From NCBI GenBank assembly GCA_045636425.1, contig JAZTXM010000003.1:4903-68902 (forward strand): 64,000 nucleotides of DNA, read 5' to 3'. The notes under the pieces were generated by a model, which saw only the letters and a list, made by a program, of their open reading frames with translations, made no database searches and had not been told where the DNA came from. Shown piece by piece: positions 1 through 64,000 of the stretch (its first letter is position 1; every line of letters begins with the position of its first letter). A program made the position numbers and the translations under genes. The DNA is from Clostridia bacterium (lineage in GTDB: Bacteria; Bacillota; Clostridia; UMGS1883).

Positions 1-429
1 GCTCCCCGTCAGTATGCACTGACGCAGACTCATAAGCACCTTCCCGAGATGACAAAAATAACAGGACTTGAAAACGCTCCCGTATTTTGCCCCATTGTTT
101 CCGATTATTATAGCGGAATGGTTGTAACAGTGCCGATTTTCAAAAGCCAGCTTAATGATGGCTTTACGGCAGAGGACATTAAAAATGCCTATAAAGAAAA
201 GTATACCGGCGGAATTGTTACATACAATGATTCGATTTCCGAATCAGGGCTTATCAGTGCCAATGCACTTTCCTTCAATGATTCCATGCAGATAACAGTT
301 GAGGGAAATGATGAAAGAATTCTTCTTATTGCAAGGTACGATAATTTAGGTAAGGGTGCCTCAGGTGCCGCACTTGAATGTATGAATATTTCAATGGGGG
401 CTTCTCCCGCTGAAATGCTGGATATATGA
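1..429 (+). CDS. argC: N-acetyl-gamma-glutamyl-phosphate reductase, C-terminal part (5' end outside window)
   Basis: Frame 1 is open from base 1 to TGA 427-429. The C-terminal ...ARYDNLGKGASGAALECMNI... is ArgC-like. It is the first gene of an arg cluster. Confidence 0.85.
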   Translation, partial: APRQYALTQTHKHLPEMTKITGLENAPVFCPIVSDYYSGMVVTVPIFKSQLNDGFTAEDIKNAYKEKYTGGIVTYNDSISESGLISANALSFNDSMQITVEGNDERILLIARYDNLGKGASGAALECMNISMGASPAEMLDI

Positions 430-1667
430 AAGGAATGATACATATGTTTAAAATCATAGAGGGCGGCATTTGTGCTCCCAAGGGATTTTCCGCCAACGGT
501 ATTCATTGCGGAATCCGCAAAAACCGCACCAAGCGTGACATTGCACTTATTGTAAGTGATGTTCCTGCGGCAGCTGCGGCAACATATACAACAAATCTCG
601 TAAAGGGTGCTCCCCTTACCGTTACAAAGGACAATATCAAAAACGGTTACGCACAGGCTGTTATCTGTAACAGCGGTAATGCAAACACCTGCAATGCAGA
701 CGGCATTGAAATAGCACTGAAAATGTGCGGTCTTGTTGAAAAACATACCGATGTTAAGGCGGAGGATGTTATTGTAGCGTCAACAGGCGTTATCGGTCAG
801 CCTCTTGACATTACCCCCATATCGGACGGAATGGAGGAGCTTGTAAAGGGTCTTGGTAAAGATGCCGAGCATGCAAATTACACCTCCGAGGCAATTCTTA
901 CAACTGACCTTGTAAAAAAAGAGATTGCCGTAAGCTTCACCCTGGGCGGTAAGGAATGCACCATTGCAGGTATTGCAAAGGGAAGCGGTATGATCCATCC
1001 CAACATGGCCACCATGCTTGTGTTTATTACAACCGATGCCGCCATTTCTCCCAAAATGCTTCAGAGAGCGTTATCGGCAGATATAAAGAAAACCTTTAAT
1101 ATGATAAGCGTTGACGGCGATACATCAACAAATGATATGGTATCGGTTATGGCAAACGGCCTTGCGGGAAATGCTTTAATCGAAGAAGAAAACGAAGACT
1201 TTGAAACCTTTGCAAAAGCACTTAACACTGTTACAATCTACCTTTGCAAAATGATTGCAGGTGACGGTGAGGGTGCAACAAAGATGCTTGAATGCTCTGT
1301 TTCCGGTGCTAAGGATGAAAAATGTGCAAAGACAGTGGCAAAATCCGTTATCTGTTCATCGCTTCTTAAAGCGGCAATGTTCGGTGCCGACGCCAACTGG
1401 GGCAGGGTGCTTTGTGCAATAGGCTACAGCGGTGCAAACGTGGATGTAGATAAGATTGATGTGTCCTTTGCTTCAAAGGAAGGCACAATCAAGGTTTGCG
1501 AAAACGGAGCAGGCGTGAATTTTTCTGAAGAAATTGCAAAGAAAATATTGCTTGAAAAGGAAATTAATATTATAATAGATCTTAAAGACGGTGACGCACA
1601 GGCTACCGCATGGGGCTGTGACCTTACTTACGATTATGTAAAGATCAACGGCGATTATCGTACTTGA
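426..1667 (+). CDS. argJ: bifunctional ornithine acetyltransferase / N-acetylglutamate synthase
   Basis: KGSGMIHPNMATMLVFITTDA carries the ArgJ autoprocessing ATML site. ATGA overlap with argC. The alternative start ATG 444 has AAAGGAA 8 nt upstream. Confidence 0.9.
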   Translation: MKGMIHMFKIIEGGICAPKGFSANGIHCGIRKNRTKRDIALIVSDVPAAAAATYTTNLVKGAPLTVTKDNIKNGYAQAVICNSGNANTCNADGIEIALKMCGLVEKHTDVKAEDVIVASTGVIGQPLDITPISDGMEELVKGLGKDAEHANYTSEAILTTDLVKKEIAVSFTLGGKECTIAGIAKGSGMIHPNMATMLVFITTDAAISPKMLQRALSADIKKTFNMISVDGDTSTNDMVSVMANGLAGNALIEEENEDFETFAKALNTVTIYLCKMIAGDGEGATKMLECSVSGAKDEKCAKTVAKSVICSSLLKAAMFGADANWGRVLCAIGYSGANVDVDKIDVSFASKEGTIKVCENGAGVNFSEEIAKKILLEKEINIIIDLKDGDAQATAWGCDLTYDYVKINGDYRT

Positions 1668-1670
1668 TAC

Positions 1671-1902
1671 GGGATGTTAAAAATGCCCAGACCACAAAGG
1701 ACAGAATAAATTTGTGTTTACACTTTGAATAAAACGCTCAACAGCACTGTATTTCTCGTTTAGTGTAGAAATTCGCCGGACGAATTTCGGATTATATGTC
1801 CTTTGTTACGAACAAACTTCACCTCTCGCTGTATATCAATACAGCTTCGGGCAAGCCCCTCCGGGGTTCAGTTTGTCCGTTCTGAACATTTTTTCCTATC
1901 CC
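1671..1902 (+). repeat. structured interspersed element, copy 1 (unclassified family)
   Basis: Terminal arms GGGATGTTAAAAATGCCCAGACC / GTTCTGAACATTTTTTCCTATCCC. 10-bp inner helix 1694-1703/1798-1807. Conserved 3' three-way domain. Begins 3 nt after the argJ stop. Confidence 0.85.
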
Positions 1903-1956
1903 TAAACTACTCTGTTTTAACAGTTTTATTAATTATTCATTCCGGAGGAAACTACT

Positions 1957-2811
1957 ATGACTAACGCACAGCGCGCAGAAGTACTTACCCAGGCACTTCC
2001 TTATATACAAAAATACAACAACAAAATAATCGTTGTGAAATACGGCGGAAACGCTATGATTAACGATGAGCTTAAGGATGCCGTAATGGGTGACATTGTT
2101 CTTTTGTCCCTTATCGGTATTAAGGTTGTTCTCGTTCATGGAGGCGGTCCCGAAATCACACAGATGCTTAAGCAGGTTGGGAAGGAATCCCAGTTTGTTA
2201 ACGGCCTTCGTGTAACAGATAAGGAAACCGTGGATATTGTGCAAATGGTGCTTGCGGGAAAGGTTAATAAAAACCTTGTAAATCTTCTCCACCATAAGGG
2301 TGGCAATGCTATCGGTCTTTGCGGCATTGACGGTCATATGATTGAGGCAGAGGTTCTTAACCCTGAGCTTGGCTATGTCGGAGAAATCACCAAGGTGAAC
2401 GTACAGCCCATCACCGACCTTCTCGAAAAGGGCTACATACCTGTTATTTCCACCGTTGGTTGTGATAAGGATGGCAATGTGTATAACATCAACGCTGATA
2501 CTGCCGCATCCAAAATAGCAGGTATCTTAGGTGCTGAAAGCCTTATTTCCATGACAGACATCGAGGGTATTCTTCGTGATAAGGATGACCCCTCTACTCT
2601 CATTTCCAAAATTTGCGTGGAAGATGCCCCCAAGCTTGTCGAGGAAGGCGTTATCTCAGGCGGCATGATTCCCAAAGTGGAATGTTGTATTGACGCTATC
2701 AAAAGTGGCGTGAGAAAGGTATTTATAATTGACGGCAGAATCCCCCACTCCATACTTATCGAAACCTTGACCAATGAAGGTATCGGTACTATGTTTGTTC
2801 GCGGAGAATAA
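1957..2811 (+). CDS. argB: acetylglutamate kinase
   Basis: 284 aa with IVVKYGGNAM and VLVHGGGPEI amino-acid kinase motifs. GGAGG SD upstream. Arg cluster context. Confidence 0.92.
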   Translation: MTNAQRAEVLTQALPYIQKYNNKIIVVKYGGNAMINDELKDAVMGDIVLLSLIGIKVVLVHGGGPEITQMLKQVGKESQFVNGLRVTDKETVDIVQMVLAGKVNKNLVNLLHHKGGNAIGLCGIDGHMIEAEVLNPELGYVGEITKVNVQPITDLLEKGYIPVISTVGCDKDGNVYNINADTAASKIAGILGAESLISMTDIEGILRDKDDPSTLISKICVEDAPKLVEEGVISGGMIPKVECCIDAIKSGVRKVFIIDGRIPHSILIETLTNEGIGTMFVRGE

Positions 2812-2875
2812 ATGTTTTTACGGTGCGTAGCAAAAGTCTATGCACCGTAATTTGGGATATAAAAGGAGTTAAATC

Positions 2876-4036
2876 ATGAACACATTTGAGAAAGACAAAC
2901 AGTTTGTCGCACCCACATATGGGCGTTTTCCTGTAGAAATTGTCGGTGGAAAGGGTGCTGTTTTAAAGGGTAGCGACGGAAAAGAATATATAGATTTGGG
3001 AAGCGGAATCGCAGTAAACACCTTCGGTTTTCGTGATGATGAATGGGTTAACGCAGTGAAAGCACAGCTTGACTCTTTTGCACACACTTCAAATCTTTAC
3101 TATACCTCCCCCTGTGCTGACCTTGCAAAGATGCTTTGCGAGAAAACTGGAATGAAGAATGTTTTCTATTCAAACTCAGGTGCGGAAGCAAATGAATGTG
3201 CAATCAAAGCCGCTCGCCGCTACGGCTCACTAAATAAGGGCGAGGATTATTATACAATCATTACACTGGAAAAAAGCTTCCACGGCAGAACTCACACAAC
3301 ACTTGCGGCAACAGGTCAGGAAAGCTTTCATAAAGACTTTCTCCCCCTTACCCCCGGTTTTGTGCATACTCCCCCGAATGATACAGAATCTCTTAGAAAA
3401 GCCGTGAAAGATAACAAGTGCTGTGCGATAATGATGGAAATTGTTCAGGGCGAGGGCGGTGTATGTGCCCTTGAAAAGGAATTTATTCTTGAAGCCGAGA
3501 AGCTTTGCCGTGAAAATGACCTTGTACTTATTATAGATGAGGTACAGGCAGGAAACGGCAGAACGGGTAAGCTTTACGCATATATGCACTACGGCATTAC
3601 TCCCGATGTAGTAACCACTGCAAAGGGACTGGGAGGCGGACTTCCCATCGGTGTAACAATGCTCGGAGAAAAGGTAAAGGATATTTTTGCTCCGGGGCTT
3701 AACGGCTCCACTTTTGGAGGAAACCCCGTTTGCTGCAGCGGTGCAATCAGTATTCTCTCAAGACTTACAGATGAGTTTTTGGAGGGAGTAACAGAAAAAG
3801 CTGAAATAATAAGAGAAACCTTAAGCGGAGCCGAAGGAATCGAAGATATTTCGGGACTTGGTCTTATGATAGGTATTAAAACAGTGAAAGAAGCAAAGGA
3901 AGTAGTAAATAAGTGCATCGAAAATGGCGTGCTTGTTCTTACCGCAAAGGATAAGGTAAGGCTTCTTCCCCCGCTTAATATAGATAATAATCTGCTTAGA
4001 AAAGCACTTGAAGTAATTAAGGAGGCATGTAAATAA
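2876..4036 (+). CDS. argD: acetylornithine aminotransferase
   Basis: 386 aa class-III aminotransferase with DEVQAGNGRTG and the PLP lysine in TTAKGLGGG. AAGGAG SD. Confidence 0.9.
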   Translation: MNTFEKDKQFVAPTYGRFPVEIVGGKGAVLKGSDGKEYIDLGSGIAVNTFGFRDDEWVNAVKAQLDSFAHTSNLYYTSPCADLAKMLCEKTGMKNVFYSNSGAEANECAIKAARRYGSLNKGEDYYTIITLEKSFHGRTHTTLAATGQESFHKDFLPLTPGFVHTPPNDTESLRKAVKDNKCCAIMMEIVQGEGGVCALEKEFILEAEKLCRENDLVLIIDEVQAGNGRTGKLYAYMHYGITPDVVTTAKGLGGGLPIGVTMLGEKVKDIFAPGLNGSTFGGNPVCCSGAISILSRLTDEFLEGVTEKAEIIRETLSGAEGIEDISGLGLMIGIKTVKEAKEVVNKCIENGVLVLTAKDKVRLLPPLNIDNNLLRKALEVIKEACK

Positions 4037-4938
4037 TGAAGCATTTATTAAAGCTGGGCGATCTTACAAAGGAAGAGATTGTAGAAATTCTCGACCTTGC
4101 GGATAAGCTTAAATATGAAAAAAGAAACGGAATTGAGCATCACTTGCTCAAGGGAAAGACACTGGGAATGATTTTCCAGAAGTCCTCCACCAGAACAAGA
4201 GTTTCCTTTGAGGTTGGTATGTTTGACCTTGGCGGAAGTGCACTTTTCCTCAGCCCCAGAGATTTGCAGATTGGCAGAGGTGAGGTTGTAGAGGATACTG
4301 CAAGAGTTCTTTCCAGATTCTTAGACGGAATTATGATCCGCACCTTTGAACAAAAAGAGGTTGAAGATTTTGCCTCCTACGGTGATATTCCGATTATTAA
4401 CGGACTTACAGACTACTGCCATCCCTGTCAGGTATTGGCTGACCTTATGACAATCCGTGAAAAGAAAGGAAATCTTGAAGGTCTTAAAATGTGCTTTGTT
4501 GGCGACGGTAATAATATGGCAAACTCCATTATCGTGGGATGCATCAAGATGGGTATGGAGGTTTCCATAGCTTGTCCCAAAGGTTATGAGCCTGACAGCG
4601 ATATTATGAAGTGGGCAAACGAAACAGGAAAGTTTACTTGCACAGAAGATGTAATGGAAGCGGCAAAGGGTGCAGATGCTCTCTATACAGACGTATGGGC
4701 TTCTATGGGACAGGAAGAAGAATTTAACGAAAGAGCAAAGGTATTCAAAAATTACCAGATTAATTCCGAGCTTATGAAGGTTGCAAATGAAGGTGCGATG
4801 GTGCTTCATTGTCTGCCTGCACACCGAGGCGAAGAAATCACGGCGGAGGTAATTGAACAGCATGCCGATGAAATTTTTGAAGAAGCCGAAAACAGACTTC
4901 ACGCACAGAAGGCTGTTATGGTTAAATTAATGGCATAA
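4036..4938 (+). CDS. argF: ornithine carbamoyltransferase
   Basis: 300 aa with the STRTRVSFE, HPCQ, SMG and HCLPAHRGEE motifs. TAATG junction with argD. Confidence 0.92.
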   Translation: MKHLLKLGDLTKEEIVEILDLADKLKYEKRNGIEHHLLKGKTLGMIFQKSSTRTRVSFEVGMFDLGGSALFLSPRDLQIGRGEVVEDTARVLSRFLDGIMIRTFEQKEVEDFASYGDIPIINGLTDYCHPCQVLADLMTIREKKGNLEGLKMCFVGDGNNMANSIIVGCIKMGMEVSIACPKGYEPDSDIMKWANETGKFTCTEDVMEAAKGADALYTDVWASMGQEEEFNERAKVFKNYQINSELMKVANEGAMVLHCLPAHRGEEITAEVIEQHADEIFEEAENRLHAQKAVMVKLMA

Positions 4939-4986
4939 TTCGTATTCACATTTCTTATATACTATAATTCAGAAAGGCATGGTTTT

Positions 4987-6039
4987 ATGAAAGCATATTT
5001 GACTTTGGAAAACGGAAAGGTTTTCTCGGGAGAAGCATTCGGTGCAATATGCGACGAGGTTGGAGAAATAGTATTTTCCACTTCTATGGGCAGTTACATT
5101 GAAGCACTTACAGACCCCTGCTATTACGGACAGATTCTTGTCCAGACATATCCGCTTATCGGTAACTACGGTATGATTTACTCCGATATGGAAAGCAGCA
5201 AGATTCACGCAAAGGGTTACATTGTGCGAGAAATTTGCGATACACCTTCAAACTTCCGCTCGGAGGGACTCTTGGAAGATTTCCTCAAAGAGCAGGGTGT
5301 TATGGGTATTTCGGGAATTGATACACGTGAAATCACAAAAATCATTCGCGAAGAAGGCACTATGACAGCACGCATCTCAACTAAAGAGCCTTCAGGCGAA
5401 AAGCCCCAGATGCCCGACATTAAAAACGCGGTTAAAGAAGTCAGTGCAAAGGAAAAACACACTGTAGGCGATGCAGATGTGAAAATTGCACTTCTCGACC
5501 TGGGAACAACTAAAAGTGCCGTTAAAACACTCGCAAATAAAGGTGCTATGGTAACAGTTCTTCCCTGTGACACAAAAGCGGACGAGTTTCTTTCCTACGA
5601 TGCGATTTATCTTTCCGATGGTCCGGGAAACCCCGAGGACTATAGTGAAATCGTAGAAGTAATAAAAGAAGTATTCGGCAAAAAGCCTATTTTTGCCACG
5701 GGACTTGGTCATCAGCTTCTTGCTATGGCAAACGGTGCAAAAATTCACAAGCTTCCTTATGGTCACCGCGGTGCAAATCAGCCTGTTAAGCAGCTTGAAA
5801 GCGGCAGAGTTTATATCACTGCACAAAACCACAGCTATGCAGTAGTTTCCGATACTCTCCCCTCTTACGCACAGGTAACTTATGAAAACCTTAACGACAA
5901 GAGCTGTGAGGGTATTGAGTACAAAGACAAAAATGCTGTTTCAATTCAATTCCGTCCCATAGAGGGAGACGGTCCTAACGAAACAGACTTCTTATACAGA
6001 AAATTCTTTGAAATGATTGGAGGAAGCAAGAATGCCTAA
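4987..6039 (+). CDS. carA: carbamoyl-phosphate synthase small-subunit homolog lacking the glutaminase catalytic triad
   Basis: 350 aa. The CarA N-domain (LTDPCYYGQILVQTYPLIGNYG) and GATase fold are retained. The nucleophile motif reads FATGLGHQ instead of FGICLGHQ, and HPE reads RPI. Overlaps carB by 8 nt. Confidence 0.85.
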   Translation: MKAYLTLENGKVFSGEAFGAICDEVGEIVFSTSMGSYIEALTDPCYYGQILVQTYPLIGNYGMIYSDMESSKIHAKGYIVREICDTPSNFRSEGLLEDFLKEQGVMGISGIDTREITKIIREEGTMTARISTKEPSGEKPQMPDIKNAVKEVSAKEKHTVGDADVKIALLDLGTTKSAVKTLANKGAMVTVLPCDTKADEFLSYDAIYLSDGPGNPEDYSEIVEVIKEVFGKKPIFATGLGHQLLAMANGAKIHKLPYGHRGANQPVKQLESGRVYITAQNHSYAVVSDTLPSYAQVTYENLNDKSCEGIEYKDKNAVSIQFRPIEGDGPNETDFLYRKFFEMIGGSKNA

Positions 6040-9000
6040 GAATAAAGACATCAAAAAGGTACTGGTAATCGGCTCGGGTCCTATTGTAATCGGGCAGGCT
6101 GCCGAATTTGACTATGCAGGTGCACAGGCTTGCCGAGTACTCCGCGATGAGGGCGTAAATATCGTCCTTGTAAACTCCAACCCCGCTACAATTATGACAG
6201 ATAAGGCTCTTGCAGATGAAATTTATCTTGAACCTCTTACAACAGATACAATCAAGAGAATCATTGAAAAGGAAAAGCCCGACAGTCTTCTTGCATCGCT
6301 TGGCGGACAGACAGGTCTTACCATTGCAATGCAGCTTGATAAGGAAGGCTATCTTGACAAAATGGGCGTTAAGCTTATCGGCACAAATGCCGAAGCTATC
6401 GACCGTGCAGAGGATAGAGAGCTTTTCAAGGAAACGATGCTCAAAATCGGGCAGGGTTGTATCCCCTCCGACATCGCTACAACAGTTGACGAATGTCTTA
6501 GCATTGCAGAAAAAATTGGCTACCCCGTAATTGTACGCCCTGCATTCACCCTTGGCGGTGCAGGTGGCGGCGTTGCGTATGACGCTGATACTCTTGCAAA
6601 GATTGCAAATAATGGTCTTACTCTTTCCCCCATTACTCAGGTGCTTATTGAAAAGTACATCTACGGATGGAAAGAAGTAGAATTTGAAGTTATGCGTGAC
6701 CACGCCGGTAACGCTATTACAATCTGTAGCATGGAAAATGTGGATCCCGTTGGCATCCACACCGGTGACAGTATAGTTGTTGCTCCCGCGGCAACTCTTT
6801 CCGATAAAGAATATTCAATGCTCAGAAAAGCGGCTCTTGATATTATCACAGAGCTTAAGATTGAGGGCGGATGTAACTGTCAGTTTGCACTTAATCCCGA
6901 CAGCTTTGAGTATGCGGTAATCGAGGTTAACCCCAGAGTTTCCCGTTCTTCCGCACTTGCAAGTAAGGCTACGGGTTACCCCATTGCAAAGGTTACCACA
7001 AAGATTGCCCTCGGCTATACGCTTGATGAAATCAAAAATGATGTTACTGGTGTAACATATGCTTGCTTTGAGCCTGCGGTTGACTACATGGTAGTTAAAT
7101 TCCCCAAATGGCCCTTTGACAAATTCGTATATGCCGACAGAAAGCTCGGCACACAGATGAAGGCTACGGGCGAGGTTATGTCTATCGGCAATTCCTTTGA
7201 ATCGGCACTTATGAAGGCGGTAAGAGGTGCAGAGCTTAAGACCGAAACTCTCCGCCATAAGGAAGTTCAAGCTATCGAGGATATTGAAAAGAAGCTTTAT
7301 GACCTTGACGACCTTAGAATTTTCACAGTTTATGAAGCTCTTGTAAGAGGAATTACTGTAGACAGAATCAACGAAATCACAAGAATTGATAAATGGTTCC
7401 TTTCCAAGATTAAAAATATTGTGGACTATGAAAAGAGCATTGTGGGCAATCTTACTCCCGAGCTTTACGAAAAAGGTAAGAAGCTTGGCTTTACCGATAA
7501 GATTCTGGAAGAAATCAGCGGTGAAAAAGTTCCCTGCCATAAAAATTGCGTTTACAAAATGGTTGATACCTGTGGCGGCGAATTTGCAGCTAAAACTCCC
7601 TACTTCTACTCCACTTATGACAATGAGTGCGAAGCAAGGGCCGTTGCTACAAACAACAAAAAGGTAATCGTTCTCGGCTCCGGTCCTATCAGAATCGGTC
7701 AGGGTATCGAATTTGACTACTCCTCCGTTCACTGTGTATGGGCACTTAAGGAAATGGGCTACGAGGTAATTATTATTAATAACAACCCCGAAACCGTTTC
7801 CACCGACTTTGATACAGCGGACAGGCTTTATTTTGAGCCTCTTACTCCCGAAGATGTAATGAACGTAATCGAGGTTGAAAAGCCCGAGGGCGTTGTGGTT
7901 GCATTCGGCGGTCAGACTGCAATCAAGCTGGTTAAATTCCTTGACGAAAGCGGAATTAAAATCTTAGGTACTTCTGCAAAGAGCATTGATATGGCAGAGG
8001 ATCGTGAGCAGTTTGATGCACTCCTTGAAAAGTTCAACATTAAGCGTCCCAGCGGTCTTACCGTTATGACACGCACTGAAGCACTCGAGGCGGCAGAAAA
8101 GCTTGGCTACCCCGTACTTCTGCGTCCCTCATACGTAATCGGCGGTCAGAATATGACGATTGCTTACAAGGAAGAAGACGTAGAACGCTATATGGATATC
8201 ATTCTTTCTCAGAAGATTGAAAACCCTGTACTTGTGGATAAGTATATGATGGGTAAGGAGCTTGAGGTTGACGTAATCAGCGACGGCAAAGACGTTCTTA
8301 TCCCCGGTATTATGGAGCACGTTGAACGTGCAGGTGTACACAGCGGTGACTCTATCGCAGTATATCCTCCCTTTAACGTGACGGATAAGATGCTTGATAA
8401 GATTGTTGACTGCTCAATAAAGCTTGCTCTTTCCCTTAAGACACAGGGACTTATAAATATTCAGTACCTTGTATATGAAAACGAACTGTATGTAATCGAG
8501 GTTAACCCCAGAGCATCAAGAACAGTTCCCTATATCAGTAAGGTAACGGGCATTCCTATGGTAGACCTTGCTACACAGGTTATGCAGGGTACTCCCCTTC
8601 TTGACCTTGGCTACGGCAGCGGTCTTTACAAGATGCCCCCCTACTATGCAGTTAAGGTTCCTGTGTTCTCATTTGAGAAGCTTTCGGGTATCAACTCTAT
8701 CTTAGGACCTGAAATGAAGTCCACAGGTGAAGTTTTGGGTATTGGTAAAACGCTTAACGAGGCACTTTACAAAGGTCTTGTTTCCGCAGGCTTCAATCTT
8801 GAAAGCCGTGGCGGAGTATATATCAGCGTTGACTCAAAGGATAAGTACGACCTTATTGAGCTTGCAAAGAAGCTTTACGATGCAGGTCTTGAAATCTACG
8901 CAGATGAAATGAATGCTCTCATTATAGATTCATTGGGTATCCCCGTGGAAACAGTTGAGGGAGAAAAGATTTATTCACTCCTTGAAAGCGAAAAGATTGG

Positions 9001-10036
9001 TTATATAATTCACACCAATTCAGGCAGACCTAAGGAAATTGAGAAGTTTATAAGACTGCACCGCAGAGCACTTCAGTTAAGCATTGCATGTCTTACATCG
9101 CTTGATACTGCAAATGCACTTGCAGATATTCTTCTCAGCCGATTCAATCAGTATAATACAGAGCTTACGGATATTGCTAAGCTCCGCACAGAAAAGCTGA
9201 ACATTCCCTTTATCAAAATGCAGGGAACCGGCGATGACTATATATTCATCAATAACTTTGATGGAAACATTGCATTCCCCGAAGCACTTGCAATTGTATT
9301 CTCCGACCGCCGCAGAGGTATCGGTGCAGACGGACTTGTTCTTATCGAAAAATCCGATGTGGCAGATGCGAAAATGCGTATATTCAACACTGACGGCAGT
9401 GAGGGCAAAATGGCAGGTAACGCTATCCGTTGCGTAGGTAAATACCTTTGGGATAACGGCTATGTAACACACCGCCATATAGCAATTGAAACTGCAAGCG
9501 GTATAAGAAAGCTTACGCTTCACCTCTTCGACCACAAGGTTACAAGCGTAACCGTCCAGATGGGACAGGCACAGTTTAATCCCGCTCAGATTCCCGTGGA
9601 TATGCCCGGAGATAAAGTAATTAACGAAAAGGTTACAATCGGCGGTAAGAAGTACGATATTACGTGCGTATCTATCGGAAATCCCCACTGTGTTGTTATC
9701 TGCGATAATGTATATAACATTGATGTGGAAACAATCGGTCCGAGGTTTGAAAATGCACCTATATTCCCCGAAAGAATCAATACGGAATTTGTTAAGATTA
9801 TCGACAAGCGTACCATCAGAATGAGAGTATGGGAACGCGGTAACGGTGAAACTCCCGCCTGCGGTACAGGTGCTTGTGCGGCGGCTATTGCGGCAGTTGA
9901 AAACGGCTACTGTGAGAAGGACACCGACATTTCCGTAAGAGTTGAGGGCGGAGAGCTTATCGTACGCTATACAGACGAGGGAGTATTCTTAACCGGTGAT
10001 GCGGAGAAGGTATTTGAGGGAATTTATCAGTATTAA
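6032..10036 (+). CDS. carB: carbamoyl-phosphate synthase large subunit fused in frame to a C-terminal DapF-like (diaminopimelate epimerase fold) domain
   Basis: Start ATG 6032 has GGAGG 9 nt upstream. About 1040 aa of CarB (two ATP-grasp halves plus an MGS-like domain), then a linker. From nt 9197 a DapF-like domain follows (KMQGTGDDYIFIN ... GNPHCVV ... ERGNGETPACGTGACAAA). No stop or SD lies between the two parts. Confidence 0.88.
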   Translation: MPKNKDIKKVLVIGSGPIVIGQAAEFDYAGAQACRVLRDEGVNIVLVNSNPATIMTDKALADEIYLEPLTTDTIKRIIEKEKPDSLLASLGGQTGLTIAMQLDKEGYLDKMGVKLIGTNAEAIDRAEDRELFKETMLKIGQGCIPSDIATTVDECLSIAEKIGYPVIVRPAFTLGGAGGGVAYDADTLAKIANNGLTLSPITQVLIEKYIYGWKEVEFEVMRDHAGNAITICSMENVDPVGIHTGDSIVVAPAATLSDKEYSMLRKAALDIITELKIEGGCNCQFALNPDSFEYAVIEVNPRVSRSSALASKATGYPIAKVTTKIALGYTLDEIKNDVTGVTYACFEPAVDYMVVKFPKWPFDKFVYADRKLGTQMKATGEVMSIGNSFESALMKAVRGAELKTETLRHKEVQAIEDIEKKLYDLDDLRIFTVYEALVRGITVDRINEITRIDKWFLSKIKNIVDYEKSIVGNLTPELYEKGKKLGFTDKILEEISGEKVPCHKNCVYKMVDTCGGEFAAKTPYFYSTYDNECEARAVATNNKKVIVLGSGPIRIGQGIEFDYSSVHCVWALKEMGYEVIIINNNPETVSTDFDTADRLYFEPLTPEDVMNVIEVEKPEGVVVAFGGQTAIKLVKFLDESGIKILGTSAKSIDMAEDREQFDALLEKFNIKRPSGLTVMTRTEALEAAEKLGYPVLLRPSYVIGGQNMTIAYKEEDVERYMDIILSQKIENPVLVDKYMMGKELEVDVISDGKDVLIPGIMEHVERAGVHSGDSIAVYPPFNVTDKMLDKIVDCSIKLALSLKTQGLINIQYLVYENELYVIEVNPRASRTVPYISKVTGIPMVDLATQVMQGTPLLDLGYGSGLYKMPPYYAVKVPVFSFEKLSGINSILGPEMKSTGEVLGIGKTLNEALYKGLVSAGFNLESRGGVYISVDSKDKYDLIELAKKLYDAGLEIYADEMNALIIDSLGIPVETVEGEKIYSLLESEKIGYIIHTNSGRPKEIEKFIRLHRRALQLSIACLTSLDTANALADILLSRFNQYNTELTDIAKLRTEKLNIPFIKMQGTGDDYIFINNFDGNIAFPEALAIVFSDRRRGIGADGLVLIEKSDVADAKMRIFNTDGSEGKMAGNAIRCVGKYLWDNGYVTHRHIAIETASGIRKLTLHLFDHKVTSVTVQMGQAQFNPAQIPVDMPGDKVINEKVTIGGKKYDITCVSIGNPHCVVICDNVYNIDVETIGPRFENAPIFPERINTEFVKIIDKRTIRMRVWERGNGETPACGTGACAAAIAAVENGYCEKDTDISVRVEGGELIVRYTDEGVFLTGDAEKVFEGIYQY

Positions 10037-10040
10037 AAGC

Positions 10041-10268
10041 GGGATGTTAAAAATGCCCAGACCATTCGTTGGCGATTGATTATATTTTGAAAGAGCGTAT
10101 TTCTTTTAAAGATATGCTTATCGGTTGAAATCCGTACAACGGATTTCTGTTTTAGATGCCAACGAATTACGAACAAACTTCACCTCTCGCTGTATACACA
10201 TACAGCTTCGGGTAACCTGCGGCAAGCCGCAGTTCAGTTTGTCCGTTCTGAACATTTTTTCCTATCCC
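10041..10268 (+). repeat. structured interspersed element, copy 2
   Basis: Same arms and 3' domain as copy 1, but a different cassette. Inner helix 10064-10073/10158-10167. Begins 4 nt after the carB stop. Confidence 0.85.
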
Positions 10269-10295
10269 TTTGACGCCTAATTATTAGTTTGAAAA

Positions 10296-10381
10296 TGAAT
10301 ATTGGTGCATAAAATATAAATTTATGCACCAATATTCAAAATTTATGAATTTTTATGCAAAAACGCTTGCATAATTATACA
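10296..10381 (+). promoter_or_regulatory. candidate ArgR operator region (ARG-box-like sites)
   Basis: Two boxes, TGAATTTTTATGCA (10346-10359) and TGCATAATTATACA (10368-10381), are 22 bp apart centre to centre. An 18-bp perfect inverted repeat TGAATATTGGTGCATAAA / TTTATGCACCAATATTCA lies at 10296-10313/10321-10338. Confidence 0.45.
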
Positions 10382-10395
10382 TTTAATGTTATACT
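10367..10395 (+). promoter_or_regulatory. sigma-A type promoter of argG
   Basis: TTGCAT (10367-10372), 17-nt spacer, TGtTATACT extended -10 (10390-10395). The -35 overlaps ARG-box-like site 2. Confidence 0.5.
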
Positions 10396-10437
10396 GTTTT
10401 CATTGAAAGAATGAAAAGAAAAAAGGAGATTTTAAAA

Positions 10438-11658
10438 ATGGATAAGAAGGATATTAAAAAAGTAGTTCTCGCTTACAGCGGAGGACTTGACACATCAATC
10501 ATTATTCCGTGGCTTAAGGAAAACTACAACAACTGTGAGGTTATCGCCGTTGCAGGTAATGTAGGACAGAATGACGAGCTTGAAGGTCTTGAAGAAAAGG
10601 CTATAAAGACAGGGGCTTCCAAGCTTTACGTTCTTGACCTTACAGAGGAATATGTAGATGAATACATCATCCCCACTATGAAAGCAGGTGCAATTTACGA
10701 GGAATATCTTCTCGGAACAAGCCATGCTCGTCCCTGTATTGCAAAGGGTCTTGTAGATATTGCAATCAAGGAAAATGCAGATGCTATCTGCCATGGTTGC
10801 ACAGGTAAGGGTAACGACCAGGTGCGTTTTGAGCTTACAATAAAGCACTTTGCTCCTAATATGCCCATTATTGCCCCCTGGCGTATTTGGGATATTAAAT
10901 CCCGTGAAGAGGAAATTGAATATGCAGAGGCACACAATGTTCCTCTTAAGATTAACCGCGAAACAAACTACTCAAAGGATAAGAACCTCTGGCATCTTTC
11001 TCACGAGGGTCTTGACCTTGAAGATACAGGCAACGAGCCTCAGTACGAAAAGCCGGGCTTCCTTGAAATGGGCGTATCTCCCATCATGGCACCCGATGAG
11101 CCTACATATATCACTCTTGACTTTGAGCAGGGCATTCCTGTAGCATTCAATGACAAGAAGATGAGTGCAAAGGAAATCATTCTTGCCCTTAATGAAGTTG
11201 GCGGAAAGAATGGTATCGGACTTCTCGACATCGTTGAAAATCGTCTTGTAGGTATGAAATGCCGCGGCGTTTACGAAACTCCCGGCGGTGCAATCCTTTA
11301 CAAGGCACACAGCGTTCTTGAATCCATCTGCCTTGACAAGATGACACTTCACGAAAAGCAGAAGCTTTCTATCACATTTGCAGAGCTTGTTTATAACGGT
11401 CAGTGGTTTACTCCTCTCCGTGAGGCTCTCAGTGCATTTGTTGATAAGACTCAGGAAAAGGTTACAGGTAAGGTACGCCTTAAGCTTTACAAGGGTAATA
11501 TGATTAATGCAGGCGTATGGAGCGATTACAGCCTTTATTCAGAAGAAATCGCAACCTTTGGCGAAAGCGATTACAACCAGAAGGATTCCGAAGGCTTCAT
11601 TAACCTTTACGGTCTTCCCATTGCAGTACAGGCTATGGTTGATGCAAAGAATAAATAA
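10438..11658 (+). CDS. argG: argininosuccinate synthase
   Basis: [10 protein letters not shown]-type ATP-PPase motif. Start ATG 10438 has AAGGAG 8 nt upstream. The ORF-track start at 10411 lacks an SD. Confidence 0.92.
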
Positions 11659-11659
11659 C

Positions 11660-11900
11660 GGACGTATTAAAATAGCACTGAACGCATAAAGCATGAAGGC
11701 TCATATCATGGCAATTAGAAAGCGTAGATATTTGAGTTTAATCCCGTTTGTCGGGAAAAAATTCGCTCCACGAATTTTATTGACTTATCTGCTTTATGCT
11801 ACGAACAAACTTCACCTCTCGCTGTATACACATACAGCTTCGGGTAACCCACGGCAAGCCGTGGTTCAGTTTGTCCGTTCCGCACTATTTTACTACATCC
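11660..11900 (+). repeat. structured interspersed element, copy 3 (diverged arms)
   Basis: Arms GGACGTATTAAAATAGCACTGAAC / GTTCCGCACTATTTTACTACATCC still pair. Inner helix 11684-11693/11790-11799. The 3' domain is conserved. Begins 1 nt after the argG stop. Confidence 0.8.
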
Positions 11901-11904
11901 TCAC

Positions 11905-11951
11905 AAAAAAGTATGAAACTGTAGTAAAGAAATTTACTACAGTTTCATACT
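11905..11951 (-). terminator. 19-bp perfect hairpin; intrinsic-terminator-like only when read on the minus strand
   Basis: AGTATGAAACTGTAGTAAA-GAAA-TTTACTACAGTTTCATACT (11910-11951). An A-run lies at 11905-11910 on the + strand, which is a U-run after the stem on the - strand. No T-run follows on the + strand. Confidence 0.4.
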
Positions 11952-11974
11952 TAACAGACAATGGAGGTAAAAAT

Positions 11975-13345
11975 ATGGACAAGATGTGGGCAGGGCGTTT
12001 TTCAAAAGCCCTGGATAAAGAAGCTGATGATTTTAATTCATCCATACATTTTGACTGCAAAATGTACAGGCAGGATATAGAGGGCTCTATTGCCCATGCG
12101 ACTATGCTTGCCGAATGTAACATTATTTCCAAAAGCGACAGTGAAACAATAATTGCAGGACTTAAAGAAATTCTTGCTGACCTTGAGGGCGGAGCACTCG
12201 GCTTTGACTTTGATGCGGAAGATATACATATGTTTGTGGAGGCCGAGCTTACACGCCGTATTGGAGATGTGGGAAAAAGGCTTCATACCGCAAGAAGCCG
12301 TAACGACCAGGTGGCCTTAGATATCCGCCTTTACATGCGTGACGAGGCAAATGAGGTTATTTCCCTTATCCGGAAGCTTCTTGGTGCTATTCTTCTTCAG
12401 GCAGAAGCTAACAAGGAAACAATTCTCCCCGGCTACACGCATCTTCAGCGTGCACAGCCCATTATGTTTGCACATCATCTTTGTGCATATGCAATGATGT
12501 TTATCCGCGATATCGGAAGAATCGAGGACGCACTTAAGAGAATGAACCTCTCCCCCTTAGGCTCATGTGCCCTTGCGGGAACAACCTATGAAACAAACCG
12601 CGAAAGGACGGCAGAGCTTCTTGGCTTTGACGGAATTACCTTAAACAGCATCGACGGCGTTTCCGACCGTGACTTCTGCGTTGAGCTGATGAGTGCATTC
12701 GCACTTGTGATGACGCATCTTTCAAGATTCTCCGAGGAGGTTATTCTCTGGTCATCATGGGAATTCAAATTCGTGGAGCTTGACGATTCCTATACAACAG
12801 GCTCCTCCATTATGCCCCAGAAGAAGAATCCCGATATGGCAGAGCTTGTACGCGGTAAGACGGGCAGAGTATATGGCGATTTGATTGCAATGCTGACAAT
12901 ACTAAAGGGTATTCCCCTGGCATACAACAAGGATATGCAGGAGGATAAGGAAGCAATCTTTGACAGCGTGGAAACAGTTAAAAAGTGCCTCAGCATTTTT
13001 GCTCCCATGATTGCTACCATGTCTGTGCGTGCGGACAAAATGTACGCCGCAGCAGGTGAAGGCTTTATCAATGCCACAGACCTTGCCGACTATCTTGTAA
13101 AGAAAGGGCAGCCCTTCCGCAGTGCGTATAAGACAGTAGGGCAGATTGTGGGAAAGTGCGTCGCGGAAAAGAAAACTCTTGAAACGCTTACCCTCCCCGA
13201 ATATAAGGAATTTGATGAGCTTTTTGAGGAAGATTTATATGCAGAAATCGACCTTAAAAACTGCGTGGAAAAACGTATTTCCGCAGGTGGAACTTCTGTA
13301 GCATCAATTAATACACAGATTGAATATATAAAAAAATTTGTATAA
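11975..13345 (+). CDS. argH: argininosuccinate lyase
   Basis: MDKMWAGRFSK... is a typical ArgH N-terminus. GGAGGT SD at 11963-11968. 456 aa. The ORF-track start at 11693 reads through repeat copy 3. Confidence 0.92.
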   Translation: MDKMWAGRFSKALDKEADDFNSSIHFDCKMYRQDIEGSIAHATMLAECNIISKSDSETIIAGLKEILADLEGGALGFDFDAEDIHMFVEAELTRRIGDVGKRLHTARSRNDQVALDIRLYMRDEANEVISLIRKLLGAILLQAEANKETILPGYTHLQRAQPIMFAHHLCAYAMMFIRDIGRIEDALKRMNLSPLGSCALAGTTYETNRERTAELLGFDGITLNSIDGVSDRDFCVELMSAFALVMTHLSRFSEEVILWSSWEFKFVELDDSYTTGSSIMPQKKNPDMAELVRGKTGRVYGDLIAMLTILKGIPLAYNKDMQEDKEAIFDSVETVKKCLSIFAPMIATMSVRADKMYAAAGEGFINATDLADYLVKKGQPFRSAYKTVGQIVGKCVAEKKTLETLTLPEYKEFDELFEEDLYAEIDLKNCVEKRISAGGTSVASINTQIEYIKKFV

Positions 13346-13346
13346 C

Positions 13347-13383
13347 AAAAAATGTCAGGTTTGATTAAACCTGACATTTTTTT
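13347..13383. terminator. bidirectional rho-independent terminator (argH / convergent minus-strand operon)
   Basis: AAAAAATGTCAGGTTT-gatt-AAACCTGACATTTTTT. Confidence 0.85.
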
Positions 13384-13386
13384 GTG

Positions 13387-13950
13387 TTACAACACACCAT
13401 CGTATATGTGTTTTCGCTTTTTAAAGTATTTGAAATTTATAATGAACAGCAGAGAATGAACTACAATATGAATTGGAACTATAATATCTATTCCGCCGAT
13501 TGTGCTATATGTGGGTTCGTACACCATATTGATAAAATACATCATATTGGTCGTGATAAAGAGAAAATGGGTAGCATAGGTGAAACGAGGACCTATCTTT
13601 TTATAGGTAAGAAGTCCGTATATTGCCACAATTGAAGCAATCGCTTCAATCACTCCGCCAAAGCCCAAGAAGTTTTCCATAGACTCGATATATGAACCGA
13701 GATACCCGTACTTTCTCATATAATAAGCGGTTTCAAGATTCATCACCTTAATTCCGTCTATTGCCACCCACAGTGCGTCTATGGCAAGAAGAACACAGAA
13801 TATCTTTGCCCATAGTGTCGGAAGTGCAGGCTTTGAGAAATAACTCTCCACATTCAGTTCTGCTTCTAAATCTGCATTACACATTGGGCAGGCAGAAAGA
13901 TTACTGTTAAAAATCCCTGCACCGCATTTAGGACAAAATCGCATAATCAA
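13387..13950 (-). CDS. zinc-ribbon membrane protein, function unknown
   Basis: N-terminal CPKCG...CPMC zinc ribbon followed by several hydrophobic helices. Confidence 0.6.
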   Translation of the reverse strand: MIMRFCPKCGAGIFNSNLSACPMCNADLEAELNVESYFSKPALPTLWAKIFCVLLAIDALWVAIDGIKVMNLETAYYMRKYGYLGSYIESMENFLGFGGVIEAIASIVAIYGLLTYKKIGPRFTYATHFLFITTNMMYFINMVYEPTYSTIGGIDIIVPIHIVVHSLLFIINFKYFKKRKHIYDGVL

Positions 13951-14381
13951 TTCCCCCTGATAATTCTTTTCAGTTTTCTTATCACACGACCGGGAAAGCT
14001 TTTAGCTCTTCTCCATTTCAGGCTCTTAACGGTCTTTTCTGCGTATTTTAAGTATTCCCTATCCTCTATAGAAACGTATTTATCCCCCTGATAAAAGCCC
14101 TCAAGAACGCCTACAATATCGCTTTCACGCACATCTTTTTCTAAGGCTATACGATTATCACCGCAAATGATATATCCGTTCTTTTTTACCTTGACAATTC
14201 TGTGCATTGTGTAATGCCCCTGCTTTCTGTAGACGGGAATGTCATACTTTTTAAGAGGAAATTTGGGAGGAACTATTACCACCCTATCCCGTCCCTCTAC
14301 AAGCATAGGATTCATACTGTTCCCTTTGGTGAGGGTTACATATATTCCGTTCTGTTTTAAGCTTTCTTCAAGTCCTATCAT
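13947..14381 (-). CDS. S24/S26-family (LexA / signal-peptidase-like) serine peptidase homolog
   Basis: GNSMNPML Ser motif and HRIVKV Lys motif. 4-nt overlap with the downstream gene. Confidence 0.6.
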   Translation of the reverse strand: MIGLEESLKQNGIYVTLTKGNSMNPMLVEGRDRVVIVPPKFPLKKYDIPVYRKQGHYTMHRIVKVKKNGYIICGDNRIALEKDVRESDIVGVLEGFYQGDKYVSIEDREYLKYAEKTVKSLKWRRAKSFPGRVIRKLKRIIRGN

Positions 14382-15164
14382 TTATTCCAACTCCAATAAC
14401 TTTGCAGCATTAGTATAGAATATTTTCTCTTTTTCTTCTTCTGTTAGGTCAAGTGCTTCAATTCTGTCCGCTTCCGCCCTGAGAGAAACAGCAGGGTAAT
14501 CTGTGCCAAAAAGCACCTTATCAGCACCGTGTGCACGAATAAGCTCCACCATTTTCTCAGGAGATACCTCCCACATAGTGCTGGAGGTGTCAAACCACAC
14601 ATTTTTTCCCACAAGGCTTTTTGCATCGGTATCCCACACGCTGTAGCCGCCCATATGTGCCGCCACAAATTTGTGTTTGGGGAAAATATCCAGTACTCTT
14701 GAAAGGCGGACAGGATTTGAAAAATCCAAATTCTTATCCCCCACGTGGAGGACTATGGGATAATCCTCCCCTATCTGTTCATACATATAGAGTGCTTTAT
14801 CATCGTCAATATTAAACTGCTGAAAATCGGGGTGGAATTTAAACCCACGAAGCCCGTGGTTTTTTATACGCTGAATTTCATATGCTACATCTTCAAAATC
14901 AGGATGCACACTGCCGAAAACTATAAATCTTTCATCTCTTAAATCAAAGAGAAAGTCATTATTTATCGTTACCTGGGTAGGCTTTGTGGGGGTGGAAAAA
15001 ATAACGGCTTTGTAAAATCCCGATCTATCCATTTCCGCTTTCATATCGGTAAATGTCCCCAAACATTCCCATGGCATACCATAGTGTTTTTCAAGGTTTG
15101 CTATTGCAAGATGTGCAATCTTGGGGTTAAATATATGTGCATGAAAATCAATTATTTTTCTCAT
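14382..15164 (-). CDS. amidohydrolase-family metal-dependent hydrolase
   Basis: MRKIIDFHAHIF... HxH motif of TIM-barrel amidohydrolases. I prefer start ATG 15164. The ORF-track start at 15206 lies inside a hairpin. Confidence 0.7.
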   Translation of the reverse strand: MRKIIDFHAHIFNPKIAHLAIANLEKHYGMPWECLGTFTDMKAEMDRSGFYKAVIFSTPTKPTQVTINNDFLFDLRDERFIVFGSVHPDFEDVAYEIQRIKNHGLRGFKFHPDFQQFNIDDDKALYMYEQIGEDYPIVLHVGDKNLDFSNPVRLSRVLDIFPKHKFVAAHMGGYSVWDTDAKSLVGKNVWFDTSSTMWEVSPEKMVELIRAHGADKVLFGTDYPAVSLRAEADRIEALDLTEEEKEKIFYTNAAKLLELE

Positions 15165-15180
15165 CTTAAAACTTCTTTCT

Positions 15181-15217
15181 AAAAATATTGTTGCAGCGAA
15201 ATTCACTGCAACAATAT
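15181..15217 (-). terminator. hairpin plus U-run after the HIT gene
   Basis: ATATTGTTGCAG-9 nt-CTGCAACAATAT, with TTTTT following on the minus strand. Confidence 0.5.
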
Positions 15218-15226
15218 AAATCTACT

Positions 15227-15568
15227 TTAGCCGGGGGGCCACTGGAGGCTTCTTCCGCCGAGCATATGGAAATGAAGATGCTTCACTGTCTGTCCGCCGT
15301 CCTCACCGCAGTTATTCACGATGCGGTAGCCGCCCTCTGCAATACCTTCTTCCTTTGCGATCCTTGCCGCAACGGCGAATATATGACCTACTACTGAAGC
15401 ATTTTCCTCAGTAAGCTCATTTGCCGATGTAATATGCTCTTTGGGAATAATGAGAATATGCACGGGTGCCTGAGGCTCAATATCACGGAATGCGTATACT
15501 TTATCGTCTTCATACACCTTGCTTGAGGGAATTTCCCCATTTATTATTTTACAAAATAAGCAATCCAT
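15227..15568 (-). CDS. HIT-family (histidine triad) nucleotide hydrolase
   Basis: 113 aa with the HLHFHMLGG histidine triad. Confidence 0.9.
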   Translation of the reverse strand: MDCLFCKIINGEIPSSKVYEDDKVYAFRDIEPQAPVHILIIPKEHITSANELTEENASVVGHIFAVAARIAKEEGIAEGGYRIVNNCGEDGGQTVKHLHFHMLGGRSLQWPPG

Positions 15569-15580
15569 AATTACACTTCC

Positions 15581-18208
15581 TTATGCGATAATCTCGGAAA
15601 CCTTTGCAAGTGCTTCGGCAATTTTTCCTGCGTCCTTACCGCCGCCCTGTGCACTGTCGGGCTTACCGCCGCCGCTGCCGCCTGCAACAGCTGTGATTTC
15701 CTTAATTATCTTTCCGCAATGTATGCCTGCCTTAACAGCATCCTGACTTGCCATTGCAACAAAGGAAATCTTTCCTTCTGTTTCTGCACCGAATACGCAA
15801 ACGCTCATAGGAGTCTTGTCCTTTATAGCGTCGCCCGTCTTACGGAGAGAATCAACTGTTGCACCGTCAAGCTGAGCTACTACAAGTGTAATATCGCCGA
15901 TTTTCTTAGCGTTTGACATAATGTCGCTTGCCTTTGCATTAGCCATCTGCGCAGCTATTTGTTCAAGCTTCTTCTGCTGTTCGCGGTTTTCGTTTACAAT
16001 AGATTCAGCACGGTGAACAAGCTCACCCTCGGTTGTTTTAAGTGCCATAGCTGTATTTGCAATGATAGCGTTCTTTTCTTCAATATAGCGAAGTACTCCC
16101 TCGCCTGTTACAGCTTCGATTCTTCTTACGCCTGCCGCAACGCCGCCCTCGGACAGAATCTTGCAAAGACCTGCCTCTGCAGTATTCTTAAGATGGCAAC
16201 CGCCGCAAAGCTCGATTGAATATCCACCCATATTTACTACGCGGACAGTATCACCATACTTTTCACCAAAGAGTGCCATTGCACCCTCTGCCTTAGCATC
16301 TGCAATAGACATATTCTTGATTGTAACGGGGTATGCCGCAAGAATTGCCGCATTTACTTTATTTTCAACCTCTTGAAGCTGCTCTTTTGAAACTGCTTCA
16401 AAGTGAGAAAAGTCAAAACGAAGTCTTGATTCGTCAACGTAGCTTCCTGCCTGCTCAATATGGCTGCCCAATACTTCACGAAGGGCTTTTTGCAGAAGAT
16501 GCGTTGTTGAGTGGTTACGTGCTGTAGCCATTCTTTTCTTGGCGTCAATTGTTACATGAACCTTGTCACCCTTATTGGCACTTCCCTCTGTAACGGTTAC
16601 ATGGTGAAGAATCTTTCCGTCGCCGAGCTTCTTTGCATCGGTAACGGTCATCTTAAAGCCTTCGCCGGTAATTTCACCATTATCGCCCATCTGACCGCCG
16701 CTTTCGCCGTATACTACAGTCTTATCAAGAATGATAACTGCGTTTTCGCCATCAGAAACACTTTCGGTAACCTGTCCGTCCTTTACGATAACAGTAATAT
16801 TCGCATCACACTGGGAATTGTCATATCCGATGAATTCTGTTGTGATTTCCTTGCCTAATGTCTGATAAATATCCTCGCTCCATGCCGCTTCATCACCGAC
16901 ATTTCTTCCCTCTCTTGAACGGGTTTTCTGCTCAAGAAGAAGGGCATTGAATGCATCGCGGTCAACGCCGAGACCTTTTTCCTGAAGAATTTCTTCTGTA
17001 AGGTCAATGGGGAAGCCGTAAGTATCATTAAGCGTGAAAGCATCATCACCTGAAAGAATCTTTCCACCTGATTTTTCAAGGTCTTGTATCTTTTCTTCGA
17101 GAATTGAGAGACCGCGGTCGATTGTCTGCGCGAAGCTTTCTTCCTCTCTCTTAATAACTCTCTTTATATAATCCTGCTTTTCTTCAAGCTGGGGATATGC
17201 ACCCTTTGACTCACGGATAACCGTATCGGCAATATTATAAAGGAATGTGCCCTCTACACCGAGAAGTCTGCCGTGACGTGCCGCACGCCTTAAAAGTCTG
17301 CGAAGAACGTAGCCTCTGCCCTCGTTTGAGGGGGAAACGCCGTCGCAAACCATAAAGGTTGTGCTTCTGATGTGGTCAGTGATAACACGCAGTGAAATAT
17401 CTGTCTTTTCGTTTTCGCCGTAATTAACCTTTGCCACCTTGCTGATTTCAAGCATAATGTTGCGGATTGTATCAACCTCAAAAAGGTTATTTACATCCTG
17501 CATGATAACAGCCATTCTTTCAAGACCCATACCTGTATCGATATTGGGATTTGCAAGGCGGTTATATACGCCGTTTTCATCTTTATCAAACTGGGTGAAT
17601 ACAAGATTCCAGAATTCTACGAATCTGTCACACTCACAGCCTACCTTACAATCCGGGCTTCCGCAACCGTATTTTTCACCGCGGTCAAAGTAAAGCTCAC
17701 TGCAGGGACCGCAGGGACCCTGACCGATTTCCCAGAAGTTGTCCTCTTTACCCATCTTAGAAATATGGGAGGGGTCTACTCCTACCTCTTTTGTCCAGAT
17801 GTCGATAGCTTCATCGTCTTCCTCGTAAACTGTGATATACACTCTGTCCTCGGGAAGTCCGAGCTCTTTGGTAACAAACTCCCAAGCCCACGCGGTAGCC
17901 TCGTGCTTGAAATAGTCACCAAAAGAGAAGTTACCCAGCATTTCAAAAAACGTACCGTGACGGGCAGTTATACCAACACGCTCAATGTCGGGTGTACGAA
18001 TACATTTCTGGCAGGTGGTCACTCTCTTACGGGGAGGAACCTCCTTCCCTGTGAAATAGGGCTTAAGCGGTGCCATACCTGCATTTATAAGAAGGAGACT
18101 GTTGTCATTCTGCGGAACGAGCGGAAATGACGGCAGTCTTAAATGTCCCTTACTTTCAAAGAATTTTAAATATCTTTCGCGAATTTCATTGAGTCCTAAT
18201 TTTTCCAT
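15581..18208 (-). CDS. alaS: alanine--tRNA ligase
   Basis: MEKLGLNEIRERYLKFFESKGH... with class-II motifs and the HxxxH/CxxxH editing domain. AAGGAG SD. The ORF-track extension to 18469 crosses a promoter and a terminator. Confidence 0.93.
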   Translation of the reverse strand: MEKLGLNEIRERYLKFFESKGHLRLPSFPLVPQNDNSLLLINAGMAPLKPYFTGKEVPPRKRVTTCQKCIRTPDIERVGITARHGTFFEMLGNFSFGDYFKHEATAWAWEFVTKELGLPEDRVYITVYEEDDEAIDIWTKEVGVDPSHISKMGKEDNFWEIGQGPCGPCSELYFDRGEKYGCGSPDCKVGCECDRFVEFWNLVFTQFDKDENGVYNRLANPNIDTGMGLERMAVIMQDVNNLFEVDTIRNIMLEISKVAKVNYGENEKTDISLRVITDHIRSTTFMVCDGVSPSNEGRGYVLRRLLRRAARHGRLLGVEGTFLYNIADTVIRESKGAYPQLEEKQDYIKRVIKREEESFAQTIDRGLSILEEKIQDLEKSGGKILSGDDAFTLNDTYGFPIDLTEEILQEKGLGVDRDAFNALLLEQKTRSREGRNVGDEAAWSEDIYQTLGKEITTEFIGYDNSQCDANITVIVKDGQVTESVSDGENAVIILDKTVVYGESGGQMGDNGEITGEGFKMTVTDAKKLGDGKILHHVTVTEGSANKGDKVHVTIDAKKRMATARNHSTTHLLQKALREVLGSHIEQAGSYVDESRLRFDFSHFEAVSKEQLQEVENKVNAAILAAYPVTIKNMSIADAKAEGAMALFGEKYGDTVRVVNMGGYSIELCGGCHLKNTAEAGLCKILSEGGVAAGVRRIEAVTGEGVLRYIEEKNAIIANTAMALKTTEGELVHRAESIVNENREQQKKLEQIAAQMANAKASDIMSNAKKIGDITLVVAQLDGATVDSLRKTGDAIKDKTPMSVCVFGAETEGKISFVAMASQDAVKAGIHCGKIIKEITAVAGGSGGGKPDSAQGGGKDAGKIAEALAKVSEIIA

Positions 18209-18233
18209 TGTAAACACTCCTTTACAAAATAAC

Positions 18234-18262
18234 ATTATACCTTTTTTTAGGAATGTTGTCAA
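18234..18262 (-). promoter_or_regulatory. consensus sigma-A promoter of alaS
   Basis: On the minus strand: TTGACA (18262-18257), 17-nt spacer, TATAAT (18239-18234). Confidence 0.7.
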
Positions 18263-18353
18263 CCGAAAAAGACTATTTTTTAGGGTTTTAAACGGCAAAA
18301 AAGGACACCCTCGCAATGTTTTTGCCAAGGCGTCTCTTTTGCCGAAGTATTTA

Positions 18354-19388
18354 TCAGAAACATTTTCCGTCTTTGCAGTCGTGCGTGTTTCCTCCCCGAT
18401 AGCAAAGTTCGTTGGGACACTGCCCTTTTTCAAAGAAGCCTTCCAGATTTGAAATTGTGGTGTCGGCAATATTTGTAAGTGCTTCCTTTGTCAAAAACGC
18501 CTGATGTGACGTCACGATGACATTGGGCATGGATATAAGCCGTGCCAAGGTATCATCCTCCACGATATGCCCCGAATAATCCTCGAAGAAAAGCTCTGAC
18601 TCCTCCTCGTACACATCGAGGCACGCCGCCCCGACCTGTCTTGACTTGATGCCGTTTAAAAGGGCTTCCGCATCCACCAGCGCACCGCGGGAGGTATTTA
18701 TAATCACTACACCCCTTTTGCATTTTTCAATAGAATTTTCGTCAATGATGTGGTAGGTTTCATCATTAAGCGGACAATGCAGGGAAATTATATCACTGCT
18801 GCTGAAAAGCTCATCGGTGGAAACATATCTGATGTTTTCCCCGTCGGCAAGTCCCTCCGCGGGAAACTTGTCATAGGCAAGAACTTTCATTCCAAATCCG
18901 CGGCAAATGTCAATAAACACTCTGCCGATTTTTCCTGTTCCTATTATTCCCACGGTTTTTCCGTGAAGGTCAAATCCTGTCATTCCCGAAAGGCTGAAAT
19001 TAAAGTCCTTCGTACGGATATACGCCTTATGAATACGCCTGATTGATGTAAGAAGCATTGCCATGGCATGCTCCGCCACCGCATAGGGTGAGTATGCAGG
19101 CACCCTGAGAACATGAATTTTACCGAAAGCATACTTCATATCTACGTTATTAAATCCTGCACAGCGAAGTGCAACCACACCCACGCCCAATTCACACAGG
19201 CGGTCGATTACCTCTTTATTAACAGAATCGTTTACAAATACGCATACTGCATCAAAGCCCTTTGCAAGACCTACAGTATCCTCATTCAGCTTGGTTTCAA
19301 AATATTTTATGGTAATGTCCTTCCCTGCCGAAGCACTTTCAAAAGACTCCTTATCATAGGGTTTTGTGTCAAAAAACGCTATTCTCAT
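18354..19388 (-). CDS. ldhA: D-isomer-specific 2-hydroxyacid dehydrogenase (D-lactate dehydrogenase-like)
   Basis: GIIGTGKIGR NAD-binding motif with an LdhA-like layout. Has an extra Cys-rich C-terminal tail. Confidence 0.75.
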   Translation of the reverse strand: MRIAFFDTKPYDKESFESASAGKDITIKYFETKLNEDTVGLAKGFDAVCVFVNDSVNKEVIDRLCELGVGVVALRCAGFNNVDMKYAFGKIHVLRVPAYSPYAVAEHAMAMLLTSIRRIHKAYIRTKDFNFSLSGMTGFDLHGKTVGIIGTGKIGRVFIDICRGFGMKVLAYDKFPAEGLADGENIRYVSTDELFSSSDIISLHCPLNDETYHIIDENSIEKCKRGVVIINTSRGALVDAEALLNGIKSRQVGAACLDVYEEESELFFEDYSGHIVEDDTLARLISMPNVIVTSHQAFLTKEALTNIADTTISNLEGFFEKGQCPNELCYRGGNTHDCKDGKCF

Positions 19389-19566
19389 AATATCCCTCCT
19401 ACAATGGCTATCCTTATTATGGCTGATTAAATAATATTTATCCGCTGCCCCAATATATCACAGATAATTTTCAATGTCAATAATGGAAAAAAACAGTGGA
19501 TTTTTCCATTATTGTATGATAAAATAGTAGTGTTATTTTAGATATTTTATTTTAGGAGGGCTTAGC

Positions 19567-20400
19567 GTGTCTTGGTTAGAAGCATTTATACTTGGACTTA
19601 TTCAGGGGATAAGCGAATTTCTGCCTATCTCATCATCGGGGCATCTGTCGATTGCAGGGCGTCTTATGGGTATGGATCCTGAGGCGGATAGTCTTTTATC
19701 CTTTAACATACTTTTGCACGTGGCAACGCTTGCGGCGGTATTTATTGTCTACCGCAAAGATATTTGGGAAATGATAAAAGCATTTTTCTCCATGTGCGGT
19801 GACCTTTTCACGGGAAAGGGCTTAAAGCTTAAGGAATATACATACCGCCGTCTTATAGTAATGCTCATTATTGCTACAATTCCTGCAACAGTGGCGGCAT
19901 TTTTATTCGGTGATATTATTGAAAACCCTGCCCTGTGGCAGATTGGTACATTCCTTATTATAACGGCTGTGCTTCTGTTTGTCAGTGAAAAGCTTGCGGG
20001 TGGAAAAACACCGCTTGATTCCATGAGCTATAAACAAGCTCTCGGTACAGGTTGCTTCCAGGCACTGGGAACTCTCCCCGGAATCAGCCGAAGCGGAAGC
20101 ACCATTGTGGGTGGACTTTTCTGTAATCTTGACAAAAAGACAGCGGTAAGATTCTCCTTCCTGATGTCAATCCCGGCAATTTTGGGAGCACTGCTTCTTG
20201 ATATAAAGGATATGATGAGCATAGAGACAGCTCTTCCCGGTATACTCCCCGTCTTAGTAGGTATGATAACTGCCGCAGTAAGCGGATACCTGGCAATCAA
20301 GTTTCTTCTGCGTCTGGTTGAAAAGAGTAAGCTCAGCTATTTCTCCTACTACTGCATAGTGGCAGGTATTTTCGCAATAGTGCTGAATTTCACTATCTAA
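19567..20400 (+). CDS. uppP: undecaprenyl-diphosphate phosphatase
   Basis: GTG start with TAGGAGGG SD. Carries the BacA/UppP motifs EFLPISSSGH and PGISRSG. Confidence 0.9.
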   Translation: MSWLEAFILGLIQGISEFLPISSSGHLSIAGRLMGMDPEADSLLSFNILLHVATLAAVFIVYRKDIWEMIKAFFSMCGDLFTGKGLKLKEYTYRRLIVMLIIATIPATVAAFLFGDIIENPALWQIGTFLIITAVLLFVSEKLAGGKTPLDSMSYKQALGTGCFQALGTLPGISRSGSTIVGGLFCNLDKKTAVRFSFLMSIPAILGALLLDIKDMMSIETALPGILPVLVGMITAAVSGYLAIKFLLRLVEKSKLSYFSYYCIVAGIFAIVLNFTI

Positions 20401-20442
20401 GCTGAATTTCACTATCTGATTTGAATCGGAAAGGATATTAAA

Positions 20443-22890
20443 ATGGACAATAAATCTACGAAAAAGAGGTCTACAATCAAAAGGTCAACCTCTCCGAAAA
20501 GTTCTTCAAAAGGTAAAAAGCCTACTAAACAAGCCCCCGCAAAAAAGAGTGCAAATCCCGAAGTGCGCAGAATTTGCCTTTTATTCCTTGCGGCAGTTTT
20601 GCTTTTCTCCCACATGGGTGTGTTTGGTGCTTTGGGCGGTTTTTTGAGGAGACTTTGCAAGCTGTTTTGCGGAAGCATGAGCATAGCAATTCCCCTTATG
20701 CTTTTGACGGCTTCCATCCATCTTTTTGTAAAAAAGACTTTATCACCCCATAAGTACAGATATGTCTTTACGGCACTTTTCTTCGTTTGCCTGTGCGGCA
20801 TTCATACGCTCTATTATTCAAATGCTCAGGCGGAGTTATTCGATGGTCCTTTTGATGCACTCATTGAAACAATCACCGATAGCTCTGATTCAAATTTATC
20901 CGGCGGTCTTATTGGTGCAATCCTTGCACTCCCCCTCAAAGCATTAGTAAGCTCCGTGGGAACTTATCTTATACTTCTCCTTCTCGCCTCTGTATGCTTT
21001 GTGACGGTAACGGGAACAGAGCCGTTTGCGAGAGCTTTTTCCTATCTCTACAAAAATATATCGGAATTCCTCTTTAACATAAAAGAAGAAAACGAGGCAG
21101 ACCAAGAAGCCGAGGACCTTATTATAAACGGCGTTGAGGACGAAAGCACTCCCAAAAAGAAAAAGAGAAAAGCCGCAGACGGCGAAGAACCCGAAAAGAA
21201 GAAAAAGAAGAAAATCGGAAAAGAAACACTTACAGATGAAGAAATTACGGCGGCAGACAGTGACAATAACGAATTTACCATAAATCTTTACGACAATAAA
21301 AAGTCCAAAAATGAGGAACCCCCCTTAGAAAAGGTTGAGATTCCCGAAGAAATCAAAAAAGCCGCAATGGAGGCTTCGGGTGGCGTGGAGGAAGTAAAAG
21401 AAGATACCTCCCCCATAGCCGTGACGGAGGATGAAATTGAGCTTGAATATATCCCTTATACATTCCCGCCTATAGACCTTCTTTCAAAGGCAAAGGCAGG
21501 AGGCTCTGCGGACAAGCCCGAAGACCTTCGCACACAGGCTAAGAAGCTTGTTGACACATTGGCAAGCTTCGGAGTAGAGGCAAAGGTTTTAGAGGTAAGC
21601 AAAGGCCCTGCCGTAACAAGATTTGAGCTTCAGCCCTCTGCCGGAGTAAAGGTGAGCAAAATTGTAAATTTGGCAGATGATATTGCCCTTAACCTGGCAG
21701 CATTCGGCGTAAGAATCGAAGCTCCCATCCCAGGCAAGGCTGCCGTAGGTATAGAAATCCCCAATAAGAGCACCTCAATGGTTGCTCTCCGCGAAGTAAT
21801 CGACAGCCAGGAATTCCGCTCATTTAAATCCAAAACTGCCTTTGCAATGGGTAAGGATATTGCGGGGCAGGCAGTTGTCAGCGATATTTCAAAGATGCCC
21901 CATATGCTTATTGCCGGTGCTACGGGCAGCGGTAAGAGTGTGTGTATAAATTCACTTATCACAAGTATTCTCTATAAGGCAGACCCCAACGAAGTAAAGC
22001 TTATACTTATTGACCCCAAGGTTGTCGAGCTTGGCGTATACAACGGGATTCCCCATCTTTTAATCCCCGTGGTGACAGACCCCCGCCGTGCGGCAGGTGC
22101 TCTTAACTGGGCGGTTCAGGAAATGGTTAAGCGTTACAGCATGTTTGCTACGGCAAATGTCCGTGATATTAAGGGCTACAATGAATATGCCGCTCTTAAC
22201 GGTGAAAGACTTATGGAGCAGATTGTCATTGTTATCGACGAGCTTGCAGACCTTATGATGGTGTCCCCTCATGAGGTTGAAGACTCTATATGCCGTCTCG
22301 CACAGATGGCAAGAGCCGCAGGCATGCACCTTGTAATTGCAACACAGCGTCCCTCGGTAGACGTTATTACAGGTCTTATTAAGGCAAATGTACCCAGCCG
22401 TATTGCGTTCTCCGTATCAAGCCAGATTGACAGCCGTACAATTTTGGATATGGGCGGTGCAGAAAAGCTTTTGGGTAAAGGAGACATGCTCTTCCTGCCC
22501 ATGGGAGCAAGCAAGCCCAAGAGGCTTCAGGGTGCATTCGTTTCCGACAAGGAAATTGAGAAAATTGTTGAATTTGTAAAGAACTGTTCCTCTGCACATT
22601 ACAACGAGGATATTATAGAGCATATTGAAAACGGTGCTGAAGACCATAGTGGCGGAGATGACAGCGAGGCTGATGATTTACTGCCGCAGGCAATCGAAAT
22701 CGTGGTGGAAATCGGACAGGCAAGTGCGTCACTGCTTCAAAGAAAGCTAAAGGTCGGATATTCACGTGCAGGCAGGCTTGTTGACCAGCTTGAGGAAAGA
22801 GGAATCATCGGTCCCCACGAAGGAAGCAAGCCCCGTAAGGTGCTGATAAGCAGAAGCGAATTCCAGGAAATGATGGTAAATCAGGAGTAG
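20443..22890 (+). CDS. ftsK: DNA translocase FtsK/SpoIIIE
   Basis: N-terminal TM helices, a K/E-rich linker, the Walker A GATGSGKS motor and a C-terminal winged-helix gamma domain. Confidence 0.92.
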
Positions 22891-22927
22891 AATATCGACA
22901 CGCGATGTTTTTTTGTTAATATTCGAC

Positions 22928-22977
22928 AAAAAAAATACTGTAGAATGCTTAAATTTGAGCATTTTACAGTATTTTTT
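22928..22977 (+). terminator. rho-independent terminator after ftsK
   Basis: AAAAATACTGTAGAATGCT-8 nt-AGCATTTTACAGTATTTTTT. Confidence 0.75.
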
Positions 22978-22978
22978 C

Positions 22979-23007
22979 TTGACATCTGAAATTTTAAGTG
23001 TTATAGT
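22979..23007 (+). promoter_or_regulatory. sigma-A type promoter of sigH
   Basis: TTGACA (22979-22984), 17-nt spacer, TATAGT (23002-23007). Confidence 0.6.
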
Positions 23008-23026
23008 AGTAATATGGAGGCGTTAT

Positions 23027-23656
23027 ATGGGTAATTTTAATTCACTAAATAACTTTGCCTCATTCAGTGATGAAAAGTTGGCTGTTCTTGCCGGGCAGGG
23101 AAATGACCGAGCGCTTGATTATTTACTCAGCAAGTATCGTGTTTTTGTTCGCAATAAATCTCTTTCTTATTTTATTGCCGGTGCTGATAGGGATGACATT
23201 ATTCAAGAGGGTATGATTGGTCTGTTTAAAGCTGTCAGGGATTTTTCTCCTGAGCGCGGTGTATCTTTTAAGACATTTGCCGACCTTTGTGTGACAAGGC
23301 AGATTATAACCGCGGTGAAAAACGCCAGCAGACAAAAGCATGCACCTCTTAATTTTTATGTTTCACTGAACAAACCGCTTTCAGATGATGAAAACGATTC
23401 TACTTTGGAACATCTTTTGGGACATGCTGAAAATCTTAATCCCGAAGAAATAGTAATTAAAAAAGAAGATGCAGATGCATTAGGCTCAGATATGAATCGT
23501 ATATTATCTCAGTTTGAAGCTTCTGTGCTGTCGCTTTATCTCAAGGGTCATAGCTATGCGGACATATCCAAAATTGTCTGCAAGGATGTAAAGGCTATAG
23601 ACAATGCTTTGCAGCGAATAAAGAAGAAGTTTGAAAAGCTTTCATCTAAAGAATAG
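23027..23656 (+). CDS. sigH: RNA polymerase sporulation sigma factor SigH
   Basis: ADRDDIIQEGMIGLFKAVRDF...FADLCVTRQIITAVKNASRQKHAPLN matches the Spo0H signature. GGAGG SD. The ORF-track start at 22913 lies upstream of the promoter. Confidence 0.85.
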   Translation: MGNFNSLNNFASFSDEKLAVLAGQGNDRALDYLLSKYRVFVRNKSLSYFIAGADRDDIIQEGMIGLFKAVRDFSPERGVSFKTFADLCVTRQIITAVKNASRQKHAPLNFYVSLNKPLSDDENDSTLEHLLGHAENLNPEEIVIKKEDADALGSDMNRILSQFEASVLSLYLKGHSYADISKIVCKDVKAIDNALQRIKKKFEKLSSKE

Positions 23657-23753
23657 CTGCACGGCGAAAATCACATTGCTATATGCCCGAATCGGTGTGG
23701 TAACCGTAACGGGTAAAAAATATTTTTATAGGTAAAGGTAAGGAGATTCGAAA

Positions 23754-24023
23754 ATGTACGAAGACAAGACTTTAGTCTGCAAAGATTGCGGACAGGAATT
23801 CGTGTTCACAGCAGGCGAGCAGGAATTCTATGCTGAAAAAGGCTTCCAGAACGAGCCTCAGAGATGTAAGGACTGCAGAGCAGCTAAGAAGGCATCTCTC
23901 AGAGAAAACAGAGAAATGTATACTGCTGTTTGCGCTGAATGTGGCGGAGAAGCAAAGGTTCCTTTCGTTCCCAAGGACGACAGACCTGTTTACTGCAGCG
24001 AATGCTTTGCAAAAAACAAATAA
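23754..24023 (+). CDS. small double zinc-ribbon protein (four CxxC pairs)
   Basis: 89 aa with CKDCG...CKDC and CAECG...CSEC. AAGGAG SD. Confidence 0.7.
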   Translation: MYEDKTLVCKDCGQEFVFTAGEQEFYAEKGFQNEPQRCKDCRAAKKASLRENREMYTAVCAECGGEAKVPFVPKDDRPVYCSECFAKNK

Positions 24024-24047
24024 TCTCCTTATTAACCAGAGAAGATT

Positions 24048-24090
24048 ACAACAAAATGGTGTTAGCTAAGCTAACACCATTTTTTGTTGT
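24048..24090. terminator. bidirectional terminator
   Basis: ACAACAAAATGGTGTTAGC...GCTAACACCATTTTTTGTTGT. Confidence 0.8.
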
Positions 24091-24111
24091 CTTATAGGAA
24101 TTTACCTGAAA

Positions 24112-26001
24112 TTAAGACGCATGAAACTGTGTTCGCACCGGGCAAGGGTGCGACGTGGGTGAAGCGGCACGCTTCTTTTTCATCATTCGCATAGCGTTTA
24201 ATACCGCTATTATCATTACACCCACATCGGCAAATATTGCCGCATACATATTGTCAAATCCCAATATGCTCAAAACCATTACTCCAAACTTAACACCAAG
24301 GGACAAGGCTATATTTTGCCGCACAATTTTCATGGTTTTCTTTGAAAGTGCCACAGCCCTGGCAAGTAGCGATAAATCGTCATTCATAATTACAATATCC
24401 GCCGCTTCAACTGCCGCATCGCTTCCCAATGCACCCATGGCAAAGCCTACATCTACGCAGGAAAGAACAGGTGCATCATTTATTCCGTCCCCTACAAAAG
24501 CGGTGATGCCCTCCTTTTTCATCTGTAAAACCTTTTCCACCTTATCCTGCGGCAGAAGCTCTGCATAAGCTTCATCGGCTCCTACTTCTTTCTGGACTTT
24601 TAATGCCGTCTCTTCGTTATCCCCCGTCAGCATTACTATGCGTTTAATCCCTGCCTTTTTCAAGGCACGCAGACTTTCAGGAGCGTTTTCCTTGACTTTA
24701 TCCTCCATGAGGATAAAGCCTGCGGCACTATTATCATACGCCACATATACATACGTGCCGTCCTCATCATTATATGGTATGTGAATTTCATTATCAATCA
24801 GAAGCTTGCGGCTTCCTGCAAGCACCCTTTTTCCGTCAATTTCAGCCGAGATTCCCTTTCCCGGAATGGTAATGACATTTTTTATACGCTCTTTCTGAAT
24901 TTCCTTGCCATATTCTTTAATTATGGAAAGTGCTATGGGATGATTTGAAAAGCTCTCCGCATATGCTGTTATTTCCAGTAACTTTTCTTCACTGATGCCC
25001 GATGCACATATTTTTGAAACGGAAAATTCTCCCTTTGTCACCGTTCCCGTTTTATCAAAGGCGACAATTGATGCTTTCGACAATGTTTCAATATGCTCCG
25101 AGCCTTTAATAAGCACCCCTTGTTTTGAGGCAGCACCTATTGCTCCGAAGAAAGACAGCGGTACTGAAATGACCAGTGCGCAGGGGCATGAAACTATAAG
25201 AAATACCAACGCACGCCTGAGCCATATTAAGAAGCTTTGCCCAAATAAAAGCGTGGGAACTATAGCCGCCGCAAGTGCCGCAAAGAATACGCAGGGAGTA
25301 TACTTACGGGAAAACTTCGTAATAAATTTTTCCGATTGCGATTTGTAAGCGGATGAAGTTTCCACTAAATTAAGAATCTTTGCCACGGTGCTTTCCCTGT
25401 AGACGCTTTCCGTCTTGATTTTTACGGGGCTTTGTATATTTATCATTCCGCTGAAAACATAGTCGCCCGCTTTAAGCTCACGGGGTATACTCTCCCCAGT
25501 AAGTGAGGAGGAATCAAAAAAGCTGTATCCTTCCTCAATAATTCCGTCCAAGGCTACTTTTTCGCCGGGAATAACAAGGATTGTCTCCCCCTTTAAAATT
25601 TCTTCGGGAGTAACTCTTATTTCCTTTCCGTCTCTTATAACCGTAGCAAAATCCGCTTTCAGCTTCATCAGTTCTTTTATTGATTTACGGCTTTTCCCTA
25701 CTGCCACACTCTGGAAAAGCTCACCCAACTGATAAAGGGTCATAACCATGGCGGCTTCTGAAAACTCCTGTAGGATAAGTGCACCGGCCGTCGCCACAGA
25801 CATAAGTATTTCTTCGTCAAAAAGCTGTCTTGAAAATATTTTTCTGACGGCAGAACAAAGCACATCAAATCCCGAAAGTGCATAAGCGGCACAAAACAGC
25901 GGGATTTGCACATACTCATTTTTTACAAAAATTGCCGATATAAGAATCAATACTGCCGATACAAGTATCTTATATAGATTTTTTCTTTGTCTTTTTGTCA
26001 T
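24112..26001 (-). CDS. cadA: heavy-metal translocating P1B-type ATPase (Cd/Zn-type)
   Basis: CPC transmembrane metal site (SCPCALVIS), DKTGT phosphorylation site and GDGINDAP motif. Confidence 0.85.
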   Translation of the reverse strand: MTKRQRKNLYKILVSAVLILISAIFVKNEYVQIPLFCAAYALSGFDVLCSAVRKIFSRQLFDEEILMSVATAGALILQEFSEAAMVMTLYQLGELFQSVAVGKSRKSIKELMKLKADFATVIRDGKEIRVTPEEILKGETILVIPGEKVALDGIIEEGYSFFDSSSLTGESIPRELKAGDYVFSGMINIQSPVKIKTESVYRESTVAKILNLVETSSAYKSQSEKFITKFSRKYTPCVFFAALAAAIVPTLLFGQSFLIWLRRALVFLIVSCPCALVISVPLSFFGAIGAASKQGVLIKGSEHIETLSKASIVAFDKTGTVTKGEFSVSKICASGISEEKLLEITAYAESFSNHPIALSIIKEYGKEIQKERIKNVITIPGKGISAEIDGKRVLAGSRKLLIDNEIHIPYNDEDGTYVYVAYDNSAAGFILMEDKVKENAPESLRALKKAGIKRIVMLTGDNEETALKVQKEVGADEAYAELLPQDKVEKVLQMKKEGITAFVGDGINDAPVLSCVDVGFAMGALGSDAAVEAADIVIMNDDLSLLARAVALSKKTMKIVRQNIALSLGVKFGVMVLSILGFDNMYAAIFADVGVMIIAVLNAMRMMKKKRAASPTSHPCPVRTQFHAS

Positions 26002-26219
26002 ATTTCCCTCAGTTCAAAATTACGCTCGGTTTTTCTTCCTGCCTTTATGATTTCCTTTTCAATGCGACTAAAATCGGCTTCCTCTGCCTCCACGGTAAGT
26101 GTCTGCATAATAAAATTAAGCATGGCACTTTTTACACCGTCAATCTCTTTAATTGCGTCCTCAATTTTTCCTGCACAAACGGCACAGTCAATCTCCGAAA
26201 CCTCATATTTTTTAATCAT
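25998..26219 (-). CDS. stand-alone heavy-metal-associated (HMA) domain protein
   Basis: CAVCAGKIE metal-binding loop. Start ATG 26219 lies 9 nt after GAAAGGA. ATGA overlap with the cadA start. Confidence 0.7.
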   Translation of the reverse strand: MIKKYEVSEIDCAVCAGKIEDAIKEIDGVKSAMLNFIMQTLTVEAEEADFSRIEKEIIKAGRKTERNFELREI

Positions 26220-26568
26220 TTTTATCATCCTTTCTTTCTTCAATAAGATGGTCAAAGCCCTGAGCTATAATGCTTCTTACATGGTCATCCGCAAGAAAGT
26301 AAAAAATGGTTTTACCCTCTCTGCGAGAGTCTACAAGCTTATTATTCTTAAGAACCTTTAACTGATGGGATATTGCACTCTGAGCCATACCCAAAAGCTC
26401 TGCAATTGCGCACACGCACATTTCCGATTCAAAAAGAGAGAACAGAATTTTCATTCTCGTTGTATCACCGAAAACCTTGAATAAATCCGCTAAATCGCAA
26501 AGCAGTTCATCGGTGGGAAGCTCGTGACGCACCATATCAAGCAAGGCGTCATGATTATGCTCGTGCAT
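26212..26568 (-). CDS. cadC: ArsR/SmtB-family metalloregulator (CadC-like)
   Basis: ESEMCVCAIAELLGMAQSAISHQLKVL carries the CVC motif and a winged HTH. GGAGG lies 7 nt before ATG 26568. Confidence 0.8.
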   Translation of the reverse strand: MHEHNHDALLDMVRHELPTDELLCDLADLFKVFGDTTRMKILFSLFESEMCVCAIAELLGMAQSAISHQLKVLKNNKLVDSRREGKTIFYFLADDHVRSIIAQGFDHLIEERKDDKND

Positions 26569-26637
26569 ATATGTTCCTCCATTCATATGTTTGTATATTC
26601 ATATGATAGCACACGCATATGTAATTGTCAAGCAAAC

Positions 26638-26675
26638 AAAAAAGAAATTCGTGTTCTCCACGAATTTCTTTTTTT
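26638..26675. terminator. bidirectional terminator after the rnf-CPBP operon
   Basis: AAAAAAGAAATTCGTG-ttctc-CACGAATTTCTTTTTTT. Confidence 0.8.
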
Positions 26676-26678
26676 AAA

Positions 26679-27482
26679 TTATTTACTTTTTCCGTACAAA
26701 ATGATATATGCCAAAGAGAATCCGCACAGCACTATTCCCGACACGCCGTATACTACGGCACTTTTTAAAGACATACTAATCTGCGGAATAATTACCGACA
26801 GATTAAATGCACCGTGAAACAGCGTTGCCGTTTTTAAACTGCGGGTTTTATAATAAATTATTCCCAGCAAAATACCTACGCCAAATGTAAATATTGATTG
26901 AAATAGCACCATATGTGCCGCCGCAAAGAATGCCGCCTGAATTATAATTGCAAACCACGGACGAAAGCTTTTCATAAGCTCTCCCATGAAAAGGCCGCGG
27001 AACAATATCTCCTCAAAAAACGGCATTAAGACAATTATTGCAAAAAGAGCAACTGCAATCTGACCGAGCGTATGAAACTCGGGCACTGCCTCCCCTGCTG
27101 CCTCAATCGATTCTTTCAGGGGCTGAATTTTTTGAGCATAGGAATAAAAAACCGAAACCAATAGCCTTGCACCTATTGCCATGCATACCGCCATTATATT
27201 AACAATAGGGACAACCTTTTCATTTTTTATAATGGTATGTATAGGTGCTTTCCTGAGCTTCCCTATAAGGCTGAATACAAATATTGAAAATATGGCACTG
27301 ATACTGCTTAATGCATATGTATAATCAACCATATCGGTATAAGCTTCTGCTATCGATTTATTCAATATCTTTCTTTGCCAAAAAAGAAACACAAGCTGCA
27401 CACCCATACCGATAAGGTAATATAAAACAACGTATAATGCCCCTTGAAAAAGGGCTTTTAACCTCTTTTTTCGGACGGTCAT
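26679..27482 (-). CDS. CPBP-family intramembrane glutamic endopeptidase (CAAX protease-like)
   Basis: Multi-TM protein with the EEILFRG and HGAFN motifs. 4-nt overlap with rnfB. Confidence 0.8.
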   Translation of the reverse strand: MTVRKKRLKALFQGALYVVLYYLIGMGVQLVFLFWQRKILNKSIAEAYTDMVDYTYALSSISAIFSIFVFSLIGKLRKAPIHTIIKNEKVVPIVNIMAVCMAIGARLLVSVFYSYAQKIQPLKESIEAAGEAVPEFHTLGQIAVALFAIIVLMPFFEEILFRGLFMGELMKSFRPWFAIIIQAAFFAAAHMVLFQSIFTFGVGILLGIIYYKTRSLKTATLFHGAFNLSVIIPQISMSLKSAVVYGVSGIVLCGFSLAYIILYGKSK

Positions 27483-28288
27483 CGTGCATCATCCTTGTTG
27501 ATTGAAACAATTATTTTTTTGGGGCATTTGCTTTCACATAATCCGCAATTTATACATACGGACTGATCTATTTGTGCACAATTGTTTTCAACTTTTATTG
27601 CACCCACAGGACAGTTTTTCTCACAAATTTTGCAACCGATACATCCTACAGAGCACTTTCCCTTCATTTCTGCACCTTTATCGCAGGAGTGGCATTTTAC
27701 GATGTACTTCACCTTTTTGGGTACTATGGAAATGAGATTTTTAGGGCAGGCTGCCGCACATTCGCCGCATCCTCCGCACTTTTCCATATCTACTACGGCA
27801 ATTCCGTTTTCGATTCTTATGGCATTGTTCTGACACACCTTTGCACAAGAACCATAGCCAAGGCATCCGTATGTGCATGCTTTGGCACCTGCACCCTGAA
27901 GTCTTGAAGCTGTTACGCAATCCTCAATTCCCACATATTCGTACTTATCTAAAGCGTTGTCGAAGGTACCGTTACAGATAACTACAGCACACTTTTCCTC
28001 CACCGCTTCACCTGATACGCCCATAATCTCAGCAATGGCATCGGCAACGCTCTGTCCACCGGGGCTACAGCAATTAATCTTTGCCTCGCCTTTTGATATT
28101 GCACCGGCATAGGCACTGCATCCGGCATATCCGCAGCTTCCGCAGTTTGCTCCGGGAAGAACAGAGGTAATTTCTTCGGCTCTTTCATCCTTTTCCACTG
28201 CGAATATTTTAGACGCCAATGCAAGAAGCAGGCCGAGTACAAGTCCGACAGCTCCCATTGCGAGTGCCGGTAATAATATTTCTTTCAT
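27479..28288 (-). CDS. rnfB: Rnf electron-transport complex subunit B
   Basis: N-terminal TM helix, a CGSCGYAGC cluster and several CxxCxxCxxxCP ferredoxin motifs. Confidence 0.9.
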   Translation of the reverse strand: MKEILLPALAMGAVGLVLGLLLALASKIFAVEKDERAEEITSVLPGANCGSCGYAGCSAYAGAISKGEAKINCCSPGGQSVADAIAEIMGVSGEAVEEKCAVVICNGTFDNALDKYEYVGIEDCVTASRLQGAGAKACTYGCLGYGSCAKVCQNNAIRIENGIAVVDMEKCGGCGECAAACPKNLISIVPKKVKYIVKCHSCDKGAEMKGKCSVGCIGCKICEKNCPVGAIKVENNCAQIDQSVCINCGLCESKCPKKIIVSINKDDAR

Positions 28289-28306
28289 TTTTCAAACCTT
28301 CCTTCC

Positions 28307-28909
28307 TCAGAATGACATGCCCTGAAATCCCATAAACGCAATTGCAAGGAGCGATGCACTTATAAGTGCAATCGGAAAGCCCGTGAGTGCTTTGGGAATA
28401 TCTGAGCTTTCAAGACGTTCTCTTACACCTGCAAAGAGGACTATTGCCAAAAGGAAGCCAAGACCTGCACTAAATCCGTTTACAACCGATTCAATCAGAG
28501 TATATGTTCCCACAGGGTTAATTACGGAAGCCGTGCGCACATTAAGAAGTGCAACACCGAGCACCGCACAGTTTGTAGTGATGAGCGGAAGGTATATACC
28601 CAAGGCACTGTACAGTGACGGGATTGACTTTTGCAAAAACATCTCAACAAACTGAACCAACGCTGCAATAATTACGATAAAAGCAATCGTCTGCATATAT
28701 TCCATGTCCAAAGGAACAAGAATAAACTTCTGACAAGCCCATGTAAGCATTGAGGCAAGCGTCATTACAAAGGTTACTGCCATACCCATTCCGAGTGCCG
28801 TATCAAGCTTTTTTGAAACACCCAGGAACGGACAAATTCCGTAAAACTTAACCAATACAAAGTTCTGTACAAATATAGAGGTTAATGCAATTCCTATTAA
28901 TGCTGTCAT
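28307..28909 (-). CDS. rnfA: Rnf complex subunit A
   Basis: 200-aa polytopic membrane protein with a typical RnfA N-terminus (FVQNFVL) and operon position. Confidence 0.88.
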   Translation of the reverse strand: MTALIGIALTSIFVQNFVLVKFYGICPFLGVSKKLDTALGMGMAVTFVMTLASMLTWACQKFILVPLDMEYMQTIAFIVIIAALVQFVEMFLQKSIPSLYSALGIYLPLITTNCAVLGVALLNVRTASVINPVGTYTLIESVVNGFSAGLGFLLAIVLFAGVRERLESSDIPKALTGFPIALISASLLAIAFMGFQGMSF

Positions 28910-29497
28910 TTATCTCTGCTCCTTTCTGTTTCTTATTGCATTTATAATTCCTAAAATAATACCAAGCGTTAAGAAGCCTCCCGGGGGAAGTATCATTACG
29001 GTAGCAGGATTTGCTATTCCCACGCTCACGCCTAAAATAGTGCCGTTACCGAGTATTTCACGCACTGCGGAAATAAGTGAGAGGGCAACGGTAAATCCAA
29101 GTCCCATTCCAAGGCCATCTGCCGCAGACTTTAAAACCGTGTTTTTCGAAGCAAATGCCTCTGCACGGGCAAGAATAATACAGTTTACAACTATCAGTGG
29201 GATAAAGAGTCCCAAGGACGCAGAAAGGCTTGGAACATACGCCTTAAGCACAAGGTCTACCACTGTTACAAAGGTAGCAATAATAACAACATATGCCGCA
29301 ATACGAATTTTCGAAGGTATGATTTTTCTCAGCATGGATATGAGCATATTGGAAAGAATCAGAACAAAGGTTACGGAAAGTCCCATACCGATACCATTTA
29401 CAAAAGATGTTGTTACCGCAAGTGTGGGACACATACCCAAAACCTGTACAAACGTAGGGTTTTCGTTTATAAGTCCGTTTTTAATTGTTTTCAGCAC
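28910..29497 (-). CDS. rnfE: Rnf complex subunit E
   Basis: NPTFVQVLGMCP RnfE motif. I prefer GTG 29497, which lies 9 nt after AAGGAGG, over the ORF-track start at 29569. Confidence 0.85.
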   Translation of the reverse strand: MLKTIKNGLINENPTFVQVLGMCPTLAVTTSFVNGIGMGLSVTFVLILSNMLISMLRKIIPSKIRIAAYVVIIATFVTVVDLVLKAYVPSLSASLGLFIPLIVVNCIILARAEAFASKNTVLKSAADGLGMGLGFTVALSLISAVREILGNGTILGVSVGIANPATVMILPPGGFLTLGIILGIINAIRNRKEQR

Positions 29498-30041
29498 TTT
29501 TCTTTTCCTCCTTATCCATAGCTTCCACAAGCATATTAAATGCTTCATCAACGCCCGAGGCAACGGCACGGCTGGTTATAGTCGCACCTGTAATCGCTGT
29601 AATCTGATCGGGGCTCTCTGTCTTTGTTTTTACAACCTCAAGCGTGGAATTTTTTTTGGAAAACTGGTTCTTGAATTCCGGCTCGGTAGCTTTTGCACCC
29701 AAGCCTGCAGTTTCACTGTGACTTAAAATTTCAATTCCGCAAACCTGTGCATCACTATCTATTGCCACCATCATTTCAATAGCTCCACCATATCCGCTTG
29801 TGGTTACATTAACGCAAAATCCTACGGGGTTTTGGTCTTTCATTCCCTTGAAGACATTATCATTCATCTGCTCAAAGCTATCTGCCTGAGGAAGTATTGC
29901 TTTCATTGCATCCTGAATTGCTTTTTCTTCTGCCGCTGCAATTTTAGGCTTTGTTATATGGTTTACACCTGCAAGAAGCATTGCGGCAACAAGGGTGATT
30001 GCACAAAGAATCCCCGAAAGCTTTATAAATTCCTTTTTCAT
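29481..30041 (-). CDS. rnfG: Rnf complex subunit G (FMN-binding)
   Basis: N-terminal TM helix and the ITGATITSRAV FMN-attachment motif. Confidence 0.88.
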   Translation of the reverse strand: MKKEFIKLSGILCAITLVAAMLLAGVNHITKPKIAAAEEKAIQDAMKAILPQADSFEQMNDNVFKGMKDQNPVGFCVNVTTSGYGGAIEMMVAIDSDAQVCGIEILSHSETAGLGAKATEPEFKNQFSKKNSTLEVVKTKTESPDQITAITGATITSRAVASGVDEAFNMLVEAMDKEEKKSAENN

Positions 30042-30050
30042 ACTCGCACC

Positions 30051-31043
30051 TCACTTCTTCACTTTGCCGAAAGGCGTAGGCATAGTCCATCTGTCAATAA
30101 GGGGTGTAAGAACATTCATAAGAAGTATTGCATAGGTTACACCCTCGGGATATCCACCCCAGAATCTTATTACGCAGGTAATCACGCCGCATCCTATTCC
30201 GAAAATTATCTGCCCGACAGAAGTTGTGGGGCTTGTTACATAATCTGTTGCCATAAATATAGCACCTAAAAGCACACCGCCGCTCATTACTGCAAGGATG
30301 GGGCTTTGTGCCGATACCGATGCATTGGAGCCCAGTGCCCATGTCATCAGCATTACACTGCCTATGTACGCAAGAGGTATTCTTGCACTTATTACTCTGC
30401 GGATGAGAAGATATGCAAAACCCAGTAAAAGTGCCAAGGCACAGGTTTCGCCTATACAGCCGGGGATTGCCGTCCCATTTTCATACATACCGATAAAACG
30501 CTCTTTAATTGTGGGCACTTTCAAAAGGTATTCATTTGAAAGCGGAGTTGCCCCTGTCATAACATCAGCCGTTTTCTGAAAGAAATCTATTTTCTGATAA
30601 GCAAATGAAGTCATTACCGCAGGGAAAGAAGCTAATGCAAAAGCTCTTCCCACCAGAGCAGGATTCATAAAATTCTGTCCGATACCACCAAAAAGCTGCT
30701 TTGTAACTATAATGGCAATAAATGCGGCAACCACAATAGCATAAACCGGTACGCCTGACGGCATGGTAAGACCTAAAAGCATTCCGGTGACAACGGCACT
30801 GAAATCGTTTATTGTAAGCTTCTTGTGTGCGAGAATCTGATACACAAGCTCAAAGCCCACACATGCGGCAACAGATACCAAAAGCACTGCCAAAGCCCTT
30901 TGCCCGAATAAAATCACTCCCGCAAATGCCGCTGGCATAAGTGCAATGATTACATCCAACATAATGTCGTCAATACTGCATTTTGACCTTATATGAGGTG
31001 TTGATGACACTCTTAATTTAAAATTACTTTCCACTCTGTTCAT
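30051..31043 (-). CDS. rnfD: Rnf complex subunit D
   Basis: LRVSSTPHIRS N-terminus and a polytopic body. Start ATG 31043 overlaps the rnfC end. Confidence 0.88.
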   Translation of the reverse strand: MNRVESNFKLRVSSTPHIRSKCSIDDIMLDVIIALMPAAFAGVILFGQRALAVLLVSVAACVGFELVYQILAHKKLTINDFSAVVTGMLLGLTMPSGVPVYAIVVAAFIAIIVTKQLFGGIGQNFMNPALVGRAFALASFPAVMTSFAYQKIDFFQKTADVMTGATPLSNEYLLKVPTIKERFIGMYENGTAIPGCIGETCALALLLGFAYLLIRRVISARIPLAYIGSVMLMTWALGSNASVSAQSPILAVMSGGVLLGAIFMATDYVTSPTTSVGQIIFGIGCGVITCVIRFWGGYPEGVTYAILLMNVLTPLIDRWTMPTPFGKVKK

Positions 31044-32376
31044 TCCTTTCCTGCTGTGCTCTCTTTCGTTTTTCAGCAAGCACGTTTTGCTTTGCAACAC
31101 GTATTGCCTGAACCATATTTCTCTTTGCGGGACAACCGAAGCTGCAGCACCCACATTCTATACAAGCATCCGCATTATATTTTTCACACGCGTCCATATC
31201 GCCGCGTTTTGCAAAATCATAAATATAGAGGGGCATAAGTCCCATAGGACATTGCTCGACACATTTTCCGCACCTGATACATGCACTTTCCTCGGGGATA
31301 TTTGCTTCTTTTTCAGTAAATGCAAGAATTGCAGAATTAGCCTTAATGACAGGCATATCCAGTCTGAACTGTGCCACACCCATCATCGGGCCGCCTATGA
31401 TTATCTTTTTCGGTTCTTCCACAAATCCGCCGTTTTGCTCAATTATGTAGTCTATCGGTGTACCGATACGTACCCTATAGTTTATCTCTCTCGGAAAAGG
31501 CGTACCTACAATAGTAACATTTCTCCTTGTAAGAGGCATTCCGTACATAAATTTACGACCTATTGCCGCACAGGTGTCTGTGTTGATAACTATAGTCCCC
31601 GTGTCCGCAGGAAGTCCGCCCAGCGGAACCTTTCTCTTTGTTACGGCATAGATAAGCTGTTTTTCACCGCCTTGGGGATATTTTGTTTTAAGAACATCCA
31701 CCGTAATGGGAGTATCCTTGCACGCCTCTTTCATTTTTCGAGTGGCAAGAGGCTTATTATCCTCAATGGCAATATGACCGTTTTCAATACCGAATCTGTA
31801 AAGCACCACCATAAGTCCCGTAACAATTTCTTCGGGTGTTTCCATCATTACCCTGTAGTCGCTGGTAAGATACGGCTCGCACTCGGAACAATTGACAATA
31901 ATGGTATCTATCTTTTTATCGGCAGGAGGCATAAGCTTTACATGAGTGGGGAATGCCGCACCACCCATGCCTACAATTCCTGCCTCACGAACCAATTTGG
32001 GAATATCATCAGGATTAACGCTCTTATAATCTATTGGCTTTACCGATTCATCAACCGTGTCCTGAAAATCATTTTCTATGACAATGGACTCAACCATAGA
32101 GCCATTTGACACGGGATACATTTTAAAATCCTTTACCGTTCCCGATACTGATGAGTGAATAGGTGCACTTACAAACGCCTCACAATCGGCAATTTTCTGT
32201 CCCACCTTTACATAGTCCCCTTTTTGCACACAGGGCGTGCACGGAGCACCGATGTGCTGTGACAATGGAAAAATAAGCTCCGTTGGCGGTGTAAGTGTTT
32301 CGATTGTTTTTGCGGCGGTCTGACTCTTATTATCTTTTGGATGTGTTCCGCCTTTGAAGGAAAGCTTTTTCAGCAT
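31024..32376 (-). CDS. rnfC: Rnf complex subunit C
   Basis: GMGGAAFPTHVK NADH/FMN motif plus two CxxCxxCxxxCP clusters. Confidence 0.9.
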   Translation of the reverse strand: MLKKLSFKGGTHPKDNKSQTAAKTIETLTPPTELIFPLSQHIGAPCTPCVQKGDYVKVGQKIADCEAFVSAPIHSSVSGTVKDFKMYPVSNGSMVESIVIENDFQDTVDESVKPIDYKSVNPDDIPKLVREAGIVGMGGAAFPTHVKLMPPADKKIDTIIVNCSECEPYLTSDYRVMMETPEEIVTGLMVVLYRFGIENGHIAIEDNKPLATRKMKEACKDTPITVDVLKTKYPQGGEKQLIYAVTKRKVPLGGLPADTGTIVINTDTCAAIGRKFMYGMPLTRRNVTIVGTPFPREINYRVRIGTPIDYIIEQNGGFVEEPKKIIIGGPMMGVAQFRLDMPVIKANSAILAFTEKEANIPEESACIRCGKCVEQCPMGLMPLYIYDFAKRGDMDACEKYNADACIECGCCSFGCPAKRNMVQAIRVAKQNVLAEKRKRAQQERNEQSGK

Positions 32377-32499
32377 ATACCCCTCTCCCTTTTAATATAA
32401 CGTAGTAGTTTTTAAACTCCCTCTCCAAGGAGAGCCACTAATGGCAGTTTTATAGAAAGCAATAAGGCACCCTGCCCTGCCTACGCAGAGCAACGCACC

Positions 32500-33213
32500 T
32501 TATTTTAAATACTTATTTGAATAATATGAAAGCTTAAGCTGTTTTTCATTTTTATAGGATTCTCTAATCGTTCCTGCAATATCGGAATCAGCGTTAACTG
32601 CCTCAAGTTCTTTTTGCAGCTTGGCAACAATCTTTTCAAACCTGCCGTCGCATTCGGCCTCAAGCCCTCTCACTACAGGGGTGAAATGTGTTATTGTCTT
32701 AGCTCGGGCGACGGGGTCCTGTGGATGTGCCTTTATACTTTCGTAATAGCGAGCACCCTGCTTTATTGTAGCTTCTGCACGGGCATTAAACTCACTCTGC
32801 AAAGAATATAACTGTGCCATGTATTTACTTATAATCTCGTCCTTTTTCTTCTTGTCCGCCGCTGAGTCCGGCTTCTTTACAGAATCAGCGTTCTTTTCAT
32901 CCTTTAAGGATTTTGCAAGGGCTTCTTTTTCTTCAAATATCTTGGCGTAAACCTCGGAGAGGGCAGTGCTTCCATCCTCTATCTGCTTTTTTTCTTCCTC
33001 TGTCAGTTCTCTTACAGGTTCGTCAAGAAACATATTTATATCATTTACCAATGCGGTCTGATTTTTCATTCTTCTGTCTTCGATTTGTTCCTCCGATTCC
33101 ATAAGACCTATATAAACGCTTTTTACGTTCTCCCACTGCCAAAGCACAAGAGAGCCTACAACAATGACTAAAATCAGATAAATTATTGCGACTGCTTTCA
33201 ATGCTTTTTTCAC
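32500..33213 (-). CDS. membrane-anchored coiled-coil protein, function unknown
   Basis: One N-terminal TM helix followed by a K/E-rich helical region. I recognise no family. Confidence 0.5.
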   Translation of the reverse strand: MKKALKAVAIIYLILVIVVGSLVLWQWENVKSVYIGLMESEEQIEDRRMKNQTALVNDINMFLDEPVRELTEEEKKQIEDGSTALSEVYAKIFEEKEALAKSLKDEKNADSVKKPDSAADKKKKDEIISKYMAQLYSLQSEFNARAEATIKQGARYYESIKAHPQDPVARAKTITHFTPVVRGLEAECDGRFEKIVAKLQKELEAVNADSDIAGTIRESYKNEKQLKLSYYSNKYLK

Positions 33214-33240
33214 TATTTCGGCCCTCCTTTTCTCCGACCT

Positions 33241-34332
33241 TTATTTCTCGTTCAGCAGCTGTACTGCCAGATGTGCATTCTGCTTTGCCTTCTCACGAAG
33301 GGGCTTTGATTTTTCACAAAGCTCCTGCCTTAGCATTTCGCTATTTTGAAGGCATGAAAATACTATGTTTCTAAAATCCTCTTCATTAAAATTTTCAAGT
33401 TCAATATAGGTTTTTTGATTCATGTATTCCATGAAACCTTTTATTTTGGGATCATATGCAATTCCCGCCATAGGTACATTCATAACCGACGCAAATATCA
33501 GCATGTGAAGACGCATACCACACACTATTTCACATTTTGCTATAATTGCCAGCATTTCCTCCACCTGCATTTGTGTATCTATAACCTTTGATTGTTCCTT
33601 CATTCGGCTTGCTATACGAAGCGATATATCAAGGTCAGCACTAATCTGCATGGGAATAAAAATCGGCAGATACCCTTTTCTTGAAATGTCATCAAGGACC
33701 TGCGCCATTTTCTCCTCAAAATTCTTCGGAAGAAGGTTAGATTCCCTTACCGAAACGGCAACTATCTTTGAATCCTTGGGAACACAATACTTTTCAAATA
33801 TTTCATCAGCACAGTGTTCATCTCCCAAAGTCAGATTAAAAGCAGGGTCCGCGGTAAGCAGCACCTTAGGCTTTACTATCTTGCACCTTTTAATCTCCTC
33901 TAAAGAAACAGCTTCACGAAGCGTAATCAAATCCACTTTATTAAGAACCCGACTTACCTTTGAAACATTTTTTTCCTTTATCGGGCCCATTCCGTTTGCA
34001 TAAAGCATTACCTTTAGCCCCATTTTTTTTGCCAGAGAAATAATTCCCAGATAATAAAGGAGGCTCTTGGTACTGGTTGCATCTTGAATTAAAGTTCCTC
34101 CTCCGCTTAAAAGGAGCCTTGCTGAGCGGAATTCCTTTATAATCGAAAACGGATTGAAACGATTAATGGTTTTTATTCCGTACATTTTATTGGTAAGGGA
34201 GGCATCCCCCGAAAGTGCTGTAATTGTAATATCAGGACTGATTCTTTTTAAATCATCCACTATGCTCCTGAGCAAAGCTTCATCTCCGCTGTTCCCCAGT
34301 CCATAGTAGCCGGAAATAACAACATCAGACAT
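33241..34332 (-). CDS. csaB: polysaccharide pyruvyl transferase CsaB
   Basis: MSDVVISGYYGLGNSGDEALL N-terminus typical of CsaB. Start ATG 34332 lies downstream of the tyrS stop. Confidence 0.8.
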   Translation of the reverse strand: MSDVVISGYYGLGNSGDEALLRSIVDDLKRISPDITITALSGDASLTNKMYGIKTINRFNPFSIIKEFRSARLLLSGGGTLIQDATSTKSLLYYLGIISLAKKMGLKVMLYANGMGPIKEKNVSKVSRVLNKVDLITLREAVSLEEIKRCKIVKPKVLLTADPAFNLTLGDEHCADEIFEKYCVPKDSKIVAVSVRESNLLPKNFEEKMAQVLDDISRKGYLPIFIPMQISADLDISLRIASRMKEQSKVIDTQMQVEEMLAIIAKCEIVCGMRLHMLIFASVMNVPMAGIAYDPKIKGFMEYMNQKTYIELENFNEEDFRNIVFSCLQNSEMLRQELCEKSKPLREKAKQNAHLAVQLLNEK

Positions 34333-34363
34333 ACATACACCTGCCTTTTGCAGCTCAAAAGGT

Positions 34364-35590
34364 TTACACAAGCTCAATTTTAAGGAAGGCTTTCTTTCCC
34401 TTTTTCGCAACAATTTTTCCTTCCTTAAAGCTATCTTTTGTTACAACAAGGTCAATACCCGTAACCTTTTCGCCGTCTATACTAAGACCGCCCTGCTGGA
34501 TAAGTCTGCGGCCCTCTCCTTTAGAGGGGATAAAGCCCACAAGGCTGAGAAGGTCTAAAACTGCGATTCCATCGCCTATCTGCTCAGGTGTTACCTGTGC
34601 TGAGGGCATATTCGCAATGTCGCCCTGACCTGAGAATATCGCCGCTGCCGTTTCCCTTGCCTTTTGTGCCTCTGCTTCACCGTGAACAAGCTTTGTTACC
34701 TCATATGCAAGTATATCCTTCACGCGGTTAAGCTGGCTTCCCTCAAGCTTTTCATACTCACGGATTTCATCCATGGGAATAAATGTAAGAAGCTTAAGAC
34801 ACTTGCATACGTCATTGTCATCTACATTTCTCCAATACTGATAAAACTCATAAGGAGATGTTTTCTCGGGTGCGAGCCAAACAGCACCGTTTGCAGTCTT
34901 ACCCATCTTTTTACCTTCGCTGTTTGTAAGAAGTGTAAAGGTCATTCCGTAAACCTGCTTCTGGTCTTTTCTTCTGCAAAGGTCAAGACCGCCGAGAATA
35001 TTGCTCCACTGATCGTCTCCTCCAAGCTCAATCTTACAGTCATATTTACGGCTGAGCATCAAAAAGTCATAACTCTGCATAAGCATATAGTTAAATTCAA
35101 GGAAAGACAGTCCCTTTTCAAGTCTTTGCTTAAAGCACTCTGCGGAAAGCATCTGATTTACTGAGAAGCAAGAACCGATATCACGGATAAACTCAACATA
35201 ATTAAGGTCAAGAAGCCAATCGGCGTTATTAACCATAATAGCCTTGCCGTCAGAAAAATCAATAACCTTTGAAAGCTGTTCCTTGAAACGCTCACAGTTA
35301 TAGTCAATGGTTTCTTTTGTCATCATCTGACGCATATCGGTTCTTCCCGACGGGTCCCCTATATGGCCTGTGCCGCCGCCTACAAGTGCGATAGGACGAT
35401 GTCCGTGCATCTGCATATGACGCATAACAACCATTTGCAGGAAATGGCCTACATGAAGGCTGTCTGCCGTGGGGTCAAATCCGATATAAAAAGTAACCTT
35501 CTCTTTTCCGAGAAGTTCTCTGATTTCTTCTTCATGGGTGGTCTGTGCAAGAAGACCTCTTTCTTTTAAAACGTCAAAAACGTTTGCCAT
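34364..35590 (-). CDS. tyrS: tyrosine--tRNA ligase
   Basis: HVGH (HIGH) and KMGKT (KMSKS) motifs with a C-terminal S4-like domain. Confidence 0.93.
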
Positions 35591-35638
35591 TTATAATCAT
35601 TCCTTTCCGAAATTAAAAGCAATCCATATCTAATATAC

Positions 35639-35668
35639 ATTATAACATTTTTCGGCATATCTTTTCAA
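35639..35668 (-). promoter_or_regulatory. sigma-A promoter of tyrS with extended -10
   Basis: On the minus strand: TTGAAA (35668-35663), 18-nt spacer, TGtTATAAT (-10 at 35644-35639). Confidence 0.6.
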
Positions 35669-35707
35669 GGGGTAAATAGTATTTTTATCGCAAACTGCAT
35701 ATTTTTT

Positions 35708-36658
35708 CTAAAAAAAGATTCCGCTTCCGTCAAAATCTGGAATAAAGCTTTCTAAGGAGGCTTCTCCTTCTTGAATATACGCGTCTTCAATACCCAAGTT
35801 TATGCAAAAATCTATTATATTATCATATTCTTTATCAGACAGTTTTCTCTCTAAATTGTCAAACCCGCATTTTGTCACGGGAGTATACTGACTCATTATG
35901 CTAAGCACTATGTTGTCTTTATATTTTTCAAACACTTGTCTTATAACCTTTTTTGAATCCTCCGTATGCCCAGGCAGACACAAGTGCCTCACAATAACTC
36001 CTCTTTGTATAATGCCGCTTTCATCAAAAACCACTTCGGGCTTATACTGCACCATTTTTCCCAAGGCTTTCCACGCAACAACCGGATAATCCTCCGCCAA
36101 AGAGTAGAGCTTTGAAAGCCTACCATCCTCATATTTAAAATCCACTAAATACACATCTATTACATCCTTTAAAATCTCAAGTGTATTAAGCGATACATAT
36201 CCGCTGCTGTTCAGGATAACAGGAATCTTAAGCCCCCTTTTTTTCGCTTCTGTTATTGTATATTTAACGGTAGGTGCGTAATGCTCGGCAGTAACCAAAT
36301 TGATATTATGTGCTCCTTCGCCCTGTAACCTAAGGAATATTTTCACAAGCTGCTGCTCATCGACTATAGTGCCTTTGTTACCGCGGCTCAACCCATAATT
36401 TTGGCAATAACAGCACCTTAGAGTGCACCCTGAAAAGAAAACCGTTCCCGAACCGTTTGTTCCCGATATGCACGGTTCCTCCCAAAAATGCAAGGCTGCT
36501 CTGCCAATCTTAGGCATTGCGGTTTCTTTGCAAAAGCCTGTTTCCTTATATCTGTTTACTTTGCATTTTCTTGGACACAACTGACATTTCTCATATAATG
36601 AGTTCAGCACAAAACCACCTGCATTTTCATTAAAACAAAAGGGGATGTAAAAAATCAT
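35708..36658 (-). CDS. radical SAM protein (PflX-like activase family)
   Basis: CTLRCCYCQN is a CxxxCxxC motif. The start is uncertain: ATG 36658 lies inside a terminator-like hairpin, and GTG 36610 (VLNSLYEKCQLCPRKC) is the alternative. Confidence 0.75.
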   Translation of the reverse strand: MIFYIPFCFNENAGGFVLNSLYEKCQLCPRKCKVNRYKETGFCKETAMPKIGRAALHFWEEPCISGTNGSGTVFFSGCTLRCCYCQNYGLSRGNKGTIVDEQQLVKIFLRLQGEGAHNINLVTAEHYAPTVKYTITEAKKRGLKIPVILNSSGYVSLNTLEILKDVIDVYLVDFKYEDGRLSKLYSLAEDYPVVAWKALGKMVQYKPEVVFDESGIIQRGVIVRHLCLPGHTEDSKKVIRQVFEKYKDNIVLSIMSQYTPVTKCGFDNLERKLSDKEYDNIIDFCINLGIEDAYIQEGEASLESFIPDFDGSGIFF

Positions 36659-36669
36659 TTTTTACCCCC
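36641..36669. terminator. bidirectional terminator-like hairpin whose arms match the termini of the interspersed element
   Basis: GGGGATGTAAAAAATCATTTTTTACCCCC, flanked by AAAA and TTTTT. The first 14 nt are identical to the left end of element copy 4. Confidence 0.55.
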
Positions 36670-36686
36670 TTTTTCTATCATAGCCA

Positions 36687-37400
36687 TTAATAAATTCTTT
36701 CTGCACCTTTCAAAACACTATTAGGTCTTGAGAGGAGCTGTTTAAGTTCAGCATCACTGAGTTTCCTTTGAAGTATATTTACTGCTTGCGAATAGTCTGG
36801 TGCTCTGTCACTCAAATTATGACAGTCCGACCCTATGGCAAAAACCGCCCCTGATTTGATGAGCTTCACAGCTCTGCGCCTTGTTTTGAAATCATTTATA
36901 TACTTGCAGTTCATTTGCAAAAGCGAACCTATTTCTACCAATTCATATAACTTCTCCCGATTGCCTTTGTATTTCATATATCTTTCAAAATGAGCAATAA
37001 CAGGTGTTAAACCCTTTCCGATAATTCTCTCCACGCCTCTGACCATGTTTTCTGTCCACGGAGCAAAGGGCATTTCTACCAAAATATATTCCGTTCCCTT
37101 TATGCAAAATTCCTTAAGCTGCTCTATTCTCCACAGTTCTTCAAAATAGAGCACTTCACATCCCAAATATAATTCTATATCAACGGGATTTTTTTTAAGC
37201 TCAAGTAAAAGCTCTTGCAGTGAGTCTTCCCGCCTTTCGGCAAAAGTCTCCACAGAAGATGCATATGCGTAAAAATGAGGAGTAAGCAATACCTTTTCTA
37301 CGCCTTGATTTTTCAGTTCTTTCAAAAGAGCTACAGACATTTCCAAGCTGGTGCTTCCGTCATCAACTTCCGGTAAAATATGAGTATGAAAATCAATCAT
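36687..37400 (-). CDS. cpsB: PHP-family protein-tyrosine phosphatase (CpsB/YwqE type)
   Basis: The MIDFHTHILPEVDDGS N-terminus is diagnostic of CpsB. Confidence 0.85.
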   Translation of the reverse strand: MIDFHTHILPEVDDGSTSLEMSVALLKELKNQGVEKVLLTPHFYAYASSVETFAERREDSLQELLLELKKNPVDIELYLGCEVLYFEELWRIEQLKEFCIKGTEYILVEMPFAPWTENMVRGVERIIGKGLTPVIAHFERYMKYKGNREKLYELVEIGSLLQMNCKYINDFKTRRRAVKLIKSGAVFAIGSDCHNLSDRAPDYSQAVNILQRKLSDAELKQLLSRPNSVLKGAERIY

Positions 37401-37408
37401 ATAACACC

Positions 37409-38323
37409 CTACTTTTTATTTTTATTTGAGGTAGCCGTGCCTTGAGAACTTTTATTTGAATAACCATAGCCGTAGCCATAGCCGTAGCCGCCGTAGCCGT
37501 ATCCGCCGTAGCCGCCGTAGCCGTAGTTTCCGTAACCGCTTCTGTAATACTTCATTTTCCTTCCATATCGATAATATCCATGTTTGCCGTAACGATATCC
37601 CACCTTAATATCAGAGAGTCTTCCGTTCAGCACAAATCCGATAACATTTGCATCAACAAAAGAAAGCTTTTTAATTGCTTCTGAAACAGATTCCTTGTCT
37701 GTTCTTCCCTGCCTTACAACGAGGAGTATGCCATCAACCATATTTGACATAACAGCCGCATCGGTTACAATATTAATCGGAGAAGTATCCAGGAATATAT
37801 ATTCGTATATTTCAGACAGCTTATCAAGAGTATCGCTCATATTACTGCTTCCCAAAAGCTCAGCAGGATTGGGAGGCATGTCTCCCGACGGGATAACGTC
37901 TAAGTTTGCATACTCTGAATGGACAATTACTGAGTCAACAGTATTAAGATTAGCCAAAACATTGGAAAGACCCGGAGTAGAAGAAATGTTAAGCAGGTTT
38001 GCCACGTTTGGTTTTCTGAGGTCACAGTCTATAACCAGTACCTTTGCCCCTGTCTGTGCAAAAGATATTGCAAGATTAAGGCAATTTGTACTCTTACCCT
38101 CTCCTGCAAGCGCACTTGTCACAATTATTTTTTTTGCTCCCTCTCGGGGGATTGTAAACACCACATTTGTTCTGAGGGCTTTGTAAGCTTCCTTAACATG
38201 GAATGAACTTTTATCATTAAGCACCTTTGCTCTTTTTACCACTAAGGGGCTTCCCGCACTCAAACCGCCGTTTTTAGTAAACTTTAAAGAAAATTTCCTT
38301 AATCCGGATACGAAATTTGCCAT
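37409..38323 (-). CDS. cpsD: BY-kinase (CpsD/YwqD-type tyrosine autokinase) with an expanded Gly-Tyr tail
   Basis: Walker A SALAGEGKST, then VIDCDLRKP and LDTSP. The C-terminus carries 18 Tyr in about 65 residues. Confidence 0.85.
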   Translation of the reverse strand: MANFVSGLRKFSLKFTKNGGLSAGSPLVVKRAKVLNDKSSFHVKEAYKALRTNVVFTIPREGAKKIIVTSALAGEGKSTNCLNLAISFAQTGAKVLVIDCDLRKPNVANLLNISSTPGLSNVLANLNTVDSVIVHSEYANLDVIPSGDMPPNPAELLGSSNMSDTLDKLSEIYEYIFLDTSPINIVTDAAVMSNMVDGILLVVRQGRTDKESVSEAIKKLSFVDANVIGFVLNGRLSDIKVGYRYGKHGYYRYGRKMKYYRSGYGNYGYGGYGGYGYGGYGYGYGYGYSNKSSQGTATSNKNKK

Positions 38324-38415
38324 ATTTTAATCACATTCCTTTCACGTGCCGAAAAGTTTGAACAAACCCTTCCTGCACGCCCAATCATTCAATTACAACT
38401 ACTCACCACAGAGTA

Positions 38416-39165
38416 TTACGCTTCACTTTCCGAATAAGAATCATCATAGGAAATGAAGATTTCCGGAATTGTACCAAGCACGGGATAATCAAACCGGTTT
38501 ACAAGGTCATCAACGGATTTAACACGCACATCAAAAAGTTCTTTGAGAAGAATAAATGATATGCTAAGCACAAAGCCCAATAGCGCACCGATAATCGTAT
38601 TCATTCTTATATTCGGTGAAACAGGTGTGCCGGAAAGCTTAGCTTCGTCTATAATCTGAACCTTACTCAGCTCTATGAATTTCTGTATTTTCGTCGGAGC
38701 GACTTTTGCAATTGTATCGGCAATTTCTCTGGCAATACCGGGGTCTGTTGCCTCTATGGAAACTTTAATGATTTCTGTTTCCGAGACAGCTTCCGCAGTC
38801 ATCATTGTCCTTATTTTGCCGGCACTGAATTTCTTTTTCGTTCTGTCTTCCACCTGGTCGGCAACCTCTCTTAATACATTATCACTCTTAATCATTTCTA
38901 TGTAAGTAGGAACGAGCATCTGAGAAGCAGTAATATCACCGGAAAGAATTCTGGTTTCTACAACATCACTTTCAGTAACATTTCCCCGGTTGTTGACATA
39001 CATGGTTATGCTTGACTCATACTTAGGCGTCAGGAAATACTTACTTAGCGCAAATGAAATTAAACCAAATATCAACGTAATAACTACAATTGATACGATT
39101 CGGTCAAGCACAATCTCTATCATTTGTTTTATATCAATCTTTTCAATATCATTTGAATTATTCAT
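38416..39165 (-). CDS. cpsC: Wzz/CpsC-type chain-length determinant (BY-kinase transmembrane activator)
   Basis: Two TM helices flank a Wzz-like loop. Start ATG 39165 lies 6 nt after GGAGGG. Confidence 0.8.
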   Translation of the reverse strand: MNNSNDIEKIDIKQMIEIVLDRIVSIVVITLIFGLISFALSKYFLTPKYESSITMYVNNRGNVTESDVVETRILSGDITASQMLVPTYIEMIKSDNVLREVADQVEDRTKKKFSAGKIRTMMTAEAVSETEIIKVSIEATDPGIAREIADTIAKVAPTKIQKFIELSKVQIIDEAKLSGTPVSPNIRMNTIIGALLGFVLSISFILLKELFDVRVKSVDDLVNRFDYPVLGTIPEIFISYDDSYSESEA

Positions 39166-39293
39166 GCAAAGCCCTCCAAATTGTTTTATCGCTTTCCACA
39201 CGGGAGTATTAACAATGGTACTCTCCGCGTTATTGCATATACATTTTTATTTTAATACATAACAGGTGTCTTTGTCAATAGGAATAATGGTTT

Positions 39294-39764
39294 TCAGCCA
39301 TTCTTTTCATATTCTGAATCAATATTTGTCGCATCATGGGTATATGCCTCCACTGCCATGGCATCACATATTTCATTATACTTATTTCCGGCATGTCCTT
39401 TAACCCATATAAAACTGACACGATGAATTTTTATAAGTTCAAGCAACATTTCCCACAAATCCCTGTTTAGAACCGCCTTTTTGTCAGATTTTCTCCAGCC
39501 GTTTTTAATCCAGGAATCAAGCCAGTGCTGATTAATTGCATCCGTAAGATACTTAGAATCACTGTAAAGATCCACGTCGCATTTTTCCTTGAGAAGCCTC
39601 AGCGACTCAATAGCTGCCATAAGCTCCATTCTGTTGTTTGTGGTTTTTCTGTACCCGCGGCTTATCTGCTTTTCGCTGCCGTTGTATATAAGAACAGCAC
39701 CGAACCCGCCTTTTCCCGGATTGCCAGTGCAGGCTCCATCGGTGTAGATTTCAACTTTTTTCAA
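39294..39764 (-). CDS. rnhA: ribonuclease HI
   Basis: [21 protein letters not shown] motif. I prefer TTG 39764, which lies 8 nt after GGGAG, over TTG 39779. Confidence 0.85.
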
Positions 39765-39833
39765 AATAACAACTCCCAAAAGGGGGACTGCAGCATAATG
39801 TTATGCTACAGTCCCTCTCTATTTAATACACTC

Positions 39834-40784
39834 TTAGTTTATTTCTACATTTTGCACAAGAGGAATGAATATCGCCTTACCTCTTGCGGCATAGAATCTT
39901 CCTGTTGTGCCGTCCTCATATTTTTTAACAAGCTCCAAAGGATTTTTGTTAAGGTAAATTTTTGTGCCCATTCCTATTCCTCGAATTGATGCATAGGTTC
40001 CCGAATTAATGGAAACCTGCTCTCCTCGGATAACAATTTTTTCGCAAACGCAATCGGTAAAATTAACTATTTCACTGATGCCGTCTCCAAGGTAGATAAT
40101 TTTATCACTGCTTACACCTTTAAAAGAAACATTTTTTGCTCTTACAAGAACATTTCCCTCGGGGAGTGTTGTATACTCGCCATCCTCGTCGATATAAACA
40201 TCGACAATTCTACCCATAATCTGGGCAAACTCAAGTCTGGTCATGGCGTCAAGAGGTCTTAACTCGGTTATATCACCAAGATAGCCTGCCGCTGCAATGC
40301 TTCTTGCCTCAACCTGTGCCCATGATGCAACATTAGCCTTATCGGTATACTTTTCAAGTGCGTTTTCATCAGTGTCCTGTATATCGAAAATTCTGCAAAG
40401 AACAATAAATGCTTCCTGGCGGGTAATGGTATTATTGGGATTAAGACAACTGTTTGTATCCCCTTTGAATGCATCCATGTAAACAGCCTTTGCCATGGCA
40501 TCGTAATACCAGTCGCCTTCTTTCACATCAACAAAAGAAGAAATATCCGCTTTTTTCTCCGCATTCATGGCTCTTGACATGATCGTTGCCATCTGCGCTC
40601 TTGTGATGGGAGTCTGAGGCTGAATGCTTCCGTCCTCAAAGCCTGCTATAAGACCATTGTCAACAGCTTTTTGCAAAACCTCACCATCCTGCCCTGAAGG
40701 CATATCGGTAAACGCCGCAAATGCGCCTACAGACATCGAAAGGACAAGAATCAAACTAAGTACGATAACACTAATTTTTTTCAT
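39834..40784 (-). CDS. secreted S-layer-homology (SLH) domain protein
   Basis: Signal peptide, then an SLH repeat FTDMPSGQDG...ITRAQMATIMSRAM and further SLH-like repeats. Confidence 0.8.
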   Translation of the reverse strand: MKKISVIVLSLILVLSMSVGAFAAFTDMPSGQDGEVLQKAVDNGLIAGFEDGSIQPQTPITRAQMATIMSRAMNAEKKADISSFVDVKEGDWYYDAMAKAVYMDAFKGDTNSCLNPNNTITRQEAFIVLCRIFDIQDTDENALEKYTDKANVASWAQVEARSIAAAGYLGDITELRPLDAMTRLEFAQIMGRIVDVYIDEDGEYTTLPEGNVLVRAKNVSFKGVSSDKIIYLGDGISEIVNFTDCVCEKIVIRGEQVSINSGTYASIRGIGMGTKIYLNKNPLELVKKYEDGTTGRFYAARGKAIFIPLVQNVEIN

Positions 40785-40853
40785 TTTCTACACCTCTATA
40801 TGTATATTTTTAATTATAAATTCAACACCTATTATTTACTGCTTATTATGTAT

Positions 40854-41033
40854 CCCCGCAGTGCCGTTTATTTCGGACTATTCTAAACCTGCCAAAGCAG
40901 GTGGGTGACTCGCTCACCGCTCCTGGGTTTCCCTCTGGCATAGCAAGGGCTTACACGCCACGGCAAGACATTCGGTCTCCCTATATAGATGTGTTGGTTA
41001 AAATAAATCCGTAATTGCGCACACCGCAGGGGG
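40854..41033 (-). ncRNA. candidate structured 5' leader / cis-regulatory RNA of the SLH gene (class unknown)
   Basis: On the minus strand the closing helix is CCCC..GCGGUG / CACUGC-GGGG. A second long-range helix GGAUUUAUUUUAACC / GGUUUAGAAUAGUCC and internal hairpins follow. It lies between a promoter and the SD. Confidence 0.4.
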
Positions 41034-41048
41034 ATTGCTCATGTTTTA

Positions 41049-41077
41049 AGTATAACACATTTTTAAGGACAAATCAA
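41049..41077 (-). promoter_or_regulatory. promoter driving the structured leader and the SLH gene
   Basis: On the minus strand: TTGATT (41077-41072), 17-nt spacer, TGtTATACT (-10 at 41054-41049). Confidence 0.5.
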
Positions 41078-41340
41078 TCCAAAAACTCAAATTCGTCCTT
41101 ATTATTTTCCTTGAAAATATTGTACACCTTGTCAAATATTTCGCCATCGTCAATACCTTCAAGCATTTCTTCCCCATTAACTTCAATAAGTTTCATAACA
41201 AAAACTTCGCCGTCAATTTCCTCTCCATCTGATGCAGGGACAAGCAAGAAGTACGTTTCTCCATCAAGCTCGACCGAGTCGAGAAATTCATAATCCTCCT
41301 CAACTGTTTCAAACGTGGTTTCCTTTGTATTCTCTTCCAT
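41074..41340 (-). CDS. DUF1292-family small acidic protein (YrzB-like)
   Basis: 88 aa and acidic. It sits directly after ruvX, as in the Bacillus yrrK-yrzB pair. AAGGAG lies 8 nt before ATG 41340. Confidence 0.7.
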   Translation of the reverse strand: MEENTKETTFETVEEDYEFLDSVELDGETYFLLVPASDGEEIDGEVFVMKLIEVNGEEMLEGIDDGEIFDKVYNIFKENNKDEFEFLD

Positions 41341-41356
41341 TGCGATTTCTCCTTTT

Positions 41357-41767
41357 TTATAAATTAGCGTCAAGATAACCTTGCAGAATAATCACTGCCG
41401 CTATCTTGTCCACCTTGGTTTTTCTCTTTTTTCCGCTGACCCCGCCGCTTTCCAAAATGCGGTGTGCCTCGGTGCTGGAAAGCCTTTCATCCCACATAAC
41501 ATATGGGACTTCAAGCATTTTCGACAGGTCACGGGCAAACTCCTCGGTATACTCAGCACGATGTCCTATGCTTCCGTCCATACGTTTGGGATTACCCACT
41601 ACAATTTTTTCCACGCCGTGTTCTCTTGCTACACTGGCGGTTTTTTCAAGCTGCAAGGCCCTGTCCTTTTCACAGATAGTGTCCAGGGGATTTGCCAATA
41701 TTCCCAAAGCATCGCTTACCGCCACGCCTATTCTTGCCTCGCCGTAATCAAGACCTAAAATTTTCAT
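41357..41767 (-). CDS. ruvX: Holliday junction resolvase-like RuvX (YqgF)
   Basis: MKILGLDYGEARIGVAVSD is the YqgF signature. Confidence 0.9.
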   Translation of the reverse strand: MKILGLDYGEARIGVAVSDALGILANPLDTICEKDRALQLEKTASVAREHGVEKIVVGNPKRMDGSIGHRAEYTEEFARDLSKMLEVPYVMWDERLSSTEAHRILESGGVSGKKRKTKVDKIAAVIILQGYLDANL

Positions 41768-41825
41768 ATTAATTCACCATAAGTTATTATAACAGATAGT
41801 TTTTTCATTTGCAAGATATTTATAC

Positions 41826-41868
41826 AAAAAGGGCGGTGTAAAAAAACCGAGTTTTTTTACACCGCCTC
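41826..41868 (-). terminator. rho-independent terminator
   Basis: GGGCGGTGTAAAAAAA-ccgag-TTTTTTTACACCGCC, with a U-run on the minus strand. Confidence 0.8.
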
Positions 41869-41873
41869 TCACG

Positions 41874-42482
41874 TTATGCCATTTTTTCTATTTTTGTTAT
41901 AGACAATTCGTACGCCGTTCTGATTTCTGTTTCTTCTTCGGAAATTTTCTTGCTGTAATTTCTCGATTGCAGTCTGCCCCAAAGCATAACATTGCTTCCT
42001 ACTTCAAGGTTTTCGGAGAACACGGCATTTTTGCCCCATGCAATGGCAGGAATATAATCGGAACGATTAAAGGCACGATTTACAGCCACTATCAAATCGG
42101 TGATTTCTCTGCCGAAAGGAGTTCGCCTGTAAATAGGTGCTTTACATATAAACCCGTTTATAAAAATCTCGTTTGGATTTTCATTATCCTCCGATATTGC
42201 AGGGGCAATTCCCTTGGCAAAAACCGTCAGTATTAAACGCGTCTTCGTTCCCGTATACTTGTTATAGCTTCTAAGCTGTCCTTTTACTTTTACCTTATTT
42301 CCGTTTTTTATCAGAACAGGATCCATTTGTCTTGCAGCTACAGTCACCGGCAGTAAATCGTCATTTTCCGAGAGTCTGGGTACTCTTAATGTGAAAGAGT
42401 AAAAATCCTCCCCCAAAACGCTGTGACTGTAAATCGGCTCTGTTTCTACGGTTCCTGTTAATGTTATTACGTTATTTTCCAA
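41874..42482 (-). CDS. tandem OB-fold, SSB-like protein
   Basis: Two internally similar halves (ITLTGTVETEPIY... and IFINGFICKAPIY...). TTG start 9 nt after AAGGAG. The functional assignment is tentative. Confidence 0.5.
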   Translation of the reverse strand: MENNVITLTGTVETEPIYSHSVLGEDFYSFTLRVPRLSENDDLLPVTVAARQMDPVLIKNGNKVKVKGQLRSYNKYTGTKTRLILTVFAKGIAPAISEDNENPNEIFINGFICKAPIYRRTPFGREITDLIVAVNRAFNRSDYIPAIAWGKNAVFSENLEVGSNVMLWGRLQSRNYSKKISEEETEIRTAYELSITKIEKMA

Positions 42483-42609
42483 GGTTTACAACTCCTTTTT
42501 TTATGTAGCTGATTTGTGCAACATGTATTATCTATTATATTCACCCATATTTAAAACTATTACTAAAATTTTAAGAATATCGGGATTTTTTTCCTATATA
42601 CTGTAATGG

Positions 42610-43338
42610 GTGATTTCTATGATAATTATTACTCGCAGAAAATTTGTAACATTCCTGCTTTTTTCAATATTATTTGTCGCCGCACTGATTGGTCACGACA
42701 ATAATACAGCGGAAGTTTTTTCGGGGAAGCTTACAAAACGCATTATAATTGACGCCGGACACGGCTTTCCCGACGGCGGAGCTGTGGGTGCAAGCGGGAC
42801 GATTGAATGTACACTTAACCTTAAAATTGCCAAAAGAATTGAAAAAGAGCTTAAAAAAAAGGGCTATACGGTAATTATGACACGCACTGGAGAAGATTCC
42901 CCGATTTCGGGCGAAGATACCATTTCCAATAAAAAGCACAAGGATATGTACAGGAGGCTTAATATAATAAATAATTCGGAGGCGGATTTATTTGTCAGTA
43001 TTCATATGAACAAATTCAGTGATTCACGCTATCGGGGTGCTCAGGTAATATATTCGGGTAATTTTACCCAATCACATAGCGTGGCACAGTTTATTCAGGC
43101 AGAGCTTAATTTTCTGCCCGAAAACATTTCAAAAAGAACACAGCTTAAATCTCCCGATTCAATCTTTCTTTTACGAAAGGCACAAATTCCTGCCGTGATA
43201 GTAGAATGCGGCTTCCTTTCCAATTTTGAGGAGGAGGAGCTTTTAGGAACGCCTAAATATCAGCAAAAGCTTTCAAAAGCCATAGTAAAAGGAATAGAAA
43301 AATATTATAACAGTGAAAGGAAAGACTCCTCATTATGA
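42610..43338 (+). CDS. cwlD: N-acetylmuramoyl-L-alanine amidase CwlD (Amidase_3)
   Basis: IIIDAGHGFPDGGAVG, SIHMN and an N-terminal TM helix. Adjacent to a cortex deacetylase gene. Confidence 0.8.
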   Translation: MISMIIITRRKFVTFLLFSILFVAALIGHDNNTAEVFSGKLTKRIIIDAGHGFPDGGAVGASGTIECTLNLKIAKRIEKELKKKGYTVIMTRTGEDSPISGEDTISNKKHKDMYRRLNIINNSEADLFVSIHMNKFSDSRYRGAQVIYSGNFTQSHSVAQFIQAELNFLPENISKRTQLKSPDSIFLLRKAQIPAVIVECGFLSNFEEEELLGTPKYQQKLSKAIVKGIEKYYNSERKDSSL

Positions 43339-44090
43339 AAATTTATGTAACGGACAAATACAGAATAATAACCTTTCTGCTCATATGCTCAATAATAGGC
43401 TTGGGCACATATCTTGCAAAAACGCCCACTGTCCCCGCGTCTTCTCAGGGCAAAATAATTCCTATCTACTCTGTTTCGCGTGATGACGGAAAGATTGCAA
43501 TTACATTTGACTGTGCATGGGGAAGCGATGATATAGACAGCATCATCGAAACGCTCCAAAAGCACAACTGCAAGGCGACATTTTTCGTTTTGGGAAGCTG
43601 GGCAGAAAAAAATCCCGATGTCATCAAAAAGCTTGTCGCATCGGGGCACGAGATAGGAAACCACAGCTATAATCATACTCATTACACCACTCTCGGCATA
43701 GGCGAAATTCTCTCCGACATACAAAAAGCCGATGATGCAATTACCAAAGCAGGAGCACCCTCCCCCACACTTTTAAGAGCACCGTCGGGAGATTATAATA
43801 ACGATGTTATCAACGCTTCAAAGGAAGCGGGTATGGAATATATACAGTGGTCGGTTGATTCACTTGACTGGAAAAATCTTAACTGCGAGCAGATGTTAGA
43901 GAGAATTATCCCCAAAACGCAATCGGGGGATATACTTTTATTCCATAACGACACTGCACACACCGCCGAAAGCCTTGACACTATTTTAACCGAGCTTGAA
44001 AAAAAGGGATTTTCCTTTTTAAAGGTCAGCGACTTGATTTATAAGGATAATTATACTATTGACCATACAGGACGGCAGATTAAGCAGTAA
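43335..44090 (+). CDS. polysaccharide deacetylase family sporulation protein (PdaA/PdaB-like)
   Basis: NodB motifs FDCAWG and HEIGNHSYNH. ATGA overlap with cwlD. Confidence 0.8.
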   Translation: MKIYVTDKYRIITFLLICSIIGLGTYLAKTPTVPASSQGKIIPIYSVSRDDGKIAITFDCAWGSDDIDSIIETLQKHNCKATFFVLGSWAEKNPDVIKKLVASGHEIGNHSYNHTHYTTLGIGEILSDIQKADDAITKAGAPSPTLLRAPSGDYNNDVINASKEAGMEYIQWSVDSLDWKNLNCEQMLERIIPKTQSGDILLFHNDTAHTAESLDTILTELEKKGFSFLKVSDLIYKDNYTIDHTGRQIKQ

Positions 44091-44095
44091 ATAGC

Positions 44096-44137
44096 AAATG
44101 GTCAGGGATTCTCTTTTGAGATTCCCTGACCATTTTT
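44096..44137 (+). terminator. rho-independent terminator
   Basis: AAATGGTCAGGGATTCTC-tttt-GAGATTCCCTGACCATTTTT. Confidence 0.85.
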
Positions 44138-44165
44138 AGGGCGAACAAATTATTATTTTTTTGTT

Positions 44166-44918
44166 TTAAGTATCATATTCAAAATAATACATTCTATCAG
44201 TATCGCAATCATAAATAGCTATTTCAAAATTGAAAGAAGCTCTATTAAATAATTCAGAATCATCTCTGTTATCCCTATTTCCCAACTGGCTATCTTCAAA
44301 TATGTAATAACCATTTTCAATTTTAGGAATATGTGCTTCTTGTGCTAAATTAATTTCGTAATTAATATCTTCTTCACCATACATAATATGATTAAGATTT
44401 TTTGACAAGGGAAGTTTGTTCCAATCCTCTATTATCTCCAATGCTTTCTGTTTGTTGCCTGAACAATCTAAAATCATATAATGCGAGCCTTCCCCTTGAA
44501 ATCCGCCATGGGAATCAAGTTCCTCGACAACCGAAAAATCTTTTTTTGCAAATCCAAAATATAGTGTTGTTTTGTCAATGTAATTATTTATCGGTTTTAA
44601 TAGCAGCAAAAGCATCACCGCCAGCAAACCAGTTACTGTTGGGATAAATGTTTTTGCGGTAATTTTATTTTCTTTCCAAGTTTTTGAGAATCCATATACA
44701 TAACCAAAAAGATATATAGCTCCTGCTGCTATTACACATAAAGAAGATAAAATTTCGGCGAAACGAAGTTCCCCTATAATTACACAGGCAATCCATATAA
44801 AAGAAAATAAAAAGCCTACCATAGCAATAGGAATTGGTATTGCAAAAAGAATAAACAAAAGTATAATTAAAATTTTCTTTTTCAAAATATCACCGCTTTT
44901 CAAAACATTTGTTCGCAT
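44166..44918 (-). CDS. hypothetical membrane protein (AT-rich orphan)
   Basis: 3-4 N-terminal TM helices plus a soluble C-terminal domain of about 130 aa. I recognise no family. Confidence 0.5.
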   Translation of the reverse strand: MRTNVLKSGDILKKKILIILLFILFAIPIPIAMVGFLFSFIWIACVIIGELRFAEILSSLCVIAAGAIYLFGYVYGFSKTWKENKITAKTFIPTVTGLLAVMLLLLLKPINNYIDKTTLYFGFAKKDFSVVEELDSHGGFQGEGSHYMILDCSGNKQKALEIIEDWNKLPLSKNLNHIMYGEEDINYEINLAQEAHIPKIENGYYIFEDSQLGNRDNRDDSELFNRASFNFEIAIYDCDTDRMYYFEYDT

Positions 44919-45061
44919 TTTTTCTTATTATATCACGGCAATTTACGAAAATCAAGTCTGCTTTTCTTTTTTTATTTCTGCAAATTCCGACAAAATAATA
45001 AAGGAAAAAAATATTGATTATTACTAAAATTTCTGTTAATATATTTTCAGGGTGATAAAGA

Positions 45062-46177
45062 GTGAAAAAGTCTAATATTTTTTCCGATAAAATTGATATA
45101 GTTTTACTGGTGAGTGTGATTCTCGCTTCCGTTTTCGGTATTCTGATTATTAACAGTGCCACATATGCTCTTGATACACATTTGAAATATGTGGCGGTGC
45201 AAAGCATCGCCCTCATTCTGGGAATCGGTGCAATGACGCTTACCATATTTTTTAGTTACAAATATATAGAAAAGCTACGCTATCTTATTTTTCTATTGGG
45301 AATAGGGATGCTGATTTTAGTTCTTGCAATGGGTAAGCTTTCCAACGGAACGCAGGGCTGGCTGGTATTGGGGCCTGTAACGCTTCAGCCCTCGGAAATT
45401 GCCAAGGTGTGCTTTATTATAACCTTTTCAACCCACCTTGCAAAAAAGCATGAATCGGTTAACAAGCGAAAAACGCTTTTGGGACTGCTTTTACATTTGC
45501 TCTGCTATATGATTCCCGTACTGCTTCAGCCCGACTTTGGTACGGCAACGGTTTTTGCGGTAATATTTGCATTTGAGCTGTTTTTTGCAGGCATATATAA
45601 AAAATATATTGCAGGGGTATTTGCGTTAGGTGCTTTAGCTTCCCCCGTGATATGGTTTTTCCTGAAGGATTATCAAAGAAGCAGAATTATAACTCTGTTC
45701 TTCCCCGAAAGCGACCCTTTGGGCGGAGGCTACCATGTGCTGCAATCGAAGCTTGCCATAGGAAGCGGTATGATTACAGGCAGGGGCTATCTCCAGGGAC
45801 CGCAGACACAGTCGGGATTTCTTCCCGAAAAGCAAACCGACTTTGCTTTTTCCGTTTTGGGAGAGGAATTGGGGCTTATAGGTGCAATTTTCATCACTGC
45901 ATTACTGCTGATTATAGTTTACCGCTGTTTTGACAACGCTAAAAGCTGTTCCCACGACCCCTTCGGTGAATTCATTTGTATCGGCGTCGGCTCGATGATG
46001 TTTTTCCACATAGTGGAAAACATCGGAATGTGCCTTGGTATTCTTCCTATCACGGGAATTCCGCTTCCCTTTATAAGCTACGGCGGAAGTAATCTTGTGA
46101 CCTGCTTTATCGCTATCGGACTTGTTCAGAATGTACGTATGCGAAGGCGGGCAACTAAATTTGATTTTATGGAATAG
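45062..46177 (+). CDS. FtsW/RodA/SpoVE-family peptidoglycan glycosyltransferase
   Basis: GTG start. Polytopic SEDS protein with QPSEIAK and LPEKQTDFAFS motifs. Confidence 0.88.
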   Translation: MKKSNIFSDKIDIVLLVSVILASVFGILIINSATYALDTHLKYVAVQSIALILGIGAMTLTIFFSYKYIEKLRYLIFLLGIGMLILVLAMGKLSNGTQGWLVLGPVTLQPSEIAKVCFIITFSTHLAKKHESVNKRKTLLGLLLHLLCYMIPVLLQPDFGTATVFAVIFAFELFFAGIYKKYIAGVFALGALASPVIWFFLKDYQRSRIITLFFPESDPLGGGYHVLQSKLAIGSGMITGRGYLQGPQTQSGFLPEKQTDFAFSVLGEELGLIGAIFITALLLIIVYRCFDNAKSCSHDPFGEFICIGVGSMMFFHIVENIGMCLGILPITGIPLPFISYGGSNLVTCFIAIGLVQNVRMRRRATKFDFME

Positions 46178-46185
46178 ACGTAAAA

Positions 46186-46438
46186 GGGGATGTAAAAAAA
46201 GTCCAGACCACAAAAAGGCGATAATAATACGGATTATAGGCAGTTGGTGCTTGCCAAAACATGTTAATTTGGTTAAAAATCTCATTTTATTCGATTTTTT
46301 CTTTTTTTGAAGCCTTTTTGTTACGAACAAACTTCGCCACTCGACGTACCCACGTACGCCTTCGGGTAACCTAACAATGCCCAAGCGTGGGCATTGTTAG
46401 CTCAGTTTGTCCGTTCTGAAGCATTTTTTCCTATCCCC
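46186..46438 (+). repeat. structured interspersed element, copy 4
   Basis: Arms GGGGATGTAAAAAAAGTCCAGACC / GTTCTGAAGCATTTTTTCCTATCCCC. Inner helix 46210-46219/46312-46321. Both 3'-domain hairpins are compensated. Begins 8 nt after the SEDS gene stop. Confidence 0.85.
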
Positions 46439-46440
46439 TT

Positions 46441-46480
46441 AAAAGAGGGTGAAAAAATCGTTGATTTTTTCACCCTCTTG
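46441..46480. terminator. bidirectional terminator (SEDS gene / ABC operon)
   Basis: AAAAGAGGGTGAAAAAATC-gtt-GATTTTTTCACCCTCTT. Confidence 0.85.
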
Positions 46481-46482
46481 TT

Positions 46483-48402
46483 TTATTCTAATTCAAATGC
46501 GCCCGTATAAAGCTGATAATAAGTTCCCTTTTGTGCAATAAGTGCATCGTGGTTTCCACGTTCAATGATTCTGCCACGGTCAAGCACCATAATCACATCG
46601 GAATTTTTAACCGTTGAAAGACGGTGCGCAATAACAAAAACTGTCCTTCCCTCCATCAGCTTATCCATACCGCGCTGAACAATTTGCTCGGTTCTGGTAT
46701 CTATGGAGGAGGTTGCCTCGTCTAAAATCATAACGGGCGGATCTGCAACAGCTGCCCTTGCAATGGAAATCAACTGTCTTTGCCCCTGGGAAAGGTTTTC
46801 ACCGTTATTTTCAAGAATGGTATCGTAGCCCTCCGGCAAACGACAGATGAAATCATCGGCACCGGCAAGCTTTGCCGCCAAAATACATTCTTCATCGGAT
46901 GCATCCAGCTTACCGTAACGGATATTATCCATAACGGAGCCTGTAAACAGGTTCGTTTCCTGCAATACAATGCCTAAAGCACGCCGCAAATCGGATTTGC
47001 GGATTTTTTCTATATTAATGCCGTCGTAGCGGATTTTTCCGCCCTCTATATCATAAAATCGGTTAAGCAGATTGGTAATGGTGGTTTTTCCTGCACCGGT
47101 GGCACCTACAAAGGCAACCTTTTGTCCCGGCTCCGCATACAAAGAAATATTGTGCAGAACGTTTTTTCCTTCTTCGTAGGCAAAGTCCACATCAATCATA
47201 CGCACATCGCCGGTAAGCGGTGTGTAGGTAACAGTTCCGTCATGATGAGGATGCTTCCATGCCCATTTACCTGTACGCACAGCCGATTCTGTAATATTAC
47301 CGGCTGAATCCTCTGTTGCATATACCAATGTTACATATCCGTCATCAGATTCCGCTTCTCTGTCAATAATTCCAAAAATTCTTTCTCCGCCGGCTATTGC
47401 CATGGCAATAGCGTTAATCTGCTGTGCTACCTGATTTACGTTGCCGGTAAACTGCTTTGCCATATTCAGAAAGGGTATCATAACATCAAGAGTCAGCGCT
47501 CCCACACTTCCGGCTATCAAAGATGAAATTCCGATATTCGGAACCTGCGACAAAACCAGCACACCACCCATTGTAGCAATAACCACATAGAGTACGTTAC
47601 CTATATTCTGAATAACGGGGCCGAGAATGTTAGAAAACGCATGGGCCTTGAATGCATCATTATACAGCTCTTCGTTAACTTTCCTGAAATCCTCACGACA
47701 TTCGTTTTCGCGGTTAAACACCTTGACAACCTTTTGTCCGTTCATCATTTCCTGAATGAAGCCTTCGGTTTTACCCATAGATTTCTGTTGGCGCATAAAG
47801 TATTTCGCGCTTCCTTTGCCCACTGTTTTGCTGATGAAAAGCATAGCCGCAACCCCAAGCAGCACGATCATGGTCAGCCATAAACTGTAATACACCATAA
47901 TTCCAAACACGCACATAAGCAAAATCGCCGACTGAAGAAGCGTAGGAAGTGCATGGGAAACCAATTGTCTGAGAGAGTCAATGTCATTTGTATAATGGCT
48001 CATAATATCGCCGTGCTTGTTTGTATCGAAATACTTAATAGGCAGATTCTGCATTTTATCAAACATTTCACGACGCATTTTGTCAAGAAAGCCCTGGGTG
48101 ATATATGCCATAAGCTGTGTATATGCCATAATTGCCAGGAGTGAACCGACATACAGGCATCCTAACACTGTAATTTTGGGCAAAATAACCTTTGCCGCAG
48201 AAGCCCAATCCCCCGATTTATACCACACACCTATATCGGACAGCACCTGCTGTTGAAATATTGCGGGAAGCGAAGCCGTAACCGCAGATATTATAATACA
48301 CACTGCCGTAAGAGGAATTAATACCGGGTATGTTTTTATCAGCATAGACACTATACGGACAAGGCTGCCTTTTTTTATTTTGGGTCGTTTATTCATTTGC
48401 AT
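46483..48402 (-). CDS. ABC exporter, fused permease/ATPase (heterodimer partner 2)
   Basis: Six-TM domain plus an NBD with GATGAGKTT, LSQGQRQ and ILDEATS. The start is chosen among ATG 48405, 48402 and 48396 after GGGGGGAGGG. Confidence 0.85.
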   Translation of the reverse strand: MQMNKRPKIKKGSLVRIVSMLIKTYPVLIPLTAVCIIISAVTASLPAIFQQQVLSDIGVWYKSGDWASAAKVILPKITVLGCLYVGSLLAIMAYTQLMAYITQGFLDKMRREMFDKMQNLPIKYFDTNKHGDIMSHYTNDIDSLRQLVSHALPTLLQSAILLMCVFGIMVYYSLWLTMIVLLGVAAMLFISKTVGKGSAKYFMRQQKSMGKTEGFIQEMMNGQKVVKVFNRENECREDFRKVNEELYNDAFKAHAFSNILGPVIQNIGNVLYVVIATMGGVLVLSQVPNIGISSLIAGSVGALTLDVMIPFLNMAKQFTGNVNQVAQQINAIAMAIAGGERIFGIIDREAESDDGYVTLVYATEDSAGNITESAVRTGKWAWKHPHHDGTVTYTPLTGDVRMIDVDFAYEEGKNVLHNISLYAEPGQKVAFVGATGAGKTTITNLLNRFYDIEGGKIRYDGINIEKIRKSDLRRALGIVLQETNLFTGSVMDNIRYGKLDASDEECILAAKLAGADDFICRLPEGYDTILENNGENLSQGQRQLISIARAAVADPPVMILDEATSSIDTRTEQIVQRGMDKLMEGRTVFVIAHRLSTVKNSDVIMVLDRGRIIERGNHDALIAQKGTYYQLYTGAFELE

Positions 48403-50137
48403 CATCAGCCCTCCCCCCTGTTTGCTGTTTGAAAATCTCGTTATAAATTTCACAGCGGTTTATAAGTTCTTCGTGGCTTCCTATGTCGGATATTTTTCCG
48501 TTGTTCAGAACCACAATCAAATCTGCACTCTGTATGGAGGACACACGTTGTGCAATAATAATCTTGGTTGTTTCGGGAATAAATTCCTTGAAGCCTTTTT
48601 GAATGAGTGAATCAGTTTTTGTATCAACTGCACTGGTGGAATCATCAAGAATCAGAATCTTGGGTTTTTTCAGCAGTGCTCTGGCAATGCAAAGCCGCTG
48701 TTTCTGTCCGCCGGAGACATTTACGCCGCCCTGCTCGATATAAGTATCGTAGCCCTTGGGAAACTGAGAAATAAATCCGTCTGCCTGGGCAAGGTTGCAT
48801 GCCTTGGCAATCTCTTCATCGGTTGCATTTTCGTTGCCCCAACGTAAATTTTCATTGATTGTTCCTGAAAAAAGCTGATTTTTCTGCAGTACCATGGCAA
48901 CGTTATCACGCAGGGTGACAAGGTCGTATTTTCTTACATCAACACCGCCTACCAGGATGCTTCCCTCCGTCACATCATACAGTCGGGGAATCAGCTGTAC
49001 CAGCGTAGATTTGCCGCTTCCCGTTCCGCCGATAACACCCACGGTCATACCGGATTTTATATGCAGTGTAACGTCGGACAGGGAATTTCTTTTTGATTTT
49101 TCGGAGTATTTGAAGCTGACAGCGTTAAAATCAATACTGCCATCCTTTACCTCTGTAATGGGGTTTTGGGGATTGGTCAGTGTAGATTCCTCGGAAAGAA
49201 CTTCGCCGATTCTTTTCATAGATTCAAAGGACATTGTAATCATAACATAAACCATGGAAAGCATCATAAGCGACATCAGAATCTGTACCCCATAGGTAAG
49301 CATTGCGGAAATCTGCCCCACATCCAAGGCACTGCCCATACTCGAAATAATAAGCTTCGAACCGACAGTCAGAATGAAAATCATATTAAAATACATACAC
49401 ACCTGCATCAGCGGATGGTTAAAAGCAATAATTCGCTCTGCTTTGGTAAAATCCTTGCGGATGTTTTCTGCCGCCTTGCCGAACTTTTCTTTTTCGTACT
49501 CTTCTCTGGAAAAGCCCTTTACCACGCGCATTCCGCGAACATTTTCTTCAACGGATTCATTGAGCTTGTCGTACTTTTTAAATACTCTGCGAAATGCCGG
49601 CATAGCTGTTTTTGTAATAATCAGAAGCCCGATAATAAGAACGGGGATTACCACAACAAAGGTTGTGGCAAGGGCTCCTCCCATAATATATGCCATAATA
49701 ACCGAGAACGTAAACATCAGCGGTGCACGAACTGCACTGCGAATGGTCATCATAAATGCCATCTGCACGTTTGAAACGTCGGTAGTCATTCGCGTAACCA
49801 AGGATGATGCGGAAAATTTGTCAATATTTTTGAAGGAATAGTCCTGAATTTTATCAAAAATATCGTTACGCAGATTTTTGGCAAATCCGGCAGCTGCTTT
49901 GGCGCTGGTATAACCTGCCAACGCACCGAAGCTTAATGAAACAAATGCCATTGCTATAAGGGAAATTCCGATTATAAGAAGCTTTTTCATTTCCAAATCG
50001 GCTTTCATCTGATTTACAAGAGCCGCCGTCAAAAAAGGTATCAAGCATTCGATAACCGCTTCGCCAACCATTAAGCAGAATGTAATTATAGTCAGTTTCT
50101 TATTTTCCCTGACACATTCCAGTAATTTTCTTATCAT
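48389..50137 (-). CDS. ABC exporter, fused permease/ATPase (heterodimer partner 1)
   Basis: TMD plus an NBD with GGTGSGKST, VSGGQKQR and ILDDSTS. Confidence 0.88.
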   Translation of the reverse strand: MIRKLLECVRENKKLTIITFCLMVGEAVIECLIPFLTAALVNQMKADLEMKKLLIIGISLIAMAFVSLSFGALAGYTSAKAAAGFAKNLRNDIFDKIQDYSFKNIDKFSASSLVTRMTTDVSNVQMAFMMTIRSAVRAPLMFTFSVIMAYIMGGALATTFVVVIPVLIIGLLIITKTAMPAFRRVFKKYDKLNESVEENVRGMRVVKGFSREEYEKEKFGKAAENIRKDFTKAERIIAFNHPLMQVCMYFNMIFILTVGSKLIISSMGSALDVGQISAMLTYGVQILMSLMMLSMVYVMITMSFESMKRIGEVLSEESTLTNPQNPITEVKDGSIDFNAVSFKYSEKSKRNSLSDVTLHIKSGMTVGVIGGTGSGKSTLVQLIPRLYDVTEGSILVGGVDVRKYDLVTLRDNVAMVLQKNQLFSGTINENLRWGNENATDEEIAKACNLAQADGFISQFPKGYDTYIEQGGVNVSGGQKQRLCIARALLKKPKILILDDSTSAVDTKTDSLIQKGFKEFIPETTKIIIAQRVSSIQSADLIVVLNNGKISDIGSHEELINRCEIYNEIFKQQTGGRADDANE

Positions 50138-50556
50138 TGTGATTCCCCTTTCAGATTGTTGTATATCACCAGTAAAGTTTTCCTGAGCTCTGCAATTTCC
50201 TGCCCGGATAACCCCTTTACAAGCCGCGCTTCACATTTTTTTATATTGGAGTGCATATCCTCCCATACCGACATAGCCTTATGGGTAAGACTGACGTATT
50301 TATCCCTGCCGACCATAGTCGTAGTCAAATATCCGCCCTGCTCCATCCTGGAAACAATGCCTACTACCGTAGGGTGGGAAACCTGGAGAAATTTCTCGAT
50401 TTCCTTTTGGGTGGACTTACCGCCGCGGCTGCTTACATATGCCATAACCCTGCTTTGAGTCATAGTAAGGTTATGACTTTTTAAATCAGCGTCTGAGCGT
50501 GAGCGCATCTTATCATTAATTACTTTTAATAGATATCCGATATCCTTCTCATTCAC
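50134..50556 (-). CDS. MarR-family transcriptional regulator
   Basis: Winged-HTH LTMTQSRVMAYV...QKEIEKFLQVSHPTVVGIVSRME. GTG 50556 follows GGAGGGAGG. The ORF-track start at 50622 coincides with the -35 box. Confidence 0.8.
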   Translation of the reverse strand: MNEKDIGYLLKVINDKMRSRSDADLKSHNLTMTQSRVMAYVSSRGGKSTQKEIEKFLQVSHPTVVGIVSRMEQGGYLTTTMVGRDKYVSLTHKAMSVWEDMHSNIKKCEARLVKGLSGQEIAELRKTLLVIYNNLKGESQ

Positions 50557-50593
50557 GGACAATCCTCCCTCCGTTTTATGTAGCACGCTACAG

Positions 50594-50622
50594 ATTGTAA
50601 CGCAAGTATTTTCATTTGTCAA
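50594..50622 (-). promoter_or_regulatory. promoter of the marR-ABC operon
   Basis: On the minus strand: TTGACA (50622-50617), 17-nt spacer, TACAAT (50599-50594). Confidence 0.6.
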
Positions 50623-50784
50623 TAGTTTTTTGGCAACATTTACAATATGTTCATACCGTTAAAGTAATTAATTGCCTCTGATGTTCACAAAGTATTTTTA
50701 GATTTCAGGAATATTGAGTTCCCTTATTAAAACTTTTTTCGCATGGATGAATATCTCCGTAATAGCACATCCCTGGACGCTATA

Positions 50785-50839
50785 TTTAAAAACAAGAAAC
50801 ACACAACATATCCGCATTCGGAGATGTTGTGTGTTTCTT
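50785..50839 (-). terminator. rho-independent terminator after the CHAP operon
   Basis: AAGAAACACACAACATATCCG-catt-CGGAGATGTTGTGTGTTTCTT, followed by GTTTTT on the minus strand. Confidence 0.8.
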
Positions 50840-50945
50840 ATTTGTGTAGCCGTTCTATTATAACTTTGACACTTCTGTCATAATAAATACTGAAAAAAGC
50901 ATCAGCAAGGTCTATTGTTAATATTTCTTGCTTGGGTTTCAGTTT

Positions 50946-51371
50946 TCACTCTGCCAATGACAAAAACAATCCGCCAATAAGATTTACGCCCAACATTAAA
51001 ACGGTTATTGCCGATATAATCTTATTAGGTTTATTGCTTTTGCGCATTAATAGAACCATTATCGTAGATGCCATAAGCACCATCATCATAAGCATTCTTA
51101 CATTATCGGGCAGAACCGTTCTGTAGGGGTTTCCCCACGCTGCACCTCTCGGCAACGGCTGATACTCTTCTTCAAGACCCAGCATAGCAATTGCAAAAAT
51201 AATTGGAAGTGTCACAAGCGATATAATAAAAGCTGTGACGCTTTTCCCGTTTTCTGACTCTTCGTTCTTTTTCATATCTGAAGAGGTTATAACAATCTCA
51301 GTCCTACACCCACAGTAATTGCAAAACTTATCTTGCTCAGACAATTTTGTACCGCATTCTTTACAAAACAT
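50946..51371 (-). CDS. zinc-ribbon membrane protein
   Basis: MFCKECG...CNYCG zinc ribbon followed by 3 TM helices. Confidence 0.6.
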   Translation of the reverse strand: MFCKECGTKLSEQDKFCNYCGCRTEIVITSSDMKKNEESENGKSVTAFIISLVTLPIIFAIAMLGLEEEYQPLPRGAAWGNPYRTVLPDNVRMLMMMVLMASTIMVLLMRKSNKPNKIISAITVLMLGVNLIGGLFLSLAE

Positions 51372-51384
51372 ATTTACACACTCC

Positions 51385-53880
51385 CTACCTCATTTTATGA
51401 TTCTCATACAAAGTATAATTGGCTTCCTCTCTAGTTACATTTCCATACTGATTTTTTAAATTATAGTATGGCACATTCATTGCATTGCGTACAAGCTTAG
51501 CAATGTTTCCACGGGTTGCATATGCCGTTTTATTGAAATAAATGCTTTCTGTTATTCCCAATTCCGTTGCAACTGCAATAAATCCGTTGGGGTATCCTCC
51601 TTTTTCGTCTGCTTCTTTCGTATAGCCCAACGAAGCTACTATCATCTTTATAGCCTGCTCATAGGTTATATTTGCGTCAGGTGAAAAAGTTGTTGCCGAC
51701 GTTCCGTTTATAATACCTAAATTTTTAGCTGCATAGATATATTTTCTTGCCCAGTGATTCTCAGAAACATCAATAAAGACACCGCTGTCATTGCCTTCTC
51801 CGCACATAATAGTTTCGCAGATTATTTTGGAGAACTCTGCTCTTGTTATCTGATTGTTTGGTTTAAAGCTTCCATCTGTATAGCCGTGGATTATATCAAA
51901 ATCCGAAAGCTCTTCCACGGTCTTTTGCAAGGCTTCATCATAGATATCATTAAAGCCATGGCTTTTTACCGTTTCTTTTTCATAACCGCACAATCCGCAT
52001 ACGTTATCTGAAAAGGAATGAGCTTCTGCTTCACGCTCAGCCTCGTTCTTTTCAAGTTGCATACCGCACTTCTTACAATACACATTGTAGTGTGTAACTA
52101 TGATGTGCTCGGAATCATCCTTTATTTCATAAGTGGCTTCTTTATTTGACATTGTCTTTTCTACTTCATTGTGTGAACATATTTCATCTTCCGAAGCATA
52201 GCCACATTCACCGCATCTGTTATCGAAAAGCTGATGCCTCTGTGAATAGCTTTTTTCCTTGTTTTTCCCAATTACATCATTACAATCTGTACATAAAACA
52301 TCGTATATCTCAGTTACAGTATGATTTTCGCTATCTTTCTGTTTTATCTCAATGTTCTTTATTTCCCCGTCATAGGTTTTTGTATGCTTACACTCAGTTA
52401 TTGTGGGGATTTCCTCTTTTTCAATTTCATAACCACACTTTGAGCACTTATCATTACTGATATTGTGATTCTCGAATTTTTCTTCTGTCAGATTGCTTTT
52501 AACCGTTTCTCCGCATTCCTTGCAAACATTATTGTATTTAATAATGACATTGTGTCCTTTATCATTGTCTTTTTCGTATGTCGTATTGGTTACCTTTTTT
52601 GACACACTGTCGTGCTCGCATTTTCTGCCTATTATATTTCCGCTTGTGTCACACAAATACCATTTCTGATAATCGGCACCTGTCCATTTTTTCAGTTGAA
52701 GCTGTGTGCCATTGCTTTTCGCTGCTGATGCACTCTCTGCAGCAATGACATATCCTTCCTTTGATACAAGCTCAAAGCTATATGCCCCATCCCCACAATC
52801 ATTAATAAAGAAATACTGGGCTGTCAAATCATCTGCTGTCCAGATATCAATTTTATCACCGTCATCTATACTTGCAGACAAACTTTCGCCACGGTTAACG
52901 TCGATAACTCTTCCGCTTGAAGAAGCATTAAATTTCAATAAGTACTTTCCGTCACCTTTGTGCTGAATATAAATTCTCTGGTCTGTTGTTCCGTCGTATT
53001 CCCACGTTGTTACTTTAGTCCCGTTTGCATCTTTTCCGCCATATATGTTCATCATATAGCCGCTCGATACATTTTTCAAGGTGTATAATCCATTTGAAAC
53101 CACTGCATCTTTTTTCGTTTCGGAAGCTTCCGGTACAGTCACATAGCTAAAGCCCGTAAATCCGCTGTTGCCTGCACTGTTTTCAGCACACACTCTGACG
53201 CCGTAAACGTTATCAGGCATTGATTTTGACATAGAAGTCTGTGTTGTACTGAAATAGTTATGACTTCCGCCATTTACCCAAAAATCCACCGTATATTTTT
53301 CCGCTCCGCTTACACTTGACCATGAAACATTAATGGTAGAGCCATCAACCGATACGCTTTTTAAGGTTGGTTTAGTAGGGGCTGTTACGGGAGTCAAATC
53401 TTTTATGTGAATAAATCCACCCGTCACAGACGATGCCGCAATTGTTCTCTCTCCAAACATGCCATCGTAAGATTTATTATATTCCTCAATTGTAATATTG
53501 CTTCCGTTTACCGATTTTACCCATGCAACGTGACCATATGTTCCTGTATTCCACCAAGCAACTGACCCTACAGCAGGAGTTTTATTTACCGGGATTCCTA
53601 GGTTTGCAGCGACAGTTCCCCATGTCTTTGCATGTCCCCAACGGGACGCACCCTTATACTGGTTAGTAAACGCAACACCATTTCTGCTGTTTAAACACCA
53701 TGCAACAAAAGAGGTACATTGTCTGTTATAGAAATTCCATTCATCTACAACAGCATCTATGGCTTTACTTTTATACTTCTGTGGATAGGTGTCCCCCGTA
53801 CTGTACCCAAAAACATTTACGGGCAATAACATTGCAAAAATCAAAATAACAATTTGCACTCTTTTTAAAAATTTTCTCAT
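51385..53880 (-). CDS. secreted multidomain cell-wall hydrolase: CHAP, FN3, ricin-type lectin, 3 Cys/His repeats, SLH anchor
   Basis: Signal peptide, then CHAP (NRQCTSFVAWC...GHVAWV) and FN3 (INVSWSSVSGAEKYTV). A QxW-containing beta-trefoil follows (DYQKWYL). The three Cys/His repeats are about 65 aa each. C-terminal SLH repeats include ITRAEFSKII and ITYEQAIKMIV. Confidence 0.8.
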   Translation of the reverse strand: MRKFLKRVQIVILIFAMLLPVNVFGYSTGDTYPQKYKSKAIDAVVDEWNFYNRQCTSFVAWCLNSRNGVAFTNQYKGASRWGHAKTWGTVAANLGIPVNKTPAVGSVAWWNTGTYGHVAWVKSVNGSNITIEEYNKSYDGMFGERTIAASSVTGGFIHIKDLTPVTAPTKPTLKSVSVDGSTINVSWSSVSGAEKYTVDFWVNGGSHNYFSTTQTSMSKSMPDNVYGVRVCAENSAGNSGFTGFSYVTVPEASETKKDAVVSNGLYTLKNVSSGYMMNIYGGKDANGTKVTTWEYDGTTDQRIYIQHKGDGKYLLKFNASSSGRVIDVNRGESLSASIDDGDKIDIWTADDLTAQYFFINDCGDGAYSFELVSKEGYVIAAESASAAKSNGTQLQLKKWTGADYQKWYLCDTSGNIIGRKCEHDSVSKKVTNTTYEKDNDKGHNVIIKYNNVCKECGETVKSNLTEEKFENHNISNDKCSKCGYEIEKEEIPTITECKHTKTYDGEIKNIEIKQKDSENHTVTEIYDVLCTDCNDVIGKNKEKSYSQRHQLFDNRCGECGYASEDEICSHNEVEKTMSNKEATYEIKDDSEHIIVTHYNVYCKKCGMQLEKNEAEREAEAHSFSDNVCGLCGYEKETVKSHGFNDIYDEALQKTVEELSDFDIIHGYTDGSFKPNNQITRAEFSKIICETIMCGEGNDSGVFIDVSENHWARKYIYAAKNLGIINGTSATTFSPDANITYEQAIKMIVASLGYTKEADEKGGYPNGFIAVATELGITESIYFNKTAYATRGNIAKLVRNAMNVPYYNLKNQYGNVTREEANYTLYENHKMR

Positions 53881-53903
53881 ACTCTTTTTCTCCTTTTCAA
53901 TTT

Positions 53904-54881
53904 TTAATCTTTTACTTTTTCAAAAACATCAATAAAGGCTGACACTCTTGTATAATCTGCACTTAGTTTTGAGTTGTATTTTATTGCTTCCATATTGCTT
54001 GCCATGCTTTTTGTTGTGTTTATCAATCCGTCGGTCTGACTTGCAATCCCACTTAGGATTCGGTTAGATTCCTGTATAGCCTCATATAGCATATACTGCG
54101 TATTAGCTATAATATCAAGCCTTGATATAACCTCATCGAGTTTGCTTATGATAAGGTTCTGGCGAAGTTCACTCTCATATATATTATAAGCTCCATGCTC
54201 CCCTTTTAACGAATTGCATCTTCCTACTTCAAAGTACTCATAAATTGTTGCTATCGGAACAAGCGAACAATACTTGCTATGTACGACATTTAAAGAATAT
54301 GCACGTTGTAAAATGACTTCAACGCTTTGTAGTTCTTTACTGAATTTATTGATCTCGTTATTTATTTCTGCCACCTTTGTCATACGAAATCTGAAATTAT
54401 TTTCTGCTTTTTGCAGTTTTTCTCTGTAATCATTCTTTTGACCTACATGTCCGAAAATACAGAAAGCACCTATAAGAAGACAAATTACAGCCATTGCTAC
54501 TGCAATTTCTTCTGCCGAAGTGAGAAAAAAACATATGGCTCCTATTAATATGGGTATCTTGGCAAGAAAAATAAAAAAAGAAAATGTTCCGATGATTGTA
54601 GGATTTTCATCGGAAGATATCTTCTCCCGATATTGCAGGCTTTTAGCTTTTTCTTGCAACATCTTAATAATGTTTTCCAAAGTATATTTATGCTGCTCCA
54701 ACGTTTTTACATTTTCTAAAAAAGATACTGTTTGTTCGTATGAAAAAGAATCCACAATTGAGTACTCTTTTCTAATAGCAATACTGTTTTCAGCAAAGAA
54801 TGTTTTTTCGCCACAGTTCATACAAAATTTTTCTTGGCTTGACAGTTCTTTTCCGCAGTTTTCACAAAACATTAATTCCAC
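53904..54881 (-). CDS. zinc-ribbon membrane protein with coiled-coil C-terminal domain
   Basis: FCENCG...CMNCG zinc ribbon, two TM helices and a helical C-terminus. The start is ambiguous between GTG 54881 and ATG 54872. Confidence 0.55.
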   Translation of the reverse strand: MELMFCENCGKELSSQEKFCMNCGEKTFFAENSIAIRKEYSIVDSFSYEQTVSFLENVKTLEQHKYTLENIIKMLQEKAKSLQYREKISSDENPTIIGTFSFFIFLAKIPILIGAICFFLTSAEEIAVAMAVICLLIGAFCIFGHVGQKNDYREKLQKAENNFRFRMTKVAEINNEINKFSKELQSVEVILQRAYSLNVVHSKYCSLVPIATIYEYFEVGRCNSLKGEHGAYNIYESELRQNLIISKLDEVISRLDIIANTQYMLYEAIQESNRILSGIASQTDGLINTTKSMASNMEAIKYNSKLSADYTRVSAFIDVFEKVKD

Positions 54882-55004
54882 ACACCTCTTTATAATATAT
54901 ACTCAGTATAACTGAGTCTTTAGCCAATTATATCCAGTTTATTTTTATTTGTCAATAGTTTATAATATTTATAATAAATAAATACTTGATAGGGTTGAGT
55001 AATT

Positions 55005-55244
55005 ATGCTTAATGAAAACGAATACAAAGGAATTCTTTTAGACATTGGCATCAAAATTGGATACTATCGCAGGAGGGCAGGGATGACGCAGGCGGAGCTT
55101 GCGGAGCATACGGGGCTGACACTTTCGTATATCAGCCAGCTTGAAAGTCCCAATCTTCCCTACTGTCCGTCGATTAAGGCTCTTTTCACCATTGCAAAAG
55201 CGTTGGGAGTGAAAGCGTCTAAAATCATTGAAATTGAAGATTAA
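55005..55244 (+). CDS. XRE-family HTH transcriptional regulator
   Basis: 79 aa with RRRAGMTQAELAEHTGLTLSYISQLE. Divergent from the CHAP operon. Confidence 0.8.
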   Translation: MLNENEYKGILLDIGIKIGYYRRRAGMTQAELAEHTGLTLSYISQLESPNLPYCPSIKALFTIAKALGVKASKIIEIED

Positions 55245-55268
55245 CTTTTTCACGGTTTCATCCTCTTA

Positions 55269-55306
55269 GAAAAGCGAGGCACGCATTTTGCGTACCTCGC
55301 TTTTTC
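55269..55306. terminator. bidirectional terminator
   Basis: GAAAAGCGAGGCACGCA-tttt-GCGTACCTCGCTTTTTC. Confidence 0.8.
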
Positions 55307-55316
55307 ATAGTTTTAT

Positions 55317-56051
55317 TTATATTTCACTCGGTTCAAACATCGGCATCATCTGTAATTTAAACAGATTCATTTTATGCAGTCTGTCAATTCTCGCTTTCTT
55401 TTCTTCATCATCAATCACGCCTGTGCGGATGTAGCGGTCAAGCATTGCGTAGGTAAAGCCCAAGTTTTCCTCATCGGTTTTTCCGCAAAGTCCGTCAATC
55501 GGAACTTTTTCCACAAGGTCGCCGGGAAGCCCCAAAAGATGCCCGATTTCTTTAAGCTCCGTCACCGTGATTTTTGCAAGGGGAGAAAAATCTCCTGCCG
55601 CATCGCCATAGCGAGTGGAATATCCAACCCAATCTTCTGAAAGATTGCACGTGTTTGCAACTCTTCCGTTAAAGCACTGGGAAACTGCATATAAGGTTGC
55701 CATGCGGATTCTGGGAGGAATATTGGTGTTTGCCTGGGTTGTGAGCTCTATTTCCTTGGGAAACGCACCTTTGAGGCCGTCTATAGAATCTTTTACATTT
55801 ATAACAAAATGCTTTATTCCCAAATGTTCCACAAGCTTATATGAGCAGGAAATATCCGCCTGCTCTCCGCAGGGCATCAGAACGCCGATAACACGGTCCT
55901 TTCCAAGGGCTTCTACGCAAAGAGCCGCCACAATGGAGCTGTCTTTTCCGCCTGATATGCCTACAATTGCGTTACAGTCCGGACCGTTTTCTTCAAAGAA
56001 TTTCCTTATCCATTCTACACATTCGTTTTTTACTTTTTGTGCGTTAAACAT
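55317..56051 (-). CDS. nadE: ammonia-dependent NAD+ synthetase
   Basis: GISGGKDSS PP-loop. I prefer start ATG 56051, which lies after the pncA stop. Confidence 0.85.
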   Translation of the reverse strand: MFNAQKVKNECVEWIRKFFEENGPDCNAIVGISGGKDSSIVAALCVEALGKDRVIGVLMPCGEQADISCSYKLVEHLGIKHFVINVKDSIDGLKGAFPKEIELTTQANTNIPPRIRMATLYAVSQCFNGRVANTCNLSEDWVGYSTRYGDAAGDFSPLAKITVTELKEIGHLLGLPGDLVEKVPIDGLCGKTDEENLGFTYAMLDRYIRTGVIDDEEKKARIDRLHKMNLFKLQMMPMFEPSEI

Positions 56052-56056
56052 AATTA

Positions 56057-56587
56057 TCACCCTTTTACAATAATCTGACAAGACCGCATTGTTTCAAGTG
56101 CCGCAAGGTGCTTTTCGGGGGTTACCCCTGCACAGCAGCTTGAGTCTACGCTTATATTAATTTCGGGGAAGCTTGCCTTTAGTATCAGTGCGTTTGAAAC
56201 AACGCAGATGTCGGTGCAAAGACCGATAAGCTCAATTTCCGCATTATCCATATCATTTTCTTCTGCCAGAACAAAAGGCAAATCAACGCTTCCGAAAGTG
56301 ATTTTTTCTATTTCCGTATAGGTATCTTTTTTGTCAAGAGCTTCCTTTACCGCCGCATTTAACTGCCAGCCCTCACTTTCCCTTATGCAGTGAGGAACGG
56401 GAAGATTCTTACCCTCACTTGTTTGCATATAATCCTCATAATGGGTATCGTAGGTCACATATATTTCCCCGTCGAAGCTTTCTATCTTTTTCACCACATT
56501 ATCTACAATTGATGCCGCTTCCTTACTTCCCAATGCACCGTCTACAAAATCGTTCTGCATATCCACTACAATAAGTATTTTTTTCAT
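56057..56587 (-). CDS. pncA: isochorismatase-family cysteine hydrolase, probable nicotinamidase
   Basis: ILIVVDMQNDFVDG and GLCTDICV motifs. Sits upstream of nadE. Confidence 0.7.
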   Translation of the reverse strand: MKKILIVVDMQNDFVDGALGSKEAASIVDNVVKKIESFDGEIYVTYDTHYEDYMQTSEGKNLPVPHCIRESEGWQLNAAVKEALDKKDTYTEIEKITFGSVDLPFVLAEENDMDNAEIELIGLCTDICVVSNALILKASFPEINISVDSSCCAGVTPEKHLAALETMRSCQIIVKG

Positions 56588-56606
56588 ATCATAACTTCCT
56601 TTCTAC

Positions 56607-58700
56607 CTAAAATTCAAATTTAACAGTTCCCTCATCAAGCTTTAAAACGGCTGAAAATGCTTTTCCCGACTTCTTGGAAATGAATCCGTCAATTTTGCCT
56701 GTTTTTCCGCTTTGAAGAAGTGTTTTCATATGAGAAATTGAAATCACTCTGTCAAGGATAACATTATTCACGCTGAATTTACAGCCTTCTTTATATTTGT
56801 CACACCCATATCCGTAGCGTGTTCTTACCACATTGCCTCCGCAAAGAGGGCATATTCCTATATTATCCCCCACAAAGCCGTCATCGGTATCCTGTGCTTC
56901 GGGCATCTTAGTTCTTTCAAAAATTCTGCTGATTTCCCTTTGTGTAAGGAGTATGCTGTCTTTAACGGTTATTTCGCCTTTATACACTTTTTTAAGTGCC
57001 TGTCCTAAGTATGAGGTTTTGTATTTATCCATGCTTATCCCCATACGGCTCAGCGATACAATCAGATTTTCACCGTCGGGAAGTATAGTGTATACATCTT
57101 TTTTGAGAGATATGTATTTGCTGTTTATGGCATTTTCAATTATGCCTGTCCTCGTTGCCTCCGTTCCAAGCTCTAATCCCTCAAAAATTGCACGGTACTC
57201 AGCTTCATCATCCTCATTTTGTGCATTTGCCTTTTCTTCACGGAAAGGATTTTTTAAATAGTTATTAAGCGTTTCAATTGTATAGTGCTTAGGCGGAGAG
57301 GTTTCCTTTTCCTTGGGAGCGAAATTCACATCGATTATATCGCCTTTTTCCAGATTTGGCAGAATCTTGTCCTTTTTGCTGTAATCGTCATACTTTGTCC
57401 AGCCCGGCTCAAGAATAACCGTTCCTTTAAGAATAAACTCCTCCATACCGCCCACATCTATTTTTATTTCGCTTTTTTGAGCTATACATTCCTCACTGCA
57501 AAAAACAGCCACAAAGCGACGCATTATTGTGGAATAAACCTTTGATTCTTCTTCGGAAAGAGCCGTTTTTGCAGGAATTTTATGGGTGGGAGTAAGCGCT
57601 GAGTGGGATTCTATCTTACTATCGTCAAAGATTGTTTTTCCGTCTTTGAACTTAACTGGGTAACCCAGCTTTTCTACTGCGGAAAGAATTTGTTTCACCT
57701 TTCCTTTTTCTGCCGTAGCCATATATTCCGAGTTTGTTCTGGGATAGGTTACATACCCTTTCTCATAAAGCCCCTGCACTATCCGAAGGCTCTCATCCAT
57801 GGGCATTTTATATTTTTTTCCCAGTGCGTTCTGAAGCTTTGTAAGAGAAAACAGCTTTCCGGGCGAAAGGGAATCCTTCTTGGTTTTTTTGTCTGTGACA
57901 ACACCCTTTGCCTCATTATATTTATTGCAAAGTGCCTGTGCCTTGGAAAGGGAATTTTTATCAAATTTTTCCTTGCTTGTAAGCTCTATTTCTCCCCCGC
58001 CCTGCTCCGTCAGACTGTAGGGTGCATAGTATATTTCGGGCTTGAAATTGCGTATCTGCATATCCCTGTCATAAATAGCTTTTACTATAGGCACAATGAC
58101 ACGCCCCACACGCATAAGCGTTCCCGTTTTAAGCGTTGCGTAACGGGTGAGGTTAACTCCGTAAAGCCAGTCTATGAAAGTCCGTGCATAGCCTTCCTTT
58201 GCTAAATTATCATATTCAGACTCGTTTTTTAATTCCGAAAGCCCTTGCCTGATTGTTTCCTCCGTCTGGTCGGGAAGCCACAGCCTTAAAAACGGCTTTT
58301 CCTTACAATCGGCTTTCATTACGCAGGTGCGTACAATGATTTCACCTTCTCTGTCAGCATCGCCTGCATTTATAATCTCGGTTACGTCTTTGCGACAACA
58401 AAGGTCCTTTATGGTTTCAAACTGCTGAATTACTCCGCTGTCGATATTCTTATTGCGGTCCTTTTTCAGCTCGAACTCAAACTTTTCGGGAAAGCACGGA
58501 AGATTTTTCATGCTCCATCTGTTTTCTCCATCGGGATTTGGCGAGTAATACTCTATATCAGCCAAAGAAAACAGATGACCGAAAGCCCATGTAACGATAT
58601 AATCTCCGCCCTCAAAGTGACGGGGATGTTTTTTCATGTTTCCGATTGCCGTCGCGATATTTCGTGCCAAACTCGGTTTTTCCGCAATTATTACTTTCAT
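56607..58700 (-). CDS. topB: DNA topoisomerase III
   Basis: TOPRIM N-terminus (MKVIIAEKPSLA, GDADREGE), the active-site region YVTYPRTNS and C-terminal zinc fingers. Confidence 0.88.
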   Translation of the reverse strand: MKVIIAEKPSLARNIATAIGNMKKHPRHFEGGDYIVTWAFGHLFSLADIEYYSPNPDGENRWSMKNLPCFPEKFEFELKKDRNKNIDSGVIQQFETIKDLCCRKDVTEIINAGDADREGEIIVRTCVMKADCKEKPFLRLWLPDQTEETIRQGLSELKNESEYDNLAKEGYARTFIDWLYGVNLTRYATLKTGTLMRVGRVIVPIVKAIYDRDMQIRNFKPEIYYAPYSLTEQGGGEIELTSKEKFDKNSLSKAQALCNKYNEAKGVVTDKKTKKDSLSPGKLFSLTKLQNALGKKYKMPMDESLRIVQGLYEKGYVTYPRTNSEYMATAEKGKVKQILSAVEKLGYPVKFKDGKTIFDDSKIESHSALTPTHKIPAKTALSEEESKVYSTIMRRFVAVFCSEECIAQKSEIKIDVGGMEEFILKGTVILEPGWTKYDDYSKKDKILPNLEKGDIIDVNFAPKEKETSPPKHYTIETLNNYLKNPFREEKANAQNEDDEAEYRAIFEGLELGTEATRTGIIENAINSKYISLKKDVYTILPDGENLIVSLSRMGISMDKYKTSYLGQALKKVYKGEITVKDSILLTQREISRIFERTKMPEAQDTDDGFVGDNIGICPLCGGNVVRTRYGYGCDKYKEGCKFSVNNVILDRVISISHMKTLLQSGKTGKIDGFISKKSGKAFSAVLKLDEGTVKFEF

Positions 58701-58714
58701 TTCTTGCTCCTTTG

Positions 58715-59089
58715 TCAGTGTTCAAAAAAAGCATTTTTTATAATTTCGGTTTTTATATTTGTAAGCTTGCCGCCTTTTGCATCGGCATTTATAAGAACCG
58801 CATCAAACCGCATAGGGGTATCATAGATTTTCTTTGTCACGGCGTAGTATTTTGCCGTCCTTATAATCTTGTGCTGTTTTCTCACATCGATGGTATCCGC
58901 AGGAGAACCGAAATCGTTATTTTTTCTGAGCCTTACCTCTATAAAACAGGTGTATTCCCCGTCCCTCGCAATAATATCGATTTCACCCATCTTTGTTCTG
59001 TAATTACGCTCTATAATTTTATACCCCTGCTTTTTTATTGCTTGAACGGCAGCCTCCTCGCCTAAATTACCGATAGAAACTGCCGTCAC
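58715..59089 (-). CDS. yraN: YraN-family (UPF0102) endonuclease-like protein
   Basis: GEEAAVQAIKKQGYKIIERNYRTKMGEIDIIA motif. GTG 59089 lies 4 nt after the rnhB stop, and its SD is weak. Confidence 0.7.
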   Translation of the reverse strand: MTAVSIGNLGEEAAVQAIKKQGYKIIERNYRTKMGEIDIIARDGEYTCFIEVRLRKNNDFGSPADTIDVRKQHKIIRTAKYYAVTKKIYDTPMRFDAVLINADAKGGKLTNIKTEIIKNAFFEH

Positions 59090-59093
59090 TTTT

Positions 59094-59732
59094 TCATTCT
59101 TTAACAAATTTTTTAATAAAGGTTTTTCTGTGAATTTCACACGCACCATGCTCCTTTAACGCCTCTATGTGCATTTTTGTTCCGTAACCCTTGTGTTGCT
59201 GGAATCCGTACTCGGGATATTTTTCAGCCATCTGGAGCATATGGCGGTCTCGCGACACTTTTGCAAGTACGGACGCCGCCGCAATACTGAGGCTTTTAGC
59301 ATCGCCTTTGACAACACACTCGTGGGGGTAATTACATTCCTTGATACAGTCGCCGTCAACAATCACATAATCGGGTTTTATATTAAGAGCCTCTATTGCT
59401 CTGTTCATTGCCATATATGTAGCGTTGCGGATATTATACTCATCAATTTCCTCTACGCTTGCCGTTGCCACGGCATAGGAATAGGCAACCTCTTTTATTT
59501 CATCAAAAAGCTTCTCACGCTTTTTCTCCGATATTTTTTTAGAGTCATTAAGCCCCTCAATACAAATATCAGGCGGAAGTATTACCGCTGCGGCATATAC
59601 CTCATCGGCAAGAGGACCTCTCCCTGCTTCATCGACACCTGCAATTATATTGTAGCCTTTTTCAAAAAGAGAGTGCTCAATCTCCCACATGGATTGAAGC
59701 CTTAAAAGTTCCTGTTCTTTCATTTGTTTCAC
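59094..59732 (-). CDS. rnhB: ribonuclease HII
   Basis: AGVDEAGRGPLA and DSKK motifs. Confidence 0.9.
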   Translation of the reverse strand: MKQMKEQELLRLQSMWEIEHSLFEKGYNIIAGVDEAGRGPLADEVYAAAVILPPDICIEGLNDSKKISEKKREKLFDEIKEVAYSYAVATASVEEIDEYNIRNATYMAMNRAIEALNIKPDYVIVDGDCIKECNYPHECVVKGDAKSLSIAAASVLAKVSRDRHMLQMAEKYPEYGFQQHKGYGTKMHIEALKEHGACEIHRKTFIKKFVKE

Positions 59733-60572
59733 CTATTCGATAGTGATTTTACCAAGCTTTGCACCCCTGAACTCGTCAAGAATTACGTTTGCTCCACGCA
59801 GATAGTCCACCTCTCCGCCTTTTACGATGAATCCGCGTTTTCTACAAATTCTTTCAAGAATTTCAAATCCCTGAAGATTATCCTCAAGTTCTATTTTATA
59901 CCTCTCGACAAGCTTTTCGGGATACTTATCGGCAAGGAATTTGCAAAGATTGGCACAAAGCTCCTCGCAATCAAGTATTTCGTCCTTGATTGCACCTGTA
60001 AACGCCAATTTAAGGGCAACCTCCTTATCCTCAAACCTTGGCCAGAGGATTCCGGGGGTATCCAAAAGCTCCATGCCGTTTTTGAGGGTAATCCACTGCT
60101 TACCCCTTGTTACACCGGGGCGGTCGCCTGCCTTTGCCGCAGTTTTTCCGTACAGTTTATTTATAAAAGAGCTTTTTCCCACGTTGGGGATTCCGCACAC
60201 CATAATACGGGGAGGCTTATTAACATATCCGCGAGCTTTGTCACGCTCGGTCTTTTCCTTCAAAAGCTCTTTTACCGCATCAAATACCTTTACAATTCCC
60301 TTGGCATCATTGCAGCTCAGGGCAATTGCATACACACCCTCTTTTTTAAAACGCTCTATCCATTTCTGCGTCTCGATCGGGTCAGCAATATCGCTCTTAT
60401 TTATAATAAGGAGCAATTTTTTATTGCCAATAAGTGAAGGAAGCATAGGGTTGCGGCTGCTTTTGGGGCATCTTGCGTCACACAGCTCTATCACACAGTC
60501 ACACAAACGGATATTTTCCGCTATCATTCTCTTTGTTTTGGTCATATGACCGGGAAACCACTGTATATTCAT
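59733..60572 (-). CDS. rbgA: ribosome biogenesis GTPase A (YlqF)
   Basis: Circularly permuted GTPase with NKSD ... GIPNVGKSS ... DTPG. Confidence 0.9.
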   Translation of the reverse strand: MNIQWFPGHMTKTKRMIAENIRLCDCVIELCDARCPKSSRNPMLPSLIGNKKLLLIINKSDIADPIETQKWIERFKKEGVYAIALSCNDAKGIVKVFDAVKELLKEKTERDKARGYVNKPPRIMVCGIPNVGKSSFINKLYGKTAAKAGDRPGVTRGKQWITLKNGMELLDTPGILWPRFEDKEVALKLAFTGAIKDEILDCEELCANLCKFLADKYPEKLVERYKIELEDNLQGFEILERICRKRGFIVKGGEVDYLRGANVILDEFRGAKLGKITIE

Positions 60573-60594
60573 TTATGCTTCCTCCTTTCATATT

Positions 60595-61236
60595 TTAATA
60601 CAGTTTAGCTTCACTAAAGGGCCAGAATCTTACCTTGGCTTTTCCAAGCACATCGTCAGTGCTTACAGGACCTATTACACGGCTGTCACTGCTATGATTG
60701 CGGTTATCGCCCATTACGAAAATACATCCCTTGGGAACTTCTATATCGGTATATATAAAGCCCTGGCTGTACATCATTGGGTCACCGCTTTTATCATCAT
60801 TAATATACGGCTCGTCAATTTTTACGCCGTCTACATATAATTCGTTTCTGTCAAAATCTATTCTGACATGCTGACCTTCGGTTGCAATCACTCGCTTAAT
60901 CCAGTACCTGTCATCGGTAGCCCTGGACTTAAATACAATTATATCTCCTGCCTCGGGCTCATATCCTAATCTCCACACTACCATTCTGTCATTATGCTTA
61001 AGCGTAGACTCCATGGACTGCCCGTCCACACGGACAACCGTAAACACAAAATTACGGATAAGGATTGCTAAAATCGCCGCTATCGCTATTGCCTGAATCC
61101 ACTCCAGAATTTCTCTCATCATTCCTTTTTTAGCAGGCTTTTCTGTTTCCTGCTCCTCTACCTCACGAATTACTTCCTCTGAATTTACCTTTTCATTTTC
61201 ATTATTTTCCCCTACGGGGTAATTATTCTGCTCCAC
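60595..61236 (-). CDS. lepB: signal peptidase I
   Basis: GQSMESTL Ser motif, the KRVIA Lys motif and GDNRNHSSDSR. GTG start 6 nt after GGAGGG. Confidence 0.88.
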   Translation of the reverse strand: MEQNNYPVGENNENEKVNSEEVIREVEEQETEKPAKKGMMREILEWIQAIAIAAILAILIRNFVFTVVRVDGQSMESTLKHNDRMVVWRLGYEPEAGDIIVFKSRATDDRYWIKRVIATEGQHVRIDFDRNELYVDGVKIDEPYINDDKSGDPMMYSQGFIYTDIEVPKGCIFVMGDNRNHSSDSRVIGPVSTDDVLGKAKVRFWPFSEAKLY

Positions 61237-61305
61237 GAATTTCCCTCCTTAAAACTGAAAAAGAAAAAGAAGCCTGCCTTGTGACAGACTTCCTTCTTTT
61301 GACTA

Positions 61306-61647
61306 TTAAAGTCTTTCCTTAACTTTAGCTGCCTTACCAACTCTGTCACGCAGATAGTACAGTTTAGCACGCTTAACTTTACCGTGTCTTACAACCTCGA
61401 TATGGTCAAGGCTGGGTGAGTTAACAGGGAATGTTCTCTCTACGCCGACACCGTATGAAAGACGTCTTACAGTAAATGTTTCCTGGATGCCGCCATGCTT
61501 CTTAGAGATAACGGTACCTTCAAACATCTGAAGTCTTTCCTTTGCACCTTCCTTTACCTTTACGTACAGCTTTACATAATCACCGATTTCAAGCTTGGGA
61601 AGGTCAGTTCTGATTTGTTCCTGAGTAATCGCCTTTAAAACGTCCAC
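61306..61647 (-). CDS. rplS: 50S ribosomal protein L19
   Basis: 113 aa with [12 protein letters not shown]...[17 protein letters not shown] start after AAGGAGAG. Confidence 0.93.
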
Positions 61648-61735
61648 TCAAATCTCTCCTTTCTTACCCACAAACTGTGGTCAAAATAAAGCGTTCTTAC
61701 GAAAGAAATGCAGAGGACCGCTTTTTTACCCGACT

Positions 61736-61764
61736 ACTATATCATACTATTTTTGAAATTGCAA
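61736..61764 (-). promoter_or_regulatory. promoter of rplS
   Basis: On the minus strand: TTGCAA (61764-61759), 17-nt spacer, TATAGT (61741-61736). An 80-nt leader with two hairpins follows. Confidence 0.5.
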
Positions 61765-61781
61765 GCCTTTTTTCCAAAATT

Positions 61782-62084
61782 TTATGCAATTATATTATCC
61801 TCTATAATGTCATCCAACGTTGAGGGAGTGACAAACCCACTGCACAAGCGGTCAATGAACGCTTCCGCTTCCCTCTTGCTTGCAAATATTCCTTCTGCAA
61901 TTTTTCTTTCTCTGACTGTCCTTTCATTGGGAAGCTGTGTGTACATATCAATTCCTATACCATATCTGAAATTTCTTCCCTTTTTATACGGTTTTTCCGT
62001 CTCGCATGTAAAATAGTAGAGTATAATTTTGTCTCCCATTATGCTTTCTGTTTCGGTTTTTCTGATATACATAGGTTCTGCCAT
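61782..62084 (-). CDS. small conserved hypothetical protein
   Basis: 100 aa counted from ATG 62084, which lies 7 nt after AAGGAG. The upstream part of the ORF-track call lacks an SD. Confidence 0.5.
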   Translation of the reverse strand: MAEPMYIRKTETESIMGDKIILYYFTCETEKPYKKGRNFRYGIGIDMYTQLPNERTVRERKIAEGIFASKREAEAFIDRLCSGFVTPSTLDDIIEDNIIA

Positions 62085-62355
62085 GATTCTACTCCTTACT
62101 TTTTTTATTTGGTTCTTTAGATTGTTAGCGTCCTGCTTCACTATCATACCTGCAAAATACGACATTTTCCATAGGCACTTTTTTCCACATATCGCAAAAA
62201 TTATTTTACATATTTTTCCAGTTATTTTCAACAATATATTTTGTTATTCTTTGCATAAAATTTAATAATTATGTAAAATATAGGCGGGAAAACGGCTTTT
62301 TTGGCTGTTTTTCATAAATTTTGCAATGTCAATTTCGCAGAGGAAAAATTTTTCC

Positions 62356-62384
62356 TTGAAATGAAGTTTATATTATATTATAAT
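62356..62384 (+). promoter_or_regulatory. consensus-like promoter of ygiQ
   Basis: TTGAAA (62356-62361), 17-nt spacer, TATAAT (62379-62384). Confidence 0.6.
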
Positions 62385-62441
62385 ATACTATAGATTTTTA
62401 TTGATTATTCAGCAATCTTTAAAAGATTGAAAGGCATAGCT

Positions 62442-64000
62442 ATGAACAACTTGTTTTTACCAATATCAAAAAAGGATATGCAAGAAAGAGGCTGGGATTA
62501 TTACGATTTCCTTTTTATATCAGGTGACGCGTATGTAGACCACCCCTCCTTCGGAACGGCACTTCTTGCAAGACTGCTGGAGGCAAACGGATACAGAGTT
62601 TGCATTTGTCCTCAGCCCGACAGAAACAATCCCAATGCCCTTACCTCTTTCGGCAGGCCCAGACTGGGAATACTGATTTCAGGCGGTGTTATTGATTCAA
62701 TGGTGAATCATTACACTGCTTCGAAGAAAAAACGCAGTAATGATGTTTATTCCCCCGGCGGTAAGGCAGGGCTGAGACCTGACAGATGCGTTATCGTATA
62801 TTCCAATATGGCACGAAATGCTTTTGGGGATATTCCCGTTATTATCGGCGGTACGGAGGCAAGCCTCAGGCGATTCGCCCACTACGATTATTGGCAGGAT
62901 GGCGTACGTCGAAGCATTTTGGTGGACAGCGGTGCTGATATGCTCCTTTTCGGCATGGGAGAAAGAACTCTTCTTACCGTGGCGGAAAAGCTATCTGACG
63001 GTATCCCCATAAATAGAATCACAAATCTTGCGGGGACCTGTTATATTTCGGACAATGTTCCTAAAAACAGCATTGTCCTCCCCTCCTTTGAAAAGGTGCA
63101 AGGCGACAAGGAAAGCTACGCAAGAGCCGCTGCAATGCAGTATTACGAACAGGACAGTATCAGAGGAAAGACATTGGTACAGCAGCACGGGGAAAAGTAT
63201 CTTGTACAGCTCCCTCAGGCAAAGCCTCTTTCCCAAAAAGAAATGGACAAGGTATACGCCCTTAACTATATGCGTGCATGGCATCCCGTTTATGACAAGG
63301 ACGGCGGTATCCCCGCATTGGAGGAAGTAAAATTTTCAATAACCTCCTCAAGAGGGTGTTTCGGAAGCTGTTCATTCTGTGCCTTGACTTTTCATCAGGG
63401 CAGAGTAGTTCAGTCCAGAAGCCACGCATCAATCCTTGCAGAAGCACAAAAGCTTATATGGGATAAGGATTTTAAAGGATATATCCACGATGTGGGAGGA
63501 CCCACGGCAAACTTCCGTTCCCCTGCCTGCCAGAAGCAGCTTAAAAGCGGTACTTGTCGTGACCGACAGTGTCTTTACCCCTCAGTTTGCCCCAATGCAG
63601 ATGTCAGTCACAAGGATTATTCAGAACTTCTCCGTAAACTGAGAGCTCTTCCCAAGGTGAAAAAGGTATTTATAAGAAGCGGTATCAGATACGACTATCT
63701 GATTGCGGATAAGGATGATACATTCTTCCGTGAATTGTGCGAGCACCACGTAAGCGGTCAGCTCAAGGTAGCACCCGAGCATATAAGCGACAATGTACTT
63801 CGCTATATGGGAAAGCCGGGCGTTAGGCAATACGAGAAATTCTGTAAAAAGTTTTATGATATAAATAAAGAAATCGGGAAAGAACAATACCTTGTTCCAT
63901 ATTTAATGTCAAGCCACCCCGGAAGCACACTTCGTGATGCAATAGATTTGGCAGTATATCTAAGGAAGAACAACATCCGCCCCGAACAGGTGCAGGATTT
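62442..64000 (+). CDS. ygiQ: YgiQ-family (UPF0313) radical SAM protein, 3' end outside window
   Basis: I translated it by hand: [38 protein letters not shown]... ...[14 protein letters not shown]... The frame stays open to base 64000, so it is absent from the ORF track, which needs a stop. Confidence 0.85.

Follow-up and report, generated by a model that had tools for sequence, protein, structure and literature searches.

A family of structured repeats at gene ends in gut and rumen Clostridia, four copies of which lie in one 64-kb stretch

Four copies of one element in the window

Four copies of a single element, each approximately 230 to 255 nt long and laid out in the same order on the plus strand, were identified by sequence comparison and with a sequence profile in the 64-kb stretch of DNA analyzed here (the window), where they follow argJ, a carB-dapF fusion gene, argG and rodA. 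Each copy consists of five parts: a 24-nt left arm; a segment of 104 to 116 nt held within a perfect 10-bp inverted pair (P2); a single T; a conserved domain that begins with ACGAACAAACUUC and ends with UCAGUUUGUCCGU (the P3 domain); and a right arm complementary to the left arm. A profile of the full-length element detects no fifth copy anywhere in the 64-kb window. All four copies are assigned to the minus strand of the window, hereafter S, the strand antisense to the gene at whose stop codon the element lies; their parts are given below in plus-strand order.

Copy 2 (10040-10268, S strand), which is delimited by its sequence, its folds and an nhmmer match with an E value of 1.3e-44, occupies the space between the stop codon of the carB-dapF fusion gene (10034-10036) and the promoter region of argG. 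Its left arm (10040-10063) is followed by P2 (10064-10167), the junction T (10168), the P3 domain (10169-10246) and the right arm (10247-10268). The P2 arm of this copy, also on S, is the segment that an earlier note on this DNA had singled out as a copy-specific cassette. It is closed by the helix ATTCGTTGGC/GCCAACGAAT and encloses a variable hairpin and a second hairpin, P2b, at 10127-10147 (GAAATCCG-TACAA-CGGATTTC), after which the plus strand reads TGTTTT.

The remaining copies, all likewise on S, show the same arrangement. Copy 1 (1670-1902) lies between the stop codon of argJ (TGA, 1665-1667) and argB, and comprises a left arm (1670-1693), P2 (1694-1806, with the helix ACAAAGGACA/TGTCCTTTGT), a P3 domain (1808-1880) and a right arm (1881-1902). 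Copy 3 (11660-11900), between the stop codon of argG (TAA, 11656-11658) and argH, has a diverged left arm (11660-11683), P2 at 11684-11799 (GCATAAAGCA/TGCTTTATGC), a P3 domain at 11801-11878 and a right arm at 11879-11900. It is adjoined by a 20-bp hairpin (11909-11952) with a U-tract on the minus strand, the stem of which includes CTGTAGTAAA, a sequence similar to the arm of copy 3. Copy 4 (46186-46438) is found between the stop codon of rodA (TAG, 46175-46177) and a convergent ABC-transporter gene, with its left arm at 46186-46209, P2 at 46210-46321 (ACAAAAAGGC/GCCTTTTTGT), P3 domain at 46323-46414 and right arm at 46415-46438. Next to it is a bidirectional intrinsic terminator, T (46443-46479), with the sequence AAGAGGGTGAAAAAATC-GTT-GATTTTTTCACCCTCTT followed by GTTTTATT; the 5′ half of T resembles the left arm of the element, GGGGATGTAAAAAAAG.

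The earlier note described these copies as a constant scaffold into which unrelated cassettes had been placed. The four inverted 10-mers it listed all exist, three of them exactly where it put them, and the 3′ strand of the copy 1 pair, TGTCCTTTGT, occupies 1797-1806 rather than 1798-1807. The left arms of copies 1 and 2 are indeed identical, over 24 of 24 nt (CGGGATGTTAAAAATGCCCAGACC). The 3′ parts of these two copies, called nearly identical, agree at only 90 of 107 positions across the 3′ domain and 3′ arm, the differences being located in two small hairpins. The cassette interiors align at only about 53% to 58% (about 53% for copies 1 and 2), but they share a common design, in which a variable hairpin is followed by a hairpin of the form GAAAUYCG-loop-CGRAUUUC and then by a U-rich stretch.

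Fold, covariation and the selected strand

The element belongs to a family that is widely distributed among gut and rumen Clostridia, whose genomes carry it in multiple copies. When species-representative genomes, one for each species, were scanned with a sequence pattern, at least 118 further stretches were returned, all but one stray of which derive from Clostridia MAGs or isolates. Among the matches listed, the hosts are gut and rumen Clostridia (Acutalibacteraceae, Oscillospiraceae, Congzhengia and others), nearly all represented by MAGs and one by an isolate, and their loci were seen mostly as 8-kb tiles around the matches. Oscillospiraceae bacterium PP1C4 (L111) is an example of a cultured carrier. 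A profile search of the at least 118 listed genome stretches yielded 143 copies of the right domain, and a second, independent pattern recovered 35 metagenome stretches, some from human gut. The pattern used for the genome scan fixed 22 bases of P3, so that conservation in P3 is partly imposed by the search; the metagenome sample corrects for this in P3 only. In IMG/VR, the element is present on only three contigs, all of which carry the same copy. When the whole window was compared with Rfam 15 at the gathering threshold, only 6S RNA was matched (40849-41035), and for region 9900-12100, searched on both strands at E ≤ 10, there were chance matches only, none of them on the element core. The element is previously uncatalogued, and literature searches likewise returned no description of it.

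All four window copies fold into one three-way junction, with z scores of -5.4 to -6.7 on the plus strand; for copy 2, the values are -6.65 on the plus strand and -7.96 on the minus strand. The first arm of the junction, P1, is formed by the left and right arms, the second is P2, and the third is P3, which bears two small hairpins. P1 is a long helix of approximately 22 nt of pairing interrupted by an internal loop, and its outer portion has the character of a terminator stem, with a G/C-rich base followed by an A/U run.

Covariation supports this architecture throughout. In an alignment of 79 S-strand sequences, 95.9% of cells are paired, and double changes occur in 27 of the 41 pairs, amounting to 459 cells; none of 500 shuffles scored as high, and controls in which the pairing was slid were 33% to 44% paired. 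All ten pairs of the P2 closing helix exhibit compensatory double changes, each in 2 to 47 sequences (79 to 85 copies, assessed with RNAalifold and by explicit pair counts), and such changes are also observed in P1, P3, P3a and P3b. All helices of the element are maintained by compensatory substitutions. The P2 closing helix goes far beyond chance expectation. The 10 nt abutting the conserved motif TACGAAC pair at all ten positions in 68 of 128 copies from the window and other genomes, and at nine in another 42. A further helix, "P3c," in which the base after CUUC would pair with the base after CGGG, was dropped from the model, as its two columns lack significant covariation.

The two strands do not support the fold equally well. 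For the same 41 pairs, pairing falls from 95.9% on the minus strand to 89.6% on the plus strand, and the deficit resides in inner P1 (89.3% on S versus 74.1%), P3 (99.9% versus 89.8%) and P3a (97.5% versus 92.1%), with P2 being equal on the two strands. On the plus strand, A.C or C.A mismatches alternate with Watson-Crick pairs at these positions, which is equivalent to G.U or U.G wobble pairs on the minus strand, and the minus strand was accordingly taken to be the one under selection. Plus-strand A.C combinations outnumber G.T by 113 to 28 in inner P1, by 33 to 0 in P3a and by 10 to 1 at position 1 of P3. A single column of inner P1 reads, on the plus strand, C.A in 44 sequences, U-A in 30, C-G in 13 and U.G in 3. 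One A.C pair in P3 was imposed by the genome search pattern; in 12 extra copies from genome loci that were found free of this constraint, the P3 A.C is either retained or replaced by a Watson-Crick pair. Among 20 distinct metagenome helices from the scan anchored elsewhere, this position, which is position 3 of P3, is A.C in 12, A-T in 5 and G-C in 2, and the totals for the metagenome sample are 16 A.C to 4 G.T. Predicted folding energies agree, with 92 of 96 elements folding better as the minus strand and a mean advantage of 10.5 kcal/mol. Finally, at least 28 copies have a P3b loop that reads on S as GNA, GNRA or CUUG, loop classes that P3b does not show on the plus strand.

Two observations run counter to this trend. 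P2 and P2b show either no preference for S or a slight lean toward the plus strand (24 G.T versus 10 A.C in one count, 7 versus 9 in a second), and the plus strand has a conserved CUUCGG, a loop motif familiar from RNA. Weighing these data together, we consider it quite probable that the selected folded strand is the minus strand, whether as RNA or as single-stranded DNA.

The behavior of P2 bears on one explanation of the element as a whole, namely that it is a template resembling a retron, the P2 part of which would be turned into single-stranded DNA by a reverse transcriptase with its gene elsewhere. Whichever strand is read, P2 is nearly pure Watson-Crick, with G.U at about 1%, and P1, P3 and P3a are rich in G.U; this is what would be expected if an RNA and its DNA copy must both pair. 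Retron noncoding RNAs have the order a1-msr-msd-a2, and the S-strand layout of the element would be compatible with this, its end-to-end closing inverted repeats standing for a1 and a2, the conserved hairpin domain P3 for msr, and the long P2 stem with its freely varying interior for msd. This likeness is one of resemblance only. No reverse transcriptase gene adjoins any copy or lies immediately downstream, the flanks instead consisting of arg genes, rodA, an ABC transporter and other housekeeping genes, and retrons are not known to occur as dozens of orphan copies scattered through a genome. A retron-like role appears very unlikely.

Placement between stop codons and terminators

Copies of the family occupy a narrowly defined position with respect to genes. 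Of 86 upstream open reading frames, 74 run in the direction of the plus strand, and the distance from the stop codon to P2 clusters at 22 to 34 nt, such that in most copies the left arm begins 1 to 4 nt past the stop codon. At about seven loci, the upstream open reading frame ends within the left arm itself, at a TAA or TGA located there. Of 90 downstream genes, 59 are convergent. At the other end of the element (the plus-strand 3′ end, or the 5′ end of S), a hairpin of at least 10 bp is found within a few nucleotides in 66 of 96 copies, usually as a symmetric terminator composed of an A-run, a stem and a T-run; about one third of copies have no adjacent terminator. The orientation of S is independent of the surrounding genes (211 versus 184 open reading frames) and tracks only the abutted gene, a result that led us to reject replication direction as the determinant of orientation.

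Read along S, the layout is therefore a terminator hairpin, its U-tract, the element, and finally a stretch rich in U, within which the abutted stop codon lies as its reverse complement, with at least four U residues in the 8 nt after outer P1 in 50 of 73 copies. The adjoining terminator frequently resembles the element it accompanies. In 20 of 60 cases, 9 nt or more in succession are identical between its 5′ half and the left arm of its own copy, compared with 7% for the arms of other subfamilies. The adjoining terminator and the outer P1 stem share one sequence design, and the latter also matches solo terminators in the window at 36634-36666 and at approximately 41.8 and 39.8 kb. The first of these, GGGGATGTAAAAAA-TCA-TTTTTTACCCCC, has the sequence of the outer closing helix of the element without the body. 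P1 thus has the appearance of a terminator stem whose loop holds a body of 190 nt. We considered the adjoining terminator, T, as an internal-deletion derivative of the element and rejected this origin, since the 3′ half of T perfectly complements its 5′ half and does not carry the CCU bulge of the right arm.

These features could be those of a host noncoding RNA family expressed from S, comprising a structured RNA of about 240 nt that ends in its own P1 and U-tract terminator and lies antisense at the end of a convergent gene. Such an RNA could act as a back-up terminator or insulator against convergent read-through into the gene, or could bind a protein, and its copy number would change by duplication and loss rather than by transposition. 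Selection of the structure on S with RNA-type loops (GNRA, CUUG and GNA), the terminator-stem design of outer P1 with a U-rich stretch next on S, the occurrence in the window of solo hairpins that share this stem and act as ordinary terminators, and the conservation of the structure in many genera all fit this proposal. Arguing against it, S is preceded by a terminator with a gap to P1 of only 5 to 10 nt, and no convincing S-strand promoter adjoins the element in that gap. A 190-nt body would also be needless for termination. In addition, the element is patchy among congeneric species, and its truncated, tandem and mosaic copies and site-sharing subfamilies are typical of selfish repeats. We regard a host RNA of this kind as unlikely.

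An alternative that places the functional molecule on the other strand is an mRNA element, located in a 3′ untranslated region or an intra-operon spacer, that would stabilize the message or operate as a switch. In the latter case, pairing of the right arm with the left arm to form P1 would permit terminator T to form, and pairing of the right arm with the 5′ half of T would lead to read-through. Because a ribosome stopping 1 to 4 nt before the left arm would open it, read-through would be coupled to translation. The co-orientation and spacing described above make it certain that the plus strand is transcribed with the upstream gene. The four-strand order a/a′/a/a′, with the 5′ half of T tracking its own arm, is the classic layout of an attenuator, the plus-strand folds are stable (z of -5.4 to -6.7) with CUUCGG conserved, and P2b together with the U-run that follows it resembles a plus-strand terminator. 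As in riboswitch and attenuator platforms, one strand has two alternative partners, at least on paper, the 5′ half of the terminator mimicking the 5′ strand of the closing helix. In contrast to those platforms, the strand that folds better is antisense to the transcribed gene, the frequent A.C and C.A combinations in P1, P3 and P3a rendering the plus-strand fold systematically worse than that of S. Moreover, with the next gene convergent in 59 of 90 cases, there is usually nothing downstream to regulate, T is missing or unrelated in sequence in many copies, and close relatives manage without the element at the same operon junctions, where it is evidently dispensable. A plus-strand regulatory role therefore seems distinctly unlikely.

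Mosaic copies, known systems and a model for spread

Comparison of orthologous sites reveals that presence of the element is patchy. In three relatives whose argG is 85% to 87% identical to that of the window at the nucleotide level (L013, L119 and L131), the argG-argH spacer carries the element in L013, as it does in the window, and is a 74-nt spacer without it in L119 and L131. The element is also absent from this spacer in more distant relatives (L120 to L126), element-free spacers measuring 12 to 96 nt overall. L013 and L119 also lack it after carB, where L081 has a copy of another P2 type. A strain whose RodA is 98% identical to that of the window has a 40-nt spacer with a plain, unrelated terminator in place of copy 4, its flanks being rearranged. 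At another site, behind one and the same orthologous gene, the copy in L018 belongs to a different subfamily from that in L087. None of the relatives compared provides a clean pair of empty and filled sites close enough to show an insertion event, and no empty and filled alleles within the same species were found either by an exact ArgG look-up or in a metagenome scan with a species-specific 24-mer.

Altered copies are present as well. Some consist of a full copy followed by a second left arm and the start of a cassette; L003, L054, L055, L059 and L039 contain true tandem arrays, and L045 contains an internal deletion. Other copies are mosaics. In comparisons between genomes, the arms are linked to the P2 type (identity of 0.78 to 0.80, versus 0.61 to 0.64 for different types), and the inner P3 domain goes with the genome, reaching 100% identity even where arms and P2 differ. 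For example, three copies in the MAG JAZUPX have inner 3′ domains that are 98% to 100% identical and differ in both arms and P2, and window copies 1 and 2 have arms in common and different P2 segments. Presence at orthologous sites is thus patchy, and truncated, internally deleted, tandem and mosaic copies all exist. To judge from these sequences, exchange of parts between resident copies is the simplest explanation of the mosaics, and a likely one.

Several proposals of the earlier note can be evaluated in this light. Its argument that point drift alone is insufficient holds, in that parts of the scaffold are identical within a genome between copies that have different P2 helices, a true mosaic. 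The modular exchange it envisaged is likely in the form of part exchange between copies by recombination or gene conversion, and finds no support in the form of a swappable or programmable module. Capture of foreign hairpins does not describe P2, which is a homologous arm of conserved design in every copy. Nor do the closing helices fall into discrete types; they form a graded series (GCAAAAAGGC, ACAAAAAGGC, GCACAAGGCA, ACACAAGGCA, GCATAAAGCA, GCATAAAACA, GTATAAAACC, GTTTATTGGC, GTTCATTGGC, ATTCGTTGGC) of the intermediate sort that the note itself had named as contradicting its view. Ordinary pre-existing intergenic sequence, which the note had offered as the other possible source of the cassettes, does not appear to be their origin, in that inspection by eye of a single empty orthologous spacer, that of L119, found nothing resembling a cassette.

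The strongest version of the note's proposal holds that the interior of P2 is an exchangeable guide or specificity module directed at nucleic-acid targets. The scaffold and P2 do reassort within genomes, and P2 interiors are highly variable. The interior is dispensable, however, being reduced to a plain hairpin in L053, L040 and L076 (and expanded to 386 nt in L065), and it is mostly folded into hairpins rather than displayed as a single strand. Complementary targets were sought, and the cassette interiors have no above-chance match in the 64-kb window, while copy 2, searched whole, has none in phages or plasmids. The helix types, moreover, grade into one another. No effector gene was found near copies among the window open reading frames or in the 8-kb tiles, and in these respects the element differs from the guide RNAs of CRISPR systems, omega RNAs and bridge RNAs. 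A programmable cassette is accordingly extremely improbable, and nothing indicates that the P2 interior guides anything. The picture of a constant scaffold with different cassettes instead reflects compensatory evolution of a structural arm together with exchange among repeats.

We also searched for genes that might mobilize the element. Thirty open reading frames of the window, all ordinary cellular genes, include no transposase, reverse transcriptase or other mobilizer. Among proteins encoded next to the at least 118 listed loci, no family recurs in more than 12 loci and no transposase or reverse transcriptase was recognized; the largest cluster comprises 12 unannotated proteins from 12 loci. 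No RAYT (Y1 transposase) gene occurs in the 8-kb tiles around matches, and no long, autonomous version with an open reading frame between the arms is found in the at least 118 listed loci, where the longest cassette (386 nt) is noncoding. Likewise, no conserved open reading frame follows the SD-like motif GAGAGGUGA on S. A search for target-site duplications found flank identity no better than in shuffled pairs given the A-richness of the flanks, a weak result because the ends of the element are imprecise.

The REP, BIME and REPIN sequences of proteobacteria are simple imperfect palindromes of 20 to 40 nt that are mobilized by RAYT, an IS200-like Y1 transposase. Like these, the element is multi-copy, noncoding and extragenic, is concentrated behind genes and in the gaps of convergent gene pairs, folds in single-stranded form with compensatory hairpins, occurs as singlets, doublets and arrays, and would depend on a mobilizer encoded elsewhere. 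Unlike them, it is about 240 nt long with a three-way junction and five covarying helices, resides in Clostridia, abuts the stop codon tightly, and has no RAYT-like gene in the 8-kb tiles around matches. It is not a 20- to 40-nt palindrome with a GTAG-type tetranucleotide, although some of its arms do carry CTGTAG.

MITE-type repeats (BOX, RUP and SPRITE of pneumococci, Correia of Neisseria and bcr1 of B. cereus) offer a second comparison. They share with the element an intergenic location, a length of 100 to 300 nt, terminal inverted complementarity, transcription with neighboring genes, and internal deletions and mosaics, and BOX in particular is modular with a variable middle. The element has the terminal inverted repeats of a MITE, but neither a detected target-site duplication nor, at the at least 118 loci, an autonomous relative encoding a transposase. 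It further differs in its clear single-strand asymmetry and in the covariation of its local hairpins, which DNA cut-and-paste does not need.

With respect to niche, the closest analog is group IIC introns, which target Rho-independent terminators (PMC4748821). Similarly, 66 of 96 copies of the element directly follow a terminator hairpin on their sense strand, and both would be structured RNAs, ORF-less intron copies also relying on factors supplied in trans. Yet the element is far too small to be such an intron and lacks the GUGYG and domain V signatures. Its S-strand 5′ end is GGGGAUAGG, and neither Intron_gpII nor D1-D4 models match it at E ≤ 10.

Taken together, these observations lead us to favor, with roughly even confidence, a non-autonomous and structure-dependent repeat element that has an S-strand intermediate under selection, relies on a mobilizer encoded elsewhere, and has its parts shuffled by recombination. 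The element would spread or be copied through a folded S-strand intermediate, either RNA arising from terminator read-through or single-stranded DNA, on which an enzyme encoded elsewhere in the genome would act. By lodging just downstream, on S, of Rho-independent terminators, it may occupy a safe niche, as group IIC introns do. Because only structurally intact lineages would propagate, the differences between subfamilies, including those at all ten P2 pairs, would be compensatory, and recombination between resident copies would shuffle arms, P2 and inner P3 to yield the appearance of a constant scaffold with different cassettes. The interior of P2 would be free to vary or vanish. Conservation of the structure across bacterial families over the long term would equally fit a host function, and the absence of a recognizable S-strand promoter, with a terminator preceding S, also counts against this account.

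More specific mechanisms can be imagined. The element might be a new, terminator-seeking mobile agent, a small structured RNA or the single-stranded DNA copied from it, neither a group I nor a group II intron, that inserts immediately 3′ of Rho-independent terminators and in which the strands of the closing helix pair with the terminator stem; or the copies might be orphan retron-like templates served by one reverse transcriptase. Both are decidedly unlikely in our estimation. In the former case, the arms rather than the cassette would be the programmable part, which would explain why the neighboring terminator often copies the element's own arm.

If the favored account is correct, uncultured gut and rumen Clostridia hold a large, uncatalogued family of structured repeats with an anatomy unlike that of REPs or classical MITEs, in which a five-helix three-way junction is selected antisense to a host gene, a few bases from its stop codon, with a terminator that often copies the closing helix. 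For the study of mobile elements, the relation to terminators hints at targeting based on structure or pairing. For RNA discovery, the family represents a strong covariation signal that has no Rfam entry. The more modest outcome is also of use, in that a cassette-in-scaffold pattern can arise from compensatory evolution and repeat recombination with no sign of a programmable system. In genome annotation, the elements lengthen open reading frames, provide stop codons and add terminator-like hairpins inside operons, as in the arginine cluster of this window.

Parts of the element are also echoed in hairpins elsewhere in the window. Further solo hairpins like that at 36634-36666 lie near 41790-41830 and at 39745-39781, and a P2b-like solo hairpin at 26646-26668 (GAAATTCGTG-TTCTC-CACGAATTTC), flanked by A and T runs, was flagged by the full-length profile.

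Arrays, partial copies and overlap with host reading frames

Head-to-tail arrays, in which at least two elements repeat every 196-260 nt, occur in five of the compared stretches from other genomes (L003, positions 7600-8000; L054, 4320-4580; L055, 3270-3590; L059, 4740-5040; and L039, 4480-4840). In seven others (L078, L114, L030, L049, L034, L107 and L096), a full copy is followed by a second left arm and the start of a cassette. Three contigs from the IMG/VR viral collection (L127, L128 and L129) carry the same element copy, with identical scores.

At eight loci (L001, L007, L012, L033, L040, L085, L090 and L095), the upstream open reading frame ends well within the left arm of the element, 10-18 nt from the cassette arm P2. 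Because these reading frames use a TAA or TGA residing inside the left arm as their stop codon, the element has changed the C-terminus or the stop of the host gene.

Solo hairpins resembling parts of the element

The window contains four solo terminator hairpins, at positions 36634-36666, ~41790-41830, ~39745-39781 and ~22930-22971, whose stems begin with GGGGATGTAAAAAA, GGCGGTGTAAAAAAAC, GGGACTGTAGCATAA and ACTGTAGAATGC, respectively. Their stems share with P1, the closing helix formed by the left and right arms of the element, a design consisting of a G-rich base, TGTA and an A-run. Such hairpins may represent relatives of the element, its remnants, or sites that it targets. A likeness is also observed for P2b, the last hairpin inside the cassette, which is present in most cassettes and resembles a solo bidirectional terminator at 26646-26668 (GAAATTCGTG-TTCTC-CACGAATTTC); a weaker look-alike lies at 61221-61253.

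The spacer between carB and argG

Copy 2 of the element (10040-10268) adjoins the stop codon of a plus-strand reading frame of 1339 aa (6017-10036) for the large subunit of carbamoyl-phosphate synthase. Two diaminopimelate epimerase (DapF) domains occupy the C-terminal end of this protein (residues ~1100-1332), and the gene is an apparent CarB-DapF fusion. A perfect 17-bp hairpin (GAATATTGGTGCATAAA...TTTATGCACCAATATTC, 10296-10336) separates copy 2 from the argG promoter; its U-tract lies on the minus strand, and there is no upstream minus-strand gene for it to terminate.

In L119, the place that copy 2 has in the carB-argG spacer of the window is taken by a long hairpin repeat of another kind, GGGGAC(A/G)GGG...CCCGTCCCC (478-535). 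The same repeat is found again in L007, downstream of the element at that locus. Several families of hairpin repeats therefore seem to accumulate at the same intergenic sites.

Other features of the window

Across the whole window, the sole Rfam match at the gathering score is 6S RNA (SsrS), on the minus strand at 40849-41035 (89.3 bits). Tandem GCCGTAGCC-type repeats with periods of 9 and 15 lie at 37481-37537, inside a minus-strand gene that bears P-loop and ParA-like domains and adjoins a Wzz-family gene. These repeats would presumably give the protein a Tyr/Gly-rich C-terminal tail like that of BY-kinases.
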